The notes under the pieces: model-generated | Seen by the model: only the letters and a program-made list of their open reading frames with translations | The model's database searches: none | Told to the model about the DNA's origin: nothing | Made by a program: the position numbers and the translations under genes | Part shown: positions 1 through 64,000 of the stretch, piece by piece | Numbering within the stretch: the stretch's first letter is position 1 | How the letters are laid out: every line of letters starts with the position of its first letter | Assembly (NCBI GenBank): GCA_964439325.1 | Contig: CAYTNW010000001.1 | Location: 303,621 to 367,620 of the forward strand | DNA from: an uncultured Leptospirales bacterium | Lineage (GTDB): Bacteria > Spirochaetota > UBA4802 > UBA5550 | Direction: 5' to 3' | DNA length: 64,000 nucleotides

Positions 1-2532
1 AATATACACGGATTTAAAAAACGGGGAGATGTAGTTGGTAGGAATATTTATGAAGTCGCGGAAAAAAATGCCATAGAGCTGATTAAGTCGCTCTTCGAAC
101 AGGCTGAAAAGAACGGCTACAGCGAGGTGGGGAACTATGAGGTCGTCAACGGCGACAAACTCTACGTCGAACTGCAGATCGCCCTTATGACCGGCGGGGG
201 AGGACCTATAGGTTTCGTTATACTGGCCGGTAACCACACAATCAGGAAGAAGGCAGAGATAGCCCTCAGGGAGAGCGAGGCGAGAAACAGGGCGCTGATA
301 GAGGCCGTTCCAGATATAATGTTCCGGGTAAACAACAGGGGTGTATACCTCGATAAAATGCTGGGAAACAAGATAAACGAGGTCTTTCCGGAAAGCATCG
401 CTGTTGATGCCGTAAAGTACATATCCGCAGCGATTAAATCGAAAGAGATACAGATATTTGAATATCCGGTAACCACCTCCGGCAGAAATGAATACTATGA
501 GTCCAGGTTCATTGCAATTGAAAATGACGAAGTCCTTATAATTCTCAGAAATGTGACTGAGAAACATAACGCGATGATGCAGATAGAGGATTCCCGCAGG
601 GAGGCCGAGCTTGCCAACAGGTCGAAGAGTGAATTTCTCGCGAACATGAGCCATGAGATACGGACACCGCTTAACAGCATCACCGGTTTTATAGAACTGC
701 TGATGAGGGGGCAGCTCGATGCCGACCAGAAGGAGTATCTCGGGATAATTAAAAACAGCGCATCGAATCTTCTTGAAATTATAAACGATATCCTCGATGT
801 TTCAAAAATAGAGAGCAACAAGCTTGAACTGAGTAATATAGAATTCGATCCCTTTTCCGAGTTTGAATCGGTAGTAAGGCTTTTCAGCATAAAGGCCAGG
901 GAAAAGCGGATGAGGCTGTTTTCATTCATGGACCCGCGGATACCGCAGAGCGTTATATCAGACCCGCTGAGGATCAGGCAGGTTATTTCGAACCTGTTGA
1001 GCAACGCGATCAAGTTCACGCCGGACGAGGGGCTTGTGATGATAGAGATCAGGCTGCTTGAAGCCGGGGCAGGCCGCTGCCTGATAAATTTTTCAGTTTC
1101 GGATACCGGTATCGGAATCCCGGAGCACAAACAGAAACAGATCTTTGACGCATTTACCCAGGCCGACAGTTCGATAACCCGGCGGTTCGGCGGAACAGGG
1201 CTCGGTCTTAATATAAGCGCAAGCCTGGTACAGCTTCTCGGGAGCGAGATTGTTCTTGAAAGCGTAATGGGGGTAGGGAGCAGGTTCCATTTTAATCTTG
1301 AGTTCGAAGTTGACAGCCTTTCATCTCCGGCGGACCTTATTAAGGACAGGGGTATCAGGACGTATATAGTGGCGGATAAAGATGACCAGTACTCTCTGAA
1401 AAACCTCCAATCATACCTTGAGGCATGCTCCTGTAAAATCGATCTATGCGCGGATTTTGATGCGGCCTGCGCTGCCGGTCCGGACCTGATCTTCATCGTT
1501 AAACCTACTTTCCGGCCGGAAGACCTGGCTGAAATGGATATTGAAAAAACGGACTGCCCGGTGACCGTGATTTCAGAGAGTTCTGAGTATAATGATTACT
1601 CCGCCGATCTGAAGCCGGCCTTCTTTGATGTGCTGACCCATCCGCTGACTCACAGCACCCTGTTCAAAATACTGACAGGGGCTGCCGGTCTGAACAAAAC
1701 CCAGCACAGTTTTGCGAAAGAGGTGCGGGAGATGGGAAATCTAAGATTTTCCGGTAACGTTCTGGTGGGGGAGGACAATCTTATAAACCAGAAACTGATG
1801 AGACTCCTGCTTGAAAATTACGGTATAAGTGCCGATATCGCGGGGAACGGACTTACGGTCTTTGAAAAATTCAAAAGAAACAGGTACGATCTTGTACTGA
1901 TGGATATAAATATGCCCGTAGCCGACGGCCTTGAAACGGCACTTATGATACGGGATTATGAAAGGGAGACGAATTCCCTTGCTGTGCCGATATTTGCCCT
2001 TACGGCGAAGGCCCTGAAAGAGGACAGGGAGTCCGTTATCAGAAACGGTATGAACGGTTTTCTGACTAAACCTGTAGAGATGGACAAACTAGAGGCTGTG
2101 CTGATTGAATATCTTCCGACTGTGATGTCTGACGCTGTTGAAAACAGTAATATAAAAAATAAAGTTCCGGAAAATGATGCGCCGGAGAGTTCCGATGACA
2201 AAGATGACTCCGTTTATTACAGCGTGAAAAAAATCGCCGAAGAGCTGCAGGTCCCGGAAAAAGTTCTGCGGGTTATCGGGCTTGAATTCTTTGATGACGC
2301 GCTGAAGGTCATCGATGAAATAAAAATAGCGGTGAAGCTCTCTTTGTATAAGGAGGTAAGCCTCTTATCTCACAAAATGAGGGGGGCTTCGGCCAATTTA
2401 AGGCTGATAAAAATATCGCACAGTTTTCAGGAACTGGAGGAAAAATCTTCATCTTATGACGCAAATTTTGATTATTCTGCAGTTATTGATAATATTATTA
2501 ATGAGATAGAATATATTAAAAGATACTTTTGA
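1..2532 (+). CDS. Hybrid sensor histidine kinase/response regulator (PAS - HisKA - HATPase_c - REC - HPt); 5' end cut by the window edge
   Basis: Frame 1 is open from nt 1 with no stop before the GTG at 127, and the upstream residues continue a PAS-like region. H-box SHEIRTPLNSI; N-box NLLSNAIKF; G1 DTGIGI; G2 GGTGLGL. Receiver DLVLMDINMP...LTAK. HPt-like HKMRGASANL near the C-terminus. Confidence 0.9.
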   Translation, partial: NIHGFKKRGDVVGRNIYEVAEKNAIELIKSLFEQAEKNGYSEVGNYEVVNGDKLYVELQIALMTGGGGPIGFVILAGNHTIRKKAEIALRESEARNRALIEAVPDIMFRVNNRGVYLDKMLGNKINEVFPESIAVDAVKYISAAIKSKEIQIFEYPVTTSGRNEYYESRFIAIENDEVLIILRNVTEKHNAMMQIEDSRREAELANRSKSEFLANMSHEIRTPLNSITGFIELLMRGQLDADQKEYLGIIKNSASNLLEIINDILDVSKIESNKLELSNIEFDPFSEFESVVRLFSIKAREKRMRLFSFMDPRIPQSVISDPLRIRQVISNLLSNAIKFTPDEGLVMIEIRLLEAGAGRCLINFSVSDTGIGIPEHKQKQIFDAFTQADSSITRRFGGTGLGLNISASLVQLLGSEIVLESVMGVGSRFHFNLEFEVDSLSSPADLIKDRGIRTYIVADKDDQYSLKNLQSYLEACSCKIDLCADFDAACAAGPDLIFIVKPTFRPEDLAEMDIEKTDCPVTVISESSEYNDYSADLKPAFFDVLTHPLTHSTLFKILTGAAGLNKTQHSFAKEVREMGNLRFSGNVLVGEDNLINQKLMRLLLENYGISADIAGNGLTVFEKFKRNRYDLVLMDINMPVADGLETALMIRDYERETNSLAVPIFALTAKALKEDRESVIRNGMNGFLTKPVEMDKLEAVLIEYLPTVMSDAVENSNIKNKVPENDAPESSDDKDDSVYYSVKKIAEELQVPEKVLRVIGLEFFDDALKVIDEIKIAVKLSLYKEVSLLSHKMRGASANLRLIKISHSFQELEEKSSSYDANFDYSAVIDNIINEIEYIKRYF

Positions 2533-2545
2533 GCAGGTGTTAAGG

Positions 2546-3280
2546 ATGGATACCGTACTTGCCATTGATGATGATCCCACAACACTGGGTCTGCTTGAAT
2601 CGCAGCTGGGCGGACTGGGTTACAGGGTATTTACGGAAAAGGCCGCAGTCAGGGGGCTTGAGATTGCAAAAGAATTTAATCCCGACGTGATACTGCTTGA
2701 TCTCTTTATGCCGGTCATGGACGGCTTTGAAGTACTGGGGGCATTACGCAGGGATAAAAAAACCCATGATATCCCTATCATCATGCTGACGGCAAACAAG
2801 GAGAAAGATACGGTCATAGAGGCAATGAGACACGGGGTGGTGGATTACATTGTGAAGCCGTATAATCCCGACAAGCTCAATCTGAAAATAAGGGCTGCAC
2901 TGGTTTACGGGGGGATGAAGAAGCACCAGAATACCGGTGTCTTTATAGAGGTCAGCAGAAAAGTCGATATGATCCTTATTATGATGAGGGGGAGCCTGAC
3001 GGAGAAGGGATTCCAGAACGACGTTAAAACAGTTTTCAACAGTTTCTTCATGAAGCAGGTACATGACAAAGTCTGTATTTTCGACATAAGAAGCGTCGAG
3101 GAGATGCAGGACAGGGACATTGAGGAGCTTGTGCGAATTGTAAACCTGTTCCCAGAATCGAGAAAGAAGATTATTACCGGAAGGCATTACGGGGCGATTG
3201 TCGCATCGACTGACCTTGACCAGAAGGCCGAGCTTTTTCTCTCGTTCGGGGACTTTGAGCTGGCGACCAATGCTGTATAG
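2546..3280 (+). CDS. Response regulator: N-terminal receiver domain plus ~120-aa C-terminal STAS-like domain
   Basis: REC motifs AIDDD, DVILLDLFMPVMDG, IIMLTA, KP. The ATG at 2546 lies 6 nt after AGGTG; the track start at 2537 is GTG. The C-terminal half has a STAS-like alternating pattern but no DSSG phospho-serine motif. Confidence 0.8.
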   Translation: MDTVLAIDDDPTTLGLLESQLGGLGYRVFTEKAAVRGLEIAKEFNPDVILLDLFMPVMDGFEVLGALRRDKKTHDIPIIMLTANKEKDTVIEAMRHGVVDYIVKPYNPDKLNLKIRAALVYGGMKKHQNTGVFIEVSRKVDMILIMMRGSLTEKGFQNDVKTVFNSFFMKQVHDKVCIFDIRSVEEMQDRDIEELVRIVNLFPESRKKIITGRHYGAIVASTDLDQKAELFLSFGDFELATNAV

Positions 3281-3324
3281 GAGCAGGCCGCCCGTAGATG
3301 CAGGTCGCGACCTGTCTCTACACA

Positions 3325-4074
3325 TCAATCAATATGTTTAAAATGCATCGCGTTATTATTACCGAACTCCTTCGCCTTCCTCAGCGCTTCTTCCGCGTAC
3401 TCTATTAATTGATCGAAAGATAAACCTGATCCATCGTCTATTGATGAAATCCCCAGAGTTATTGTAACAGGCATGCCGCTTTCGGAATACTTGTATTCTT
3501 CGACCCTGTTCCTCAGCTTTTCCGCCAGCGTTATAGACCCCTTGTCATCGGTATGCGGAAGGAGTATCGAGAACTTTCTGTCCCCGTACCGGGCTACTGT
3601 ATCATTCACGCGGCATGACGGCTTCAGTATGTAGGCTATATTTTTCAGCACCGTGTCTCCGGCAATAAGTCCGAATTTTTTGTTATAGACGTTGAATGAA
3701 TCGACATCGGCAATTATCAGTGAAAGAGAATACTTGTATCTTTTAGCCCTCTCCACCTCCTCCTTCACCTTCTGAAGAAAATGGTGCCGCTTGACCAGTG
3801 ACGTAAGATCGTCCGTTACTGATAGTTTCTCTGCATGCAGTTCGGCCTCTTTTAATAAAGCAGAAGCGATACGCATTGAAATCGCCAGCAGTACAGCGGA
3901 AATAAGAAGTATCCCCGCAAAAACAGCGTAAATAATCGATGAATAGAATACCGGCTCTCTTTTAAATATGGCGGAATAGAAAGCCGTTCCTGAGATATAG
4001 AGAGTGCTTATTATCAGTGCTGTCATGCTGAGCCTGATTATCAGGTACAGGCGGTTGTTATTTGTCTGGTCCAT
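3325..4074 (-). CDS. Membrane-anchored GGDEF-domain protein with a degenerate active site (RYGDRKF) and a retained RxxD I-site
   Basis: Two N-terminal TM helices. GGDEF-fold landmarks ADVDSFNVYNKKFG, AGDTVLK, SILLP, EALRKAKEFGNN. The signature at nt 3571-3591 reads R-Y-G-D-R-K-F instead of RYGGDEF. RVND lies 5 residues upstream. Confidence 0.8.
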   Translation of the reverse strand: MDQTNNNRLYLIIRLSMTALIISTLYISGTAFYSAIFKREPVFYSSIIYAVFAGILLISAVLLAISMRIASALLKEAELHAEKLSVTDDLTSLVKRHHFLQKVKEEVERAKRYKYSLSLIIADVDSFNVYNKKFGLIAGDTVLKNIAYILKPSCRVNDTVARYGDRKFSILLPHTDDKGSITLAEKLRNRVEEYKYSESGMPVTITLGISSIDDGSGLSFDQLIEYAEEALRKAKEFGNNNAMHFKHID

Positions 4075-4222
4075 TGCAGTTACCCGTTAATTAGTATTCA
4101 ATATCCTGAAAGGATGTAATGATAGATTAATATAATATATGGTAAAGGACAAAGTTATATTTAAATATTTTTTAGAAAAGACCCCGGTCGAATTTCTTTG
4201 TCATCCCCGCGTAGTGAGGGCG

Positions 4223-4291
4223 ACCGTAGGAAGTCCCCTGTGGACGACCGTAGGAAGTCCCCTGTGGACGACCGTAGGAAGAGCCCTGGCT
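4223..4291. repeat. 24-nt direct tandem repeat, 2 perfect copies plus 1 diverged copy (gaccgtaggaagtcccctgtggac)
   Basis: Read directly: 4223-4246 and 4247-4270 are identical. The third copy, 4271-4291, diverges after gaccgtaggaag. Confidence 0.95.
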
Positions 4292-4920
4292 GATCTGTTC
4301 TTTTATTATACTTAATTGTGCAAGGGGGGTTCCCGCACCCCCCTTATGCGTAACCCGGCGGCATGCTCAGACGCCGCATGGGGCTTGGCAGCTCACAAAA
4401 CCGGCTTCGCTGCATTAGTTCTTCCATGAACGTCACCGCTCAGTTGCCGCGGGGCTTTTGTAGAAACTATTCTCTTTATATCTTTGGTTTATGATCGTCG
4501 TATCTACTTGGTGTGTAAAACAGAACTTATATAAGGGCGTGATGAGGCTTCGTGCCTCGCACGCCCCGTCGCAAACGTCCTGTTTGCTCCCTCTACAACT
4601 ATACTCCCGTTGTTGTTACTTCAGACACCGATGCAGAGACCTGTGCCGCAGCCGGTACGGTATATCTGCGCTGTATCTCCCCCGGAGCACCCGGCGCGGC
4701 TTCAGTTATCGGAGGTATAATTTCGTCTGACTGCGTTCGATGCAAACGACTCCGTTCGCGTTGTCCACGGCCTATCCACTGTTTGAGATTGGATTTACAA
4801 AACTTTTCCAGTTCAATTATTTTTGCACCATAAAAGATATAGATACTGTTTATATTAATATAACTCCCTGAAAACACACCGGCTTATCCGATATTCAATT
4901 CTATTACGCAATTTTCAGCC

Positions 4921-4929
4921 TGTTATAAT
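4921..4929 (+). promoter_or_regulatory. Putative extended -10 promoter element (TGtTATAAT) for the radical SAM gene
   Basis: tgttataat lies 10-22 nt upstream of the two candidate ATGs (4939, 4951). GGAGG at 4941-4945 would serve the 4951 start. Confidence 0.4.
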
Positions 4930-4938
4930 TCCGTACGC

Positions 4939-6720
4939 ATGGAGGATGCCATGAAAACAAAAATTTTAATGATTTACCCGGAGTTCCCCACGACCTATTG
5001 GAGTCTCAAATACGCACTCCGGTTTGTAGGTAAAAAAGCGGCAACAATCCCGCTTGGTCTTTTAACAGTAGCGTCACTGCTTCCTGAAGATTATGACGTT
5101 AAGCTGACAGATATGAACGTTGAAAAACTTAACGAAAATGATATCAGGAATGCTGATATGGTTTTTATCTCTTCAATGATTGTGCAGAAACAGTCATTTG
5201 ATGAAGTCGTCGCCCTCTGCAACAGGCTGAAGGTGCCGGTAGTAGCCGGGGGGCCGTATCCGACCTCATCATATAATAAAATAACAGGGGTGGATCACTT
5301 TGTTCTGAATGAGGCTGAAAATACGCTGCCGTCATTTATACATGACTACGAAAACGGGTCGCTGCAGAAAGTATACTCAAACAGTGAGAAACCGGATATC
5401 ACAAAGACTCCTCCTCCGCGGTTTGATCTTATAGATTTTAAAAAATACAATAACATAGCACTTCAGAATTCAAGAGGGTGCCCGTTCAATTGCGAGTTCT
5501 GTGATATCATAGAACTGTTCGGCAGGGTGCCGAGGTTCAAAGATCCGGAACAGTTCGTTCGCGAAATGGACCTTGTCTACAAACACGGCTTCAGGGGGTC
5601 GCTGTTCGTGGTTGATGACAATTTTATCGGTAATAAAAAAAAGGTCAGGGAGCTGCTGCATCATATAATCGACTGGCAGAAGGCGAACAATTATCCTTTT
5701 TCACTGTTTACCGAAGCAAGCCTTAATCTTGCAGCGGATGATGAGCTGCTGAAACTGATGACAGAAGCGGGGTTTGATATGGTTTTTATGGGCATAGAAA
5801 CTCCTGACACCGAATCACTGAAATCGTGCAATAAAAACCAGAACCTCAATATCGATCTGTACCTGAGTATTGATAAGATACAGAGAGCGGGTATTGAGGT
5901 CACAGGCGGTTTTATTGTCGGTTTTGACAATGACACCGAAGACATATTTGACAGGCAGGTGGAGTTTATACAAAAAGCGGGAATTTCAATGGCTATGGTG
6001 GGGCTGCTGGGCGCACTTCCCGGCACTCAGCTGTACAGGCGGCTGAATAGGGAGGGGAGGCTTAAAACGGGCGACGATTTTTCAGGCAATAATACCCACA
6101 ACTTACAGATGAATTTTATACCTGTGATGCCTGAAACAAAACTGGTAAGGGGATATAAAAAAGTAATTTCAGAAATTTACAGCCCTGAAAGATATTTTGA
6201 ACGCTGTTATACTTTTCTTGAGAAGCTCCCTGATGTAAAGATGAAAACACAGAGGGGGGTTTCGCTGATGAATATCAGAGCGTTATTTCTTTCTCTTTTA
6301 AAACAGGGATTTTCATCATATTCAATTCATTATTTCCGGTTTCTGTGGAGAGTATTAATTCACAACACGAGGCGTTTTCCGCGGGCCGTTGAACTCGCAA
6401 TAAAAGGCTATCATTTCTTTATTATAACCCGGGAAACTATAAAAGCCGATGATCTCTCTATCCAGATGAATCAGGAGAAAAAACTTCTCGAAAATACATC
6501 TGATTTTCTTGCCGCAATACCCGGGATGCAAATTCATGCTGCGGCAGAATACATCAGAATCCTTATAAATTACAGAAAAAAAATGGAAAGAAAATATTCT
6601 CACTTAAGCATGGAGGTGCAGCTTTATCTCCGCGAGCAGTATGAGGATTACATCAAGAAGTTTAATACCTGCATATCCGGTATCAGAAAGTTTCATCACA
6701 ACGGTTCTGCAGGGGAATAG
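4939..6720 (+). CDS. B12-binding-domain radical SAM protein (class B rSAM) with long helical C-terminal extension
   Basis: N-terminal Rossmann-like B12-binding region (ILMIYPEF...TIPLGLLTVASLL...MVFISS). The radical SAM cluster motif is CPFNCEFC. Alternative start is ATG 4951, 5 nt after GGAGG. Confidence 0.85.
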   Translation: MEDAMKTKILMIYPEFPTTYWSLKYALRFVGKKAATIPLGLLTVASLLPEDYDVKLTDMNVEKLNENDIRNADMVFISSMIVQKQSFDEVVALCNRLKVPVVAGGPYPTSSYNKITGVDHFVLNEAENTLPSFIHDYENGSLQKVYSNSEKPDITKTPPPRFDLIDFKKYNNIALQNSRGCPFNCEFCDIIELFGRVPRFKDPEQFVREMDLVYKHGFRGSLFVVDDNFIGNKKKVRELLHHIIDWQKANNYPFSLFTEASLNLAADDELLKLMTEAGFDMVFMGIETPDTESLKSCNKNQNLNIDLYLSIDKIQRAGIEVTGGFIVGFDNDTEDIFDRQVEFIQKAGISMAMVGLLGALPGTQLYRRLNREGRLKTGDDFSGNNTHNLQMNFIPVMPETKLVRGYKKVISEIYSPERYFERCYTFLEKLPDVKMKTQRGVSLMNIRALFLSLLKQGFSSYSIHYFRFLWRVLIHNTRRFPRAVELAIKGYHFFIITRETIKADDLSIQMNQEKKLLENTSDFLAAIPGMQIHAAAEYIRILINYRKKMERKYSHLSMEVQLYLREQYEDYIKKFNTCISGIRKFHHNGSAGE

Positions 6721-6868
6721 AAAAGCCGGCAGGGGCGGGTCGCGCTCATTTCGACAGGACTCAAAACAAGTGCGGGAATCTATACCGTTTTTATCTCCCC
6801 CCGGCAGGCCGGGACAGGTAAAAATATAATCTGTTGACATCAGAATACCCCGTTATATTCATTGTTTT

Positions 6869-7981
6869 ATGAAACTGACAATAACAGCAAAAGACAGTAA
6901 AACCTCAGCAAGGGCATGCGAAATTGAGACAACCAGAAGCACAATAAAGACCCCTGTTTTCATGCCTGTGGCCACGCGCGGGGCAATACGCGCACTGACA
7001 AAAGACGACATTGAAAACCTCGGTTTTGATATAATGCTGTCAAACACGTACCATATATACCTCCGTCCCGGGACCGGCATATTAGAGGCCGCCGGGGGGC
7101 TGCACAAATTCATGAATTACAAAAAATCTCTGCTGACCGATTCCGGCGGCTTCCAGGTCTTCTCTCTCAGCGACCTGTGCAGGGTGAAGGAGGACGGCGT
7201 CGAGTTCAGTTCTCACCATGACGGCTCGCGGCATTTCTTTACGCCGGAAAAGGTGCTCGATATACAGAGGGTAATAGGCTCCGACATAATGATGGTACTG
7301 GACCAGTGCACCAGTTACCCCATAGAGAGGGAGAAGGCTGCCGCTGCGATGGAGCGTACGATTTCATGGGCGGAGAGGTCAAAAAAATACTATGATGAAA
7401 CCTTCGACAGGGAGCTGCAGGCCTGCTTTGCCATAGTTCAGGGGAGCGTTTTCCCCGATTTAAGGGTGGAGTGCGCGAAGAGGCTTGTCGATCTCGATTT
7501 TCCGGGATACGCCATAGGCGGGCTCTCGGTGGGTGAGCCGAAAGAGCTCTACAGGGAGATAACTGAAATTCTGACCCCGCACCTCCCTGGAGACAAACCT
7601 AGGTATATGATGGGGGTAGGGAGCCCGCTTGAGATGCTTTTCGGGATACGCCACGGTGTCGACATGTTCGACTGCGTAATGCCGACCCGTATTGCCAGGA
7701 ACGGCACCCTGTACACTTCAGCGGGAAGGGTGAATATTAAAGCCGCGCAGTATGAGAACGATTTCGGGCCTCTGGATGAAAAATGCGGCTGTTATGTATG
7801 TAAAAACTTCTCCAGGGCATATCTCAGGCACCTGTTCAGAGAGGGGGAGATAGCGGCTCTGACCTATAATACATACCATAACCTTCATTTTATGAAGAAT
7901 TTCATGGACGAGATACGCCGGTCGATTATCGACGGGAGTTTCACTGAAATAGAGGCAAAATGGCTAGCTGTGTTCAGTTAA
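6869..7981 (+). CDS. tgt: tRNA-guanine transglycosylase (queuine tRNA-ribosyltransferase)
   Basis: TPVFMPVAT, LSNTYH, TDSGGFQV, VLDQC, FAIVQG, GYAIGGLSVGE, PRYMMGVG, DMFDCVMPTR, and zinc motif CGCYVC...H. Confidence 0.95.
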   Translation: MKLTITAKDSKTSARACEIETTRSTIKTPVFMPVATRGAIRALTKDDIENLGFDIMLSNTYHIYLRPGTGILEAAGGLHKFMNYKKSLLTDSGGFQVFSLSDLCRVKEDGVEFSSHHDGSRHFFTPEKVLDIQRVIGSDIMMVLDQCTSYPIEREKAAAAMERTISWAERSKKYYDETFDRELQACFAIVQGSVFPDLRVECAKRLVDLDFPGYAIGGLSVGEPKELYREITEILTPHLPGDKPRYMMGVGSPLEMLFGIRHGVDMFDCVMPTRIARNGTLYTSAGRVNIKAAQYENDFGPLDEKCGCYVCKNFSRAYLRHLFREGEIAALTYNTYHNLHFMKNFMDEIRRSIIDGSFTEIEAKWLAVFS

Positions 7982-8076
7982 ATTTTATTAAAAATTAATT
8001 ATATTAAAATATCGTAAAATGTTGATTTCCCCGAAGTAGTAGTTATATTGAAAAAAACAGATATGTTACAGTAATT

Positions 8077-8113
8077 CACCGGGGAGCAATAAACAGCCTG
8101 ACCGGGTGTTTTT
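8077..8113 (+). terminator. Possible tgt terminator (imperfect hairpin plus T-run)
   Basis: The stem is caccgg ... ccgggtg with one bulge, followed by ttttt. It lies ~100 nt after the tgt stop. Confidence 0.3.
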
Positions 8114-8204
8114 GTGGTGTTATTTCTGTGATCGATTATGTTAAAAAATATCCCGTTTTTTAAATAAACTATATAAATCTACATAAATAATGAGTTTATA
8201 AAGC

Positions 8205-8234
8205 TTGACAAGCTTTTTATCATGAGATTATAGT
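8205..8234 (+). promoter_or_regulatory. Sigma-70-type promoter: TTGACA - 17/18 nt - TTATAG/TATAGT
   Basis: TTGACA at 8205-8210 sits inside the palindrome agcttgacaagct. The -10-like tatagt is at 8229-8234. It lies ~40 nt upstream of the STAS gene. Confidence 0.55.
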
Positions 8235-8272
8235 GTAACTCTATAGATGGGTTTTAAGGAGGAATGATCTCT

Positions 8273-8611
8273 ATGGACATAAGTTCCAGAACTAAAGGAG
8301 AGGTCGTCATACTTGATATTTCCGGTGAAATTGATCTTTACAATGCTCCGGAGATTAAGGATATAATAAATAAGTTGATTGAACAAAAAAGATATAACGT
8401 TGTAATCAATCTTAAAGACGTAACTTATATTGATTCTTCAGGTATAGGGGCTCTTATTTCAAGCTTGTCAAATCTAAAGAAGTACCAGGGCGGATTGAAA
8501 ATTATAAATGTTTTTGCCTCTGTTCGCAAGGTTTTTGAGCTGACCAAATTGACATCATTTTTTGATATTTATGACAACGAAGATGATTCTGTTAAGGCTT
8601 TTCAGCAATAA
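8273..8611 (+). CDS. STAS-domain anti-sigma-factor antagonist (SpoIIAA/RsbV-like)
   Basis: ISGEIDLYNAPEIKD...VVINLKDVTYIDSSGIGALIS...LKIINV...FELTKL..FDIY. The conserved phosphorylatable Ser context is DSSG. AAGGAGG (8256-8262) fits the ATG at 8273 better than the track start at 8264. Confidence 0.9.
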   Translation: MDISSRTKGEVVILDISGEIDLYNAPEIKDIINKLIEQKRYNVVINLKDVTYIDSSGIGALISSLSNLKKYQGGLKIINVFASVRKVFELTKLTSFFDIYDNEDDSVKAFQQ

Positions 8612-8653
8612 TTTTAAACACGATATTTATTTAATTAATGCAGGAGTATTCCT

Positions 8654-9910
8654 ATGAAACAAAGATCAGTACTCGGAATCGTTTTATTTTTAACATTGCT
8701 ATTTGTTGCCTGTGAAGATAAAATTCCAATCAAGGAGTTCACAAAGGCCAAAGAGGCTATTGACCTTGCAAAATCGGTCAAGGCTGACCAGTACAGTCCC
8801 GTTGAATTTAAAGAGGCCAACGACCAGCTGATTAAAGCTCATCAGGTTCTGATCAAGGATGAAAAGCTTGAGGATTCAGTAAAGAACTCCGAGCAGTCAT
8901 ATTTGAAGGCGATGGAGGCCTATAACAAGTCCGCTGTGCTCTATGCTGCCGATGGTCTCAAAAAGGCTGATGAAGCGATAGCGGCTGCCGATATCGTTTT
9001 CGCCGAGAAACTCTCTCCGGATAATTTCGCGAAAGCCCGTGAACTCTATGCCGCCGCTAACAGCAAGTTTGAGAGCAAGGAGTATGTTGCATCCCAGGCA
9101 CTTTCAGAAGAATCATACCAGAAGGCTGTAAAGGCAAAAGATGAGTCTGTTGACAATAAGTACCAGCTTCAGGTCAAGATTGATGAAGTCCATGCCGTTC
9201 TTTCAAAAATTGAACAGTTTGACTACGAATCATATGCACGTGAAAAATATAATATAGCTAAAAGCAAAACAGCCGATGCCGAGAAGGCATACAGCAACGA
9301 TGCCCTGAAAGACGGATTTGATGCAGTTGAAACTGCCAGAATAAATGCCGACGAGGCGTACAAGCTGACTATGAACGGTGTTACTGCGAAGAAACTTGCA
9401 GAAGCCGAAGCTGTAGTAGATGAAGCCGATAAATCAAACGGCGCAGCGGTTGCAGTTGAGGACCTTGCCGCTGCCAAGGAAGCGCTGAATAACGCCAGGC
9501 TCCAGAAGAATAACGGAAACTTTGACGAATCTATCACCTATTCCAACGAAGCTATAAGGCTTGGAAACAATGTCATCGAAGAGGGTAAAAAAGCAGCTAT
9601 CGCGGCTGCCCTTGTGAAACAGCAGAATGACGCCGACAAAGATAAAGACAAGGATAAAGACAAAGATAAAGATAAAGACAAAACCGCAGTTAAGACCAAG
9701 AAAGGCTTTGTTGAAGAGGATGAGAACTATTTCTACTATAAGGTAAAAACATGGGAGAAATATGAGGAGTGTCTCTCCCGTATAGCCGAGAAATATTATA
9801 AAAATGCAAAGGCATGGAAGAGAATACAGAGAGCCAATGACAATCTGATAAACAATCCGGACCTGATTCAGCCGGGCTGGGTATTGAAAATACCTAAAGT
9901 AAAGAAGTAA
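8654..9910 (+). CDS. Lipoprotein with helical repeat region, (DK)8 linker and C-terminal LysM domain
   Basis: Lipobox LFVAC. Repeated A/K/E-rich helical hairpins (DQYSPVEFKEAN, LSPDNFAKAREL). The C-terminus YYKVKTWEKYEECLSRIAEKYY...LIQPGWVLKIP has a LysM pattern. Confidence 0.75.
   Translation: MKQRSVLGIVLFLTLLFVACEDKIPIKEFTKAKEAIDLAKSVKADQYSPVEFKEANDQLIKAHQVLIKDEKLEDSVKNSEQSYLKAMEAYNKSAVLYAADGLKKADEAIAAADIVFAEKLSPDNFAKARELYAAANSKFESKEYVASQALSEESYQKAVKAKDESVDNKYQLQVKIDEVHAVLSKIEQFDYESYAREKYNIAKSKTADAEKAYSNDALKDGFDAVETARINADEAYKLTMNGVTAKKLAEAEAVVDEADKSNGAAVAVEDLAAAKEALNNARLQKNNGNFDESITYSNEAIRLGNNVIEEGKKAAIAAALVKQQNDADKDKDKDKDKDKDKDKTAVKTKKGFVEEDENYFYYKVKTWEKYEECLSRIAEKYYKNAKAWKRIQRANDNLINNPDLIQPGWVLKIPKVKK
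9635..9682 (+). repeat. Hexanucleotide (gayaar)8 tract encoding (Asp-Lys)8 inside the LysM lipoprotein
   Basis: Read directly: gacaaagataaagacaaggataaagacaaagataaagataaagacaaa. Confidence 0.95.
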
Positions 9911-9945
9911 TAAAGAATAAAAGATTAACGAATAACTGAAGGATT

Positions 9946-10932
9946 ATGAGCCAGAGATATAACAACACTGAATTCATGGATGCGGAAGACGACAGAAATC
10001 CAGATCCGTCACGTTCGCGCTCTGCTGACGATGTGCTTGATGATCTGCAGTTTGATTCAGACCTGAAAAATGATGATAATGTAAAAAATTCCGGCAAGGA
10101 CTTTACCGATTCATCAATTTCATGGTATCTGGACCAGATTAACAGAATTCCGCTGCTGACAAGGGTGCAGGAGGATACTCTGGCCAGGCTGTCGAGAGAC
10201 GGCAGCGAAAAAGCGAAAGACGAGCTGATACGTTCCAATCTCCGTTTTGTTGTATCGATCGCAAAAAAATATCAGACCAGCGGTATCTCTCTTCTCGACC
10301 TTATCAATGAAGGGAACCTCGGTCTGATAAAAGCCGCTGAAAAGTTCGACCCTGACAGGGGTTTTCATTTTATATCATACGCTGTGTGGTGGATCAGGCA
10401 GTCGATAATGCTTGCCATTTCGCAGAAGGCCTCTCTTATAAGGCTGCCTCTTAACAGGACCGCCGATCTTCAGAAGATCGAACGTGTCCATAAAAAACTG
10501 GAAAACAAGTTCGGCCGCGAGCCCTCGGCCAGTGAAATAGCCGAAGAGCTCGATATGGACAATGAGGAGATAAACCATCTTCGCAACATTACGCAGGATT
10601 TTGTTTCGCTCGATTCTACGCTTGGTGATTCGGAAGACACGACTATACTGGATATGATAGTAGACCCGAAGGCTGATTCTCCCGACGAACATGTTTTTGA
10701 AGAGTCGCTGATTAATTCACTTAACGAGGTACTTGCGACTCTCACTGAATCTGAAAAAGAGATCCTCTGCATGAGGTACGGGCTCAACGGTTACGCTCCG
10801 ATGTCGCTTCAGCAGATAGGTGATAAATTCAATCTGTCCAAAGAGCGTATCAGGCAGATAGAAAAAAAAGCCATCAGGTTACTCCGCCATCCTTCAAGAA
10901 GCAGCAAATTAAAAAGTTTTATGCAGGATTAA
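9946..10932 (+). CDS. Sigma-70 family RNA polymerase sigma factor, group-2/RpoS-like architecture (328 aa)
   Basis: Region 2: NLRFVVSIAKKY...LLDLINEGNLGLIKAAEKFDPDRGFHFISYAVWWIRQSI. Region 3 is present. Region 4.2: LSKERIRQIEKKAIRLLRH. The N-terminus is acidic. Confidence 0.9.
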   Translation: MSQRYNNTEFMDAEDDRNPDPSRSRSADDVLDDLQFDSDLKNDDNVKNSGKDFTDSSISWYLDQINRIPLLTRVQEDTLARLSRDGSEKAKDELIRSNLRFVVSIAKKYQTSGISLLDLINEGNLGLIKAAEKFDPDRGFHFISYAVWWIRQSIMLAISQKASLIRLPLNRTADLQKIERVHKKLENKFGREPSASEIAEELDMDNEEINHLRNITQDFVSLDSTLGDSEDTTILDMIVDPKADSPDEHVFEESLINSLNEVLATLTESEKEILCMRYGLNGYAPMSLQQIGDKFNLSKERIRQIEKKAIRLLRHPSRSSKLKSFMQD

Positions 10933-10936
10933 AAAA

Positions 10937-12013
10937 ATGAGATATCTTTTTGCCGGAATTATCGCAGGGGCGCTTGCGGGCATGTTTTTGTTTACCGGTA
11001 TCCAGGCTTCCGAGATCGTCCCCGAATTCTACAGCCCCCTTTCCAATATTGATATTGCGGCCAATACGGGCATCAGAAGCATCCCCGATTCATTCATTGT
11101 CCCGATGGAGGGTAAAACCTTTCTTGTCGATTCGGGCGGAAACGCAGTAAAAAAAGTCGAGTATAGCGATTCGATGGTGGAGTTCAGCGGAAACGGGAAC
11201 TATTATATCATGTACGGAAAGGTGAGCACAAAGATCGAACTTTACGGTATTAACGGAGAGAGATACTGGCAGAAGGACTCAAGGGAGAAACCGTTTCTGT
11301 CCTATAACGGCAGACTGATTTTTCTGCTTAATGGAGACCACAGCGGCATACGCATCTTTGACACAAACGGCAACTCCGTCGGTTCCGCGCAGATCGCCGG
11401 TAGGCTGTGCACGTCGGTTGAGTTTTCTGAAAAAAACGATTTCGGCGTCTGCGGATTTGTTGACGGGACATACCATTTCGTAAACCAGGACGGCATCGTT
11501 ATAAACAGCGGCCGTGTTCCAGCCGGTAATGCGGTGAAGGGGACAAGGGTCAGCAGCAACGGCAGGTTCGGTTTTATACATTACGGCAATACTGCAAAAG
11601 ACGGTGTCAGGATTGTCAATCTGGTTAAGAACAAATTTCACGATTCAGCGATCGGTAACCCGCATGTTGTAAAAACGGCTATGAATATATCCGACGACGG
11701 CGACGGTGCGGTTTTTGATATAGACAAGGTCCTTGTGTACGATGACGACTGCGATCTGAAATTCAAGCTGAATGTTCCGAAGAAAAAGCCGGGCTATTCG
11801 ACTCTGTCGCTGGAAAAGGGTATTTATATACTCGGTTACACAAAAGAGAGCGGCGGGTCGCAGATGGTGGTTTTCCGTGACAGCGGCGAGGTCTTCTACT
11901 CGAAGGATTTCCCGGGGGAAGCGTATCTTGCAGGCAGCATCAGGGAGAGCCTTATATTTCTAAGAGGATCGGATAATCTGTTTGCCTATAAAATCCGGAT
12001 TCTGTCGCACTGA
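10937..12013 (+). CDS. Hypothetical N-terminally anchored protein, beta-rich (possibly propeller-like)
   Basis: The start lies 4 nt after the sigma-factor stop. It has a single N-terminal TM/signal helix and Gly/Asn-rich beta-strand-like repeats. No recognisable catalytic motif. Confidence 0.55.
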   Translation: MRYLFAGIIAGALAGMFLFTGIQASEIVPEFYSPLSNIDIAANTGIRSIPDSFIVPMEGKTFLVDSGGNAVKKVEYSDSMVEFSGNGNYYIMYGKVSTKIELYGINGERYWQKDSREKPFLSYNGRLIFLLNGDHSGIRIFDTNGNSVGSAQIAGRLCTSVEFSEKNDFGVCGFVDGTYHFVNQDGIVINSGRVPAGNAVKGTRVSSNGRFGFIHYGNTAKDGVRIVNLVKNKFHDSAIGNPHVVKTAMNISDDGDGAVFDIDKVLVYDDDCDLKFKLNVPKKKPGYSTLSLEKGIYILGYTKESGGSQMVVFRDSGEVFYSKDFPGEAYLAGSIRESLIFLRGSDNLFAYKIRILSH

Positions 12014-12824
12014 TTATATTCGAAAGAGTTCGGGCCTCTCTCTGTTTCCCTCTCTTTTCCAGTCCGTTCATCAGTATCTTCCCCTTTCTGATTGCCGAGT
12101 CTATCGCGGCGTTTCTGTATTCGTCACTCAGTCTTTCGCCTGAGTCTGCAAGCAGCTTTAGAATCGAATACAGCCTGAACCTGTCCATCGCCGGGAATGA
12201 TGCGGAGAGCTGGTCGCTGTGTCCGGCGTACCTTGTTATAAGTTTTTCCCTGATAAGTCCGATCCCTTGGAATGGTGTTATCCTGAGCCACAGGTCATAG
12301 TCTTCGCAGGCCGGAAGCTTCCGGTCAAAGAGCCCGTACTGTTCAAAAACTGTCCTCGAGATACAGACCGACGACGGGCTTATAAGGCACAGCTCGAGCG
12401 AAGGGATGAAAATTTTCCCCTCCGGTTTCAGGTGCTTCTGTCCGGGGTTCACTCTTCTGCCGTTTCTGATCCAGATATCTTCAGTCTGGTGGATCAGTAT
12501 GCCGGGATTTTTTTCTATGAATTCACGGTGCATACGCAGTTTTCTTCTGTCCCATGTGTCGTCGGAATCGAGCAGGGTGATGTATGGCGCCGTTGATGAC
12601 AGGATACCGCTGTTTCGCGCCGCGCTTACGCCGGAGTTCTGCTGGTAAATGTATCTTATTCTGTCTTTATAAAGGCAGGCGAGTTCGGATGTGCCGTCGA
12701 CGGAGCCGTCATCAACGACGATAATCTCGAAGTCTCTGTCGTCCTGCGCAAGTACGGAATCGACAGCATTTTTCAGCTTCTCTTTTCTGTTGTATGACGG
12801 AATTATTACGCTGAAGTACGGCAT
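11952..12824 (-). CDS. Family 2 glycosyltransferase
   Basis: FSVIIPSYNR...AVDSVLAQ...FEIIVVDDGSVDGT and the DSDD motif (LLDSDDTW). Confidence 0.9.
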   Translation of the reverse strand: MPYFSVIIPSYNRKEKLKNAVDSVLAQDDRDFEIIVVDDGSVDGTSELACLYKDRIRYIYQQNSGVSAARNSGILSSTAPYITLLDSDDTWDRRKLRMHREFIEKNPGILIHQTEDIWIRNGRRVNPGQKHLKPEGKIFIPSLELCLISPSSVCISRTVFEQYGLFDRKLPACEDYDLWLRITPFQGIGLIREKLITRYAGHSDQLSASFPAMDRFRLYSILKLLADSGERLSDEYRNAAIDSAIRKGKILMNGLEKRGKQREARTLSNIISATESGFYRQTDYPILLEI

Positions 12825-13307
12825 CTATAGAAAGTACAGTTCCCTGTCGGTGATGATGGAAAAACCGGCTTCTTTCAGGATCTTTTCTGTCATAGGAATG
12901 TTATCCACCTGGAATACAAAAAGGGTGAGGTTTTTTTCATACATCGTAAAACCGTAGGCATCTTCTATGTTGATATTTTTTCCGGAAAGGGCAGATGCCG
13001 CTTTATGAAAACCGGACGGGGTGTCCTCTATCGTTACGGCAACGATATCTTTCAATGTCGAGGCTATCCCCTCTTTTTTCAGGTGTTCGTTCCCCTCTGC
13101 GGGTTTGTCAAGTAGCAGCTTTATGATGCCGTAATCGCCGGAGCTTGATATTGTAATAGCTCTTATCGTGATGTTGTTTCTGTCCAGTATCTCGGTAATA
13201 CGGGTTATTTTGCCCGGTTTGTTTTCCGCAAAGACAGACACCTGGTGCGGCATAGCCTCTCCCCCTTTTTGTATTGCTTCCGCTTTTTCAGATGCGGTTT
13301 CCTGCAT
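12825..13307 (-). CDS. Tandem ACT-domain protein (small-molecule-binding regulatory protein)
   Basis: HQVSVFAENKPGKITRITEIL..NNITIRAITI is followed by a second ACT-like repeat. Its stop abuts the GT2 start. An internal ATG (MPHQV) may be the true start. Confidence 0.7.
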   Translation of the reverse strand: MQETASEKAEAIQKGGEAMPHQVSVFAENKPGKITRITEILDRNNITIRAITISSSGDYGIIKLLLDKPAEGNEHLKKEGIASTLKDIVAVTIEDTPSGFHKAASALSGKNINIEDAYGFTMYEKNLTLFVFQVDNIPMTEKILKEAGFSIITDRELYFL

Positions 13308-13763
13308 TACTTGTAGATCATTATAAAATCAGGATGTCAATAATAACTTTATTCTCAGTGCATTTTTCGGATGTCATTAAAAAATAATACGGATCTTTAT
13401 TTCACAGATGAAAATATTTGAGAATGAAGAAACTGGAGTCTGAAATCATCCGGCATTTGGCCGCCTCCTTCAGTAAATGAGGCACTGCTATTTTTTAAGA
13501 TTAAAATGAAAACCTGTTAACACGATAGCCCACTTTATCAAAGGTCGGCTCATGCGCATCTCCCACAAGGGGACTTCCGAAGGTTGCTTGCGCCGCCGTC
13601 AGAGCAATCAGGATTATTGCCTGCAAACATTCGACAGAATGTCGAAATAAAGTTTGTCTGGTACTGACCTGTACATCGGGTGAAGCCCCGGCAGCGGAAG
13701 GGGGATTTAAAATGGATGGAACACGTCGCTCTTCTTCCGGTATCTTTATATATGAAAATTTAC

Positions 13764-13792
13764 TTTACAACAAAATGGCCGTTTTCGATAAT
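13764..13792 (+). promoter_or_regulatory. Sigma-70-type promoter TTTACA - 17 nt - GATAAT upstream of adk
   Basis: tttaca at 13764-13769, a 17-nt spacer, gataat at 13787-13792. GGAGGA at 13807-13812 precedes ATG 13817. Confidence 0.5.
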
Positions 13793-13816
13793 GTTTAAAA
13801 AATCCTGGAGGATAGG

Positions 13817-14506
13817 ATGAATATTTTAATTTTCGGCCCCAACGGGAGCGGTAAGGGGACTCAGGGGGCAATTGTTCAGAAGATGTTCAGTGTTACTCAT
13901 GTAGAGTCGGGAGGACTGTTCAGGGATAATATTAAAGGCGGAACCGAATTAGGAAAGAAAGCTAAAGAATTTATAGACAGAGGGGACCTCGTTCCTGACA
14001 GCATAACTATTCCGATGATACTCGACAGGCTGAAGAGGGATGACTGTAAAAGCGGCTGGCTGCTGGACGGCTTTCCGAGAAATCCCGAACAGGCTGCCGC
14101 ACTGAAAAAGTCGCTCGACGCTGAATCTATCAGAATTGATTACGTGATAGAGATATCTCTGGACAGAGAGAGTGCAAAAAAGAGGATCATGGGGAGAAGG
14201 CTCTGCGAGAATGACAACAACCATCCGAATAACATATTTATAGATGCGATAAAACCGAAGGAACAGAACGGCGGATTTGTATGCCGGGTCTGCGGAGGAG
14301 CTCTCTCTACACGGGCTGATGATCAGGACGAAAATGCCATTAACAAAAGACATGAGATATACTATGATGGTGTAAACGGTACGGAAGCCGCAGTGGAGTT
14401 TTTTAAAAAGGTTTCGGAAGAGACAGATGGAACGAAATTCATAAAACTTGACGGTACCCCCGGTGTATCCGAGGTCAGCGATATACTTAAAAAACAGCTG
14501 GTTTGA
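13817..14506 (+). CDS. adk: Adenylate kinase (long-lid form)
   Basis: P-loop GPNGSGKGTQ; GWLLDGFPRN; lid RRLCEND...CRVCGG...RADDQ. Confidence 0.95.
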   Translation: MNILIFGPNGSGKGTQGAIVQKMFSVTHVESGGLFRDNIKGGTELGKKAKEFIDRGDLVPDSITIPMILDRLKRDDCKSGWLLDGFPRNPEQAAALKKSLDAESIRIDYVIEISLDRESAKKRIMGRRLCENDNNHPNNIFIDAIKPKEQNGGFVCRVCGGALSTRADDQDENAINKRHEIYYDGVNGTEAAVEFFKKVSEETDGTKFIKLDGTPGVSEVSDILKKQLV

Positions 14507-14531
14507 ATTTAAACATAAATGTGTTTTATAA

Positions 14532-14570
14532 TAAAAGAGAAGCCCGCCTGAAGCGGGCTTCTCTTTTATT
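14532..14570 (+). terminator. Rho-independent terminator after adk
   Basis: Perfect stem aaaagagaagcccgc / gcgggcttctctttt with a 5-nt loop, followed by a T-rich tail. Confidence 0.9.
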
Positions 14571-14703
14571 ATGGTAAGGTTATAAAATGCGGGATATTAA
14601 TGCATGATCCATGCCGGCTAATTATGTATTTTAATTGACTTTGATAAAATAAAGATATACATTTGTATAATAGGCTGAATAATACAAAAAAGGTGTTGAT
14701 ATA

Positions 14704-15087
14704 ATGGAAAATAAATATAAGGTAGCTGTTGCTGCAAGTTTTATCCCTGCTCTGGTAAATATTGCGGGTTCCGTATATGTCTTTATGAATTTCTCGATGT
14801 TTCAGTTTTCAGGATATTTAACAGGCACTATTCTCGGCATTATACTTTCAGTAATGTGGCTGATGCAGGTAAGAAAGGCTTTCGGGTCTCATGCGATAAA
14901 ACTCCTTAAAGTAACCTTTAAAGCCTTTTTTCTGAAATTTCTTGTTTTCCTTATCTTCATCGCCGGCGTTTACTATCTGTATAATTTCAGCAGAACTTTT
15001 TTTGCCGCTTCATTCTTCATATCATTATCGTTAAGTGCAGTGATAGAAATATGGTTTTACGCCTCTCTGAATAAAGCTAACAGCTGA
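14704..15087 (+). CDS. Small integral membrane protein (127 aa, about 4 TM helices)
   Basis: AAGGTG RBS 7 nt upstream. Four hydrophobic segments. First gene of the 14704-19956 operon. Confidence 0.6.
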   Translation: MENKYKVAVAASFIPALVNIAGSVYVFMNFSMFQFSGYLTGTILGIILSVMWLMQVRKAFGSHAIKLLKVTFKAFFLKFLVFLIFIAGVYYLYNFSRTFFAASFFISLSLSAVIEIWFYASLNKANS

Positions 15088-15120
15088 TCGTTTTTAAAAT
15101 AACTACAACAGGTATTATCT

Positions 15121-16725
15121 ATGGATAAAGAAAGTCTTCAGAAGTTAAGCAAAGAGGAGTTGATTCAGATAATTGAAAAAAGCAGCACTAAATATGAATC
15201 AGAATTTGACGGTTCAAAATTCAAACTGCCTGCCTTCAGTTCCATAATTGAATCAGCATACGATATTATATTCGTTATTGATAAAGAACTCCGTATCCAG
15301 TACATGAATAAAGCATGGATCGAAGCGTTCCCGTCACGAGACGCGACACCGGGAAGAAACTACAGGGATTACCTGCATGAGGTTGAACTTGAAAGGGGGA
15401 GTTACGTCGTTGATTCCGTGCTTAATAAAGGACAGGTCTTCAGAAACGAGCTTCTTAAAATATTTGAGAACGGCCAGCCTTACTATTTTGTTACCAACTT
15501 CTCCCCGATAAAGGATGAAAAAGGGGAGATTGTGGCTCTGATAGGTATAATGAGAAATTATACAGAACAGTACCAGATACAGAAAAAGCTGAAAGAGAAC
15601 ACAATCATTCTTGAACAGAAGGTCCAGGAGCAGATCAAGCAGGCTGAGGAATTGAAAAGCCTTCGTGACCTTAATGAGGATATCATAAACCACGCGCCGA
15701 TAGGGATGTTCATGGTGGACCCGTCGGGGATTGTAATCAACGAGAATCCGATGCTGAGCCAGATAATGGCCAGGGAGCCGAACAGCCTTGTGGGAGTAAA
15801 TGTAATAAAGTATAAGGGATTTGTTGATTCCGGATTTACCGGTTTTTTCAACCAGGCTCTGCAGTCGAAGAAGACGATCAGGGCTAGCGAGAAAAAATAC
15901 ACTCCGATTTCCGGGATCAGGGACATTATTGTAAACATAACCTTTGACCCGATAATAAACCGTTCCGGTGCTGTGGAGCGGGTTCTGATAATGATAGAGG
16001 ACGTCACCGAATCGGTAGAGACCAGGAACAAGGTTGCCAGATCTGAAAAGATGAGCGCTCTGGGACTGCTCGCATCCGGTGTTGCTTCGGAGCTGAAGAG
16101 CGGTATCAATAAAATGGTTATGGACCTGAACTTCGTTGACACCAACCTCGATGAATACAGTCCGGCGATTGAGTATGTCGATGCGATGAAAAAGGAGCTG
16201 GAAAGGATAAAGAACATCTCGGAACAGCTGCTGAGCCTTGCGATCATTGATGAGAGAGACAAAGAAAAATGCGAAATAAACAAAGTGATTACGAACCATC
16301 CTGTGGATGTCTTTATAAACAAGATCAGAAATGACGGCCACGAGGTTGACGTGATACTCCCCGAAACAAGTCCCGAGGTGCTTGCAACAAATAACCAGAT
16401 ACAGCAGCTTCTTATCCAGTTTCTTGAGAACGCCGAGGATGCGTTGATGGACGGAGGTAAGATTACACTTAAGGTTGAAACGGTCAAAACAGAGGAGAAC
16501 AACCAGTATGCCGTTATCACGCTGACCGATACCGGGGTTGGTATACCGAAAGAGAATATCAATAAAATCTTTCAGCCGTTTTTTACAACCAAAGGTAAAA
16601 AGGGGACCGGCCTTGGCCTTATGATAGCGACAAATATAATAAACAATATCGGCGGATCGATAGGTGTTAAAACTAATCCGGGCGAAGGGACTTCTATAAA
16701 AGTAGTTCTGCCGCAGGTTAATTAA
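15121..16725 (+). CDS. PAS-domain sensor with histidine-kinase-like core (intact ATPase boxes, no phospho-acceptor His)
   Basis: Coiled-coil plus two PAS-like regions. The DHp helix reads LLASGVASELKSGI, with Ser (tcg 16087-16089) where the His is expected. N-box QFLENAEDAL; G1 DTGVGIP; F/G2 FFTTKGKKGTGLGL. Confidence 0.85.
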   Translation: MDKESLQKLSKEELIQIIEKSSTKYESEFDGSKFKLPAFSSIIESAYDIIFVIDKELRIQYMNKAWIEAFPSRDATPGRNYRDYLHEVELERGSYVVDSVLNKGQVFRNELLKIFENGQPYYFVTNFSPIKDEKGEIVALIGIMRNYTEQYQIQKKLKENTIILEQKVQEQIKQAEELKSLRDLNEDIINHAPIGMFMVDPSGIVINENPMLSQIMAREPNSLVGVNVIKYKGFVDSGFTGFFNQALQSKKTIRASEKKYTPISGIRDIIVNITFDPIINRSGAVERVLIMIEDVTESVETRNKVARSEKMSALGLLASGVASELKSGINKMVMDLNFVDTNLDEYSPAIEYVDAMKKELERIKNISEQLLSLAIIDERDKEKCEINKVITNHPVDVFINKIRNDGHEVDVILPETSPEVLATNNQIQQLLIQFLENAEDALMDGGKITLKVETVKTEENNQYAVITLTDTGVGIPKENINKIFQPFFTTKGKKGTGLGLMIATNIINNIGGSIGVKTNPGEGTSIKVVLPQVN

Positions 16726-16742
16726 ACAGGGAGCATAAGACA

Positions 16743-18218
16743 ATGATAAGTAATCGAGTTGATGTTATAAAGATTTTTCAGAGCGGTGGTTACGATATTA
16801 TAGCTCCTGAAAAGAGAGTGGAGCTGAAGCCTGAGTCTGGTGATAAAAATGATTTAGTAATGCTGAAAAACGACATGTTGAGCCAGTCTCTGGAGTATAA
16901 GGAGAATATAAGGAAAAACGTTCCGTCGGAGGTATCCCCGGTACTGAAAATGATCCCCGAGGGGGAGTATGATATTCCCACTATAGTCGAATACCTGAAC
17001 TGGCACATGAATAATGTCGGTGAGATCGTTATAGGGAGGGGGGATATTATCCGTCAGGCGATCTATGCTGTTTTAACCGGCGAGCATATGCTGCTTTTAA
17101 GCAGGACCGGTATGGCTAAATCCTATCTCGCTCAATCCATATTCAATATCTTTGAGGGGGCAAGGATCTTCTCGTCCCAGGCGAGCAAGGACCAGACGCC
17201 GGACAACTATTTCGGACCGTATAATATCGATGAGTTCAGAAAGGGGAGAATCAGGCATAATATAAAAGGTTCGATCATTGAAGCCAACCTTATCTTCCTT
17301 GATGAGTTTTTTGATGCCAGCGACGTGGTTCTCCGTTCGCTGCTTTCAGTATTGAATGAAAGGAAGTTCATCAACGGTTCCGAGCAGATCGACGCCGCTG
17401 TACACACCGCCGTCGCCACTGCCAACTATATGAGGATGAACGAGGTTACCGAGGCTGTACTCGACAGGTTTACATATAAAGCGATAATACCCGAAGACAA
17501 CAATATATATAATCAGCTTCTTATAGACCAGACCTACACGTTAAGCAGGGGTAAAGCCTCGGAGCCTGACAAAAAGATTTTTTTCAACCAGATACTTTTC
17601 CTGAATGACGTAATCACGAACAAGCACCGCGACATAAAGGTCACTGTTCCGGAATTCATTTATTTCATGAAGAACGTTTTTGTCACCAAGTTTGTAAGCG
17701 AGATGAGGAAGAACGACCAGAACTTCTTCATCAGCCCCAGGAAGCAGGCGAAGCTGGGCGATTTTCTCCGCGCATCCGCTGTTGTCAATAACCGCTTTAC
17801 TGTAAACATGGATGACCTCAGGGACATGCACTTCGCGCTATGTACGCTGAACAGTTATACTTCGATAAAAAATCTTGATAAGTCCGAGAAGGATCTGTAT
17901 CTCGATGTTTACCAGAAAACAATGAACCATTTTAAAGCGACAGGCGCGCTTGCACAGATAGAGTTTCTTCTGGGAGTAAGATCTGTTTTCGAGGAGATAA
18001 AAAATGATCCCGAAAAGAGAGACATGATTCTGAAGAAAAGCACCCTGCTTGACAACCTGAAGAATCTTTTCAGGCTTGTGTTTACAGGTAAACGTAACGA
18101 GGATGATGAAGTTACTCTCGATTCGCTGAAGAAAAGCGTCTTCGATGTAAGCTCTTCGGTTGAAGAGGTAAATGAGCTGAAGAACGGTATTCTGAAGGAA
18201 TACAGAGAACTTACATAG
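16743..18218 (+). CDS. MoxR/RavA-class AAA+ ATPase
   Basis: GEHMLLLSRTGMAKS (Walker A-like, compare GPPGIAKS of RavA). Walker B LIFLDEFFDAS. LNERKF..G; ATAN; LDRF. Lid ISPRKQAKLGDFLRASA. GGGAG RBS upstream. Confidence 0.8.
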   Translation: MISNRVDVIKIFQSGGYDIIAPEKRVELKPESGDKNDLVMLKNDMLSQSLEYKENIRKNVPSEVSPVLKMIPEGEYDIPTIVEYLNWHMNNVGEIVIGRGDIIRQAIYAVLTGEHMLLLSRTGMAKSYLAQSIFNIFEGARIFSSQASKDQTPDNYFGPYNIDEFRKGRIRHNIKGSIIEANLIFLDEFFDASDVVLRSLLSVLNERKFINGSEQIDAAVHTAVATANYMRMNEVTEAVLDRFTYKAIIPEDNNIYNQLLIDQTYTLSRGKASEPDKKIFFNQILFLNDVITNKHRDIKVTVPEFIYFMKNVFVTKFVSEMRKNDQNFFISPRKQAKLGDFLRASAVVNNRFTVNMDDLRDMHFALCTLNSYTSIKNLDKSEKDLYLDVYQKTMNHFKATGALAQIEFLLGVRSVFEEIKNDPEKRDMILKKSTLLDNLKNLFRLVFTGKRNEDDEVTLDSLKKSVFDVSSSVEEVNELKNGILKEYRELT

Positions 18219-18228
18219 GATATTTGGA

Positions 18229-19956
18229 ATGATCTCTCAGAAGAAAGGGGACGATTTTTTCGGATATTGGGATTCGCTCGGATTTTTTGACAATATTCAG
18301 GTGATTCTTCCTCCTCAATTTATGCTGCTGTTTGAAATAGCGCGTACTCTTTTTACCGACAAGAGTTCCGCCGATGCGCTGAACGCGATAGAAAACATCT
18401 CTACCGAGGAGATAATACATATCCCCGACAGGACCGAGAGCATCTCGGTAAACAGGATCGAGCGCCAGTCTCCGCTCAGCGACAGGATGGAGATTGAGAA
18501 TTATAAAAACATAATTGACCTCAAGCGCACTCTGCCGCGCGAACTCGCGATGGATGACGATGTTTTCAACGCCAAGCTGTTTACCAAGACGCTGATGGTC
18601 CAGAAATACTACGAATCCGACAGCGATAACTTCAAGCCGATATCGACAATGAAAAACGAGAAGGGGAGAGAGGCAAATAAGTTCGACCAGCTTTTCTATA
18701 TCCTTCTGGATACCTCGCGGTCGATGGATGTTCACATGAGGGGTTTCTATGCGAAGTGTATCGTGTCTGAGTTCCTGAGACGCAAGCTGGGGACAAATGC
18801 GAAACTCTTCTTCAGAACCTTTGATACGAATGTCGGCGATCTCTATAAAATCGAAAAAAAAGAGGACTATCCCTACCTGATTGAAAAGGTACTCTTCTCA
18901 ACAACAGGCGGAGTAAGCACAAATTTACAGAAAGCGGTATACCAGGCTGTTGACGATATAAACTACACAAAGGACATGGTGAATGCGGAGATACTGGTAG
19001 TCACCGACGGTATCAGCAAGATCGATGTGCATGATATGGTAGACAAGCTCGGGAAGGTAAAACTTCACATCTTAAAAATCGGCGATGACCTTCCGGAACC
19101 CGATTTCTATGATATGAAGTCGGAGCTGTCGAACCAGAAAATAGAATTTGATCCGTCGTCGATAAATATGAGAGACATCAAAAACCGTATCCAGAACCGC
19201 CATGAGGATGATGCCCCGCTGACGCTGGTTGAGCAGAGGATTCACCGGCTGATGCTTGAAAACTCGAACAATATCCTCAAAGACCTGAAAAAAATCTCGA
19301 AAAACTATATAGAAGTCGGCGATATCAAAACCGACAAGCTTTATGATGTATCCTACGAAAACCTTGAGAACCTCTTCCACTGGGTAAAAAAAATCGAATC
19401 TGTGGATCTGAAATACATGAACCTCGAGGAGAAGGAACGCGTTTACAAGCAGGCCTATTTTCTCGGGCAGTACATAAAAATGCTGCATGACCAGTGCTCG
19501 AAAAACAAGGCTGAGCTGAAGAACTTTATCGACCGTATCGCAAAGATAAAGAGCAAACTGATGGAGGATACGGAACTCTTCCTGTTTATTGTAAAAGCGG
19601 GGAAATACCATGACGACAAGAAGAAGCTGAGGCTCGACAAGAAAGAGGCGCGCAAGCTGATGAAGCAGATGTCTCAGATGGATAAAAAGATCACTATCAA
19701 AGACATGAAAAAGGCGCAGCTTACTTTCAGCTTTGAACCTGGCAAGGGTGAATCCGGAAAACTTTTTCTTTTCCTGCTGATAAAACTGTGGCAGCTGATT
19801 GCCGGGATCGCTACTTTCCCGTTTAAAAGAAAAGAAAAAGATGAAGATGATAAAAAAATGACGATAGTCGCTCCGAGCGATGATATAGAAAATATTAAAA
19901 TTGATAAAAATAAAAACAGAAAAAAGAAGAAAGTAAAGAAGGATAAAAAGAGATAA
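18229..19956 (+). CDS. ViaA-like von Willebrand factor A (VWA) protein with C-terminal hydrophobic helix and polylysine tail
   Basis: MIDAS DTSRSM ... STTGGVST ... VVTDG. C-terminus LFLFLLIKLWQLIAGIATFPF, then KNKNRKKKKVKKDKKR. The start is 10 nt after the AAA+ stop. Confidence 0.8.
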   Translation: MISQKKGDDFFGYWDSLGFFDNIQVILPPQFMLLFEIARTLFTDKSSADALNAIENISTEEIIHIPDRTESISVNRIERQSPLSDRMEIENYKNIIDLKRTLPRELAMDDDVFNAKLFTKTLMVQKYYESDSDNFKPISTMKNEKGREANKFDQLFYILLDTSRSMDVHMRGFYAKCIVSEFLRRKLGTNAKLFFRTFDTNVGDLYKIEKKEDYPYLIEKVLFSTTGGVSTNLQKAVYQAVDDINYTKDMVNAEILVVTDGISKIDVHDMVDKLGKVKLHILKIGDDLPEPDFYDMKSELSNQKIEFDPSSINMRDIKNRIQNRHEDDAPLTLVEQRIHRLMLENSNNILKDLKKISKNYIEVGDIKTDKLYDVSYENLENLFHWVKKIESVDLKYMNLEEKERVYKQAYFLGQYIKMLHDQCSKNKAELKNFIDRIAKIKSKLMEDTELFLFIVKAGKYHDDKKKLRLDKKEARKLMKQMSQMDKKITIKDMKKAQLTFSFEPGKGESGKLFLFLLIKLWQLIAGIATFPFKRKEKDEDDKKMTIVAPSDDIENIKIDKNKNRKKKKVKKDKKR

Positions 19957-20000
19957 ATAATCTTCGTAATTCCGCCGATGGCTTCAGGCCGGATGCAATA

Positions 20001-20040
20001 AAAAAAGGCTGACATTTTATGTCAGCCTTTCTGTTTTTTT
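20001..20040. terminator. Bidirectional hairpin terminator between convergent genes
   Basis: aaaggctgac / gtcagccttt is a perfect 10-bp stem flanked by an A-run (5') and a T-run (3'). Confidence 0.85.
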
Positions 20041-21016
20041 ACCCGACCTTCCCTTTGTACCAGTCAACGGTATCGGAAAGGATGTCGATATTGTCCTTTT
20101 TCGGCGACCAGCCTGTGATCGTTTTCAGCCTGTGGCTGTCGAGATACACTGTATGGAAAATGAAGAGAAAGTGTTCTTTTGTGAAGTAATTGACATCTGA
20201 GAATTTTGACAGAATGGCATAGTAAAACGCCTTCAGTTTTGTAACATGTTTTATTGCGAAGTCGAGCTTTTTCTTTTCCTTAAGTTTCAGGATCTGCTCC
20301 ATCTGTGTGGGCACATTGTCCGAGCCGACATTGAAAGAGAAACCGTAGGCCTTTTCTCCTGCCTTGTATACTTTATAGAACGCCTCCGCTGCGTCTTCCG
20401 GAGATAAAAGCTGGAACCTTGAATCGCCGTCACCGGATATAAACATCACGTTGTCGTTGCCGAGACCCATTGCCATGTAAAGCGTAATCAGTATTGAGGA
20501 ATTTTTTACCTCGGGACCCGCGATAACAGAGGGTCGTATTACTGAAAGATTTATCTCATGTTTTTTAGCGAAATCCTCACAGAGAATTTCTGCCTTCAGC
20601 TTGTCTTTTCCATAGGCGGTGTAAGGTCTTTTTCTGTCATCTTCCTTTAACGGGAAGGCATCGTTTTTACCGTAGACTGCGTAAGTGGAAAGGAATATTA
20701 ACCTTTTAATCTTGAACTTTTTTACAGAGGTCAGCAGGTTTTTTGTTCCATTAATGTTGATTTTTTTCATTTTTCTGCGGCCGGTTTTCTGGGCCCTGTT
20801 TTTGTCCATAAGATGTATTACTGTATCAACCCCTTTACACGCCAGGTTGAGTTTTTTCATTGTAAAAAGATCCCCCTGAATGAATTCGACTCCGTCAGGG
20901 ATTGTTTTAGGTTTGTACTGATCATAGCATCTTATTTTTTCACCGTTCCGGATGAATTTTTCAACCAGAGCATTACCCAGCAGGGAGTTTGAACCGGTGA
21001 CGAGTATCATAAGCAT
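20039..21016 (-). CDS. NAD-dependent epimerase/dehydratase (extended SDR family)
   Basis: N-terminal VTGSNSLLG Rossmann motif and catalytic YxxxK (YGKDK). Confidence 0.85.
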   Translation of the reverse strand: MLMILVTGSNSLLGNALVEKFIRNGEKIRCYDQYKPKTIPDGVEFIQGDLFTMKKLNLACKGVDTVIHLMDKNRAQKTGRRKMKKININGTKNLLTSVKKFKIKRLIFLSTYAVYGKNDAFPLKEDDRKRPYTAYGKDKLKAEILCEDFAKKHEINLSVIRPSVIAGPEVKNSSILITLYMAMGLGNDNVMFISGDGDSRFQLLSPEDAAEAFYKVYKAGEKAYGFSFNVGSDNVPTQMEQILKLKEKKKLDFAIKHVTKLKAFYYAILSKFSDVNYFTKEHFLFIFHTVYLDSHRLKTITGWSPKKDNIDILSDTVDWYKGKVG

Positions 21017-21180
21017 CCTCCAAAAAAATCAGTAATAATACTTTATGTATTATCAATGAATATATATTAATCTTAAAGTCAAGACACTATTTATCTGTAA
21101 GTTTTTTTAATATAAAAAATTTTTTCATCAGGCTGAGTGCGTCAATGCGGAAGAGGTGAGCAGAGGGTGACACAGAACGG

Positions 21181-22071
21181 TTAATCGGAAGGCAGGTACG
21201 GCTTTACTAGAAATTTTACCCTTTTTGTACAGAGAAGCACTCCTTCGGCACGGCCGTAAATATTGTCCGCTTTTACAACGGCAAATTCTGACAATTGCGC
21301 GCGGTTGTCCGGAGCCGCGTAGTATTCTTCGTTTTTTAGAGTTATATCAGCGCTGTAGCCTTCACTGCTCTGTATGACAGGATATTTTAAGCTCCCTCCG
21401 GTTTCTGAGATCACGTCGTAATCTGTCAGTGAAAATTTTTTAAGCTCACTCTCGGTGAAAATCGACTGCTGCAGCGCTGAGTCCTCAACTGAAAAATGTC
21501 CTTTTACGTATGAAACTTTTTCTCCGGGCAGACCGATAATTCTTGTTATGCTGAAGTTTTCATTTTTCAGGACTATCATCTCCCCCCTGCTGTAGCGACT
21601 GTCTGTTATTTTCTTTATAACAGCGATGTCTCCATTCTCGATAAGCGGAGGGGAGCTGTTTTTCATAAGAGTAAATGAAAATGCGGAGAAGAAAACGGCA
21701 ACAGAGCCGAGTGTTATTATGATGCTGCATCCGGCAAAAAGGGCCAGAAAGCCGGCTGAATTGGTTTTTGACAGTATAATCTTTTTTTTGTTCAGGCTCG
21801 TAACAAGGGAATTAACAGGTGAAAAAAATGTTATCATTAAAAAAAACAGAATAGAAAAGAAAATTTCTGTCAGGTATGAAGTCTTCATATTGTTTAAAGA
21901 GTAAAAGAGCACGGCAAGAGGCGACGCTGCCCTGAGCAGCGCAAGGATTATACCCCTCTGGGTTGAGCCTGAGTATACTTCACCCATCCCGGTTATCAGA
22001 ATTGACATTAAGAATGCCTTGAGCGGATTCAGGATTCTCTCTTTACCTGAAATGATTATTCTTTTACTCAA
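21181..22071 (-). CDS. Multi-pass membrane protein with C-terminal signal-peptidase-I (S26)-like domain; catalytic Lys apparently absent
   Basis: NSSPPLIENGDIAVIKK aligns by eye to GSMxPTLxxGDxxxVxK. ITRIIGLPGEKV aligns to xKRVIGLPGD, with Thr at the Lys position. Confidence 0.5.
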   Translation of the reverse strand: MSKRIIISGKERILNPLKAFLMSILITGMGEVYSGSTQRGIILALLRAASPLAVLFYSLNNMKTSYLTEIFFSILFFLMITFFSPVNSLVTSLNKKKIILSKTNSAGFLALFAGCSIIITLGSVAVFFSAFSFTLMKNSSPPLIENGDIAVIKKITDSRYSRGEMIVLKNENFSITRIIGLPGEKVSYVKGHFSVEDSALQQSIFTESELKKFSLTDYDVISETGGSLKYPVIQSSEGYSADITLKNEEYYAAPDNRAQLSEFAVVKADNIYGRAEGVLLCTKRVKFLVKPYLPSD

Positions 22072-22285
22072 TACCTGTTATTCTCCATGTTTTATCTTAC
22101 GGATTTGCAAGTGGCACCCTTTACCTGACATCTGTAAGGCCCGGGATGCGGTATCCCTGTATCGGTTTGTAGAGTACGGAATGCCTTCATGAAGGTCAAA
22201 CAGATTTTGTAATAACTGCCTGTTATTCATTAGAAAGATTCTATAAAAACTGAATTTCCAGAAAGAGGCTGAAGTCTCTGCCGGT

Positions 22286-22388
22286 TTAATCCTTTAGCGT
22301 TAAATCTTTTAGCCTTAAATCCTTAAATCCTTTAATCCTATAATTCTTTAATCCTGGAATCCTGTTGTCCTGTAATCCTGTAAATCGT
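22286..22388. repeat. About 13 degenerate tandem copies of an 8-nt unit (TTAAATCC / TGTAATCC)
   Basis: Read directly: ttaatcc tttagcg ttaaatc ttttagcc ttaaatcc ttaaatcc tttaatcc tataattc tttaatcc tggaatcc tgttgtcc tgtaatcc tgtaaatc. Confidence 0.9.
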
Positions 22389-22407
22389 GTCCATTTTTGA
22401 ATATTAG

Positions 22408-22435
22408 TTGACTTGACTGTATTCTGCTGTATCAT
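22408..22435 (+). promoter_or_regulatory. Putative promoter TTGACT - 16 nt - TATCAT for the TPR lipoprotein gene
   Basis: ttgact at 22408-22413 is duplicated at 22413-22418. tatcat at 22430-22435. GGAGG at 22461-22465 lies 7 nt before the TTG start at 22473. Confidence 0.4.
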
Positions 22436-22472
22436 TTGATAATCGGTTTGATGATTCCCCGGAGGCTTAAAG

Positions 22473-24524
22473 TTGAACAAGAACAGGATCGGTAAAACAA
22501 TATATCTGTCGCTGCTGGCGCTTATCATTACATTGACTTCCGCGCTGGTTTCGGATGCACAGAACGCGATATCCCTTAACAGGGACGGCTGGGTAAGTTT
22601 CAAGAAAACGGAATACGACAGGGCTCTGTTCAGTTTTGTCAATTCCCTGAGATTAAACAGTAAATATTCCGATTCCATGATAGGAGCCGGAAAATCATAT
22701 TATGCCCTCGGTGTCTACGACAGGGCCCTTGAGATGTTTTCAGATGCGCTTAAGCTGGACGGCAACTCTGTTGAAGCTCTTAACGGTACAGGTATGGTGC
22801 TAACCGAGACCGGGAGGTTTACCGACGCGATAGGTTATTTCGAGAAGGCGTTCAAAATCTCCGGCGATTCCATCGATTCGGAGTACGGTATCGCCTATGT
22901 ATATTATAAAATGGATAAAAGGCTCTGGGCGAAAAGGAAGCTTGAAAATATATTCAAAAGCAATCCGTACCATTTTCAGTCGCTGCTTCTTATGGCGGAT
23001 ATAAAGACAGACGAAGGAAGACTTAAAGAGGCCAGGGGATATGTCGAGAAGGCTATCGACGCTGCGGGGGAATCTCCGGACGGGCACATTAAATATGGAA
23101 GTATTCTGCTTAAAAACTATCTGATCACGGGCGATTCCGGTTCCCTCGAGGAGGCCCGTGAATCGTACGGCAGGGCGCTCTCCATAAACCCGGCGAACTT
23201 CAGGGCCAATATGGACATGGGTCTTATATCGCTGATGGAGATAGATGATTATAACTTCAGCAGGGCTCTCTCTTCCGGGGGGAGCCCTGATATATTGAAG
23301 AGCAGAAGGGATGCGGCTGTATCATATATACAGAAGGCGGCTGCGGTCAATAAGAGCAGGTCGGTTTTATACAGCCTCTCTCTGGCATATGATATGTCGG
23401 GCGACAGGACCGGTGCGCTGGACCAGATGCTCTCTGCATACAAGAAGTTCCCTTCGGACGCGATACTGAAGGGCAAGATTGAAGATTTTCTTGTGCTCAA
23501 TGAGTACAAAAGCGCACACCCTGCGAGGATAATGATGTCCAACGAAAATATAGAGCTCGCGAAGCTGAACCGAAGGGAGAGCCTGCATACCAATGTGATG
23601 TATTATCTCAGAAGGGCCCTGCTGCTTAATCCGCTGAACAGGGATGTCCGTGAACAGCTGATAAACTACTACTCCATACTGGATTATAACAAACTGATGA
23701 TCGATGAGATGAAAAATGTGATGATGCAGTATCCGGAGTTTAAATACCAGGATATGCTGAACCTCGCGATTATTAAAAGAAGAGACAGGCTCTATGCCCG
23801 GGAGGGATATACCGGAGACGAAACTCCGAGAGACGTGCCGTCAGTCCTTGTGCTCAACTTTAATTCGGCCGGAAAGATTACCGATCATCCCGATTCGGGA
23901 AAGATTTTCGCCAGAAGCCTGTCGTTCGCGATCCAGCAGTTCGGCAGAATGAAGACACCCGGGCCGGGTGAGAGGGAGGCTCTGGCCGGAAATCTGAAGA
24001 CAAACGGCGAAAACCTGTTTGATACGATAAAGAAGATAAAGGATGCAACTGAGAAGGATGACCGTAAATTTGAATATCTTATATTCGGCGAGATCTCCGA
24101 GGTTGATGACTATATCAGCATAACCCTGAAGATAATGGACCTGTACAGGGGGTATATAATCTACGAGCTTACTGAATCGAAAAAGGGGAGAGAGAATCTT
24201 AACCTGCTGTCTATACTCACTGCGGAGAAGATCTATAATATAATACCCTACAGCGGCAAGGTGCTGAAGGTGAAGGACGACGGCATACTCCTTAATCTGG
24301 GACTGTTTGACGGGATAAAAGAGGGAGCTTCTCTCGTCGTATACAGGGACAGCAATTCGAGGCTCAATAACGAGACGATCAGGTATGCGGAGATGTTTAC
24401 CGTAAAGGAGGCTGATACGTTTATTTCGTACGCCGAGCCTGACAGGCCTGATATTCTGAAGGAGATAGACTCAACCACAGTTGTTTATCCTCTGATGAAG
24501 AGAAGGGCGCACAAGATACAATAA
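22473..24524 (+). CDS. Secreted TPR-repeat protein (683 aa)
   Basis: Signal peptide. Multiple 34-aa TPR units (e.g. YYALGVYDRALEMFSDALKLDGNSVEALNG). The C-terminal half is non-TPR. Confidence 0.8.
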   Translation: MNKNRIGKTIYLSLLALIITLTSALVSDAQNAISLNRDGWVSFKKTEYDRALFSFVNSLRLNSKYSDSMIGAGKSYYALGVYDRALEMFSDALKLDGNSVEALNGTGMVLTETGRFTDAIGYFEKAFKISGDSIDSEYGIAYVYYKMDKRLWAKRKLENIFKSNPYHFQSLLLMADIKTDEGRLKEARGYVEKAIDAAGESPDGHIKYGSILLKNYLITGDSGSLEEARESYGRALSINPANFRANMDMGLISLMEIDDYNFSRALSSGGSPDILKSRRDAAVSYIQKAAAVNKSRSVLYSLSLAYDMSGDRTGALDQMLSAYKKFPSDAILKGKIEDFLVLNEYKSAHPARIMMSNENIELAKLNRRESLHTNVMYYLRRALLLNPLNRDVREQLINYYSILDYNKLMIDEMKNVMMQYPEFKYQDMLNLAIIKRRDRLYAREGYTGDETPRDVPSVLVLNFNSAGKITDHPDSGKIFARSLSFAIQQFGRMKTPGPGEREALAGNLKTNGENLFDTIKKIKDATEKDDRKFEYLIFGEISEVDDYISITLKIMDLYRGYIIYELTESKKGRENLNLLSILTAEKIYNIIPYSGKVLKVKDDGILLNLGLFDGIKEGASLVVYRDSNSRLNNETIRYAEMFTVKEADTFISYAEPDRPDILKEIDSTTVVYPLMKRRAHKIQ

Positions 24525-24716
24525 CAGGTTTTTGATATAGTCACTAAAATCGCCTGTCATCCGAGTGAAGACGGGGATCAATTGATAGCCGCAGCTCTAA
24601 ATCCGGATTTGATTATATATACAAAACCTGTCAGAAGTAAATGGATACCAGCCTGCGCGGGTATGACAAATTAGTTGTGTAAACTGATTCAAATAATAAA
24701 AAATCTGATCGAGTAA

Positions 24717-25433
24717 TCAGCTCAGCGGAATGAGAACCTTGGCGTAGGTTTTATCAATACCGTTTGTTGTTACTGCGAAGTTTTTATGCGTGATGTTGAT
24801 ATTCTTCAGAAGCACCACAACCATCGAAAGACCAAGCCCCATACCCTCAGCCTCTGGGTCGGGATTCTCCATGAAGAATGCGGCGATATTGTCGTATTTG
24901 GATGATTTTTTTATACGTTCGTTGATTTTATCCATCTCTTTCTTTGTGAGAGCAATATTGTTGATTATCTCTATGGAAAGGTGCTTCTTGTAAACCTTCA
25001 GGTAGACACGCGTTGAGAGACCGTATTTTTTTGTTTTCAGACCGTATTCGAGCAGAGACTTTTCGTTCAGTATTTCGCGTACTTTTTTTACAATCTCCTC
25101 CGAATCGTTTAGATCTTTTATATCCCCTTCCAGAACCAGTATCTTCTTTGCATTGGCCTTTGTGGCGTTAGATATCAGCTCCTTTATGCAGGAGTAAACA
25201 GGGGTGAAAAGGTCAAAGCGGTTGTATTTTTCAAGGATTTTCGCCAGTGCAAACTTGATCTTCTCTTCTGTCCTTTCGAGCACAGAGTATGTGATGAATA
25301 CAATATCATCCTCGTTTTTAACAGCAGTTATTATTTCGTTCTGATACTGCTCGCTGATCAGATTATCTATCTGCACTTTAAAAAAGGCCTCATCTTTTAA
25401 TAATTTGTTTACTGACAACCCCTGCCGGCACAT
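24717..25433 (-). CDS. Stand-alone GHKL (HATPase_c-like) ATP-binding protein without HisKA domain
   Basis: N-box-like IKELISNATKANAKK and G2-like EAEGMGLGLSMVVVLLKN. No DHp/H-box. Confidence 0.6.
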   Translation of the reverse strand: MCRQGLSVNKLLKDEAFFKVQIDNLISEQYQNEIITAVKNEDDIVFITYSVLERTEEKIKFALAKILEKYNRFDLFTPVYSCIKELISNATKANAKKILVLEGDIKDLNDSEEIVKKVREILNEKSLLEYGLKTKKYGLSTRVYLKVYKKHLSIEIINNIALTKKEMDKINERIKKSSKYDNIAAFFMENPDPEAEGMGLGLSMVVVLLKNINITHKNFAVTTNGIDKTYAKVLIPLS

Positions 25434-25817
25434 GTTAGAGTTATATATTTATTGATTTTTTTCAAGTATAAAATATTACTGTATCAGTAATATATAAGCA
25501 GTGATACGCAGTCCCTTGTGAAAAAATATTTTTATAGCTGATTTTGGGTAATTACCGGCTGAACTCCCCCCTGTATCCTGAAATGGTGGAGCGGCGGAGT
25601 TATATGGCGATTTACGAATGACATTGAACTAAACTCAGGTTTCGACTCCGCTCAACCAGCGTAATCTGCGATCCTGAGCGGCCTGTGCTGAGCGTTGTCG
25701 AAGTAAGTCGAAGGGCAAAATGTTCTAATCAGTTTGTTAACTGCTATAATTGTACAAAATGGCCTGTTTTATGCAGTTTCGTATTTTAAACGGCGAATTC
25801 TATTATGGAGAGAATCG

Positions 25818-26834
25818 ATGAAATCAATCTTTAACATGACGGGGACTGAAAAAGCGGCAGCCCTGCTGTTTCTTCTGGGGCCTGAAATCGCGTCGGACAT
25901 TCTGCGTCATCTCGATGAGGACAGCATAGAAAAACTGTCGGCCGGTATGGTGAGGATGCAGTCTCTCCCGGAGGAGGAGAAGGAGGACCTTATCGGTGAA
26001 TTTATAATAGAGCTGAAAAAAAGTTCCAGGAACAAAACCGGCGGAATTAATACCGCAAGGAAGATGATTGTCGATGCCTTCGGAGAAGAGAGGGCCGACG
26101 AGCTTGTAAAAAAAATTGAAAGCCGCGATACGGAATCGAACTTCAAATTTCTGAATGAACTGGAGGACTCGCAGCTTGTGGGCCTTCTGAAAAACGAACC
26201 GCCGCAGGTAATAGCGCTTGTTCTAAAATTTCTCGCTCCGCAGAAAGCCGGAATTGTGTTAAAGAACCTCCCCCCTGAAAAATCGAAAGAGACCGCTGTA
26301 AAACTGGCGAAGATGAATAATCCGTCCCTTGAAGCCGCAGTTTCCGTGGCACGCGCGTTCAAGAAGAGAAGCCGGGATATACAGAAAATCGCCGATGAGC
26401 AGAGCGCCCCGGGCGGTCTGGAATCGCTGGCAAGCATAATGAGCTATATGAGCAGTGAACAGGAGAGAGCCCTTTTAAAGAATATGGACATTGCGATACC
26501 GGAACTCTCGAAGAATATTGTCGAGATGATCTTTTCCTTTGAAAGCATTGTTAACCTTTCGAACAGGGAGATCCGTATATTGATCGACGAGATTAATAAC
26601 GATTATGTGATCGCCAAGTCTCTTAAAGGCGCGGAGGACGATGTCAAGTTCAAGATCCTCAGAAACATGAGCCAGAACAGGGCAGAGGATATACTGAACG
26701 AGATGAGCGCGATGGGCGCTGTAAGGCTGAAAGACGTTGAGGAGTGCAGGGATTACATCGTCGATATTATGCGTGATCTGAACGAGAACGGCGTGATTAT
26801 AATCAGGAGAGACGGAGAGGTTTACGTCGATTAA
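25818..26834 (+). CDS. fliG: Flagellar motor switch protein FliG (stand-alone paralogue)
   Basis: TGTEKAAALLFLLGPEIASDILRHLDEDSIEKLS...; the C-terminal motor domain has MSQNRAEDILNEM. ATG 25818 after GGAGAG gives 338 aa, a typical FliG length. Confidence 0.9.
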   Translation: MKSIFNMTGTEKAAALLFLLGPEIASDILRHLDEDSIEKLSAGMVRMQSLPEEEKEDLIGEFIIELKKSSRNKTGGINTARKMIVDAFGEERADELVKKIESRDTESNFKFLNELEDSQLVGLLKNEPPQVIALVLKFLAPQKAGIVLKNLPPEKSKETAVKLAKMNNPSLEAAVSVARAFKKRSRDIQKIADEQSAPGGLESLASIMSYMSSEQERALLKNMDIAIPELSKNIVEMIFSFESIVNLSNREIRILIDEINNDYVIAKSLKGAEDDVKFKILRNMSQNRAEDILNEMSAMGAVRLKDVEECRDYIVDIMRDLNENGVIIIRRDGEVYVD

Positions 26835-27251
26835 TCAGTTGCGGTCGCTGATCCATTCCGAGCCGTCTTCGTAAAACTCCTTTTTCCATATAGGTACGCG
26901 TTTCTTTATTTCATCTATTATGTAACGCGAAGCCTGGTACGATGCATCCCTGTGCGGAGACGAAACCGCAATTACGATTGAGCTCTCACCCAGCAGAACC
27001 CTGCCGAATCTGTGTACGACTACTATCCTGCTGATCTGGTACCTTTCCGCTGCTTCATCAGCGATCCTGTTAAGTTCCTTCAGGGCCATTTCGTTATATA
27101 TTTCATAATCGATATGGGTGACATTCTTGCCGCGCGAAACATCCCGCACCTTCCCGATAAATATCAGGTCAGAGCCGTCACTGTTCGATGCGCCGTTTTC
27201 TAAAACCGCATTGAGGTCTATTTTTTCTTTCTGGGTGAGTATCAGTTTCAT
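26835..27251 (-). CDS. moaE: Molybdopterin synthase catalytic subunit MoaE
   Basis: FIGKVRD...VVHRFGRVLLGESSIVIAVSSPHRDASYQASRYIIDEIKKRVPIWKKE. Confidence 0.85.
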   Translation of the reverse strand: MKLILTQKEKIDLNAVLENGASNSDGSDLIFIGKVRDVSRGKNVTHIDYEIYNEMALKELNRIADEAAERYQISRIVVVHRFGRVLLGESSIVIAVSSPHRDASYQASRYIIDEIKKRVPIWKKEFYEDGSEWISDRN

Positions 27252-27252
27252 G

Positions 27253-27498
27253 TCAGCCGCCGCTTACCGGGGGGAATATCGCCAGCGTATCGCCCTCTTC
27301 CAGGGTCCTGTCCATTTTACAGTATTCCTCGTTTACAGCTATCAGCAGCGAGTCTTTTTTGCCGGAGAGCTCCTGGTTGTTTTTAATAAGGAGGTCGATG
27401 ACTTCATGTAGTTTTATAGCATCGGAAACAATAAGCTCTTTTTCATTGAATCCGCAGATGTCTTTAACAGATGCAAATACTTTTAATTTAATTCTCAT
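27253..27498 (-). CDS. moaD: MoaD/ThiS-family sulfur-carrier protein
   Basis: An 81-aa beta-grasp-sized protein ending in PPVSGG. It lies 1 nt upstream of moaE. Confidence 0.85.
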   Translation of the reverse strand: MRIKLKVFASVKDICGFNEKELIVSDAIKLHEVIDLLIKNNQELSGKKDSLLIAVNEEYCKMDRTLEEGDTLAIFPPVSGG

Positions 27499-27500
27499 AA

Positions 27501-27800
27501 CTATGCTTTTTTCTGTCCCTTTTCTCTTTTTATCATAAATACGTAGTGTTTAACGTAGGGCTGAAGTCCCTCGGGGAATACGGATGTATCGGACGATTTC
27601 GGTTCACTGATTAATGCGTCAATTACGGCTTTAGGGAGATCCTCCTCGCAGGCATCGATCAGCACTTTGAATCTTTTTATAACTTCACTGTCCACCGCGT
27701 CTACAGCCATTTTGTGCATATGATTATATAGTTTTGTAAGATTTGTCTTTTTCACGTTTTTCCTGACTTTTTTTACAGTGCTTTTCGCCTTTGCCGGCAT
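27501..27800 (-). CDS. Hypothetical basic 99-aa protein, first gene of the moaD-moaE transcription unit
   Basis: Lys-rich at the N- and C-termini. It lies 2 nt from the moaD start. No recognisable motif. Confidence 0.45.
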   Translation of the reverse strand: MPAKAKSTVKKVRKNVKKTNLTKLYNHMHKMAVDAVDSEVIKRFKVLIDACEEDLPKAVIDALISEPKSSDTSVFPEGLQPYVKHYVFMIKREKGQKKA

Positions 27801-28010
27801 AAAAACCCCCTGGATCGTAAGATGGAGCCGATGTTAGTGCACAAGAATATGCTGTAAACACAATTTTTTATTTTTTAACCGGTACTTTTAAAAAAGAATA
27901 ATGGGATATCTCTTTTAAACCGAACTTATGAAATAACAGGAACTGTTTTTGAGTGCTCTCTGTTTTAAAAGAGAGTATATTTATAAAAAATTTTCAAGAG
28001 GAATGATCCG

Positions 28011-28127
28011 ATGAAATGCTCAAAATGCGGCAAAGATATCAATAGATTGAATCACTTTTACATTCCGATTAAAGCCAGGAAAGAGGGTGCCAGGTATTGT
28101 ATCCCATGTGCGCGGGAAGACCAGATA
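28011..28127 (+). CDS. Possible 38-aa micro-ORF beginning MKCSKCGK (half zinc-ribbon)
   Basis: AGAGGA RBS 8 nt upstream. See the finding on the -1 frame continuation carrying a second CxxC. Confidence 0.3.
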
Positions 28128-28194
28128 ATTACTCTTGTCTGATACTGCTGCCATTTTTTACCGCCATCTTTTTTATAGAGCCAGGGTATTGTAA

Positions 28195-29055
28195 ATGCCA
28201 TTCCGTTTTGTGACTCCGTTATATACTTCTGTCCTCTTTACAATTATGTTGCTGATAGTATATCCGGGCTGTAATAAAAAGACTCCTCAATCTGCGGATA
28301 TTCCTTTAAAAAGAATAATTTCACTTTCACCATCGATAACAGGCCAGATTATAGATCTCGGGGCCGAGGCCAGTCTCGCAGGGGTAACCCTCTACCATCC
28401 GCCGTTAAAGAAGGAGATTCCGCTTGTGGGCACATATATCTCCCCTTCAATAGAAAAAATTATCACGCTAAAACCGGACATTATTTTTATCTCCGAAGAT
28501 GACGGCGATATACAGGGGACACTGTTTTTCAATAAGTTCGGGTTGAGATATCACCGGTTCGGCAGGAATTCCGATTTCAAATCCATATGCGGTAATTATC
28601 TCCTGCTTGGGTCAATGATCGGGCGGAGAGAAGAGGCTGCAAAAAAAATCGAATATTACAAAGAGAGACTGGAAATTTTAAAAAGGAGCGGTCCGAAATA
28701 CAGCGCGGCATTTCTTGTCTCTGTAAAACCGCTTATTACAGTTTCAGGCCGGTCGCATATTTCCGGGATAATTGAGGATGCCGGAGCGGTCAATGTATTC
28801 AGCTCCCTGAAAGGCCCGTATCCCATATTGACGCTGGAATCACTCCTTGTAAAGAACCCCGATGTGGTGATAATAATGAACAGCGGCGATGATATTTATC
28901 TCCGCAGCAGGCTGAAGGGATTCAGAAATATAAACTTTATAAACAGAAATAATATATTTGTTGCAGGGGACCAGTACATTCCTTATTATTCACCGAAAGA
29001 GTATGTCCTTTCAGTTGAAAAAATTTCTGAAATACTGGGCCGCGCAAATAAATGA
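28195..29055 (+). CDS. ABC transporter periplasmic binding lipoprotein, BtuF/FhuD (cluster A-II) type
   Basis: Lipobox YPGC. IISLSPSITGQIIDLGA...LAGV and LKPDIIFIS are typical of cobalamin/siderophore binding proteins. Confidence 0.8.
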   Translation: MPFRFVTPLYTSVLFTIMLLIVYPGCNKKTPQSADIPLKRIISLSPSITGQIIDLGAEASLAGVTLYHPPLKKEIPLVGTYISPSIEKIITLKPDIIFISEDDGDIQGTLFFNKFGLRYHRFGRNSDFKSICGNYLLLGSMIGRREEAAKKIEYYKERLEILKRSGPKYSAAFLVSVKPLITVSGRSHISGIIEDAGAVNVFSSLKGPYPILTLESLLVKNPDVVIIMNSGDDIYLRSRLKGFRNINFINRNNIFVAGDQYIPYYSPKEYVLSVEKISEILGRANK

Positions 29056-30026
29056 AGAAAAAATATATTTTTATCATCTCCGGTTCCCTGATAGCTGTTT
29101 CTGTTGCTGTGGGGCTGTGCTGCGGCGCGGAGTTTATCAATCCGTTTGCTGTTATTAAAAATATTGTAAATGGCGACCAGGGCCTGAAAATGGAGATCCT
29201 GTTGAAAATAAGGTTCCCGAGGGTAATGGCCGCGGTTTTTACCGGTGCGGCGCTTTCGGTCAGCGGAGCGGTGTTTCAGTCTGTTTTCAGAAATCCTCTT
29301 GCAGATCCCTTTATAACGGGAGTGTCGGGGGGGGCGTCCCTCGGGATATCGGCTGCGGTCATCTTTTCACTGGGGACTGTCTCTGTGATGTTTTTTTCAT
29401 TTGCCGGGAGCATTCTCGCCATTGCCGTCCTTTATCTGCTGTCTTACGCCAGGGGCTTCGGAGGGGGAGTTTTCATCCTTGCAGGCGTCGCTATGAGTTT
29501 CATTTTTTCCTCCTCTGTGATGCTTCTGTTCTCCATCGCTGAATCGCGCAGTGTCCATAAGGCCATTATCTGGATGATGGGTGACCTCTCATCTTCGGGT
29601 GATGCCGGTCAGGGTCTGGTCTCCGCGCTGATCTTTATCATAGCCCTGCTGCTCTGGTTTTATCACAGGCATATAAATATTATTTCGCTGGGGAGGTCTT
29701 TCTCAAACAGTTCAGGGGTGTCCGATACTGAGCTGAGAATCATACTGGTCCTCGCTTCACTCCTTGCGTCGCTCTCTGTAGTGCTGGGCGGAATAATTCC
29801 CTTTGTCGGTCTGATGATGCCGCATCTTGTGAGAATTATTAACGGCCACGATAACAGGCATCTTATCCCTCTGTCGGCCCTCTGGGGCGCGTCGTTTCTA
29901 GTGCTCTCTGACGCCCTGAGCCGGTCGCTGGTCTTTCCGTACGAGATCCCCGTGGGTGTTATAACCGGTTTTGCCGGCGGAGTCTTCTTTCTGTTTTTCG
30001 TAATACGGAACAGGCAGGTGTATTAG
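29052..30026 (+). CDS. FecCD/BtuC-family ABC permease
   Basis: About 9 TM segments. RFPRVMAAVFTGAALSVSGAVFQSVFRNPLADPFITGVSGGASLG. It overlaps the upstream gene by 4 nt. Confidence 0.9.
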   Translation: MKKKYIFIISGSLIAVSVAVGLCCGAEFINPFAVIKNIVNGDQGLKMEILLKIRFPRVMAAVFTGAALSVSGAVFQSVFRNPLADPFITGVSGGASLGISAAVIFSLGTVSVMFFSFAGSILAIAVLYLLSYARGFGGGVFILAGVAMSFIFSSSVMLLFSIAESRSVHKAIIWMMGDLSSSGDAGQGLVSALIFIIALLLWFYHRHINIISLGRSFSNSSGVSDTELRIILVLASLLASLSVVLGGIIPFVGLMMPHLVRIINGHDNRHLIPLSALWGASFLVLSDALSRSLVFPYEIPVGVITGFAGGVFFLFFVIRNRQVY

Positions 30027-30027
30027 C

Positions 30028-30813
30028 ATGAAAGAACCTGTTTTTTCAGTCGAATCACTATGTGCAGGATACCGCGACAAAATTATACTGAACAACATTT
30101 CCTTTGAAATAGAGAGCGGGGAGTTCGTTACACTGATCGGGCCTAACGGTGCTGGTAAGAGCACGCTGATTAAAACTATTTCAGGTCTGATACCGGTACA
30201 TTCGGGAGGAGTCTCCTTTCTTGGACGGGATATCAGGCATTATAGCAGAAAAAAGATGGCGGAGTGCATGTCGGCGGTAAGTCCCGTCACAGGAGATATC
30301 CCCGATTTCACCGTGGAGCTGTTTTTGTCTTTCGGCAGATTTCCTTTCAGCAGCCCGTTCTCTTCCGATGAGACCGGTGATTCAATCATTAACGATATGG
30401 CATTCCGCTGCGGTATAGAACATCTTCTTCTTCGGTCGATTAAAGAACTTTCAGCCGGGGAGTTTCAGCTCGTTCAGATGGCGAGGGCTCTTGTCCAGAA
30501 CAGAAACGTGCTGCTGCTCGACGAGCCGGTTTCAAACCTCGATTACAGACATATGGTCCAGGTTATCGATATACTGACCGGGCTCCACAGGTCCGGTTCA
30601 ACTATTATCTGCGCGCTGCATGACGTGAATATCGCCTGTTACAGTTCAAGGATAATCGCTGTTAAAAACGGTAATATCTATTTTGACGGAGTCCCTGATG
30701 AGGTTATAACTGAAGATTCGCTGTCGGGTTTATATGAATCAAAATTCTACTGCGGAAAAAATCCCGTAACAGGGCACCCTGCGGTTTATCCGGTTACGGG
30801 ATCATCGGTTTAA
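30028..30813 (+). CDS. ABC transporter ATP-binding protein (BtuD/FepC type)
   Basis: Walker A GPNGAGKST; signature LSAGEFQ; Walker B LLLLDEP; H-loop ALHD. Confidence 0.9.
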   Translation: MKEPVFSVESLCAGYRDKIILNNISFEIESGEFVTLIGPNGAGKSTLIKTISGLIPVHSGGVSFLGRDIRHYSRKKMAECMSAVSPVTGDIPDFTVELFLSFGRFPFSSPFSSDETGDSIINDMAFRCGIEHLLLRSIKELSAGEFQLVQMARALVQNRNVLLLDEPVSNLDYRHMVQVIDILTGLHRSGSTIICALHDVNIACYSSRIIAVKNGNIYFDGVPDEVITEDSLSGLYESKFYCGKNPVTGHPAVYPVTGSSV

Positions 30814-30816
30814 ATT

Positions 30817-31488
30817 TTACCAGTCGTCATTCTGTCTGTCTTTGTATTTCTCTCTTACAGTGGCTGTAATATCATCAATGTAGAAATACTGCCATTCAGG
30901 ATGCAGTGTATCGTTTGTTGCCCTGTACTGGATATGCAGTAATCTCATGTATTTCTCTTTTTCCAGATACTCATCCTGCTGCTTTATTCTCGAATCAAGC
31001 GCAACAGTAATTTTTTTCCATCCGAGAAAGGTGGCTGTTCCGAAAGATATTCTGTAATTGTCGCCATTGACGTCCTGTAACATAATCGAAAGCTCTCCGG
31101 CGAATTTCTTTCCGTAAACCCACATCGATATCGATTTGCAGTACTGCTTGATCTCAAGCGGCTTGGCCGGGAAGATCTGGAAGGTATCGCCCTTCTTCGC
31201 GTACACCTTCACCCCGAGATATTTTTTTGAATTATTATATTCGGCGGGATACTGGTCCCTGACTGCAACAGATCCCTGCTGCTCTTTGGATTGAGTGAAT
31301 TTAATATTGCTGTTTGTGTACTGATTTGTTTCAAAATCCTCCAGAGTGATTTCAGAGTAGATATTCTGTGTGACCTGCTCAACCTCACCAGCTTTTTTTT
31401 CAGGCTCTTTTGCCGGTTCTTTTTTATCCTGGGAAATCGCCGGCACTAAAAAAAGCAGTAATATGAAACCTGTAAATATTTTTTTCAT
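30817..31488 (-). CDS. Secreted FlaA-like protein (flagellar filament outer-layer/sheath family), short form
   Basis: Signal peptide. LGVKVYAKKGD..IFPAKPLEI, SISMWVYG, LSIMLQDVNGDNYRISFG...FLGWKKI and YFYIDDI match my recollection of treponemal FlaA blocks. Not verified by search. Confidence 0.5.
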   Translation of the reverse strand: MKKIFTGFILLLFLVPAISQDKKEPAKEPEKKAGEVEQVTQNIYSEITLEDFETNQYTNSNIKFTQSKEQQGSVAVRDQYPAEYNNSKKYLGVKVYAKKGDTFQIFPAKPLEIKQYCKSISMWVYGKKFAGELSIMLQDVNGDNYRISFGTATFLGWKKITVALDSRIKQQDEYLEKEKYMRLLHIQYRATNDTLHPEWQYFYIDDITATVREKYKDRQNDDW

Positions 31489-31517
31489 GCATTATCCTCC
31501 ATAATTAACACTTTTAT

Positions 31518-31546
31518 ATTATAAATTGGATGTTTGTCAATGTCAA
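31518..31546 (-). promoter_or_regulatory. Consensus sigma-70 promoter TTGACA - 17 nt - TATAAT for the FlaA-like gene
   Basis: The minus strand reads ttgaca ttgacaaacatccaatt tataat. GGAGGA RBS lies 6 nt before the ATG. Confidence 0.7.
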
Positions 31547-31699
31547 TAAATTCTTCTGAAGTGAGCTTATTTTTTAATTTTAATAAAGAGAAATTGTGGT
31601 ATATCATTACATGGTAAAACCGGACAGGTTTAAAAATTCATATAAAATTTTGTTGCTTTTTTCTTGTTAAAGCGCTATCTTATTACGGCCGGTGATTAA

Positions 31700-32152
31700 T
31701 TGTCCGGAAATAAAAACTTTCCGTATCTTCATACATCGGAGACAGCAAAAACAGAGTATAAAATTAGAGGAATGGAAGAGTCAAGGGAGTACACGAGATA
31801 TCATATTGATGCAGGGGGCCGGGTTCCGGCAACCGTCGAGATTGAGGGTGATGTTTGTTTTACCGGAACTATAACAGATTTAAGCGCCGGCGGTTTATCC
31901 TTTATAGTTGAAAATGACCGCGATTATAGTTCCGAACCGGGGAAATTTTTTTTTATACGGCTGAACCTCGGAGGGGTAAGCATCAATACTGAAGTTGAAA
32001 AAAAGTGGAGTTATATAAAGAATTCTGAAAATGGAAAAATATACAGCGCAGGCGTCAGTTTTAAAGTTATTTCTAATGAAGACAGGTTAAGACTCAATGA
32101 AATTATTGAATGTCTCAGGTCCGGGTCTTTCAATCACAGCAGAATCAGTTAA
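31700..32152 (+). CDS. PilZ-domain protein (c-di-GMP receptor type)
   Basis: RxxxR (REYTR) followed by DLSAGGLSF (D/NxSxxG). The start is uncertain: TTG 31700 or ATG 31772. Confidence 0.8.
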   Translation: MSGNKNFPYLHTSETAKTEYKIRGMEESREYTRYHIDAGGRVPATVEIEGDVCFTGTITDLSAGGLSFIVENDRDYSSEPGKFFFIRLNLGGVSINTEVEKKWSYIKNSENGKIYSAGVSFKVISNEDRLRLNEIIECLRSGSFNHSRIS

Positions 32153-33803
32153 AAGACGGTTTAAAAGAAAATTATTTTTTAATGTTGTTTTTATACTGGT
32201 CTGTAATGCTTTTTTCTCCCCCCTGTTGTCCGCAGAGCTGTACAAACAGAAAATAGGTTCAATGGAGTGGTTCTGGTTTTTCTACGAACATGATACTGAA
32301 CAGAATAGAGTATCATATATATACAGGCCGTTTTATATGGAAAGGTCTGATAAAGGAAATCTTTTCCAGGCCTCATTGATGCCTGTGGTCTTCTGGCGTT
32401 ACAAAAACGATCATAGCGATTTTACAAAGGGTCTTCTGGGACTTTATGAGTCAACAGATTATATGCATTCTGACAATAAGCGCGACTATGATACAGGCTG
32501 CCTCCCGCTGTTTATGTACGGCAAAGGGGGGAGAGATGCGGATAAATATCTTTTTATCTATCCCTTCGGCGGCGATCTGCGCGGAAAACTGGCCTATGAC
32601 AGGATCTCTCCATATGTTTTCCCCGGAGTTGCGCTCTGGTTTTTATTTCCGCCGACCGCTCTTTTTACATGGCACACCACATTTCTTGCGCTGGCATCGG
32701 TAATTCCTGTCTATACGGAATTTCAGGACAGGGATTATACCGGCACTGCGCTTTTCTGGCCTTTTATTGCATGGGGAAAGAGTGAAAAGAGAAAGGATTT
32801 CAGAATTATTCCGTTTTACGGACACAACAGCAAAACCGGATGGTATGACAACTATTCGTATCTGTTCCTGATTAATTACAGGGAGCTCTATCTTTCCGAT
32901 GACGTGAAGTATACTTTTGTATTCTTTCCTTTTTACGGAAAAAAATGGAGTAAAAGCGGAAAGATGAAGTCCTATACAGTATTGTGGCCGTTTTTCTCCT
33001 GGGGCTATGATCTTGAAAAAAACGAAAGGATCTATAACCTTCCCTGGCCTATCGTCCAGATAGGGGACTCCGATAGTCCCGCTACAAAGACCCGTATCTT
33101 CTGGCCGTTTTACGGAACGCACCGTACTCCGAATTATCAAAGCATGTTTGTAACTCCTCTCTACTTCCGTATACAAACCGGGAAGGAGTATTATAAATCC
33201 GAATATCACATATCGTGCATAATCGCATGGTATCTTAAAAGGGACTATTCCTATAGTCATGAATATTACGGCAGGTCGTGGAGATACTTCAAGCTTTGGC
33301 CGCTTTTTCAGCTGGAGTGGAACGACTGCGGTCTATACGGCATCAATGTTCTTTCACTTCTGCCGTTCAGGGACGCGGATGGCTACGAGAAACTTTATCA
33401 GCCTTTATGGACGCTGTTTGAATACAGAAAGAAACCGGACGGTGAAAAACATCTCGGCTTTCTGCTGAGGACATATTACCAGGTATGGAGCGGTGATTTT
33501 TTCAGGATGAAGATCCCTTTTATTGTAAATTATGAAAGCCGTGGCGATATTATAAGTGAGTGTACGGTTCTGCTGAGGTCATTCGGATACAGGAAGGACA
33601 GGGATGGTACCTGGCTGAAGCTTCTGTGGTTTCCGGTAAGGATCGGTGAAGGAGATCCGCTTTTATCCGGTGGTTCGGATGATGCTGATATTGCTGAAAT
33701 GTTCACCGGCGAAGAACTCTATGGTTATAATCCGAACCATGGAAATTTTACGGACAGAGATTTTGAGGACAAGTTTTATTTTAAAACGGTTATAGCGCGG
33801 TAG
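32097..33803 (+). CDS. Secreted aromatic-rich repeat protein (about 13 WPF/WPL-type repeats), possible outer-membrane component
   Basis: Signal-like N-terminus. Recurrent motifs FWPFIAWGKSE, IIPFYGHNSK, FFPFYGKKWS, LWPFFSWGYD, FWPFYGTHRT, LWPLFQLEWND, LWTLFEYRKK. It overlaps the PilZ gene by 56 nt. Confidence 0.6.
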   Translation: MKLLNVSGPGLSITAESVKRRFKRKLFFNVVFILVCNAFFSPLLSAELYKQKIGSMEWFWFFYEHDTEQNRVSYIYRPFYMERSDKGNLFQASLMPVVFWRYKNDHSDFTKGLLGLYESTDYMHSDNKRDYDTGCLPLFMYGKGGRDADKYLFIYPFGGDLRGKLAYDRISPYVFPGVALWFLFPPTALFTWHTTFLALASVIPVYTEFQDRDYTGTALFWPFIAWGKSEKRKDFRIIPFYGHNSKTGWYDNYSYLFLINYRELYLSDDVKYTFVFFPFYGKKWSKSGKMKSYTVLWPFFSWGYDLEKNERIYNLPWPIVQIGDSDSPATKTRIFWPFYGTHRTPNYQSMFVTPLYFRIQTGKEYYKSEYHISCIIAWYLKRDYSYSHEYYGRSWRYFKLWPLFQLEWNDCGLYGINVLSLLPFRDADGYEKLYQPLWTLFEYRKKPDGEKHLGFLLRTYYQVWSGDFFRMKIPFIVNYESRGDIISECTVLLRSFGYRKDRDGTWLKLLWFPVRIGEGDPLLSGGSDDADIAEMFTGEELYGYNPNHGNFTDRDFEDKFYFKTVIAR

Positions 33804-33809
33804 AATGCA

Positions 33810-34616
33810 ATGAAAAAGATAGAAACGGGAAAAATTTACGAACTGCTGTCCGAGGCTGGAGCCAGGGTCCTGTATATACTGGACTTCACCGGTTTTACAA
33901 TAATACTGATATTCAAGACTTTTATTGCGCTGAGATTTGCTTTCAGGAAAAGGGGGGAGATCGTAAAGCATATGTATATCTCCGGCGTAAAGAGCATACC
34001 GGTCTGTTCCGTGGTTGCACTGTTCGGCGGAATGGTCTTCGCTCTTCAGAGCGGCCTCGAAATTCGCTCTTACGGCCAGCAGGAGATGGTCCCGACGATG
34101 ATGATAAATATAATGGACAAGGAGATGGGGTCTTTTCTTACCGGCATTATAATTACCGCCTTTTCCGGCGCCGCTATGGCTGCAGAGCTCGGGACAATGA
34201 AGGTGTCGGAGGAGATCGATGCACTGGAGATGATGTCTATCGATCCAGTGGCCTATCTTGTGATGCCGCGGATGGTTTCGATGCTGATAATTCTCCCGAC
34301 GCTGTCTATATTCACAATCGTGCTCGGCGTAGCCGGAGGGGCGATAGTGTCATACTTTCAGCTGGGGATCACTCCGGAAACATATTACTACAGGGTCCTC
34401 CGGTCTATCTGGCTCAAGGATGTCTATGTCGGTCTGCTGAAGAGCCTCGTGTTCGGGCTGATAATTTCATCGATCAGCTGCGCCAACGGGCTTAAGGCCG
34501 AAGGGGGGGCTCTGGGGGTAGGGCAGGCGACCAGGGTCTCTGTAGTATCCTCCTACCTGCTGATTCTTATAATCGGTTATTTCATTACATCCATGTTCTT
34601 CGGCGGATTTATATGA
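33810..34616 (+). CDS. mlaE: MlaE-family ABC permease
   Basis: GxxSIPVCSVVALFGGMVFALQ and the MlaE signature VSEEIDALEMMSIDP. Confidence 0.85.
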   Translation: MKKIETGKIYELLSEAGARVLYILDFTGFTIILIFKTFIALRFAFRKRGEIVKHMYISGVKSIPVCSVVALFGGMVFALQSGLEIRSYGQQEMVPTMMINIMDKEMGSFLTGIIITAFSGAAMAAELGTMKVSEEIDALEMMSIDPVAYLVMPRMVSMLIILPTLSIFTIVLGVAGGAIVSYFQLGITPETYYYRVLRSIWLKDVYVGLLKSLVFGLIISSISCANGLKAEGGALGVGQATRVSVVSSYLLILIIGYFITSMFFGGFI

Positions 34617-35356
34617 TAGAGTTTAAGGGGGTATCCAAAAAATTCGGTACAAAAGTTGTTCTGGACGATGTCTCTTTTTCAATTAAGAAGGGGGAAACCT
34701 TTGTGATAATCGGACTCTCCGGAGCGGGGAAAACGACGATTTTAAGGCATATTGCCGGATTTGTAGAACCAGACAGCGGGGATGTGCTGATAGATAACAT
34801 CAAAATGAACGGGGCTAAATCCTCTACGGTAAGGAAGCTGCGGAGAAAGATGGGGTTTCTGTTCCAGTCCGGCGCTCTGATCAACTGGCTTTCAGTGAGG
34901 GAGAATGTTGCTCTTCCGCTTGTGGAGCACAGGCTTGGAACAGAGGAGGAGATAAATCTCATAGTAGATGAAAAACTGAAACTGCTTCAGCTTGGAGATG
35001 ACGGCGACAAGATGCCCTCTGACATAAGCGGGGGGATGAAAAAAAGAGCGGGCCTGGCAAGGGCTATTGTACGCGACCCTGATATAATACTGTATGATGA
35101 ACCCACATCAGGCCTTGACCCTGTTATGTCGGCACGAATCAATGAGCTGATTCTGCGGATGCAGGATAAGCTCGGGGTTACATCTGTAGTCGTTACGCAT
35201 GATATGTCGAGCGCCTATCATATAGCTGATACAATAGCGATGCTGTATGAAGGAAGGATTATTGAGTGCGGAACTCCTGATCAGATAAGGTCAAGTTCCG
35301 ACCCTATTGTGCAGCAGTTTATTAATGGAAAAATCACCGGTCCAATAGAAGGTTGA
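34613..35356 (+). CDS. mlaF: MlaF-family ABC ATP-binding protein
   Basis: Walker A GLSGAGKTT; signature ISGGMKKR; Walker B ILYDEPTSGLDP; H-loop VTHD. 4-nt overlap with mlaE. Confidence 0.85.
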   Translation: MIEFKGVSKKFGTKVVLDDVSFSIKKGETFVIIGLSGAGKTTILRHIAGFVEPDSGDVLIDNIKMNGAKSSTVRKLRRKMGFLFQSGALINWLSVRENVALPLVEHRLGTEEEINLIVDEKLKLLQLGDDGDKMPSDISGGMKKRAGLARAIVRDPDIILYDEPTSGLDPVMSARINELILRMQDKLGVTSVVVTHDMSSAYHIADTIAMLYEGRIIECGTPDQIRSSSDPIVQQFINGKITGPIEG

Positions 35357-35387
35357 CAATAATGCAGAAATTGAGTATATTAATATT

Positions 35388-36065
35388 ATGAAAAAAATAA
35401 ATGAAGTTATTGTCGGTATAGTTTTTTTCTGCGCTATGGGCATCCTCGGTTATTACACAATAATCAGGAGCGACCTGTTTGACAATCGAAAGTATTATTA
35501 CTTCACTGTAGTTTTTGAAGATGTTGAAGGGCTTGCGATAGGAAACAAGGTTTTTGTAAACGGAGTGGAAGCGGGGCTTGTGTCCGCGATAGATCTTCAG
35601 ATAAACGGTAAAATAAAAGTAACACTGAGGATGTACAGGATATTCAACCTCTACTCGAATTACAGAATTGTTATAACAAACCAGTCAGCCCTTGGCGGAA
35701 AGATTATTATGATAGCTCCGGGGAAAGCAAGGTTTAAGGGCAGATCATATGATATTGTCAGCAATTATGAAAACCTGATGGGTGAGTCGATCGGCGACCC
35801 TCTGACCAAGATTTCTGAAGTAATAGATGAAAACCGTGAGGATATCCGTATCGCCGTGAAAAACATAACCGATTTTTCTGAAAAGATAAATAACGGCGAC
35901 GGCACCATTTCCAAGCTTGTCAATGAGGATACCGTACATAAAGATGCCGATAACCTGATTAAAGATGCTAGGGATACGATGAAACAGGCAAGGGATACTC
36001 TTGAGGATTCGAGGGAGCAGGCGCCTGTTACCAGTTTTATCAGAGCACTGTTCACATTTTTCTGA
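35388..36065 (+). CDS. mlaD: MlaD/MCE-domain protein
   Basis: N-terminal TM helix, then an MCE fold pattern: YYFTVVFEDVEGLAIGNKVFVNGVEAGLVSAIDL. Confidence 0.8.
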   Translation: MKKINEVIVGIVFFCAMGILGYYTIIRSDLFDNRKYYYFTVVFEDVEGLAIGNKVFVNGVEAGLVSAIDLQINGKIKVTLRMYRIFNLYSNYRIVITNQSALGGKIIMIAPGKARFKGRSYDIVSNYENLMGESIGDPLTKISEVIDENREDIRIAVKNITDFSEKINNGDGTISKLVNEDTVHKDADNLIKDARDTMKQARDTLEDSREQAPVTSFIRALFTFF

Positions 36066-36195
36066 AAGCGGTATGGTAATAATGGAGTTTTCCCCTCTCC
36101 TGTATAGACATTTTCTATCTGTCAGTTTCACATCCGGCCATTTCTGTTAAATTCCCAATATTTAAAGATTCATTAATTATTTAAGATAGGCGTTT

Positions 36196-36310
36196 TTATT
36201 ATTTCCCCTCCCTTGACGGGAGGGGTTAGGGGAGGGTGGAAATAATAAAATTTCGATAACCTTAACTTTATCACCCCCACCCCGGCCCTCCCCCATCAAG
36301 GGAGAGGGAG
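36196..36310. repeat. Two GC-rich palindromic elements (CCCCTCCC...GGGAGGGG type) in an otherwise AT-rich spacer
   Basis: 36196-36248: ttattatttcccctcccttgacgggaggggttaggggagggtggaaataataa, with nested inverted repeats. 36272-36310: cacccccaccccggccctcccccatcaagggagagggag. Confidence 0.9.
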
Positions 36311-36516
36311 CTAAATGCAAAAATTTCGCCTAACTCAAGTAATTATATACGATCATACTCCTGATGCCGTAAATGCCCCGTTTTTCAGCCATGTTCTGAG
36401 CAGTTTATTTTTACAATCGTTGGCCGATAAACAGAAAAATTATTATCTATTTTTATTGACAAAAAGAACGATTTTAAAAACCTTCAGGATTACAATAAAA
36501 GAAGGATGGATAATCA

Positions 36517-39500
36517 GTGCCGAAAAGAGAAGATATTAAAAAGATACTTATCATAGGCTCAGGCCCTATCGTTATAGGACAGGCGTGTGAGTTTGATTAT
36601 TCAGGTTCCCAGGCGTGTAAATCGCTGAAGGAGGAGGGATACGAGGTTGTTCTTGTAAATTCAAATCCGGCGACTATCATGACCGACCCTGAACTGGCGG
36701 ATAAAACCTATATTGAACCTATTGATCCTGTAGTTGTGGCAAAGATTATAGAAACAGAAAGGCCAGACGCAATCCTTCCCACAGTCGGCGGACAGACGGC
36801 ACTGAATATTACGATGAAGCTTGCGGAGATGGGGGTCTTAAACAAATTTAATGTTGAACTGATCGGCGCGAATATAGAATCTATAAAGAAGGCAGAAGAC
36901 AGGGACCTCTTTAAGAAGGCAATGCTGAAAATCGGTCTTGATGTTCCCGAATCGGGGCTTGTATCGAATGTCGAAGAGGCACTGGAAGTTCTCAACAGGA
37001 TAAAGCTTCCGATAATAATAAGACCAGCTTTCACACTTGGTGGAACCGGGGGCAACATAGTTTACAATAAGGAGGAGTTTGTCGGGCTTGTAAAAAAAGG
37101 TCTTGATGAATCTCCGATTAACCAGGTTCTGCTCGAGGAATCCGTAATAGGATGGAAAGAGTTCGAGCTTGAGGTGATGAGAGACAAGCATGACAATGTT
37201 GTCATAGTCTGCTCGATTGAGAATTTTGATCCGATGGGTGTGCACACTGGGGACTCGATAACTGTTGCTCCGCAGCAGACCCTGACAGACATGGAATATC
37301 AGAATCTCCGCAATATGGGGATTAAGATTATAAGAGAGATCGGTGTTGATACCGGCGGATCGAACATCCAGTTCGCGATAAACCCGTCAAACGGAAGGGT
37401 CATCGTGATTGAGATGAACCCCAGGGTCAGCAGAAGTTCAGCCCTTGCTTCGAAGGCCACCGGATTCCCGATCGCGAAGATCGCAGCGAAACTCGCCGTG
37501 GGCCTGACCCTCGATGAAATATCCAATGACATAACAAGAGAGACACCCGCTTCATTTGAGCCTACTATCGATTATGTAGTAGTCAAAGCCCCGAGATGGG
37601 CTTTTGAAAAATTTGAAGGGGCCGACCAGAGGCTTGGAGTCCAGATGAAGTCTGTCGGCGAGTCTATGGCGATAGGGCGCACATTCAAGGAATCGTTTCA
37701 GAAGGCGCTCAGGTCTCTTGAGATAGACAGGGCCGGTTTCGGTTCCGACGGAAATCTTAAAATGTCGTCATACCTTTATTCGCTGAGTCCCGAAGAGCGC
37801 GATATAGTGTTTGAAAAGGAATTTGTTTCACCAAAGGAAAACCGCGTCTTCTATCTGAAGGAGGCGCTAAAATGCGGAAAGAGCGTCGAGTGGATATGCA
37901 AGCTCTCCGGTATCGATCCCTGGTTTATTAACCAGCTTAAAGAGATTGTAGATGAAGAGAATATATACGAGGATGAATGCAGAAGCTCCGGCGTAAATCC
38001 CGAGACGATAAGAAAGATGAAGGGGCTCGGTTTTTCAGACAGACAGCTCGGTTTTATAGCCAACAGATCCGTTATTGAGGATCTCTACAGCAAGGGGCCG
38101 CTGTTTCAGAAAAAGTATTCTATGACGCTGAGACGTGCAGAAACAGAGATAAGGCATTTAAGAAAGGAACATAACATCTTCCCCGGATTCCGTGTGGTCG
38201 ACACCTGCGGCGGGGAGTTTGAAGCGTATACCCCGTACTACTATTCATCATATGACGGAGATAACGAGTCAATCAGGACAAGCCGTAAAAAGATAATGAT
38301 ACTGGGCGGCGGACCCAACAGGATCGGGCAGGGGATCGAGTTTGATTACTGCTGCTGCCACGCGTCGTTTGCGCTGAAAGACGAAGGTATCGAATCGATA
38401 ATGGTAAACTCCAACCCTGAAACCGTATCAACCGATTATGATACTTCGGACAGGCTCTATTTTGAACCTCTGACGCTTGAGGATATCCTTCACATATACG
38501 ACATGGAAAAACCTGACGGCGTTATCGTGCAGTTCGGCGGACAGACGCCTCTCCGTCTTGCCAAGGCGCTTGAGGAGAACGGCGTAAAGATCATCGGCAC
38601 ATCCCCGGACTCTATAGACAGGGCCGAAGACAGGGAGCGTTTCTCCAATGTTGTAAACAAACTGAAACTTAGACAGCCGGAGAACGGCATAGCGTTTAAC
38701 GAAAAGGACGCGGTAAAGATCGCCATGCATATCGGATATCCCGTGCTTGTAAGGCCGTCATATGTTCTCGGCGGAAGGGCGATGGCGATAATATTCGATG
38801 AGGCGAGCCTGCATAATTACATAAATACAGCGGTTGAGCTTTCACCCGAACATCCGATACTCGTTGACCGTTTTCTCGAGGATGCCGTCGAGGTCGATGT
38901 TGACGCAATCTGCGACGGAAAGGATGTGTATATAGGCGCAATCATGGAACACGTCGAGGAGGCAGGTATACATTCCGGAGACTCGGCCTGTATAATACCG
39001 CCGATAACTATATCTGAGGATCTGCAGAACCAGATAATCGAAGCGACAAAAAAACTCGCTCTTGAACTTGATGTAATAGGCCTGCTGAATATACAGTATG
39101 CGATCAAGGACAACGAGCTCTATATAATAGAGGTCAATCCCCGCGCGTCGAGGACCGTGCCGTTTGTTTCGAAGACCACCGGTATCTCTCTGGCGAAAAT
39201 GGCCGTAAAGGTCATGCTCGGTAAAAAGCTGAAGGACCTCGGCCTCAACGAGATGAAGAAGTTCCCGTTCGTAAGCGTAAAGGAGGCGGTGCTCCCGTTC
39301 AATAAATTCCCCGGTGTAGACATACTCCTGTCGCCGGAGATGAAATCGACCGGAGAGGTAATGGGCATCTCCTATAATTTCGGGGAATCGTACTTCAAAG
39401 CCGAACTTGCAGCGGGTGACAGGCTGCCGGTGAAGGGGACTGTCTTCCTGAGCATCAACGACATCCACAAGGCACAGCTCCTTGAAGAGGTGCGTGCGCT

Positions 39501-39840
39501 GCATAACCAGGGATTTAAGCTCCTGGCAACACGCGGAACAGCGAAGTTCTACAATGACCATGATATTCCGTGCGAGATGGTCTACAAGGTCAACGAGGGG
39601 AGACCGAATGTCGTTGACAGGATCAAAGACCTTGATATAGATTTTATAATAAACACCCCTCTCGGTAAAGTAACAAGGGATGATGCCTATTCGATACGTC
39701 AGGCTGCAACAAGATACCATGTGCCAACCGTGACTACAATGTCAGCGGCAAAGGCGGCTATCAACGGGCTTCTTTATGTCAGAAAGAATCATGAACTCTC
39801 GGTTAAGCCTATACAGGAATACTATAAAGAGGTGAAATAG
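36517..39840 (+). CDS. carB: Carbamoyl-phosphate synthase large subunit
   Basis: 1107 aa with two ATP-grasp halves. [24 protein letters not shown] and [24 protein letters not shown]-terminal MGS-like domain. GTG start. Confidence 0.97.
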
Positions 39841-40383
39841 ATGTCTGCTGAAAAGAAAATTCTCGATAAGACCGCGATTAATAAAATAATAAGCGAAACA
39901 TCGGCTGCGATCTACAGGGATATTGATGATCCCGACAATTTTGCGATTATCGGTATTCACACCCGCGGAGTTGAGCTTGCCGACAGAATCAGGAAAGAGA
40001 TTGAGAAACTTTCCGGCAGAGAGATAAAACACGGGACGCTTGACATATCCTTTTACCGCGACGACCTTACGACACGGGGCAAGCTCCCTGTCCTGAAAGA
40101 GACTATGATTGAATTCAATATCAATAAGAAAAATATACTGCTGGTTGACGACGTGCTTTATTCCGGAAGAACGACGAAGGCCGCCCTTGAAACACTCACG
40201 ACGTTCGGAAGGCCCTTTACTATAAAGCTGTTTGTTCTTGTAGACCGCGGCGGCAGAGAACTTCCGATTCAGCCGGATTACTGCGGTTTCAAAATCAATA
40301 CCGTTCATGACGACCAGGTGAAGGTACGGCTTGCCGATACGGATAAGGTCGAGGATTCGGTTTTTCTCGTCAGCGGCAATTAA
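39841..40383 (+). CDS. pyrR: PyrR bifunctional pyrimidine regulatory protein/uracil phosphoribosyltransferase
   Basis: PRPP-binding loop ILLVDDVLYSGRT. 180 aa, a typical PyrR length. The ATG immediately follows the carB stop. Confidence 0.85.
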   Translation: MSAEKKILDKTAINKIISETSAAIYRDIDDPDNFAIIGIHTRGVELADRIRKEIEKLSGREIKHGTLDISFYRDDLTTRGKLPVLKETMIEFNINKKNILLVDDVLYSGRTTKAALETLTTFGRPFTIKLFVLVDRGGRELPIQPDYCGFKINTVHDDQVKVRLADTDKVEDSVFLVSGN

Positions 40384-40405
40384 AAAAGAATAAATGGAAT
40401 AATAT

Positions 40406-41323
40406 ATGAAAGATCTTGTGATAATTGGTGGAGGGCCCGCCGGCCTTACCGCGGCGATCTACGGTATCAGGGCCGGACTCGATCTGGTATTGATCGAGAA
40501 GTTTTCACCGGGCGGCCAGGTAGTGAACTCCTACGAAATTGAGAACTATCCCGGTTTCCCCGAACCTGTCGAGGGGTGGAAACTGATGGCCGACATGGAG
40601 GAGCAGACCAGGCGGCTGGGCGCGGAGATAATTTCAGCAGAGGTTCTCTCTGTTAAAAAGGACGCCGATCTGTTTACGGTTACGCTTTCAGACGGAACGG
40701 TGCAGGCAAGGAGCGTGATCATAGCGGCGGGAGCATCAAACAGGAAACTGGATGTCCCTGGTGAAAAAGAGTTCCTCGGACGCGGAGTTTCGTACTGCGC
40801 CACATGCGACGGGGCTTTCTATAAAGACAGGATCACAGTTGTTGCCGGAGGGGGGGATGTCGCGCTCGAAGAGGCGTTTTTTCTCACGAGATTCGCGAGT
40901 AAGGTCTATCTTGTCCACAGAAGGGATCAGTTCCGCGGGGCCGATATTCTTCAGAAGAGGGTTCTCGGCAGCGAAAAAATCGTTCCGGTGCTCTATACAA
41001 ATATAGAATCTATTAACGGTGAAGCCGGAGTGAAATCCGTATCGCTAAAAAATGCGGTCACAGGTGAAAAGAGTACGCTACAGACCGACGGAGTATTCAT
41101 TTTTATAGGATATGATCCAAACACGTCGTTTGTTGATCCTGAACTGCTTAACGATCAGAATGAGATTATTGTTGATATGAATATGAAGACGCCGGTAGAT
41201 GGATTGTTCGCGGCTGGTGATATCAGAAGCGGCTCAAAGAGGCAGATCGTTATGGCTGCTGCCGACGGAGCCACTGCCGCGCTGAGCGCCTATGAATATC
41301 TGAACAGCGCTTATTGCGCGTAG
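40406..41323 (+). CDS. trxB: Thioredoxin-disulfide reductase
   Basis: FAD motif VIIGGGPAGLTAAIY; redox centre CATCDG; NADPH motif VAGGGDVALEEA; GDIRSG. Confidence 0.93.
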   Translation: MKDLVIIGGGPAGLTAAIYGIRAGLDLVLIEKFSPGGQVVNSYEIENYPGFPEPVEGWKLMADMEEQTRRLGAEIISAEVLSVKKDADLFTVTLSDGTVQARSVIIAAGASNRKLDVPGEKEFLGRGVSYCATCDGAFYKDRITVVAGGGDVALEEAFFLTRFASKVYLVHRRDQFRGADILQKRVLGSEKIVPVLYTNIESINGEAGVKSVSLKNAVTGEKSTLQTDGVFIFIGYDPNTSFVDPELLNDQNEIIVDMNMKTPVDGLFAAGDIRSGSKRQIVMAAADGATAALSAYEYLNSAYCA

Positions 41324-41339
41324 TAAAAGGGGGAGTGAA

Positions 41340-41771
41340 GTGAAAAGAGCGGCAGGTCTTATACTGGTTTTGATAATTGCTTCCGCTGCTGCATGTAATA
41401 GCGGGAAAAAATACAAAGAGATTAAAGAATTTATAAATGAAGTTGTGACGACGCAGGATACGTTTCTGTCGAAAATCGACAAATCGATAAAAACAGAAGA
41501 GATAGTCTCGGCGGTCGATACGTTCGGGACTGAACTCGTACGGCTTTCTGAGAAAAGCATGGAGCTGAAAAGCAGGTATCCGGAAATTGAGAAATGGGTC
41601 GGAGAACCGCCTGACGAATTAAAGCAGGACTTTGACAGGTTAAACGATACTGAAATTAAATTTCGTAAAGTTTTCTACGGGGAAAAGATCAAGATTCTCA
41701 TAAGGGATAAAAAGGTTCAGGATGCATTTAGGGAGCTTAACAGAAAGCTGGAGAATGTAAAATTCTTCTAA
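41340..41771 (+). CDS. Hypothetical helical lipoprotein (143 aa)
   Basis: Lipobox ASAAAC. The remainder is K/E-rich and helical. No motif recognised. Confidence 0.5.
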   Translation: MKRAAGLILVLIIASAAACNSGKKYKEIKEFINEVVTTQDTFLSKIDKSIKTEEIVSAVDTFGTELVRLSEKSMELKSRYPEIEKWVGEPPDELKQDFDRLNDTEIKFRKVFYGEKIKILIRDKKVQDAFRELNRKLENVKFF

Positions 41772-41810
41772 TGACAGATTAAGAATCTCCTGAAAAAGTC
41801 CGTGGTTCTA

Positions 41811-42614
41811 TTAAAAGCTTTTTCTGTAGAATTTTTCAAATCCGTTTTTTACAAGGGCGCTTATTCTTTTCAGACGGCTGTCATCTATAGTCATCTTTTC
41901 GAGATCAAAATAGTCTTCGTTTAAAAAGAATGATCTCGAAATGGAGAGGTTCAGCACTGGTATTCCTGCGATGCTGTAATTCTTCATTATGAAACCCCTG
42001 TTGTCATAATCCTGCACCTTGAAAATATCAGTTACAGTATCACCCTCTCTCGACAGGTTTTTTGCCATAGACGACGCAAGCTCAAGGGCTATCTCCGGCG
42101 CAGCGGTCTGTTTAATCTCCGAGCCTGTATCCACGGTATATCCTGTAATAACTAGCGGTCTCGGCATTCCGCGGTCAGGCGAATTGGCAGGGCCCACCGG
42201 CATGTGCGTATGACATTCTATTATCGCCTTGAATTTCATGTCCCTGATTGAGTTTCTTATCGTCTCGTGAAACGGGAAGTAGTACCTGTTCAGGATATTT
42301 GATATGGCGATTTCATCGGGATAGCAGTCCTTTATAAAAACATCCCTGTTCATCGAAGTTCTCGATTTTATAACGCCGTCCCCGGTGACGGGCGCAAGAT
42401 GTTTATACTCCCTGTCCATATCAACGAAAATTCTTGATATCGGGGTAGATACTGTTTTAAAAACTGAATCGTCAAGTGAGAAGATCCTGTTGGCTCCTGC
42501 ATCTGATTCAAAAAAAATATTCAGGGGGCTAATATTCTCGTAGCCGTACAGCTCCTCGGGTATGTCGAGGCCGCCGTGCGGGATGATTATCAGAAATGGT
42601 AGTTTCTCCGCCAT
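41811..42614 (-). CDS. N-formylglutamate amidohydrolase-family (FGase-like) hydrolase
   Basis: LIIIPHGGLDIP at the N-terminus, DMDRE, and ECHTHMP fit the metal-ligand pattern of the family as I recall it. Not verified. Confidence 0.45.
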   Translation of the reverse strand: MAEKLPFLIIIPHGGLDIPEELYGYENISPLNIFFESDAGANRIFSLDDSVFKTVSTPISRIFVDMDREYKHLAPVTGDGVIKSRTSMNRDVFIKDCYPDEIAISNILNRYYFPFHETIRNSIRDMKFKAIIECHTHMPVGPANSPDRGMPRPLVITGYTVDTGSEIKQTAAPEIALELASSMAKNLSREGDTVTDIFKVQDYDNRGFIMKNYSIAGIPVLNLSISRSFFLNEDYFDLEKMTIDDSRLKRISALVKNGFEKFYRKSF

Positions 42615-42714
42615 ATACTCTCTTGCTGGTAGTATCAGATAAACGATGTCCCTAAGCGGACAGGCAGTATCTGTAGTTGTAAAAATGCACGCCGCCGGCT
42701 GATACCGGGATCTG

Positions 42715-43122
42715 TTATAGAATTATTATCCGTGATTCAAAACAGTCCGCCGGCAGATCTTCCGTTTTATGTTCCGCTCCTGTTCCCCTGTTGATGCTGA
42801 TGATCGAGTATTTTTCAGAACCGAGACCGTCCCTTATGAATTTAAGCGAACCGGTAAAGTCGAAATCACCGCAGCTGAAAAGGTCGACAGATGCGAATCT
42901 GAATTCCGGCCAGGTATGGATAGCCAGGTGTGATTCCGCTATTACAATTATTCCGCTGATTCCGTGCGGGGAGAATTTATGAAAAAAGGGTTTGATTATC
43001 GTCGCGTTTGAGATCTCCAGAGAGCGCGTCATGATGCCGGCGATCCTGTCTTGATCGTTTAGAGTTTCGGTGCTGCACCCGTAGAATTCCGCGAGAAAAT
43101 GTCTCCCTAAATAACTCATCAA
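42715..43122 (-). CDS. speH: S-adenosylmethionine decarboxylase proenzyme (class 1, pyruvoyl)
   Basis: GRHFLAEFYGC and the self-cleavage/active-site block IVIAESHLAIHTWPE. Confidence 0.9.
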   Translation of the reverse strand: MMSYLGRHFLAEFYGCSTETLNDQDRIAGIMTRSLEISNATIIKPFFHKFSPHGISGIIVIAESHLAIHTWPEFRFASVDLFSCGDFDFTGSLKFIRDGLGSEKYSIISINRGTGAEHKTEDLPADCFESRIIIL

Positions 43123-43484
43123 TAATCCCTGTTTTGAATGTAATAAACCCGATTATAATTTAATCCGGCTGTTCTAACACTTTATGAATGGATTAGTACC
43201 ATGTCATTGCGAATAAAATGAAGCAATCTGTTTTTAGAAATATTGGTTCCATATGATAATAACGGTATTTAACAATACGGACTGCCGCGGCATTACATGC
43301 CTCGCAGTGAGTTTTTTCTTTAATTCAATCGAATAATACTTAAAGTATTTAAAGCTGAAACTTTTAAAGTCAATAATAATTTTCCGGGAAACCGGTTCAG
43401 TTTACGGAACTCTGCAGACTTTTTTAAAAATTACTTTATATTTCTGAGGGGGTTAATAAAAATAGATCTGTAAACAGATGGTTT

Positions 43485-44045
43485 TTGCTGAGGGGTAATA
43501 TCTTGAAAAAACTTGCAAATGAAGTGATAAAGGGTAAGCGGCCGGGAGTTGAAGAACTGGGAAAAACCGAACGCTTCCCGGTAACCGTGATCGCGGAGAA
43601 TGTAAGGAGCCTGTATAATGTCGGATCGATGTTCAGGACATCAGACGGTGCGCTGATAGAAAAGCTCTGGCTCTGCGGTTATACCGGATTTCCCCCGAGG
43701 AAAGAGATAGACAAAACCGCCCTCGGCAGCGTTGAGACCGTTCCGTGGGAACACAACACCGATACCGTGTCCGTCATAAATAAACTTAAGTCGGAAGGAT
43801 ATACAATTGTTTCGCTTGAGCATACCGATTCCAGCGTTAATTATCTTGAAGCTGAATATAAATTTCCTCTCTGCATTATGCTGGGTAACGAGGTTGAAGG
43901 CCTGTCGGAGGAGGCTGTCTCTCTCTCCGACGCAGCCGTGGAAATTCCGATGTACGGGATAAAGCAGTCCTTAAACGTTTCAGTCGCCTACGGTATTATT
44001 GTCTATCATCTGATTGAAGAGTTCAGAAAAAGAAACAGCAGATAA
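43485..44045 (+). CDS. SpoU/TrmH-family RNA 2'-O-methyltransferase
   Basis: Motif 1 NVGSMFRTSDG; motif 2 MLGNEVEGLS; motif 3 IPMYGIKQSLNVSVAYGIIVY. The start codon is uncertain (TTG). Confidence 0.85.
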   Translation: MLRGNILKKLANEVIKGKRPGVEELGKTERFPVTVIAENVRSLYNVGSMFRTSDGALIEKLWLCGYTGFPPRKEIDKTALGSVETVPWEHNTDTVSVINKLKSEGYTIVSLEHTDSSVNYLEAEYKFPLCIMLGNEVEGLSEEAVSLSDAAVEIPMYGIKQSLNVSVAYGIIVYHLIEEFRKRNSR

Positions 44046-44117
44046 AAAATGCTAATGAAGATGACATAATCTGCCGAAATATAGAGAGCGGAACTACTCC
44101 GCCCGGAGATCGGCCCA

Positions 44118-45302
44118 ATGAAAAAAATATTTTTTATTATAACCGCAATTCTCGCGTTTTCGTTCAATGCCTACGCTTATAAACTTTCATGGAACCTCGA
44201 AAAAGATGAAAGAATCGAAATGGTAAAAACCGCCGGTGTTAAATACTATGTAAACGCGAAACTGAGCAGGATATATGATGAACGCGACGTGATCGACATT
44301 ACATGCAGCGAAAAATCAGACAGACTGAACAGGGTGCATGGGGTCTTTTCTGTGCATGAGAAGGAGTACGGCGGGAAGGTCTTTAAGCTTCTCAATCAGT
44401 TTATGGTGGACTTTCTGATAGAGCCGTCTGGAAAATTCATAGTCAGGAAAGAGGACTATATGCCGAACCTCCGCCACATTCCCTCTTTCCCCGATAAGGA
44501 TGTGAAGGAGAATGATGAGTGGACCTCCGACGGAGAGATTGTATTTGATAATTTTTCAAAACCTTTCAAGATAACATTTCCTGTTAAATATACGTTTATA
44601 AAAGTTATAAAAGACAACGAGAAGGACATAGCGGTAATAAACTACTACTACTCGATTAATGTGGATCTCACCGCCCCCGGCTATCCCGCAGATTTTCCGA
44701 TAAAAATCGCCGGTGAGAACAAGGGGGTACTGAACTGGGACATCACAAAAAACAAGCCGAAAGATATGAAGGATGCATACCAGATAGCTTTCATTTTCAC
44801 AGACGGAGCGGGAGCCCTGTCGTCGGCTGAATTTCACATGAACATAAATACCGAGAACAGCCTGTATCAGAATTTTACACCGAAAGAGAAAGCAGCGGCG
44901 AAGGAGGAGCTTCAGAAGGAACTGCCTCCGGGAGTTGATGCTGACATAGATAAACGCGGGCTCGTAGTAAGAATGAACGACCTCCTTTTCGATTTTGATT
45001 CATATAACCTGAGAAATGATACAAAGGATAAACTCGACCAGATTGCGGAGGCGATAAGAAAAAAATATCCCGACCGTGAGATAATCGTCGAGGGGCATAC
45101 GGACAGCAAGGGTGAGAAATCGTACAACCAGTCGCTGTCCGAAAAACGGGCGATGAAGGTGTCCGAGTATCTGAAATCGAAGAGCGGACATGACAAGTTC
45201 TCGTATAAGGGCTACGGGCAGGAGAAACCCATGGCGGACAACGCAACAGCCGAGGGGAGACAGAAAAACCGCCGGGTCGAGATAATTATAAAGCTGAATT
45301 AA
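44118..45302 (+). CDS. OmpA-family protein (unknown N-terminal domain plus C-terminal OmpA peptidoglycan-binding domain)
   Basis: Signal peptide. FDFDSYNL, EGHTDSKGEKSYNQSLSEKRA, GYGQEKP, NRRVEIII. Confidence 0.85.
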   Translation: MKKIFFIITAILAFSFNAYAYKLSWNLEKDERIEMVKTAGVKYYVNAKLSRIYDERDVIDITCSEKSDRLNRVHGVFSVHEKEYGGKVFKLLNQFMVDFLIEPSGKFIVRKEDYMPNLRHIPSFPDKDVKENDEWTSDGEIVFDNFSKPFKITFPVKYTFIKVIKDNEKDIAVINYYYSINVDLTAPGYPADFPIKIAGENKGVLNWDITKNKPKDMKDAYQIAFIFTDGAGALSSAEFHMNINTENSLYQNFTPKEKAAAKEELQKELPPGVDADIDKRGLVVRMNDLLFDFDSYNLRNDTKDKLDQIAEAIRKKYPDREIIVEGHTDSKGEKSYNQSLSEKRAMKVSEYLKSKSGHDKFSYKGYGQEKPMADNATAEGRQKNRRVEIIIKLN

Positions 45303-45332
45303 ATTACTGTGAATAAAAGTCTGGTCATTGTT

Positions 45333-45372
45333 AATGCCATCTGCTGCGGAAGCGGATGGCATTTTTGTTTTG
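45333..45372 (+). terminator. Rho-independent terminator after the OmpA-family gene
   Basis: aatgccatctgc / gcggatggcatt is a 12-bp stem with one G-U pair, followed by tttttgtttt. Confidence 0.85.
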
Positions 45373-45465
45373 TCATGATCTATAAATAAGTGCGGTTGAA
45401 AATTGCTTGACGCTAATATTGTGTTGATGTAGCAGTTGTATATTCAATTAGCGAAGGTGATTATT

Positions 45466-46743
45466 ATGATATACAGATTCAGATCTATTATCCTCCTTCT
45501 ATTGCCTTTTATACTTTTTTCATGCTTAAACAATGATAAATCCGATAAAACAGTGAACTCTACTGAACCTGAAAATCCCTATCTTGTGAAGGGTTTCGGT
45601 GTCAATGGGCTGACTGGTTATTCAAACAACTTGTACAGCGAATTTAAATTTAGCGATATGGTTCTGGATAGCAGCGGGAACATTTATGCGGTTGGGAACT
45701 CCAATGGGTTGAAAATGTATCTTAATAAGTATCTACCCGATGGAAAACCGGATTCAACCTTTGGTGATAACGGAATTGTAGTAATCGACGGTTGTGGTAA
45801 TGCTAGTACTCTTGATAAAGATGGTAATATTATTATCGCCGGTTATTCATGTAATCCTGAAATACAGATGACAATATGGAAGTTTTTTCCAAATGGTAAA
45901 CCCGATACTTCCTTCGGGGTATCGGGGACTGCGGTACATGAAGAGGAGGGTATAAACTCAGATGGCTTAGATATTGCAGCTGATTTGAGCGGGGATCTGT
46001 ACATTGCAGGCTATCGGCAGCCGGGCAGTAATTCCACTATGACTATATGGAAATACTCATTATCCGGGATTATTGATACAACTTTCGGGAATAATGGTAT
46101 TGTAAACTATGGAGATCCATCGAAATACTCCTGTTTGGGGAAGAGAATCAAATTCGATAGTGCAGGTAATTTAGTAATTACCGGTGGTAATGACGGGTAT
46201 GTAGCTGTATGGAAATACTCACCTTCCGGTATCCCGGATTTGACTTTTAACAATTCCGGTGTTGTGTCCTTTTATACAAGAGGCTGTGGAATAGATTTAA
46301 CTCTTGATAATCTGGATAATATATTAATTACCGGGACAGATTATGATGGTTCTAATGGATATAAAATGATTATACTGAAATATGATAAAAATGGAAGCCC
46401 GGATAAATCATTTGGTCCATATAATTGGGGTGTTGCCGATTTTAAAGAAGGTCGGAGTATTGGATATTCAATTATTCTTGATAACAATGGAAGAATAGTG
46501 ATAGGTGGTCAAAATGGCGGAAGTGCCGCTATATGGTGCTATACAGCGAGTGGGCTTCTAGATACTTCTTTAAATGGATCTGGATTTCTTACATATGACA
46601 ATCCGGGAGATGAATATTTTGCATATAGCGGATGTTTTCGTATTTTGTTTGATTCAAAAGGTAATCTATTTCTTGCCGGCTATAATCATGGTCAGTTTGA
46701 CGTTACTGAAAAGATGACGATATGGAAGTATTCACTACCGTAA
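45466..46743 (+). CDS. Lipoprotein with delta-60-type beta-propeller repeats
   Basis: Lipobox LFSC. Six or more repeats of D(S/T)(S/T)FGxxG(I/V)V spaced ~55-60 aa apart (DSTFGDNGIVV, DTSFGVSGTAV, DTTFGNNGIVN, DLTFNNSGVVS, DKSFGPYNWGV, DTSLNGSGFLT). ATG 45466 follows AAGGTG. Confidence 0.75.
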   Translation: MIYRFRSIILLLLPFILFSCLNNDKSDKTVNSTEPENPYLVKGFGVNGLTGYSNNLYSEFKFSDMVLDSSGNIYAVGNSNGLKMYLNKYLPDGKPDSTFGDNGIVVIDGCGNASTLDKDGNIIIAGYSCNPEIQMTIWKFFPNGKPDTSFGVSGTAVHEEEGINSDGLDIAADLSGDLYIAGYRQPGSNSTMTIWKYSLSGIIDTTFGNNGIVNYGDPSKYSCLGKRIKFDSAGNLVITGGNDGYVAVWKYSPSGIPDLTFNNSGVVSFYTRGCGIDLTLDNLDNILITGTDYDGSNGYKMIILKYDKNGSPDKSFGPYNWGVADFKEGRSIGYSIILDNNGRIVIGGQNGGSAAIWCYTASGLLDTSLNGSGFLTYDNPGDEYFAYSGCFRILFDSKGNLFLAGYNHGQFDVTEKMTIWKYSLP

Positions 46744-46829
46744 AATTAATAGATGATCCGACACTTGAATAAAATCTTTGGTCTGTTGCTGAATCGAACT
46801 ATATTTTTTTAAAAAACGGAATTAATTAT

Positions 46830-47831
46830 ATGATAATGAAAAAAATATTAAGGGCTGTTTTATATCTTACTTTTGTTTTTTTATTTTCTTCATGCGGAGG
46901 GCCGTCGAAAATTGACGCTGATTTCAGCCTGTCAAACCTCTACTCTGTAAACAGCCTTTATATTCTCTATGATAAAAATTTCAGCGGTGATATAAGCTAT
47001 ATCGTATCCCGGACCTCTCTTGGAATAACAACGGAAAAAGATTTCAATGCCAGCACAGCGGCAAAAACAGATGTCACCATCACGGCAGATGACCTTTTAT
47101 ATAATGATTATGTCAGGATATCATCGCTTTCGAGCGGTACCGAATACAATGTCTACATCCTTGATAAAACAACATCATCGGTTGAAATGCTTGTCGAGAC
47201 GACACAGAAGAATACCGGGTCTGTTCAGCAGACAGGAACCATAACAAACGGGTATGGAACGGGAACAATAACCTATAACATAAACTATCCGTCGGGGTAT
47301 GACAGGGACGCTTCTGTCCTGTGGCCGTTACTGCTCTCGGTCAAGGGGCCTAATATGACTTCAAGTGATAACAATTTTCCATGCATAACGCTGAACATCG
47401 ATATCAGCTGGAGCAATTATACACAGTACATGAACGAGACAGAAAACCTGCGTCAGCTTGTAAAATCGATAATTGAAAATCCAGCTTACAGGATAGATAA
47501 AAACAGGCTCTACGCTTTCGGTTTCAGCGCCGGGGGAGGAGTTGTGCTTATGATCGCCAACAGCGACGGAAGCGATCAGTATCAGTTCAAGGCGGTAGTC
47601 GCTGTCGGGATCAATGACTGGATAGGTTATACCGGACTCGGGGGTATAAACACATGGCTGTTCTACGGAGAGAACGATTCATATGGCGCGCCGACGGCAA
47701 GTTTCCATCAGAAGATTATAAGCGCCGGCGGGAGCGGGGAGCACCGTTTAACCGCGATGCCCGGTATAGGACATGACAGCAGCCCGGTCTGGTCCAGCCC
47801 GTATACATGGAGCTGGATGCTTGGGAAATGA
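46830..47831 (+). CDS. Lipoprotein with C-terminal alpha/beta-hydrolase (esterase) domain
   Basis: Lipobox FSSC. Nucleophile elbow GFSAGG. Candidate Asp (GENDS) and His (GIGHDS) in the expected order. Confidence 0.65.
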   Translation: MIMKKILRAVLYLTFVFLFSSCGGPSKIDADFSLSNLYSVNSLYILYDKNFSGDISYIVSRTSLGITTEKDFNASTAAKTDVTITADDLLYNDYVRISSLSSGTEYNVYILDKTTSSVEMLVETTQKNTGSVQQTGTITNGYGTGTITYNINYPSGYDRDASVLWPLLLSVKGPNMTSSDNNFPCITLNIDISWSNYTQYMNETENLRQLVKSIIENPAYRIDKNRLYAFGFSAGGGVVLMIANSDGSDQYQFKAVVAVGINDWIGYTGLGGINTWLFYGENDSYGAPTASFHQKIISAGGSGEHRLTAMPGIGHDSSPVWSSPYTWSWMLGK

Positions 47832-47841
47832 AGGATTTGTA

Positions 47842-48060
47842 ATGAAATTAAAAGCGTTTTATATTTCTGTTTTTTTCTCCTTTTTCTTAATCGGCTGCAA
47901 TGAACAGGATTCACAGAACTGTAAAAACGAATGCAGGAATGTATATTCTGTCTGCCGGAAAACCTGTGAAACTAATTATACTTCCGGTACAGCTTCTTAT
48001 AATAATTGTCTCGATAACTGTGATGATGGTTATGAAGACTGTGCCGGTAAATGCTGGTAA
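47842..48060 (+). CDS. Cys-rich mini-lipoprotein (72 aa) with four CX3C motifs
   Basis: Lipobox LIGC. The mature part contains CKNEC, CRKTC, CLDNC and CAGKC. The ATG at 47842 lies downstream of the longer track ORF. Confidence 0.6.
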   Translation: MKLKAFYISVFFSFFLIGCNEQDSQNCKNECRNVYSVCRKTCETNYTSGTASYNNCLDNCDDGYEDCAGKCW

Positions 48061-48090
48061 ATAATTTAATCGTTAATAATTTTTTACGTC

Positions 48091-48121
48091 GTACCTCCGG
48101 TCTGACAGAGGTACTTTTTTT
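48091..48121. terminator. Hairpin terminator between convergent genes
   Basis: gtacctc / gaggtac stem followed by ttttttt. Confidence 0.7.
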
Positions 48122-48132
48122 ACAAAAAAATT

Positions 48133-49887
48133 CTACGGCTTTATAACATCAGTCAGCTTCAGGTCATCAGAGTTAAGTACAATAATAGTTTTATCCTCTC
48201 TGTTGATATAGATGCTCTTTTCAAAGAATGTGATAAAGGTGTTTTCGTTTAATTTTTCCGATGATTTTGACACAAGCTTCAGGCTTGTATCAAACTTACC
48301 GAGGTAGAAACCGTCATTCTCCTTGACGATCGCGTAGATAAAATTATCCTTTATCTCTATAAAACTTCTCCAGAAGATATTGTCGACACCGGTCTTTGTC
48401 GCCTTCAGCGTCTCCCTGTCAAGAAGAGTAAGCCTGTGACCGGCCTGGTGCGTTCCTGCATGCGTGATCACCGCAATCCCGCCGGAGAAGACATCATATC
48501 TGCGGCCGCATATTGTCGTCACCGGTGACTGGAACTCGATTTTTTTCGTAGAAGTATTTATCATGTACATCACGTTGTTGTAATGTCCCCCTTCGAGGTA
48601 CTCTTTCACCTCAAGGTAGTAGACTTTAAGACCGAAAACCTCCCTGCCGGTATCTCCCGACTTCAGTCTGTCTTCCCGTTTATCGAGCTCCTTCTCCTTC
48701 TCTTTCAGGGCTTCCTCTTTTTTCTTCAGGGCTTCGTCCTGCGCGGCTTTTTCAACCGGTTTCTCTTTTCCGGCATCTTTTGTTTCACCGGTTGTTTTTT
48801 CTTTATCAGCGGTCTCTTTCGGCGTATCTTTATCTGTTTTCTCTTTCTTTACATCATCCTCTTTCTTCTTTATATCCTCTTCTTTCTTTACAATCTCCTT
48901 CTCATCTTTTTTGTTCCGGTTTTCGTTTTCAGCGACTCTCTTTTTCTCTTCGGTAATCTTTTTCTCCTCTTTCTTTACCTCTTCCTCTTTTTTCTTTATC
49001 TCATCCTCTTTTGCTTTTCTCTTTTCAGGTTCTTTTATCTTTGAGGTATCCTCTTTCTCTTTTTTGATCTCCTCTTTTTTCTTCTCAATCTTTACTTCTT
49101 TCTCCTCTACCTTCTTTTTCGCGGTTTCAGTCTCCTTCTTCTTCTCAACCAGTTTCTTTTTATCTTCATCAAGGTTCTTTTTCGACCTGTCAATGTCCTT
49201 CTCTTTTATGTTCACCATCTCGTTTCTGATGGTTTTGTCATCCTTCTCCCTCCTCACCTCTTTTTTTACTCTGTCATCTGAGATCACAAAGGGGTCTATG
49301 CCCCCTATCTCTCCGCGCTTATTCTGCTCTGTCAGAGGGATAATAATCGCGGTTTTACCGGGCCAGTCGCTCCACAGTGTCGAGAGACCGGCATTCTCCT
49401 TCGTGATATGTTTCATAACGGTGCTGCAGTATTTTGAGGAGAAATAGCCGGTATTCCCCCTGTATATCGCGTTGTAGTAAGATGTGTATAACGCGATGGT
49501 GTCGGCTTCTTTCTGTGTGTATCCATACAGCCCTTCGAGATATGCGGAGATGATGCGTCTGATATTGCGTATATGGTCTACCCTGGCTTCTTTATCGATA
49601 AAGATGATATCTGCGGAAAACTTCTCTTTTTCCTCTTTTGAAATAGCCCGTAACACGGAATATTTCATGTTGAAACGGGATAAACTGTCAGGTTTGACAT
49701 TTTTTACAATATATGAAAGTCTGTAACCGATAGATTTGATTTCGCTGACGCTCTCGCTTTTACTCTCCCTGCCGGTGAAATTGATAAAATCTATTTTTTT
49801 ACTCTTAATTTCATCTATATCCACTTCGTAGGAGTAGAGAGAGGGGGAAAACATAATCAATATCATCGCGAATATATACTTTTTCAT
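48133..49887 (-). CDS. P83/100-family spirochaetal protein
   Basis: Signal peptide. The N-terminal block IRNIRRIISAYL...YYNAIYRGNTGYF...ITKENAGLSTLWSDWPGKTAIIIPL closely resembles the Borrelia P83/100 block as I recall it (LRRILTGYL...IYNAVYRGD...SKENAGLSRVYSQWAGKTQIFIPL). It has a long K/E-rich central coil and a conserved-looking C-terminal domain. Confidence 0.8.
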   Translation of the reverse strand: MKKYIFAMILIMFSPSLYSYEVDIDEIKSKKIDFINFTGRESKSESVSEIKSIGYRLSYIVKNVKPDSLSRFNMKYSVLRAISKEEKEKFSADIIFIDKEARVDHIRNIRRIISAYLEGLYGYTQKEADTIALYTSYYNAIYRGNTGYFSSKYCSTVMKHITKENAGLSTLWSDWPGKTAIIIPLTEQNKRGEIGGIDPFVISDDRVKKEVRREKDDKTIRNEMVNIKEKDIDRSKKNLDEDKKKLVEKKKETETAKKKVEEKEVKIEKKKEEIKKEKEDTSKIKEPEKRKAKEDEIKKKEEEVKKEEKKITEEKKRVAENENRNKKDEKEIVKKEEDIKKKEDDVKKEKTDKDTPKETADKEKTTGETKDAGKEKPVEKAAQDEALKKKEEALKEKEKELDKREDRLKSGDTGREVFGLKVYYLEVKEYLEGGHYNNVMYMINTSTKKIEFQSPVTTICGRRYDVFSGGIAVITHAGTHQAGHRLTLLDRETLKATKTGVDNIFWRSFIEIKDNFIYAIVKENDGFYLGKFDTSLKLVSKSSEKLNENTFITFFEKSIYINREDKTIIVLNSDDLKLTDVIKP

Positions 49888-49916
49888 TTTTAACTCCTGA
49901 AATTAAAGAACGCTTT

Positions 49917-49944
49917 CTTATAATAATATTCTCAAACCTGACAA
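49917..49944 (-). promoter_or_regulatory. Putative promoter TTGTCA - 16 nt - TATAAG for the P83/100 gene
   Basis: The minus strand reads ttgtca ggtttgagaatattat tataag. CAGGAG RBS lies 6 nt before the ATG. Confidence 0.35.
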
Positions 49945-49990
49945 TTAACTTCAACAATTTTCGTTAAAAAAAGGTTCTTTTCTATAGTCT

Positions 49991-50148
49991 CCTGAAAAAG
50001 TCCATCCCTGGCTTTTTCAGGGCCGGTTTCGTGAAGTGAATTCACGAAACCTTACATTTTCAAGGCTTTTTTAAAACTGATTTGCCTTGAAAATGGTGAT
50101 ACATCCGTGTATCACTTTAACTGTTTCCTGTTTACAGGAAACAGTTAA
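49991..50148. repeat. Array of five consecutive perfect inverted repeats (stems 10, 11, 12, 8 and 14 bp)
   Basis: Stem 1: cctgaaaaag/ctttttcagg (49991-50021). Stem 2: ggtttcgtgaa/ttcacgaaacc (50025-50051). Stem 3: cattttcaaggc/gccttgaaaatg (50055-50095). Stem 4: gtgataca/tgtatcac (50096-50115). Stem 5: ttaactgtttcctg/caggaaacagttaa (50117-50148). Confidence 0.95.
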
Positions 50149-50295
50149 TCAAAACATGACAGATGAGGTTGTGCAGAGTTCTCAATGTACTGTTTTTTCC
50201 GTACCGGAGTTCAAAATTAGTTTCTACTTGACGGGATTTTTTGTTTTTCTATGCTGATTGGTAAAAGAATTCAATCAGAGGCATCAATAATAATT

Positions 50296-50928
50296 ATGGC
50301 ATTAACAAAGGCATACCTTTTCGATTTTGACGGGACCCTCGTGGATACGATGTCCGGTTTTGCCGATATCGCGGCCAGAGTAATAAACCGGTTTAATCCT
50401 GAAATTCCGCTGGAAAAGGCAAGGGCAAGATATCTTGAAACATCAGGGAATCCTTTTTTTCAGCAGCTGGAGATAATTACTCCGGGGGACCCCGCAAACA
50501 GTGAAAAAGCGAGGATTTTTGAAGAGACAAAGATCGAGGGATTTTTTAACTCCAGGTTTACATCGGAGGTCAGGGATACGATAAACGAGCTGCGGGCAAG
50601 GGGACATATTGCCGGGATCGCGTCGAATAATTTTCAGGAACTTATTGACAGGTTTGTAGCCGGCGAAAAACTTGATTTTGATATAGTCCTCGGTTTCAGA
50701 AACGGTTTCGAAAAGGGGAAGGCTCATTTTGATTATGTAAGAGAAAAATTCAACCTTCAAAAAGAGGAGATCACCTTTGTCGGTGATTCTCTGAAAGACG
50801 CGGAGAAAGCCTTCGCCTACGGGTTGAAATTTGTCGGAATATGCGGTACATTCAGAAGAGCGGATTTTCTTAAAATACGCGAAGATATTGTAACAATTGA
50901 AAATATAAAGGAACTGTTAAACTTATGA
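50296..50928 (+). CDS. HAD-superfamily hydrolase (phosphatase, PGP-like subfamily)
   Basis: Motif I LFDFDGTLVDT; motif II ASN; motif IV VGDSLKDAE. The start at 50296 is preferred because it places DxD ~10 residues from the N-terminus; the track start is 50251. Confidence 0.8.
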   Translation: MALTKAYLFDFDGTLVDTMSGFADIAARVINRFNPEIPLEKARARYLETSGNPFFQQLEIITPGDPANSEKARIFEETKIEGFFNSRFTSEVRDTINELRARGHIAGIASNNFQELIDRFVAGEKLDFDIVLGFRNGFEKGKAHFDYVREKFNLQKEEITFVGDSLKDAEKAFAYGLKFVGICGTFRRADFLKIREDIVTIENIKELLNL

Positions 50929-51656
50929 GAGCTATTGTACTTGCGGCAGGAACAGGGAGCAGACTCGGCGAAATAACCAAGGCCAGGACCAAGGGTATGG
51001 TTCCGGTAAAGGGGAAAAAGCTTATAGACTATCTGCTGGAGTTTCTTGAAAAAGATTTTTTCGACGAGATTATCGTCGTCGGGGGGTTCTGCTATGAGGA
51101 CCTTCGTAACCACATCATGACCCTGAACTATAAGAATGTCCGGGTCATTGAAAATAAGGAGTATCTTAAGGGGAATATATTCACTCTTGTGACGGCGCTG
51201 AAGGAGTTCAGGGACGATTCGTTTCTTATAACAAATGTGGACCATATCTATCCCCCTGTGATGTTTAAAAAAATGAAGGAATCGATGTCCGGCATTACTG
51301 CCATGTGCGACTTCGACAGGAGCCTCGGCGCCGATGACATGAAGGTGAAGCTTGAAGAGGTCGGACGCAAGATATCCTCGATAAGCAAGCAGCTTGAGGT
51401 GTTTGACTGCGGATATATCGGCATGACATACGTCGATAAAAAGAGCGAAGCATACTATAGGATGTCTGTGGCAAAGACTATTGAAAAGGTCGGAGAGAAG
51501 GCTGTGGTTGAAAACGTTCTGCAGCTGATGGCGGACGACAGGCTCAACGCCCCGAAGATCTGCGACCTGTCCGGTTTCGGCTGGTACGAGGTCGATACAG
51601 AAGAGGATCTCCTCAGGGCGGAGAAGGGCCTTGAGCATGACTCAAATTTTAATTAA
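50925..51656 (+). CDS. Nucleotidyltransferase (NTP_transferase fold; LicC/sugar- or phospho-alcohol-cytidylyltransferase-like)
   Basis: MRAIVLAAGTGSRLG signature. 4-nt overlap with the HAD gene. The substrate cannot be assigned from sequence. Confidence 0.7.
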   Translation: MRAIVLAAGTGSRLGEITKARTKGMVPVKGKKLIDYLLEFLEKDFFDEIIVVGGFCYEDLRNHIMTLNYKNVRVIENKEYLKGNIFTLVTALKEFRDDSFLITNVDHIYPPVMFKKMKESMSGITAMCDFDRSLGADDMKVKLEEVGRKISSISKQLEVFDCGYIGMTYVDKKSEAYYRMSVAKTIEKVGEKAVVENVLQLMADDRLNAPKICDLSGFGWYEVDTEEDLLRAEKGLEHDSNFN

Positions 51657-51668
51657 TTGAGGTTCGGA

Positions 51669-52178
51669 ATGTCTCATAATCTTGTTTTTTATGGAAATCA
51701 GACCCTCTCGTCGGTGGCGGAGAGAGTTGAAAATATTGATGACAGCATTATATCGGTCATAAACGAAATGTTTGATATAATGTATAAAGAGAAGGGTGTA
51801 GGGCTCGCGGCCCCTCAGATAAACCTCGGCAGGAGGATAATCGTAATAGATACCGGCGAGGAGAGGAACAGTACGAAGATCGCGCTGATCAATCCTGAGA
51901 TCACGGCGTTTTCCGATAAGGTTGAGCCGTATGAAGAGGGGTGTCTCTCTCTCCCCAGAATATGGCAGGACGTCATAAGACCTGTTGAAGTTACGGTAAA
52001 GGGTATAAACACAAAGGGGGAGGAGGTCAAGCTAAACGCCGGGGGTTTCTTCGCCAGGGTGCTTCAGCATGAGGTGGACCATCTCAACGGAATACTCTTC
52101 ATAGACAGAATAGAAAAGTATCTGAAGGATGAACTGAGGACCGAACTGAAAAAGATCAAGAAGCTGAATAAAAAGTAA
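51669..52178 (+). CDS. def: Peptide deformylase
   Basis: GVGLAAPQI, EGCLS and HEVDHLNG. ATG 51669 lies 6 nt after GAGG; the track start is TTG 51657. Confidence 0.95.
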   Translation: MSHNLVFYGNQTLSSVAERVENIDDSIISVINEMFDIMYKEKGVGLAAPQINLGRRIIVIDTGEERNSTKIALINPEITAFSDKVEPYEEGCLSLPRIWQDVIRPVEVTVKGINTKGEEVKLNAGGFFARVLQHEVDHLNGILFIDRIEKYLKDELRTELKKIKKLNKK

Positions 52179-52188
52179 AAGTGGTAAT

Positions 52189-53118
52189 ATGAGAATAGGT
52201 TTTTTCGGAACACCGGACATTGCGTCTCATGTGCTTCAGCGCCTGTGCAGGGAACACGAAGTGGTGTTTCTCGTGGCGCCTGAGGACAAAAGGTGCGGAA
52301 GAAATCTTCGCGTGCAGTGCTGCGCTTCGAAAGAGATTGCCGAGTGCGAGGATATAACCGTGCTGCAGCCGGCGACCCTTAAAGCGCCTGAATTTCTCGA
52401 AGAGCTGAAGAGTTACAATGCCGACATCTTTGTCGTCGTAGCATATGGAAAACTTATTCCGCGTTCAATATTCTCTCTGCCCGAACTCGGCACCATTAAC
52501 CTTCATCCGTCGCTACTTCCGAAGTACAGGGGAGCCGCTCCGGTCGAGTGGGCCATTATCAACGGCGAGAGCGAGACCGGTGTTACGGTGCAGATGATCA
52601 ACGAGAAACTCGATGCCGGAGATATAGTGCTTCAGGAGAAACTGCTGCTTGATGACACAATTACATCAGGCGAGCTGTATGAACTTGTAATGCCTCTCGG
52701 CGAGGAGCTTGTACTGAGGTCGATAGAACTTCTTTCAAAAGGGAAAGACCCGCTGGTTCAACAGGACCACGAAAAGGCGACATACTGCGGCAAGATCGAC
52801 AGGGAACTGGCGCAGATCAAATGGAACAGAACCGCATCCGAGATTCATAATCTTGTAAGGGGACTGAATCCTAAACCAGCGGCATGGACTACTTTCAGGG
52901 GGATGAATATCAAGATTTGGAAAACGGCCCCTTTCAGTGATGAAAATCTGAAGCTGAATCCGGGAAGGGTGATCAGGTATAATAAAAAACATCTTCTGGC
53001 CGGAACAGGTAACGGTATTATCGAGATACTTGAAATCCAGCCGGAGAACAAGAAGAGAATGGAAGGCCTTGCATTCATAAACGGGTACAGACTTGCAGAG
53101 GAAGAGTTTTTTGAGTAA
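52189..53118 (+). CDS. fmt: Methionyl-tRNA formyltransferase
   Basis: RIGFFGTPD, INLHPSLLPKYRGAAPVEWAIING, plus the C-terminal Fmt domain. It follows def directly. Confidence 0.95.
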   Translation: MRIGFFGTPDIASHVLQRLCREHEVVFLVAPEDKRCGRNLRVQCCASKEIAECEDITVLQPATLKAPEFLEELKSYNADIFVVVAYGKLIPRSIFSLPELGTINLHPSLLPKYRGAAPVEWAIINGESETGVTVQMINEKLDAGDIVLQEKLLLDDTITSGELYELVMPLGEELVLRSIELLSKGKDPLVQQDHEKATYCGKIDRELAQIKWNRTASEIHNLVRGLNPKPAAWTTFRGMNIKIWKTAPFSDENLKLNPGRVIRYNKKHLLAGTGNGIIEILEIQPENKKRMEGLAFINGYRLAEEEFFE

Positions 53119-53473
53119 TAAAACAGGTTACAAAGACAGAGATATAAACAGGAAGAGAGAGAGACGGGACAGCCGCAGACAATCGATGATCTCTTCCGAT
53201 ACTGACGTTCATCTCGGCCGTGAAAAGAGCAGGGCGAGAGACCTCAGGGAATCCTCCTGGTGGAAAGCCAGGATAGCTGCCGGTAGATGCTATTACTGCG
53301 GACAGACCTTTAAGCCCTCCGAATTGACTATGGACCATAAGATCCCTCTTTCAAGGGGGGGATCTTCGGAAAAGATGAATATCGTCCCTGCCTGCAAAGA
53401 GTGCAACAATAAAAAGAAGTATATGCTCCCCACTGAATGGGAAGAGTATATGAATAGAATAAAAAATCAGTAA
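53093..53473 (+). CDS. Small HNH endonuclease-domain protein with Arg/Lys-rich N-terminus
   Basis: CYYCG...TMDHKIPLSRGG...NIVPACKECNNKK is a CxxC...H-N-H...CxxC zinc-finger HNH. The start is uncertain: TTG 53093 overlaps fmt, and an internal ATG near 53186 is possible. Confidence 0.8.
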   Translation: MQRKSFLSNKTGYKDRDINRKRERRDSRRQSMISSDTDVHLGREKSRARDLRESSWWKARIAAGRCYYCGQTFKPSELTMDHKIPLSRGGSSEKMNIVPACKECNNKKKYMLPTEWEEYMNRIKNQ

Positions 53474-53688
53474 AAATTTATTTTTTAATTGTAAAAGCAT
53501 CTGAACCGATTATATAATAAGGTGTTTTTTTTAATACTGTCCGCTGAAAACTGAATTTTCTGATAATTATGTTTAAATGTTGGATGTTTTCAGCCTTTGA
53601 AATGCCTTGAAATCGGGGATTAGAGAGGGGTCAGAGCCTCTGTAGCCGTATAAGATGATTCGTTTTTATAATATGCCGGGAGAACAGA

Positions 53689-56151
53689 ATGCCTGATAAC
53701 AGAACTTTAAAGAAAGGTGAAGTGCTTTTCCTTCAGGGTGAAAACCCTGTAAAACTGTATATGCTCCAGGACGGCGAAATCGAGATCCTTTCGACTCCTG
53801 CCGAATTCATCGAACTCGATTCCGATATAGTTATAGATAAATCAATAAGGGTATGCAGTATCAAGGGACGGGCGATGCTGGTCGGTTTTTCCGGACTGCT
53901 TATTTCTACCTACGGCAAATCGGCGCGGGCAGTTGTCGATTCAGAAATAATAGAGTATCCATTAATGCAGGGGGGATTCGGCGGTGTTGCCCGGAATGAT
54001 ATCAACGGCTCAATTAATATGCTCCGGCAGGTTTTCAATATCTTTACTCTTTCACAGACCCAGTTAAAAAAGGCGCTGAGCCTTTATGTCCGCCTTGCCC
54101 AGATAGAGGATAACCTTCTTCTTTTATACAACCATCTTTCCAGCGGCAACGGTCCCGGGATTTTCAACAAAAGGGGTGATGATCTCGGTTCGATATACAA
54201 TTTCAGTAAAGGGAGGATTCCGGACAATGTCGCGGCGGATTTTCTGCTGGAGGATAAAAGCCAGTTTCTGAAAAAAAACTACTCCGACAAAATGATCAAA
54301 GAGGTAATCGGCGGCGATTATATCGAGCTGATAAAAAAGATCCTTAAACTCGATCCGCAGATTATCGCAGGGATAAACAAAAGTGATCCGGAGATCCCTG
54401 TGGCAATTTTTTCTTCGGTCTCTTCGGCGGTTAACGGTGTCCTTGACAATGTGCATGAGGTGACAGACAGGATCAACCAGAAGGTAAAGGCCCTTTTCGG
54501 AGGCCCGGAGAGCTGGGCCGGATATTTTACCAGGATGAACGGGATAAGAGACTGGAACGCATCGGGTCATGTTTCCCCCGATTTTTTCAGCAACATGATA
54601 AAGATCAACGCAAAGCTTGACTCCATGTATTCCGAAATAACCGGAAAACGTCTTGCGGGGCTCCCCGGTTATAACGAATTTATCAATGCTGTAAACTCCA
54701 CCGGAGCACGCGCTGAAAACAGGGCCGAGGCAGTGAAAGAGGAGGCTGCGCAGAAGTCTGTTGATGTCTCCGCCCCGGCGCTGATAAGTACCGGGCTCCA
54801 GAAGTCGATCTTCCAGATCTTTGAATTCTCAATGATTGAGAAGGATTTCCAGAACAGGATGCTGAAGCTGCTCAACGATTATAAGACCATGAGCGGGGCC
54901 TTGAGCGCTGAAAATGAAGCGAGAAAACTTCGCAGGCATATAACGCAGCTGTACTGGGATTTATATAAACAGGTCTTTACCAGGTCCAAAACCGAATCTT
55001 CTATTCCGAAAGCAGCGAAGCTGATGCTTACATTCGGATTTCTTGATGACCAGCTTCTTATACCGGAGCACATTGTCGAGCTGAATGATCTTGCAAGAAT
55101 AAGGGAGAGAGAGACCGATATACCGGTGGTCCTTGAGTATGAATTTTTGTCAAAGATCTATTCCGGACAGGAGGAGCCGAGTATCACAGAGATGGGTCTG
55201 ACTTACGATGCCTACCTCCGCGAGATGGAAAAAACCAGCAGAAAGGGGAAGGATGAGCTGTCCTCAAGGGCTGATTCCAACGACATGAATGTCCAGAAGA
55301 CGCTGCATGAGATATCCCAGAGGCTGAAGACTACCGCGGCCGTATGTTCGGGGTCTACCGTAACGGCGTTTCCGATCCTTACCTCGGAGACTGCGAGGGG
55401 GAGCCTTAAAAGCATGTATGTGTCTAAAAGCAGGCTCGACTCCATTGTGAAAAAACTTATCGATATAGATTTCTCCCTCTTCTACCGGGAGACTGTTTTA
55501 AAACTCGACTCATCGAGAGAGATTATACAGGAGGAGATCCTGCCGTATTTTGTTCTTGTTCCGATCATCGGAAAGAAGACCCTTCTCTGGCAGGAGATTT
55601 CGGGCAATAACAAGAGGTCGATGGGAAGATTTATGGTGCCGATACTTTACAACGGCGATCTCGAAAAAAGCCTCATGCATTCATTCGCCTGTTTCAGGTG
55701 GGAGCTTACAAAGAACATCAAGGGCGCCATGTGGGCCGATCCTATCGAGGGTGGCATAACGGGCGAATACTTTGATTACGTGAATAACTTTAAAAAGAAT
55801 TCAAAACTCTCTCCGGACATGAAAGAGAAGATCGCGATGAGGTTTAAAAGTTTAAGGACAAACCGCGACCGCTTTGCCGATGATTATTCAATGTGGGTCG
55901 AGTACGAGCGCGAGGGGATAATGAAACTGAACACCGTCGTAAGGGAGATGTTCTTCAAGCATATTCCGTTCAGGAAAGAGGTCAGGGACAACCTGGAGAA
56001 TATGCCGGCGTTCAACAAGTTTACGAACAGGTTCAAGAATATCCATAACAGGGAATTCGCCGCATATGAAAGGAAGTTTAAAAAATACCAGGACGAAAAC
56101 GGTACATATCCTAAGGAGATACAGACTTTTTTTGATTTTTTAAAGATGTAG
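53689..56151 (+). CDS. Large (820 aa) protein with N-terminal cyclic-nucleotide-binding-like domain; remainder unknown
   Basis: LKKGEVLFLQGENPVKLYMLQDGEIEI ... GFSGLL ... KSARAVVDSEIIEYPL fits the cNMP-binding beta-barrel pattern, with Lys in place of the usual phosphate-binding Arg. No motif recognised in residues ~130-820. Confidence 0.6.
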   Translation: MPDNRTLKKGEVLFLQGENPVKLYMLQDGEIEILSTPAEFIELDSDIVIDKSIRVCSIKGRAMLVGFSGLLISTYGKSARAVVDSEIIEYPLMQGGFGGVARNDINGSINMLRQVFNIFTLSQTQLKKALSLYVRLAQIEDNLLLLYNHLSSGNGPGIFNKRGDDLGSIYNFSKGRIPDNVAADFLLEDKSQFLKKNYSDKMIKEVIGGDYIELIKKILKLDPQIIAGINKSDPEIPVAIFSSVSSAVNGVLDNVHEVTDRINQKVKALFGGPESWAGYFTRMNGIRDWNASGHVSPDFFSNMIKINAKLDSMYSEITGKRLAGLPGYNEFINAVNSTGARAENRAEAVKEEAAQKSVDVSAPALISTGLQKSIFQIFEFSMIEKDFQNRMLKLLNDYKTMSGALSAENEARKLRRHITQLYWDLYKQVFTRSKTESSIPKAAKLMLTFGFLDDQLLIPEHIVELNDLARIRERETDIPVVLEYEFLSKIYSGQEEPSITEMGLTYDAYLREMEKTSRKGKDELSSRADSNDMNVQKTLHEISQRLKTTAAVCSGSTVTAFPILTSETARGSLKSMYVSKSRLDSIVKKLIDIDFSLFYRETVLKLDSSREIIQEEILPYFVLVPIIGKKTLLWQEISGNNKRSMGRFMVPILYNGDLEKSLMHSFACFRWELTKNIKGAMWADPIEGGITGEYFDYVNNFKKNSKLSPDMKEKIAMRFKSLRTNRDRFADDYSMWVEYEREGIMKLNTVVREMFFKHIPFRKEVRDNLENMPAFNKFTNRFKNIHNREFAAYERKFKKYQDENGTYPKEIQTFFDFLKM

Positions 56152-56230
56152 TTTTGACTCAGGCGGTTTCAATACCTCCCGGCAGTCAATGGCGGGGTGT
56201 AAGAGTATATTTGAATCTAAGGATAAGGTT

Positions 56231-56887
56231 ATGATTTTACATGGAAGAGTAAGCCGTAAAGTATTCACTTTTTCTGTTTTCCTGCTTATGATCAACGCTG
56301 CGGCCTGTGCGTCGGGACAGACCGACGGAAATAAGGTGTTGTTTAAAGACAACAGCGGCTCAATTATAAGTTCCGGCGATTCAAAAAAATACAACGACCT
56401 GCTTGTGGATTTAAAAAGCTACTCCACTAACGGCGGTCTTTACCAGACCAAATATGAAAAGCTTCTGCTTTCGCTTGCCGGAGAAATTGTCGAAGGTCAG
56501 GACCTTGACGTTTCAAAAGGGAGCATAGGGTTCTATTACGATAAAAAATCTGAAAGAAGAGACAGGCTGTTTTTCGGTGTCGATATCAATACCGTGAAGG
56601 AGGGGCCTCTCGATTACGGCAGGTTTTCTGTTAAACTGATAAAGGAGAATGTCAGCGGTCTTGTCGATCTGATGTATAAATATAAGGTAATACTCACCGA
56701 GAACGAAGTAGTAGGCCTGGTGATAGGGTTCAAATGGATAGAGAGCGGAAATCCCCAGCAGGTGAACATCTGGATCAGAAAAGACGACCTTCAGCCTTTT
56801 TATGAAGGAAAGATCACCCTGAATGAGATGTATCAGAGAAGCACAATTACCAATACAAACGGAAAAATCATACTTCTGCCAATATAG
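56231..56887 (+). CDS. Hypothetical lipoprotein
   Basis: The ATG at 56231 gives MILHGRVSRKVFTFSVFLLMINAAAC (lipobox). No further motif. Confidence 0.55.
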   Translation: MILHGRVSRKVFTFSVFLLMINAAACASGQTDGNKVLFKDNSGSIISSGDSKKYNDLLVDLKSYSTNGGLYQTKYEKLLLSLAGEIVEGQDLDVSKGSIGFYYDKKSERRDRLFFGVDINTVKEGPLDYGRFSVKLIKENVSGLVDLMYKYKVILTENEVVGLVIGFKWIESGNPQQVNIWIRKDDLQPFYEGKITLNEMYQRSTITNTNGKIILLPI

Positions 56888-57923
56888 ATTCTATCTCGGT
56901 AATAATTTTTTTAATTTCCATCATAGTACCTATGCTGATCCTTACGTAATCGGATTGGATCGGTCCGCGGAAATATCTCACAAGAATTTTGCGCTCTTTC
57001 AGTTTCTGGTACAGGTCCGAAGGTGAAATATCGGGATGGCGCGTAAAAATAAAATTCGCCCTCGACGGAACAATTTCAAAACCTGACTCGGCCAGACGCT
57101 CTTCAAAATATTCCTTGTTGTTCCTCAGCATCTGGAGATTGTAGCTGAAACTCTTGGTGTCGGCAAGCGCGGCTGCCGCTCCTGCAAGGGCAAGTGAATT
57201 GACGTTATATGAGTCTTTAAGCTTGAACAGGCCGTTGATTATATCCGGATTCGCCGCTGCAAGTCCCACACGGAGCCCTGCCAGGGAGTATGATTTTGAA
57301 AACGATCTGGTGATAATTACGTTATCAAACTCTTTTACGAGGTCGATTGACGACCCGCCGTAAAAATCAATATAGGCCTCGTCTACCACAAGGAGCCCCT
57401 TATACTTTTTTATGAACTCCCTGATTCTGCTTTTTTCTGTATATGTGCCTGTGGGATTGTTCGGATTGGCGATAATCACCATGTCGTAATTTTTAACAAG
57501 AAATTTATCGAGATCAGGCGTAAGGTCCGCTCCGAGATTGATCTTCTCGTATTTTATTCCGTTAGCCTGCGCCAGCGTGTCGTACAGCGAGTATGACGGG
57601 TATGGAAAAGCGGCCGTTCCGCTGCTGTCGATCAATCCCCGGAAGATCAGCGTGAATATCTCATCGGAACCGTTGCCGACAAAAACATTTTCAGGCCTGA
57701 GCCCGTTCTGTTCAGCGAACAGCTCTCTTACGGCAGTTGCCTTCGAATCGGGGTATCTCTTCAGACTTCCGTTAAGGTTCTGGGATATCGCGCGCATAAC
57801 GCTTTCAAACGGTGGAAAGGGGTTTTCGTTTGTGTTGAGCTTGATATATTCATCAAGGTCCGCAGGCTGTTCGCCCGGGATATATTCATCCATGCTCTTT
57901 AGTGTTTTGTTCCAGTATTTCAT
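56868..57923 (-). CDS. hisC: Histidinol-phosphate aminotransferase
   Basis: LNTNENP, NPNNPTG, DEAY, and the PLP-lysine block SFSKSYSLAGLRVG. Confidence 0.88.
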   Translation of the reverse strand: MKYWNKTLKSMDEYIPGEQPADLDEYIKLNTNENPFPPFESVMRAISQNLNGSLKRYPDSKATAVRELFAEQNGLRPENVFVGNGSDEIFTLIFRGLIDSSGTAAFPYPSYSLYDTLAQANGIKYEKINLGADLTPDLDKFLVKNYDMVIIANPNNPTGTYTEKSRIREFIKKYKGLLVVDEAYIDFYGGSSIDLVKEFDNVIITRSFSKSYSLAGLRVGLAAANPDIINGLFKLKDSYNVNSLALAGAAAALADTKSFSYNLQMLRNNKEYFEERLAESGFEIVPSRANFIFTRHPDISPSDLYQKLKERKILVRYFRGPIQSDYVRISIGTMMEIKKIITEIESILAEV

Positions 57924-57944
57924 TTTGTCCCCGGGTTATTTTAT

Positions 57945-58865
57945 TCAGTGAGCCGCGCCTATCAGGTCATAGATCGACGAGAACGATTCTTCTGCAAGGT
58001 ATTTTTCAAGATCAGAGACGAGTTTTTCCGAAATTGACGGCTCTACCATGTTCGCCGTCCCTATCGATACGGCAGTAGCTCCGGCCATCATGAACTCTAT
58101 TACGTCTTCAATATTACTTATTCCCCCCATCCCTATGATCGGGATGTTAACTTTGCTGTATATCTGGTATATGATCCTTACCGCTACCGGTCTGATAGCG
58201 GGACCGCTCAGGCCTGCGACCTTGTTGTGAAAGTGCGGTTTTCTTTTCTTTATGTCGATTTTCATCCCCAGCAGGGTATTGACCGCCGAGACCGCGTCCG
58301 CGCCGATATCCTCCGCCCTTACAGCAAACTGCGTGATGTCTGTTACATTGGGCGAGAGCTTTACAATCAGGGCGCATTTTGTCACGGCCCTTGCCTTTTC
58401 AACCAGGTCTGTGAATACTTCGAGGTTTGTTCCGAAGGCCATCCCCCCCTGTTTGACATTTGGACACGATACGTTAAGTTCCACCGCGCCGATACCTTCG
58501 GTTTCCGATAGTACACGGCAGAGTTCTATATTCTCCTCGACTGAATGACCGGCAATATTGGGAATTGCCGTAATTCTGTTTTTCACAAGGTACGGGAGCT
58601 TTTCATCGATAAACTCCTTCAGCCCCACATTTTCAAGGCCAATGGAGTTCAGCACACCGGAAGGTGTTTCGATTATCCTGTTTCCGGGATTTCCTCTTCT
58701 CGGCTCCAGGGAGAGCCCCTTGGTAAAGATTGCGCCGATTTTTGATATATCCATGTATTCCGACAGCTCTTCGCCGTAACCGGCGGTTCCCGATGCGACT
58801 GTGACAGGATTTTTCAGGGTCAAATTTCCTATTTTTATACCGGTATTCAACTGGGGTCTCCTCAA
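57945..58865 (-). CDS. pyrD: Dihydroorotate dehydrogenase, class 1 (catalytic subunit)
   Basis: NPV..ASGT, GAIFTKGL, LNSIGLEN, ELNVSCPNV (Cys base), GLSGPAI, IIGMGGI. No pyrK next to it. Confidence 0.9.
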   Translation of the reverse strand: MRRPQLNTGIKIGNLTLKNPVTVASGTAGYGEELSEYMDISKIGAIFTKGLSLEPRRGNPGNRIIETPSGVLNSIGLENVGLKEFIDEKLPYLVKNRITAIPNIAGHSVEENIELCRVLSETEGIGAVELNVSCPNVKQGGMAFGTNLEVFTDLVEKARAVTKCALIVKLSPNVTDITQFAVRAEDIGADAVSAVNTLLGMKIDIKKRKPHFHNKVAGLSGPAIRPVAVRIIYQIYSKVNIPIIGMGGISNIEDVIEFMMAGATAVSIGTANMVEPSISEKLVSDLEKYLAEESFSSIYDLIGAAH

Positions 58866-59075
58866 TTTTTTTTATTTTAGAAATAATAATGCGCAGATGG
58901 AGTCAATTAAATTATCAGGGCGTTTTATAAATAATTCCGCTAAATTTTTTATTTGACACATTGAAACCGGATTGATTTCTATTCTTTTTTGAAGAAAAAA
59001 ATATCTGTAATTTTTCATTTTCCTGGTTCAGTATGCCGCTTTTACGGGCCGCAGGCTGCGTGTAAAAGAGAATTG

Positions 59076-59110
59076 CGGAAAAAGCCAAGGATGGACTTTT
59101 TCAGGAGACT
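59076..59110. repeat. Partial copy of the dispersed hairpin element (same family as 49987-50051)
   Basis: cggaaaaagccaaggatggactttttcaggagact is 32/35 identical by eye to the reverse complement of 49987-50021. Its AGGAG is positioned as the RBS of the HAD gene (ATG 59116). Confidence 0.85.
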
Positions 59111-59115
59111 GGTAT

Positions 59116-59802
59116 ATGAGTAACGGGATTTTTCTCGCGTTTGACGTTGACGGCACAATCTATGATGCAGGTAATATACTTGAAGAGTCTTTCAGGCGCA
59201 CAATTGAAAGCAGTTTAAAACAGGGGCTGGCCGATTCCCTCCGTATTCCAACAAAGGAGGAGATCACTGCCACTCTCGGTTATCCGCTTAACGAGATCTT
59301 TTTAATGATCTATCCGTCAATGGACGGGCATACCAGAAGAGAACTCTCGGTTCTCTGGACCGGGAACCTTGTAAAGATGATCAGGGAGAAGAAAGGGAGC
59401 CTGATTGACGGAGTGGCGGAAACTGTAAAAGAACTGCACTCGACAGGCTATGAAATGCTTGTGGCTTCAAACGGAGCCAGGGACTATGTCGAAGCGATAC
59501 TTGAAACGTACGATTTAAAAAAATTGTTTTCTGAACCGTTTATCTATGCCGAAGGAGCTATAAAAAATAAAACAGATATTGTAAAAAGGTATCTCGGAGT
59601 GGTCCCCGGCGGCAGAATTATAATGATCGGTGACAGGTATACCGATCTCGCGGCAGCAAAAGAAAACGGAGTTCCGTTCATAGGATGTGCTTTCGGGCAT
59701 GCCGGAGCTGAAGAGATAGAGGGTGAAAAATATATCGTACATCATTTCGTGGATATTCCCGGAATGATAAAAAAGATTGAAGAGGATAAACGGGTTTCGT
59801 GA
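59116..59802 (+). CDS. HAD-superfamily hydrolase (PGP-like)
   Basis: Motif I AFDVDGTIYD; motif II ASNG; motif IV IGDRYTDLAAA. Confidence 0.8.
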   Translation: MSNGIFLAFDVDGTIYDAGNILEESFRRTIESSLKQGLADSLRIPTKEEITATLGYPLNEIFLMIYPSMDGHTRRELSVLWTGNLVKMIREKKGSLIDGVAETVKELHSTGYEMLVASNGARDYVEAILETYDLKKLFSEPFIYAEGAIKNKTDIVKRYLGVVPGGRIIMIGDRYTDLAAAKENGVPFIGCAFGHAGAEEIEGEKYIVHHFVDIPGMIKKIEEDKRVS

Positions 59803-59857
59803 ATTCACTTCACTAAACCGCCCCTGAAAAGCCATAGACAGGGCCTTTCAGGAGACT
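59793..59857. repeat. Full copy (inverted orientation) of the dispersed two-hairpin element
   Basis: ggtttcgtgaattcacttcactaaaccgcccctgaaaagcc...tttcaggagact. The first ~40 nt are 38/40 identical by eye to the reverse complement of 50012-50051. The HAD stop codon lies inside it. Confidence 0.85.
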
Positions 59858-59898
59858 TTAAATAAAATAATTCTTATGATTCTATAGGAGATATTTAT

Positions 59899-60924
59899 AT
59901 GGTTCTCGAAGATTACGGCTGGGATTCCTGGTTTGACGCTCAGTACAAATCTTTAAATATGCAGCTGAAGGTCGGAAGAATTACCGGCAGTTCAGAGATC
60001 TACAAAATTATATGCGGGGACGGAGAGATTGAAGCGGAGGTATCACAGAGGCTTTTTTATTCAACATCCTCAGACAGCGAACTCCCTATTGCCGGAGACT
60101 GGGTACTGATTATTCCGGATGACAGTGATACCGGATATTCTATTTATGATATCCTCCCCAGGCGTTCTTTTCTGGTCATAGCCGGCCAGGAAACTCCTGA
60201 CGAACAGATTCCTGTCGCTGCGAACGTCGACTATATACTGGCTGTAGTACGGGCCGGAGACGGAAACGCTCCTGCCTTTATAGAAATCATCAGTGATGTC
60301 AGCCATGACTGGGGCGCCGAGCCGCTTTTCCTGTATTACGGCAGGACTGACGATGCAGAAAAAAAACAGATTACGGCGGCAGCAGGCGGGGCGGAGGTAG
60401 TGTTTGTCGATGATCTGGACAGACACGGACTCGCTCAGCTTGACAAAGTTCTTGTCCCGCGCAAAACATACTCTGTAACAGGCGTGAGCGACGTGGATGT
60501 TTCGTTTGTTCTGGACTTTTTGACTGACGGAAAAATCAGCAGTACTGAAGATGGTGCTCCTGAAACCGGTTCAGTTCTGTACAGGCTTTCCAGCTCCGCA
60601 CTGCTTTTAAGCCCCCCTCTTCCGGGAGATATAGGTTTTAATAACGGTCCGGATGACCATAACGGAAACGGTGAAGGTGATGATTTCGGCGATATTCTTG
60701 AGATAGCCGGCTCGTGCAGATTCAATGACTGCAGCCATGTAAATGAACCGGGCTGCGCGATTCTTGATGCGCTTGAAAACGGCGATCTCGATTATGACCA
60801 CTATAAGAAGTTTTTAAAAGCTCTGAGAAAAGAGGCGGGGGGAGTTCACATTACCGAACAGTCGGAAATGAACAGACAGAAAAGGATTATTGCCGTTAAA
60901 AGTGAACGAAGTTCAGATTTATAG
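59899..60924 (+). CDS. RsgA/YjeQ-like protein with degenerate GTPase motifs (probable pseudo-GTPase)
   Basis: OB-fold region (GRITG...IAGDWVLI...ILPRRSFL), VAANVDYILAV, and the C-terminal zinc finger CRFNDCSHVNEPGC are all RsgA-like. However, NKxD, GxSGVGKS and DTPG are replaced by YYGRTDD, VTGVSDVDVS and SPPLPGD. Confidence 0.7.
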   Translation: MVLEDYGWDSWFDAQYKSLNMQLKVGRITGSSEIYKIICGDGEIEAEVSQRLFYSTSSDSELPIAGDWVLIIPDDSDTGYSIYDILPRRSFLVIAGQETPDEQIPVAANVDYILAVVRAGDGNAPAFIEIISDVSHDWGAEPLFLYYGRTDDAEKKQITAAAGGAEVVFVDDLDRHGLAQLDKVLVPRKTYSVTGVSDVDVSFVLDFLTDGKISSTEDGAPETGSVLYRLSSSALLLSPPLPGDIGFNNGPDDHNGNGEGDDFGDILEIAGSCRFNDCSHVNEPGCAILDALENGDLDYDHYKKFLKALRKEAGGVHITEQSEMNRQKRIIAVKSERSSDL

Positions 60925-61091
60925 GTTGAAAACACCGGTAAAAGATGTTGTTTTAATACGCTAAAAAACCGTAAAAAAATAAAAAAAATATTGTATTATT
61001 TATATCCCTGTTGTCAGATAATAGAGTTATTTGTTTAATGGGATAATATGCGCGTATAAAATAAAAACTGCGGGAATATACCGGTTATTGA

Positions 61092-62840
61092 ATGAAAGTT
61101 AACGTTTTTAATAATAAAAAAAGTCTAAACAGAACAGCGATTTTATTTACATTACTGCTAACCTTTACAGTTGCCATAGAATATCTCAAAGCTGCGCCTG
61201 TTTATCCTGTCAGGGTAACAAATATCCGTTTTCTTAACGGAATAGGGCGCGGGCCGACAAGCAGCGGAGGGGATTTTATTGCTGCATACTACAGGGGATA
61301 TGGCCTTCCCGGTACTCTGATCGAGATCACAGCTGACATGAATAACGGAAGCTGGGGCGCTCCCATGTATGGCGATGTGATGTTTACAATTTCATATACT
61401 GACGGCACAAATACCGGAACTTTTACAGCAAATATTCAATCCGGATCTTTTACTGCGACAACAGAAATTCCATATAACTTTAGTACAGCCTGGCTTGCTT
61501 CCGGCACAACCGCAGCCTGGACCTATAGAGCGACATCCGCAACGGGGGATTATGTTGCGAATTCGGGACTCCCTGCAAGTATAGTATCCAGCGCTTCACA
61601 GGTTATAAACTGGGACAGAAACGATCCCCCTTACGCTCCGGGAACTCCTGCCATAACAGTTAACCAGCTCGTGATTACAGCGACATCATTTACCATATAC
61701 TGGACACCGTACAGCACTGTTCCAACGGGAATGGACCAGGATTTTTACGAGTACCGTATTTATTACAGGGAAGAGGATACATCAACTTTCAAACAGTGGA
61801 ACAGCTCCAATGACTCAACACTGGGGGGGCTGGGCAACAATCCTTCGACCACGCCGGTAAGTGATCCGGCCAGGCATTTTAACGGCAATGGATGGAAATA
61901 CACGACGATTCCGAACCTTAAACTTTTTACAGGTTATGAATACTATATCACTGCGGTCGATGTGTTCGGCAATGAAATATCGGTAACTGATGCCGGTCCC
62001 GCAGCGGGCTCCCGCCTGGTCAGGACCTCCCCACTGCAGATTGAAGCTGAAATATCCGACGGCATAACAAAATACACCGATTTTTCAAACCTGTCTGATC
62101 CGTCTCTCCGGACGCTGAGGGAGGCGAATACCCGTGTTGACATATATACAGTTTCCGCTGTAACACAGCCCGATGAGTGTTATATCTGGTTCACTACGAC
62201 AAACGCTCCGTCAGCAGATATAGATGATATTATAACCCCGTTACTGAAGCCTAATGTGGAACCATATACGCCGGGTACAACAGCTTTTTCAAATGGTGCG
62301 AACCTTAGTTCAGTAAAAGCGAACAGAACGGGTCCCAACGTCTGGACTGCTTATATTCCAACACTCCCTTCCAATGGAAAAAATAAAATTGTCGCAAACG
62401 GCAACAGCGTAAGATTTATCGTTGAATTGAAAAACAGGGGGATCTCAACATTTGTTGATAAAGACTCAGGAACATCCGCGAATGACGCCGAGTGGACCTA
62501 TGCCATAGGGACGCCTGTAAAAGTGACGCCATGGCCGGTCAGAATTCTCAATAATGTAATCACAGACAGCAATCCCAGGGCATATCCGTCATATTACCTC
62601 AGTGAGGATGGTTATGTTACAATAAGAGTTTATGATGTAAAGGGGAGGCCTGTTGCAGTTTTACTGGAAAGCGCTTTACGGAGAGGGGGGCAGAATATTA
62701 AAGAGGAGGGCTGGACCGGTTCTAATAAATCGGGGCAGAAGCTGGGGATAGGTCTCTATTATATTCATGTCAGTGCCAAGAGCGTATCAAGCGGAAAGAT
62801 CATCCTGGATACGTATAAAAAGGTTGTAATGAGACACTAA
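61092..62840 (+). CDS. Large secreted protein with fibronectin-III-like module and C-terminal FlgD-Ig/T9SS-sorting-like beta-sandwich
   Basis: Signal peptide. The FN3-like segment is TSFTIYWTPY...YEYRIYYRE. The C-terminus is YVTIRVYDVKGRPVAVLL...GIGLYYIHVSA. Confidence 0.6.
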   Translation: MKVNVFNNKKSLNRTAILFTLLLTFTVAIEYLKAAPVYPVRVTNIRFLNGIGRGPTSSGGDFIAAYYRGYGLPGTLIEITADMNNGSWGAPMYGDVMFTISYTDGTNTGTFTANIQSGSFTATTEIPYNFSTAWLASGTTAAWTYRATSATGDYVANSGLPASIVSSASQVINWDRNDPPYAPGTPAITVNQLVITATSFTIYWTPYSTVPTGMDQDFYEYRIYYREEDTSTFKQWNSSNDSTLGGLGNNPSTTPVSDPARHFNGNGWKYTTIPNLKLFTGYEYYITAVDVFGNEISVTDAGPAAGSRLVRTSPLQIEAEISDGITKYTDFSNLSDPSLRTLREANTRVDIYTVSAVTQPDECYIWFTTTNAPSADIDDIITPLLKPNVEPYTPGTTAFSNGANLSSVKANRTGPNVWTAYIPTLPSNGKNKIVANGNSVRFIVELKNRGISTFVDKDSGTSANDAEWTYAIGTPVKVTPWPVRILNNVITDSNPRAYPSYYLSEDGYVTIRVYDVKGRPVAVLLESALRRGGQNIKEEGWTGSNKSGQKLGIGLYYIHVSAKSVSSGKIILDTYKKVVMRH

Positions 62841-62940
62841 ATATGTGCAAAAAAGCACAATTGTGTTAATTTTTATGAAACATTTTCTGATTTTAGATAT
62901 CTTTTTAAATACTACTACTTTCACACCAAGGGTGTAATTT

Positions 62941-64000
62941 ATGAAAAAAATACTCGCTATAATGATTTTATTTACAGTTTTTTCGATATCATGCGGCGGC
63001 GGATCGACTCCATCATCGACTTCAGTAACACAATCCGTCATTACCGGCGGACCCGAAATTGTGGTGAAAAGGATCACTAATGCGATTACATCCGGAAGCG
63101 GACCGTATTCATTCGGATCTGTAGATATCTCCTCAGGCAGTTCTACAGTGAGCTTTTCGATTGAAAACACCGGCAGTGAAGACCTTGTTGTGGATTCAAT
63201 AAGTATTACCGGACTGCACGCGACATCCTACACGATTGCCGGGATAACAACACCGGTAACGATAACCTCCGGGGATTCTGTCGATTTTACTATAACATTT
63301 GACCCGTCGGCAGCTGGTACTTTTAATGATGCTACTGTAAATATTGTGCATAATGACAATACAGACACAGAAAACCCGTTTCTGTTTACTCTGACCGGAG
63401 TCGGTACATCATCGTCTCCAGAGATAAATATTCAGGATGATTTAAACGAAAACCTTCTTTCCGGCAGCGGGACAAGGGATTTCGGAAATTCGCTTGTCGG
63501 TACTCCGGCGGCGGCAAAAACCTTCACAATTCAGAACCTTGGTACGGCCGCTCTGACGGTATCATCTGTAGCATCGTCAAATTCAGGCGAATTTGCAGTG
63601 GCGGGCGGGACAGGGTCTATAGCTGCGGGAGGATCTGCAACTTTTACTGTTACATTTACACCCGGTTCGGCAGGAGCTAAAAACTCAATAATCACAGTTG
63701 CATCTGATGATGCCGATGAAGGGTCTTATATCTTCACTGTAAAAGGTATAGGTGTGGCAATTCCGGCACCGGAGATTAACATTAAAGAAGTGAGCACTGA
63801 CATGAACCTCCCAAACGGCAGCGGAAACGTTGATTTTGGAAGTTTAAATACCGGGTCCGCCCCGCTTGTAAAGACCTTCAGGATACAGAATGTCGGCAGC
63901 TCGGCACTTACTGTAAATACAGGAGGTATAGTATCGTCTAATGATGTGATTTTTCATGTAGATACATCTGGAACTTCCGGTTCTGTCGCGGCGAACGGTT
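62941..64000 (+). CDS. Lipoprotein with at least 3 tandem ~115-aa Ig-like repeats (choice-of-anchor-D-like); 3' end beyond the window
   Basis: Not in the ORF track because it has no stop. Frame 1 is open from ATG 62941 to the window end. Lipobox ISCGG. Each repeat contains FGSV/FGNS/FGSL ... F(S/T)I(E/Q)N(T/L/V)G... L(V/T)V. Confidence 0.7.
   Translation, partial: MKKILAIMILFTVFSISCGGGSTPSSTSVTQSVITGGPEIVVKRITNAITSGSGPYSFGSVDISSGSSTVSFSIENTGSEDLVVDSISITGLHATSYTIAGITTPVTITSGDSVDFTITFDPSAAGTFNDATVNIVHNDNTDTENPFLFTLTGVGTSSSPEINIQDDLNENLLSGSGTRDFGNSLVGTPAAAKTFTIQNLGTAALTVSSVASSNSGEFAVAGGTGSIAAGGSATFTVTFTPGSAGAKNSIITVASDDADEGSYIFTVKGIGVAIPAPEINIKEVSTDMNLPNGSGNVDFGSLNTGSAPLVKTFRIQNVGSSALTVNTGGIVSSNDVIFHVDTSGTSGSVAANG

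Follow-up and report, generated by a model that had tools for sequence, protein, structure and literature searches.

A putative spirochaete operon joining a RavA-like AAA+/VWA pair to a histidine-less PAS kinase and an AtpI-like membrane protein

In CbbQ-CbbO, NorQ-NorD and CoxD-CoxE, an AAA+ hexamer and a MIDAS-bearing VWA adaptor act on one client complex (Rubisco, NOR and CODH), which is encoded next door, and no sensor protein is included. CbbQ, NorQ and CoxD belong to the CGN subfamily of MoxR. Bat-type clusters contain an MRP-type MoxR (AAA_3), a DUF58 protein, N-terminally anchored BatA/BatB VWA proteins and TPR partners. NifL has two PAS domains followed by H-like and GHKL regions, carries out no phosphotransfer, and binds the AAA+ protein NifA depending on nucleotide and redox state. 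DivL of Caulobacter, a multi-PAS histidine kinase-like protein with Tyr in place of the H-box His, is an allosteric scaffold with CckA and DivK as partners. In RavA-ViaA, the VWA gene lies immediately 3' of the MoxR gene, and ties to the membrane and to energy-transducing respiratory complexes are established (PMC9489729, PMC3893208, PMC10585395). Spirochaetes are known to have MoxR and VWA proteins at the membrane, in the Bat operon and Borrelia BB0170-BB0176 (PMC3557215, PMC5700661). In the ternary conflict systems of Kaur et al. (2020), a bpMoxR-type ATPase and a vWA protein are joined by a third beta-propeller, VMAP or iSTAND component and an effector; histidine kinase domains were absent among the vWA-associated effectors.

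The DNA analysed here, called the window, is a 64-kb stretch from an uncultured Leptospirales bacterium. Four ORFs, all on the plus strand, agreed in coordinates and spacing (gaps of 33, 17 and 10 nt) with the first-pass annotation, and the strong hairpins which it had placed on both sides of them were also found (Table 1). The upstream hairpin is terminator-like, with A/T-rich flanks, and its core was recovered by a simple scan as well; it is predicted to bound the four-gene unit at the 5' side. The downstream hairpin separates the VWA gene from the epimerase gene convergent with it. Two predicted promoters, which are consensus matches only, lie 20–40 nt 5' of gene 1. As part of a reading that we hold tentatively as a whole, genes 1–4 would form one operon.

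Table 1. Coordinates of predicted features in the window
Feature	Position	Strand	Basis
Upstream hairpin, 3' of adk	14528-14572	+	20-bp perfect stem, -31.7 kcal/mol, z = -9.7
Two overlapping sigma-70-like promoter matches	14635-14683	+	TTGACT-17-TACATT; TATACA-16-AATAAT
Gene 1	14704-15087	+	ORF, 127 aa
Gene 2	15121-16725	+	ORF, 534 aa
PAS domain 1, aa 39-151	15235-15573	+	PAS_4 / PAS_9 / PAS matches
PAS domain 2, aa ~184-298	15670-16014	+	Two PAS stretches; ThkA 3a0r alignment from aa 184
DHp-like helical hairpin, aa ~303-375	16027-16245	+	Alignments to ZraS, ThkA
Phospho-acceptor position, Ser323	codon 16087-16089	+	Gene 2 alignments
HATPase_c (CA) domain, aa 425-532	16393-16716	+	Pfam
Gene 3	16743-18218	+	ORF, 491 aa
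Deviant Walker A SRTGMAKS, aa 120-127	17100-17123	+	Invariant in 69 orthologues (final residue Thr in three)
Walker B Asp187-Glu188 (LIFLDE)	17301-17306	+	Sequence, alignment
Gene 4	18229-19956	+	ORF, 575 aa
VWA domain, aa ~154-290	18688-19098	+	Foldseek, orthologue Pfam, alignment
MIDAS D161/S163/S165	18709-18723	+	Alignment; further MIDAS residues T231, D260
C-terminal hydrophobic/amphipathic helix, aa 509-536, candidate membrane-binding element	19753-19836	+	
Lys-rich tail of gene 4	19906-19953	+	Window only, not conserved
Downstream terminator-like hairpin with T-run, bidirectional	20004-20040 (hairpin 20004-20030)	.	-16.9 kcal/mol, z = -6.1

Co-conservation in related genomes, which the first-pass annotation had named as a check, was observed: the PAS protein, MoxR and the VWA protein occurred together in all 57 evaluable genome loci and in 19/19 metagenome loci, and all four genes in 55 of the 57 and again in 19/19. 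Gene 1 was missing in three spirochaete species. Judged from sequence, one clade of uncultured Spirochaetota inherits the four genes together, closely spaced. The unit is single-copy, its GC is similar to that of the surroundings, and its core-genome flanks are conserved in 73 species-level genome loci and in metagenome loci. PADLOC gave nothing significant on the window. The system is part of the core genome and lies outside any conflict island.

Gene 3 was assigned to the RavA-type MoxR ATPases, in keeping with the RavA/MoxR hallmarks recognised earlier in its sequence. It matched bpMoxR (105 bits), AAA_5 and AAA_lid_8 in Pfam, the set of the MoxR clade to which RavA belongs, a different subfamily from CGN; its AAA_3 match was under the cutoff, unlike the AAA_3-type MoxR of the Bat and Borrelia clusters. 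The best PDB sequence match was RavA (3e-19), with 27% identity over 266 aa of the AAA+ module. A variable N-terminal stretch of ~75 aa precedes the AAA+ core and lid (aa ~88-366), and the C-terminal region is helical. The LARA and RavA_C domains of RavA were not found in gene 3, which scored 79 bits against the RavA equivalog model (cutoff 681). Its P-loop is also deviant, with Ser replacing the first Gly of Walker A, and because of this the ATPase competence of gene 3 is only assumed.

The gene 4 protein of the window gave no Pfam match for VWA, but VWA_2 was matched by 16/22 of its orthologues. Foldseek returned 110 and 144 PDB matches at E<=1e-3; among the 50 matches listed per search, all were VWA/I-domain structures, NorQD included. 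The MIDAS residues D161-x-S163-x-S165, T231 and D260 were invariant in 80 homologues, bearing out the complete-looking MIDAS noted earlier. Gene 4 is accordingly classed, on fold and alignment, as a true VWA protein and the likely adaptor of gene 3. Its VWA domain is central: an N-terminal helical region (FF..GFF..LP..FEIAR) and an LPRELA motif precede it, and it is followed by a C-terminal domain, long and helical, and then by a hydrophobic/amphipathic helix. With ViaA it shares the CoxE/ViaA type of VWA and the 'LP.ELA'-like motif before this domain, but the VWA domain of ViaA is C-terminal, whereas that of gene 4 is followed by a helical extension of ~280 aa. The RavA/ViaA likeness first proposed for the pair thus holds for the AAA+ module and the VWA type, but not for the domain architecture or the equivalog score. 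With a KD of 2.05, the C-terminal helix of the window protein has the hydrophobicity of a TM segment; orthologues have a less hydrophobic helix (median KD 1.52), and in distant homologues it is basic and amphipathic. Membrane tethering of gene 4 is plausible. The polylysine tail noted earlier beside the helix is confined to the window.

Gene 2 encodes a cytoplasmic/soluble PAS-PAS protein with a histidine kinase-like core. Conservation is highest in the CA region, whose N, G1, F and G2 boxes are invariant (N437, D470xGxG474, F487, T490-K-G492, G497xG499); the residue before the N-box Asn varies (E30/S16/A13). A Pfam search gave no match to HisKA. In the alignments to ZraS and ThkA, the kinase sequence 'gvaHEirnp' pairs with 'gvaSElksg' of gene 2, and in 63 orthologues position 323 was Y28/S26/L3/F2/T2/V1/R1 and never His, as the earlier description of a His-less kinase core implied. 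A hydroxyl residue (Y/S/T) occupies this position in 56/63, and the Glu after it is kept. Inside the Tyr sub-clade, Tyr has changed to Phe in L036 and L066, and among Ser-bearing sequences Ser has changed to Leu in L048, L024 and L063; given these changes, and the Val and Arg also found there, the hydroxyl is dispensable. By alignment, gene 2 keeps all the ATP-binding motifs and has lost the phospho-acceptor His. The NifL model matched its CA region at 1e-27 (97 bits, under the cutoff of 242), and no flavin-binding features were recognised in gene 2. The partner of NifL is a sigma-54 activator, whereas the presumed partner of gene 2 is a MoxR ATPase. As in DivL, Tyr is found at the H-box position, where it is the commonest residue. 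The partners differ (CckA/DivK versus MoxR/VWA), no orthology is indicated, and the likeness serves as an analogy for the mode of action.

The small four-TM membrane protein of the first description, gene 1, does have four TM helices, and profile matches, all of them under curated cutoffs, now place it among the ATP-synthase-associated membrane proteins, in the AtpI/Cg1360 family. Cg1360_fam (NCBIfam) matched 24/25 orthologues (best 9e-8) and ATP-synt_I (Pfam) 9/25 (best 1.3e-4); the window's own protein reached only E 0.054. When the gene 1 profile was run against 7882 ORFs, AtpI proteins of atp operons were the only non-orthologue matches, and hhalign gave 60% probability (E 8.7e-5) for this relationship but no significant similarity to E. 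coli AtpI. Gene 1 resembles AtpI/UncI and Cg1360 in size (~130 aa) and helix number. Its invariant residues are G37, G41, F104 and E115; the last, a Glu in helix 4 inside the IEVWF motif, aligns with the conserved Glu in the last helix of atp-operon AtpI. Unlike AtpI/UncI, gene 1 heads a MoxR-VWA operon outside any atp operon.

No atp genes were found in the window or in any Spirochaetota locus examined. In two further lineages, atpZ-atpI-atpB has the MoxR-VWA pair, or in one lineage the VWA gene alone, as its direct neighbour, and these are the closest non-spirochaete homologues of the window's pair. Two loci (L137, L150) have the co-oriented order bpMoxR-VWA-atpZ-atpI-atpB-atpE-atpF-atpH-atpA. 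The start of the same arrangement is seen on two short contigs, as VWA-atpZ-atpI-atpB-atpE (L132) and as MoxR-VWA-atpZ-atpI-atpB up to the contig end (L133); in L088, atpE-atpB-atpI-atpZ is divergent from the VWA gene. The L137 MoxR is 33% identical to gene 3 over 409 aa, and the two share the P-loop SRTGxAKS, as the variant SRTGAAKS in L137. The more distant MoxR-VWA homologues, in Ignavibacteria and other lineages, are without the sensor and the AtpI-like gene, and most of the distant pairs (Ignavibacteria, Kapabacteria, others) do not adjoin atp genes.

From these sequences we infer the function of the operon as that of a membrane-associated, chaperone-like AAA+ machine, sensor-gated and with the Fo sector of ATP synthase as a possible client, a reading to which we give a little less than even weight. 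The sensor-gated remodelling or signalling machine suggested at first is retained in its co-conserved partners, and the MoxR-VWA homologues that adjoin ATP synthase operons elsewhere point to a more specific function. The MoxR hexamer would spend ATP on pulling or repositioning the VWA adaptor, whose MIDAS, by analogy with CbbQO, NorQD and RavA-ViaA, would grip an acidic residue of the client. The C-terminal helix of the VWA protein and the AtpI-like protein may keep the machine at the cytoplasmic membrane. The PAS pseudo-kinase would act as a stoichiometric regulator and not by His-Asp phosphotransfer: direct contact would convey to the AAA+ partner both the ligand or redox state sensed by PAS and whether ATP or ADP occupies the CA domain, on the model of NifL with NifA and DivL with CckA. 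As client, the Fo sector of the F-type ATP synthase or an intermediate of its assembly is probable, because gene 1 is AtpI-like and the closest non-spirochaete MoxR-VWA homologues adjoin atpZ-atpI-atpB; this is the weakest step.

The same machine could serve another client (respiratory complexes such as complex I or fumarate reductase, membrane lipids, or another envelope process such as that of the neighbouring sugar-nucleotide enzymes), with gene 1 as a mere anchor. Among solved and characterised relatives RavA is the closest, most distant homologues are without atp linkage, and both a convergent SDR epimerase gene after the operon (60/66 loci) and a UDP-sugar dehydrogenase gene 3' of the Ignavibacteria homologues favour such a client. 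For RavA and ViaA, binding to the inner membrane and to Nuo and Frd is established (PMC9489729, PMC3893208, PMC10585395). Yet gene 1 specifically matches ATP-synthase-associated families, two independent atp-adjacent arrangements exist in other lineages, and LARA, the dock of RavA to LdcI, is absent from gene 3; we consider another client rather unlikely. That gene 2 is an active kinase, phosphorylating its own Ser/Tyr323 or a Ser/Thr/Tyr on MoxR or the VWA protein in a phosphorylation-controlled AAA+ switch, seems less probable still. The GHKL Ser kinases SpoIIAB and PDK phosphorylate in such a way, DivL was reportedly phosphorylated on Tyr, and the invariant ATP-binding boxes, together with the hydroxyl and Glu at the former H-box, fit a kinase; the dispensable hydroxyl and the unconserved acidic residue before the N-box Asn argue against it.

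Inherited synteny might alone account for the arrangement, gene 2 being, for example, an orphan sensor of an unlinked pathway. Since the clade shares the adk, epimerase and signal peptidase flanks in synteny as well, conserved order alone is weak evidence within one lineage. However, gaps in orthologous operons stay mostly below ~50 nt or overlapping at 37-90% VWA identity while the flanks vary (adk present in 42/63), two-component chemistry is lost in gene 2 throughout the clade, and MoxR and VWA proteins are known to function as pairs, which makes this explanation very doubtful. We give hardly any credence to an NTP-dependent conflict or defence system with the PAS protein as invader sensor. 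Such systems do have MoxR-vWA cores (Kaur et al. 2020), and bpMoxR, a model built from them, is the best Pfam match of gene 3; but E. coli RavA scores higher on it (191 bits), so the match marks the RavA clade and not conflict systems. No beta-propeller, VMAP, iSTAND or effector domain was found, and the single copy, conserved core-genome flanks, unremarkable GC, blank PADLOC search and absence of histidine kinase domains from such systems (Kaur et al. 2020) also speak against it.

The preferred reading, a sensor-gated AAA+/VWA machine, differs from the described systems in its partners. Bat-type clusters have DUF58, and Pfam found neither DUF58 nor Bat-like genes at the operon. The ternary conflict systems share only the bpMoxR-type ATPase and vWA with it, and ravA-viaA has neither a PAS pseudo-kinase nor an AtpI-like partner, whereas the window operon has both. 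We found no published description of this partner set, as the first-pass annotation had supposed. What would be new here is a RavA-like AAA+/VWA pair joined to a His-less PAS kinase and an AtpI-like protein.

Four genes on the + strand were recovered by the ORF list, coding in order for an AtpI-like protein with four transmembrane segments, a PAS pseudo-histidine kinase, a MoxR ATPase and a VWA protein (referred to as genes 1 to 4). The list reproduced both the coordinates and the spacings of 33, 17 and 10 nt that had been given in the first-pass annotation. A purine-rich stretch lies 5' of each of the four start codons. At both ends of the unit, where terminators had been proposed, terminator-like hairpins were found: a perfect one after adk, and a second with A- and T-runs, suited to both directions, between the VWA gene and a convergent epimerase gene. 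The GC content of the four-gene unit was 0.43, compared with 0.44 for the window. No Rfam family at the gathering threshold and no tRNA gene was present in the whole 64-kb window (1-64000).

Coordinates of the predicted four-gene operon, its signals and its flanks in the window
Feature	Position	Strand	Details
Non-coding stretch	13308-13816		~500 nt
adk	13817-14506		NCBIfam PRK14529, above cutoff
Upstream hairpin	14528-14572		20 bp; -31.7 kcal/mol, z = -9.7
Promoter-like hexamers	14635-14683		3' of upstream hairpin
Gene 1 ORF	14704-15087	+	127 aa
Gene 2 ORF	15121-16725	+	534 aa
Gene 3 ORF	16743-18218	+	491 aa
P-loop of gene 3	17100-17123	+	SRTGMAKS
Gene 4 ORF	18229-19956	+	575 aa
Lys-rich tail of gene 4	19906-19953	+	KNKNRKKKKVKKDKKR
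Downstream hairpin	20004-20040		12 bp; -16.9 kcal/mol, z = -6.1
SDR gene	20039-21016	-	'NAD-dependent epimerase/dehydratase'

The adk gene directly upstream codes for a genuine adenylate kinase, and is parted from the operon by the very strong hairpin. An adenylate or energy theme runs through the neighbourhood (adk, the AtpI-like protein, the ATP-binding pseudo-kinase and the AAA+ protein), which may be a coincidence. In the related loci L003 and L005, a PaaK-like AMP-binding ligase gene sits between an ACT-domain gene and adk; tblastn found no copy of it in the 64-kb window, where non-coding DNA precedes adk.

Relatives of gene 4 numbered 289 at E<=1e-3, and their named sources were nearly all uncultured Spirochaetota or 'Leptospirales' MAGs. 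Scanning a single genome for each species gave 73 loci. The metagenome scan was null when a single protein (P0140) served as the query, and an alignment query recovered loci. Small four-TM ORFs missed by tblastn were added by inspection. The co-conservation of the genes was checked by profile searches: the PAS-HK-like, MoxR and VWA genes occurred together in 57/57 evaluable genome loci and 19/19 metagenome loci, and all four genes in 55/57 and 19/19, respectively. The unit is a real, conserved feature that belongs to the core genome and does not lie on an island. Three species depart from the four-gene pattern. Loci L067 (5274-6362) and L068 (5201-6286) carry a single-PAS gene 2 (PAS2-DHp-CA, ~362 aa) without gene 1, in whose place an unrelated ORF of ~220 aa is found upstream. 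Locus L069 (3589-6555) is also without gene 1 and has an extra PAS protein upstream.

An exhaustive profile search gave 569 representatives, made up of the spirochaete tier and then of full-length homologues (~500-570 aa) from Ignavibacteria, Kapabacteria, Chlorobi-like bacteria and further MAGs; three distant, high-GC loci (L090, L093, L129) were left out because their ORF calls were too noisy. No PAS-HK-like or AtpI-like gene lay beside the bpMoxR-VWA pair in the distant-homologue contexts examined. These contexts thus hold just the pair, and the sensor and gene 1 were added to it in the spirochaete clade only.

Some of these other lineages have neighbours of their own. In one of them, PAS-rich sigma-54 signalling genes lie in loose linkage 1-3 kb upstream of the homologous pair; their products are a PAS/sigma-54 activator of 1276 aa or, alternatively, a dCache-PAS histidine kinase together with a sigma-54 response regulator (L086, 547-4377; L087, 1-2477; L140, L142-L144). 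Ignavibacteria-type loci also have a ~1250-aa VWA protein with a WD40 beta-propeller encoded a few genes upstream (L082-L084, 1-1953), and large (~1000-aa) TPR/YfiO-like proteins near the pair. A similar TPR gene is upstream of, and adjoins, the atp-linked pairs of L137 and L150, two non-spirochaete loci. In Ignavibacteria and Kapabacteria, the homologous VWA gene is followed by a convergent UDP-glucose/GDP-mannose dehydrogenase gene.

Gene 3 matched the Pfam models bpMoxR (104.6 bits; cutoff 27), AAA_5 (58.6 bits) and AAA_lid_8 (28.9 bits; cutoff 22.8). E. coli RavA matches the same models, and because it scores 191 bits with bpMoxR, that model marks the RavA clade and not conflict systems. 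RavA was also the best solved relative of gene 3 (3e-19, 27% identity over 266 aa). The RavA/MoxR hallmarks noted at first pass were borne out, in that gene 3 belongs to the RavA-type MoxR clade. It differs from RavA itself: it scored only 79.3 bits with the RavA equivalog NF010054 (cutoff 681 bits) and lacks both LARA (PF20265) and RavA_C (PF12592), which are found in the E. coli protein. Unlike the AAA_3-type MoxR of Bat/MRP clusters, gene 3 was under the cutoff for AAA_3 (20.4 bits; cutoff 27), and no DUF58 or BatA/B genes were present in its neighbourhood. The Walker B motif LIFLDE is conserved. The Walker A motif departs from GxxxxGK[ST], Ser standing in place of the first Gly and Ala in place of the second, the latter as in the RavA P-loop GPPGIAKS. 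The sequence SRTGMAKS recurs in all of 69 spirochaete orthologues, save for Thr as the last residue in three. As a P-loop of the form SRTG(M/A)AKS is common to gene 3 and the atp-operon-linked MoxR of the distant L137 (5193-6500), it is a possible signature of this MoxR sub-family.

The gene 4 protein of the window alone gave no Pfam match and no PDB sequence match. Among its orthologues, VWA_2 was matched in 16/22 and VWA_CoxE in 8/22 (best 4e-5). AF2 models were built with 22 sequences (pLDDT 59.8, mediocre) and with 80 sequences (73.7). In Foldseek both matched VWA/I-domains (TM 0.6-0.66, rmsd ~3 Å); the matches covered the VWA core only, and none was obtained for the N- and C-terminal domains. 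The MIDAS, described earlier as complete-looking, was indeed so, D161, S163, S165, T231 and D260 being unchanged across 80 homologues, which represent three lineages. Hence, from the Pfam matches of the orthologues, the models and the invariant MIDAS, the product of gene 4 is a VWA adaptor. It consists of an N-terminal helical region with FF..GFF..LP..FEIAR, an LPRELA motif, a central VWA domain and a helical C-terminal domain of ~280 aa, whereas ViaA has an N-terminal domain followed by a C-terminal VWA domain. When the VWA family was aligned with E. coli ViaA by hhalign, the LPxELA motif was aligned (prob 1.5%, single-sequence template).

Two features had been claimed for the C terminus of gene 4, a hydrophobic helix and a polylysine tail. 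In the window protein the helix would pass as a TM segment (KD 2.05), but it is weaker in relatives (median KD 1.52 in 67 orthologues) and is a basic amphipathic helix in distant homologues. For this reason membrane binding by the helix is plausible, and the helix is better called a candidate anchor than a firm one. The Lys-rich tail exists but is restricted to the window sequence; the 21 aligned orthologues are mostly ~550-560 aa long and end before it.

Gene 2 codes for two PAS domains and a HATPase_c domain (80 bits), with no match to HisKA in Pfam. Its PAS2-DHp-CA region resembles kinases of the AtoS, ZraS and NtrB type, and the H-box 'gvaHEirnp' of ZraS/ThkA aligns with 'gvaSElksg'. The kinase core is His-less, as had been supposed: the acceptor position, Ser323 in the window protein, was Y28/S26/L3/F2/T2/V1/R1 in 63 orthologues and never His. 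His328, five residues on and present in close relatives, was rejected as an alternative acceptor, since the window protein has Gly there and the Tyr sub-clade has Pro. The N, G1, F and G2 boxes are kept (N437, D470xGxG474, F487, T490-K-G492 and G497xG499 are invariant), and no part of the protein is better conserved than the block N437-G499. Because His is absent at 323 and the ATP-binding residues are invariant, the protein is, from its sequence, a pseudo-histidine kinase, and almost certainly one that has kept ATP binding. It differs from a two-component histidine kinase, with which it shares the HATPase_c boxes, in lacking both the H-box His and a nearby response regulator; neither the operon nor the sequence flanking syntenic loci had a Response_reg gene, though a partner encoded elsewhere is conceivable. 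NifL is also distinct, gene 2 reaching 96.7 bits with TIGR02938 (cutoff 242 bits), in the CA region only. No LOV, haem or flavin signatures were seen in the PAS domains.

For gene 1, the window protein alone gave nothing better than E 0.054. Its orthologues matched NCBIfam Cg1360_fam ('ATP-synthase-associated protein') in 24/25 (best 9.3e-8, below the 40-bit cutoff) and Pfam ATP-synt_I in 9/25 (best 1.3e-4, below the curated cutoff). Helix 4 (IEVWF) holds an invariant Glu. By hhalign against four AtpI from real atp operons (prob 60%, E 8.7e-5, 105 columns), this Glu was aligned with AtpI. The run against E. coli AtpI (prob 0.1%), like that against ViaA, gave no information, each having a single sequence as its template. 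Across 7882 six-frame ORFs, drawn from all the loci collected, the only non-orthologues matched by the gene 1 profile were three AtpI of atp operons. The family is AtpI/Cg1360-like, judged from profile matches that are sub-cutoff but consistent. AtpI is located at the head of the atp operon, unlike gene 1.

In some loci outside the spirochaetes, homologous genes lie directly beside ATP synthase genes. In L137 and L150, the co-oriented order is bpMoxR - VWA - atpZ (PF09527) - atpI - atpB - atpE - atpF - atpH - atpA. The beginning of this arrangement is also seen on two short contigs, up to atpE in L132 and up to atpB in L133. Compared with the VWA protein of L150, those of L132, L133 and L137 are 59-60% identical. 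In L088, which has a VWA gene of a different sub-family, atpE-atpB-atpI-atpZ diverge from that gene across 192 nt. AtpI genes stand at the head of the atp operon beside MoxR-VWA homologues in all these five loci. The window VWA is 28% identical to its atp-linked homologue over 410 aa. No atp genes were found in the 64-kb window or in the Spirochaetota loci examined, and the protein P0269 had no adjacent MoxR or atp genes; the context of another protein, P0147, was limited to a 1.7-kb contig. Counting the AtpI-like gene 1, three separate arrangements connect the MoxR-VWA family with the leading end of the Fo genes, though not universally.

MoxR-VWA pairs are widespread, and few have a known client. 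By analogy, the unit would work in the manner of RavA-ViaA and of the other chaperone pairs of this kind. For the mechanism, which goes beyond the parts list and its co-inheritance, we took RavA-ViaA, CbbQO and NorQD as models. A hexamer of the AAA+ protein would drive the VWA adaptor, whose MIDAS site would grip the client, while the AtpI-like protein, together with the C-terminal helix, would keep this machinery at the membrane. The pseudo-kinase most likely controls the adjacent AAA+ protein through direct binding that depends on nucleotide and signal, since it lacks His-Asp signalling, keeps its PAS domains and ATP pocket, and has no response regulator nearby. NifL-NifA and DivL are precedents for such control. 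Gene 2 could instead be a real Ser/Tyr kinase, Tyr and Ser being the commonest residues at position 323; Phe replaces Tyr within the Tyr sub-clade, and Leu replaces Ser within the Ser sub-clade.

The client could be a different one, as for a RavA-like machine, gene 3 being of the RavA-type clade; the window MoxR is closer to that of L137 (33% over 409 aa, with SRTGxAKS in common) than to RavA. The Fo sector of ATP synthase is the best-supported client, though less likely than not. Mere synteny might also keep the four genes together. Neighbours are kept as well, adk being upstream in 42/63 related loci (same strand in 39, opposite strand in 3) and the SDR gene converging on the VWA gene in 60/66; the intergenic gaps across orthologues are small (medians of about 20, 17 and 11 nt). 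MoxR-vWA pairs are also known from ternary conflict systems with a third component and effectors (Kaur et al. 2020), of which the spirochaete unit has none: beta-propeller, VMAP and iSTAND third components and effector domains were absent from the operon and the neighbourhoods examined. Moreover, HK domains are explicitly stated to be absent from vWA-associated systems (Kaur et al. 2020). PADLOC gave nothing significant for any of the four proteins, and a defence role was rejected on this result. By these feature tests, the unit falls outside RavA, NifL, canonical HKs, the ternary systems and Bat clusters, and it departs from the architecture of ViaA in its central VWA domain.

Extending the Fo reading, the SRTGxAKS MoxR-VWA family might be a hitherto unrecognised factor for assembly or activity control of F-type ATP synthase, acting via AtpI at Fo. 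One spirochaete clade would have captured an atpI-like gene and a PAS pseudo-kinase sensing redox or adenylate energy charge, so that remodelling is gated by energy state. We regard this full scheme as possible but rather unlikely.

In a literature search covering some but not all journals, no paper was found that describes a PAS pseudo-kinase alongside a MoxR-VWA pair, that links MoxR to AtpI or atp operons, or that is relevant on Cg1360. To our knowledge, no MoxR-VWA pair is under dedicated sensor control. In at least 57 species-level genomes, such a pair comes coupled to a His-less PAS kinase and an AtpI-like protein, and some relatives of the pair adjoin atp operons. Sequence and gene context, from uncultured organisms, raise the possibility that pseudo-histidine kinases can be allosteric governors of AAA+ remodellers beyond NifL-NifA, that a MoxR family may service ATP synthase, and that AtpI, a conserved atp-operon product with a debated role, may be the membrane receptor of a MoxR-VWA machine. 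If the family is truly an ATP synthase factor, AtpI and a MoxR family would both gain a concrete, testable function.

Follow-up and report, generated by a model that had tools for sequence, protein, structure and literature searches.

A block of about 160 bp in the genome of an uncultured Leptospirales bacterium, which contains five perfect hairpins in a row, is very probably a copy of a non-autonomous DNA transposon (MITE) that has spread in this uncultured Spirochaetota lineage. The block lies in a window of 64,000 nucleotides, the whole stretch of DNA analysed here (GCA_964439325.1, contig CAYTNW010000001.1, positions 303,621 to 367,620, forward strand). The host genome (GTDB Spirochaetota; UBA4802; UBA5550) is assembled into 4.11 Mb in 78 contigs. 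Unless stated otherwise, coordinates are window positions, and the main features are collected in the table.

Our analysis confirmed the presence of five perfect inverted repeats, here called H1 to H5, which the original prediction had placed at 49991-50148 from the sequence alone. Stem lengths of 10, 11, 12, 8 and 14 bp had been given. The first four were found as given, but the stem of H5 is 15 bp long. The gaps between neighbouring hairpins are 3, 3, 0 and 1 nt, in agreement with the claimed 0–3 nt. When the + strand of the block was folded as single-stranded nucleic acid, it reached −78.4 kcal/mol, compared with −31.6 ± 3.4 kcal/mol for 200 dinucleotide shuffles (z = −13.8; 0 of 200 shuffles were as good). 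The − strand gave z = −11.3 in the same test. The genes on either side were also as described in content and strand, with P83/100 on the left and the HAD, nucleotidyltransferase, def and fmt cluster on the right, transcribed divergently. An array of intrinsic terminators was rejected, as it had been in the original prediction, because both flanking genes point away from the block and only H2 is followed by a weak T-rich tail. Together with this tail H2 is terminator-like, weakly so and on the + strand only.

Features of the hairpin block, its flanks and two further element copies in the window
Feature	Position	Strand	Description
Borrelia_P83 gene (P83/100)	48133-49887	-	
Left flanking 4-mer	49981-49984	+	TCTA, decayed target-site duplication; 2 of 4 positions match the right 4-mer TTAA
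Full short-form MITE copy	49985-50144	+	160 bp; nhmmer model positions 2-160; best match in the genome
Left terminal inverted repeat	49985-49994	+	TAGTCTCCTG; family consensus CAGTYTCCTG; cross-copy conservation begins here
H1	49991-50021 (arms 49991-50000/50012-50021)	+	10-bp perfect stem (13 bp with one G:T)
H2	50025-50051 (arms 50025-50035/50041-50051)	+	11-bp stem, loop GTGAA
H3	50055-50095 (arms 50055-50066/50084-50095)	+	12-bp stem, 17-nt loop
H4	50096-50115 (arms 50096-50103/50108-50115)	+	8-bp stem, loop TCCG
H5	50117-50148 (arms 50117-50131/50134-50148)	+	15-bp stem
Right terminal inverted repeat	50135-50144	+	Inverse of the left repeat; family consensus CAGSAAACTG
Promoter-like sequence of the HAD cluster	50228-50255	+	TTGACG-16-TATGCT; outside the element
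HAD, nucleotidyltransferase, def, fmt cluster	from 50251	+	
Truncated second copy	59076-59111	-	Left repeat and H1; nhmmer C1:362696-362731, model positions 1-36
Truncated third copy	59793-59857	-	Left repeat, H1 and H2; nhmmer C1:363329-363477, only the first ~65 nt element-like

A short-word blastn search against the whole assembly revealed that the entire ~160-bp block, and not the single hairpins, recurs in the genome at 81–90% identity. Iterated nhmmer on the 4.1-Mb genome gave 60 matches, 23 of them full length. The boundaries of the window copy were set by multi-copy alignment and target-site duplication (TSD) analysis, and a covariance model of the whole element (R1) recognised this copy with 188.5 bits (E = 5.8e-53). 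The order of the hairpins is the same in the 23 full copies and in other genomes. This indicates that the five hairpins form one unit, and it speaks against the earlier suggestion of a nest of five different elements. The related suggestion of a miniature palindromic mobile element pointed in the right direction: the block is a single unit of this kind, with terminal inverted repeats and a target duplication of its own.

Full-length copies were found in a short form of 157–170 bp and in a long form of about 210–220 bp (157–222 bp over all copies), which carries a structured insert of ~52 nt (TGACGAACAGGACGTTCTAATGCCGCGAAGGACATGGATGTCCGTGAGCGGCC) in the loop of H4 (for example C31:31609-31820, C18:52726-52937 and C10:55006-55218). 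The insert contains nested palindromes, and similar long forms occur in other genera. Many of the seemingly partial nhmmer matches are derivatives with both ends present and an internal deletion, such as those reduced to H1 and H5. The two truncated copies in the window flank a small ORF region. All copies are intergenic, lying between ORFs, and the neighbouring genes are functionally unrelated. Only one ORF overlaps the window copy (56 aa, 50087-50257); it starts inside the element, runs into the flank and has no Pfam match. Membership in a known RNA family was rejected, because an Rfam 15 scan of the region with relaxed thresholds gave chance-level matches only, the best being the LasI thermometer with 24.7 bits (E = 0.14) against a gathering score of 76.

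The terminal inverted repeats are 10 bp long (CAGTYTSCTG) and are conserved across copies and genomes. We compared the 4-mers immediately left and right of them in 62 copies from several genomes, and in 37 the two were identical. On the right side these 4-mers are CTAA in 36 of the 62 copies, TTAA in 8 and CTAG in 6. In young copies the left slot holds CTAA, CTAG or TTAA, the same as the right 4-mer, and the non-default duplications in such copies were CTAG/CTAG (three times), TTAA/TTAA (twice) and CTAT/CTAT (twice). The flanking 4-mers are a true 4-bp TSD at a YTAR-like target. Among old copies of the host genome the two 4-mers match in only 3 of 12, and those of the window copy (TCTA and TTAA) have decayed likewise. 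The evidence for the TSD therefore comes mainly from young copies in other genomes.

Empty sites provided a second line of evidence. We joined the flanks of 10 host-genome copies and compared them with seven other genomes of the genus, in which 8 of the 10 joined flanks align unbroken across the junction, so that these sites are empty there. For a copy in another genus (genome G014), the filled sequence is ...GATTTA[GCAG...CTGTTA]GAAAGCG, as opposed to ...TTTTAGTAAGCG at the orthologous empty site in G063, where the 4-mer is present as a single copy. One empty site suggested a TA-only duplication, as in IS630/Tc1, and this was rejected upon the 62-copy table, which shows 4 bp, and the lack of DDE_3. 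The bases on either side of the central TA duplicate together, so that the duplication is 4 bp. No empty site was recovered for the window locus itself among sister species, whose P83-HAD intergenic regions do not align and differ in neighbours or promoters.

R1 detected the element in 20 of 64 genomes when the GTDB family was scanned and in 20 of 122 for the whole order; three families and six genera are represented. Copy number among related genomes varied from 0 to 40. In its own genus, 40 R1 matches were found in the host genome versus 0–1 in the seven other genomes, and in another genus 15 genomes contained 1–37 copies. As assemblies break at repeats, copy numbers in MAGs are lower bounds; three contigs of one genome (C207, C401 and C490 of G086) start inside the element at the same model position, which is typical of repeat assembly breaks. 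In a phylum-wide sample of 401 genomes, a model of the core only (H2 to H4; R2) matched 13, all of them in the same order. The matches of an exact-pattern scan over about 185,000 species genomes were almost all in uncultured Spirochaetota MAGs. This patchy, copy-number-variable occurrence is the pattern expected of a mobile element. A link to viruses or plasmids was dropped, as no matches to the element were found in viral contigs, phage records or plasmids. One 27-nt match between convergent ORFs in an 'Oscillospiraceae' MAG (JAISJJ010000028.1, 5532-5558, locus L046) was not accepted as an element copy, because it comprises H2 alone; it may be due to chance, a shared terminator or mis-binning. 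A different dispersed repeat of ~105 nt was observed in G014 (C8, about 313936-314044, in the right flank at L115). It occurs at >12 loci in G058 and at two more in G014, with 80–87% identity.

The search for an autonomous parent covered three Pfam families in 12 host genomes, where MAG assemblies often drop insertion sequences. DDE_3 (PF13358) was absent from all 12 genomes, DDE_Tnp_1 (PF01609) from 10 and DDE_Tnp_1_2 (PF13586) from 11. The DDE_Tnp_1 matches that were found lacked CAGTYTSCTG ends, and the flanks of the few DDE_Tnp_1_2 matches lacked the element termini. The element is an orphan MITE, whose partner transposase was not found among the three Pfam families tested. An origin from IS630/Tc1-mariner was rejected, because the duplication is 4 bp and PF13358 occurs in 0 of the 12 host genomes. 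The IS5 group duplicates a 4-bp YTAR target. The element has the 4-bp duplication in common with the IS5 family, with CTAA, CTAG and TTAA as its targets, but its termini start with CAG whereas IS5-group ends are typically GG or GA. Its duplication thus resembles that of the IS5 group, and membership in IS5 is not established; derivation from this family was set aside because matching termini and a matching transposase were not found in the host genomes searched, although the duplication fits. We propose that the element would be moved in trans by a DDE-type transposase, either cut-and-paste or copy-and-paste, that makes 4-bp staggered cuts.

Prokaryotic MITEs, such as Correia/NEMIS of Neisseria, ERIC, RUP and the QMITEs of Coxiella, have been reviewed (PMC10969869). 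In common with MITEs, the element is small (about 160 bp, below the ~500 bp of the class), non-coding and AT-rich, has terminal inverted repeats and a short TSD that decays with age, and is present in many dispersed intergenic copies with presence/absence polymorphism. Its copies often lie just upstream of genes, are predicted to give stably folded transcripts and are patchy among relatives, which is also common in MITEs. However, it has no sequence similarity to the named MITE families, and no cognate insertion sequence was found. Most MITEs are one long fold-back of their two ends, whereas here five independent local hairpins follow one another, compensatory change maintains each of them, and the last one is formed by a third copy of the terminal repeat, which lies inside the element. 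It represents a previously unnamed prokaryotic MITE family with an unusual hairpin-string anatomy. The BOX elements of Streptococcus pneumoniae (boxA-boxB(n)-boxC) are similar in being modular strings of stem-loops with variable modules, intergenic and often near gene starts, and the long, short and H1 + H5-only deletion forms are the module variants on our side. BOX is unrelated in sequence and host, and it has no clear inverted termini or target duplications, both of which are present here.

The hairpins are of two kinds. H1 and H5 incorporate the terminal repeats, and between them lies a palindromic core cassette made up of H2 to H4. The 5′ arm of H1 overlaps the left terminal inverted repeat. 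The 5′ arm of H5 (50117-50130) is an internal direct copy of the target 4-mer plus the left repeat, and its 3′ arm consists of the right inverted repeat and the right flanking 4-mer TTAA (50145-50148). A third copy of the repeat, located internally, folds back on the right end in H5. Compensatory double changes were found in 5 of 11 pairs of H1. Covariation was found across lineages in 9 of 11 pairs of H2, and in 10 of 12 pairs of H3, 5 of 8 of H4 and 8 of 13 of H5. Motifs in the loops and linkers (CCTCACATTTT, AAAATGG and TACATCC-TGTA) are conserved as well.

In an alignment of 19 copies from three genomes, 94% of cells were paired, as against 85.5 ± 0.5% upon shuffling, and double changes occurred in 25 of 50 pairs, as against 10.9 ± 1.8 upon shuffling and 7–12 in slid-partner controls. 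The H2-H4 core in nine genomes had double changes in 24 of 31 pairs. Within the host genome alone, Watson-Crick pairing was 85.7% (78.0 ± 0.6% shuffled), and 27 compensated double changes were private to one copy; the window copy has a private change of A:T to T:A in H5. Divergence from the consensus was 12.4% in paired and 21.6% in unpaired columns. In 10 of 12 old copies, pairing between H5 and the right flanking 4-mer persists in spite of the origin of this 4-mer in the target and the drift of its left counterpart. Stem mismatches were A:C in 57 cases and G:T in 42 (p = 0.16). Since the two are about equally frequent, the constraint is strand-symmetric, and a hypothesis of RNA from one strand was rejected because the asymmetry is not significant. 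The symmetry fits a cause at the DNA level better and argues against a one-strand RNA. The palindromes would thus be kept by a strand-symmetric process acting on DNA, which might be selection for hairpin or cruciform structure, or template switching during replication that perfects near-palindromes.

The latter could even mean that the perfect stems are a neutral by-product, as template switching in a quasi-palindrome copies one arm onto the other, so that both members of a compensatory pair appear at once and no selection is needed. In E. coli, mutation by quasi-palindrome correction is well established. This account agrees with the strand-symmetric maintenance, with private transversion pairs such as A:T to T:A, for which no wobble intermediate exists, and with the persistent pairing of H5 with its target-derived 4-mer. 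On the other hand, the slower change of paired columns suggests constraint and not correction alone, H3 is no less well maintained than the hairpins with short loops in spite of its 17-nt loop, and the master copies of different lineages retain all five hairpins. We regard a purely neutral origin of the stems as possible, but do not favour it.

Two further observations bear on whether the hairpins do anything for the cell. Another family of the order is represented by G084, where about 16 copies (loci L137-L143) contain the same H2-H3-H4 core with compensatory differences. The elements of this genome have different termini (CAGGMTGTCGATTT) and a 3-bp duplication (AAT or ACT). The H2-H4 core is thus combined with two end-sets. 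The right end of the G084 elements is again a hairpin formed by an internal inverted copy of the terminus.

The other observation is the orientation of the copies. It is the left end that points to the 5′ end of the neighbouring gene, often at 4–40 nt from the start codon, in 37 of 50 host-genome copies (p = 0.0009) and in 33 of 48 copies in other genomes (p = 0.013). Finding each hairpin to be a copy of an abundant REP/MITE family without positional preference had been named beforehand as grounds against the original prediction. This is largely what was seen, except that the copies are biased in position and orientation. In reverse complement the left end of the element reads CTTTTTCAGGAGACTG. 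In the copy at 59076 the element end lies 4 nt before GTATATG and supplies an AGGAG a few nt ahead of the ATG, the junction being ttcaggagactg followed by GTATATG and then by a 228-aa ORF. One orientation may be counter-selected upstream of genes through the weak terminator-like H2.

These findings could be read to mean that the whole element, or at least the core of H2 to H4, acts as a structured module with a function, either an RNA that stabilises, processes or insulates mRNA or a small RNA, which is spread by mobile ends and kept by selection for its fold at each locus. The strong covariation of all stems, including the 27 compensatory changes private to single copies, is in line with this, as are the core shared with elements of other termini and TSD length, the left ends turned toward nearby gene starts in both sets of genomes, and the conserved loop and linker motifs. 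But an RNA made from one strand should show an asymmetry of mismatches, which is not the case. Rfam gave no match, the core is confined to one order, the neighbours are unrelated, and sister species do without the element at the same loci. Moreover, the frequent internal-deletion derivatives persist even though they have lost H2 to H4. We consider such a function at each locus doubtful. A narrower version, which we think somewhat less probable still, concerns the H2-H3-H4 core only. It would be a selected structural module, which insulates, processes or stabilises transcripts or serves as a DNA structure for mobilisation, was captured by at least two end-sets with different duplications, and is kept folded at single loci by purifying or compensatory selection. 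The view of the element as a passenger alone leaves unexplained the conservation of five hairpins, the reuse of the core with other termini and the orientation bias.

A regulatory region specific to this locus, with operators or a divergent leader for P83/100 and HAD-def-fmt, is very unlikely. The block does lie between divergent genes, 98 nt from the start codon of P83, and a search between the element and P83 revealed no sigma-70-like promoter for that gene, which would allow the element to be part of the P83 leader. However, the same 160 bp is found at about 60 unrelated loci, and the promoter-like sequence of the HAD cluster is outside the element and is conserved at three sister-species loci that lack it (L084, L087 and L088). 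The stem sequences vary freely as long as they remain paired, unlike sequence-specific operators. Copy number and insertion polymorphism largely refute a locus-specific role. The idea of a multi-operator regulatory hub could not be upheld, given that the insertion is absent from orthologous sites of sister genomes at other loci, that the neighbours are unrelated and that the HAD promoter lies outside. That of a structured divergent leader or sRNA fared no better, as there is no Rfam match and no strand asymmetry in the stem mismatches, and insertion polymorphism and unrelated neighbours speak against it too. Most likely, the window copy is a passenger between two divergent promoters and not a dedicated regulator.

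Mobilisation as single-stranded DNA by a hairpin-recognising Y1/RAYT transposase, as for REP/BIME or IS200/IS605-type elements, would suit the hairpin-rich anatomy, the intergenic location and the modular variants, but it is least probable of all, since Y1-transposed elements have neither the TSD nor the terminal inverted repeats found here and the stems are AT-rich whereas those of REPs are GC-rich. REP, BIME and REPIN sequences mobilised by RAYT likewise are dispersed extragenic palindromes that occur as clustered hairpins, but REPs are 20–40 nt long and have no target duplications, whereas the present element is 160 bp long, has inverted termini and duplicates 4 bp of its target.

For annotation, the hairpin block should be read as a transposon copy instead of a regulatory hub, and the same label can be given to the roughly 60 blocks of this kind elsewhere in the genome. 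The covariance models of the family can be used to mask it or to track it in metagenomes. Our results add a MITE family from an uncultured Spirochaetota order, the body of which consists of five independently maintained hairpins. The many compensatory double substitutions private to single copies form a clean natural data set on selection for structure versus template-switch correction of quasi-palindromes. The core cassette is common to elements with different termini and duplication lengths. All three features are worth following up. If it is indeed a selected module, the H2-H4 core would be mobile structured cargo rather than junk filler. The orientation bias, together with at least one donated ribosome-binding site, suggests that copies of the element can affect the expression of neighbouring genes.
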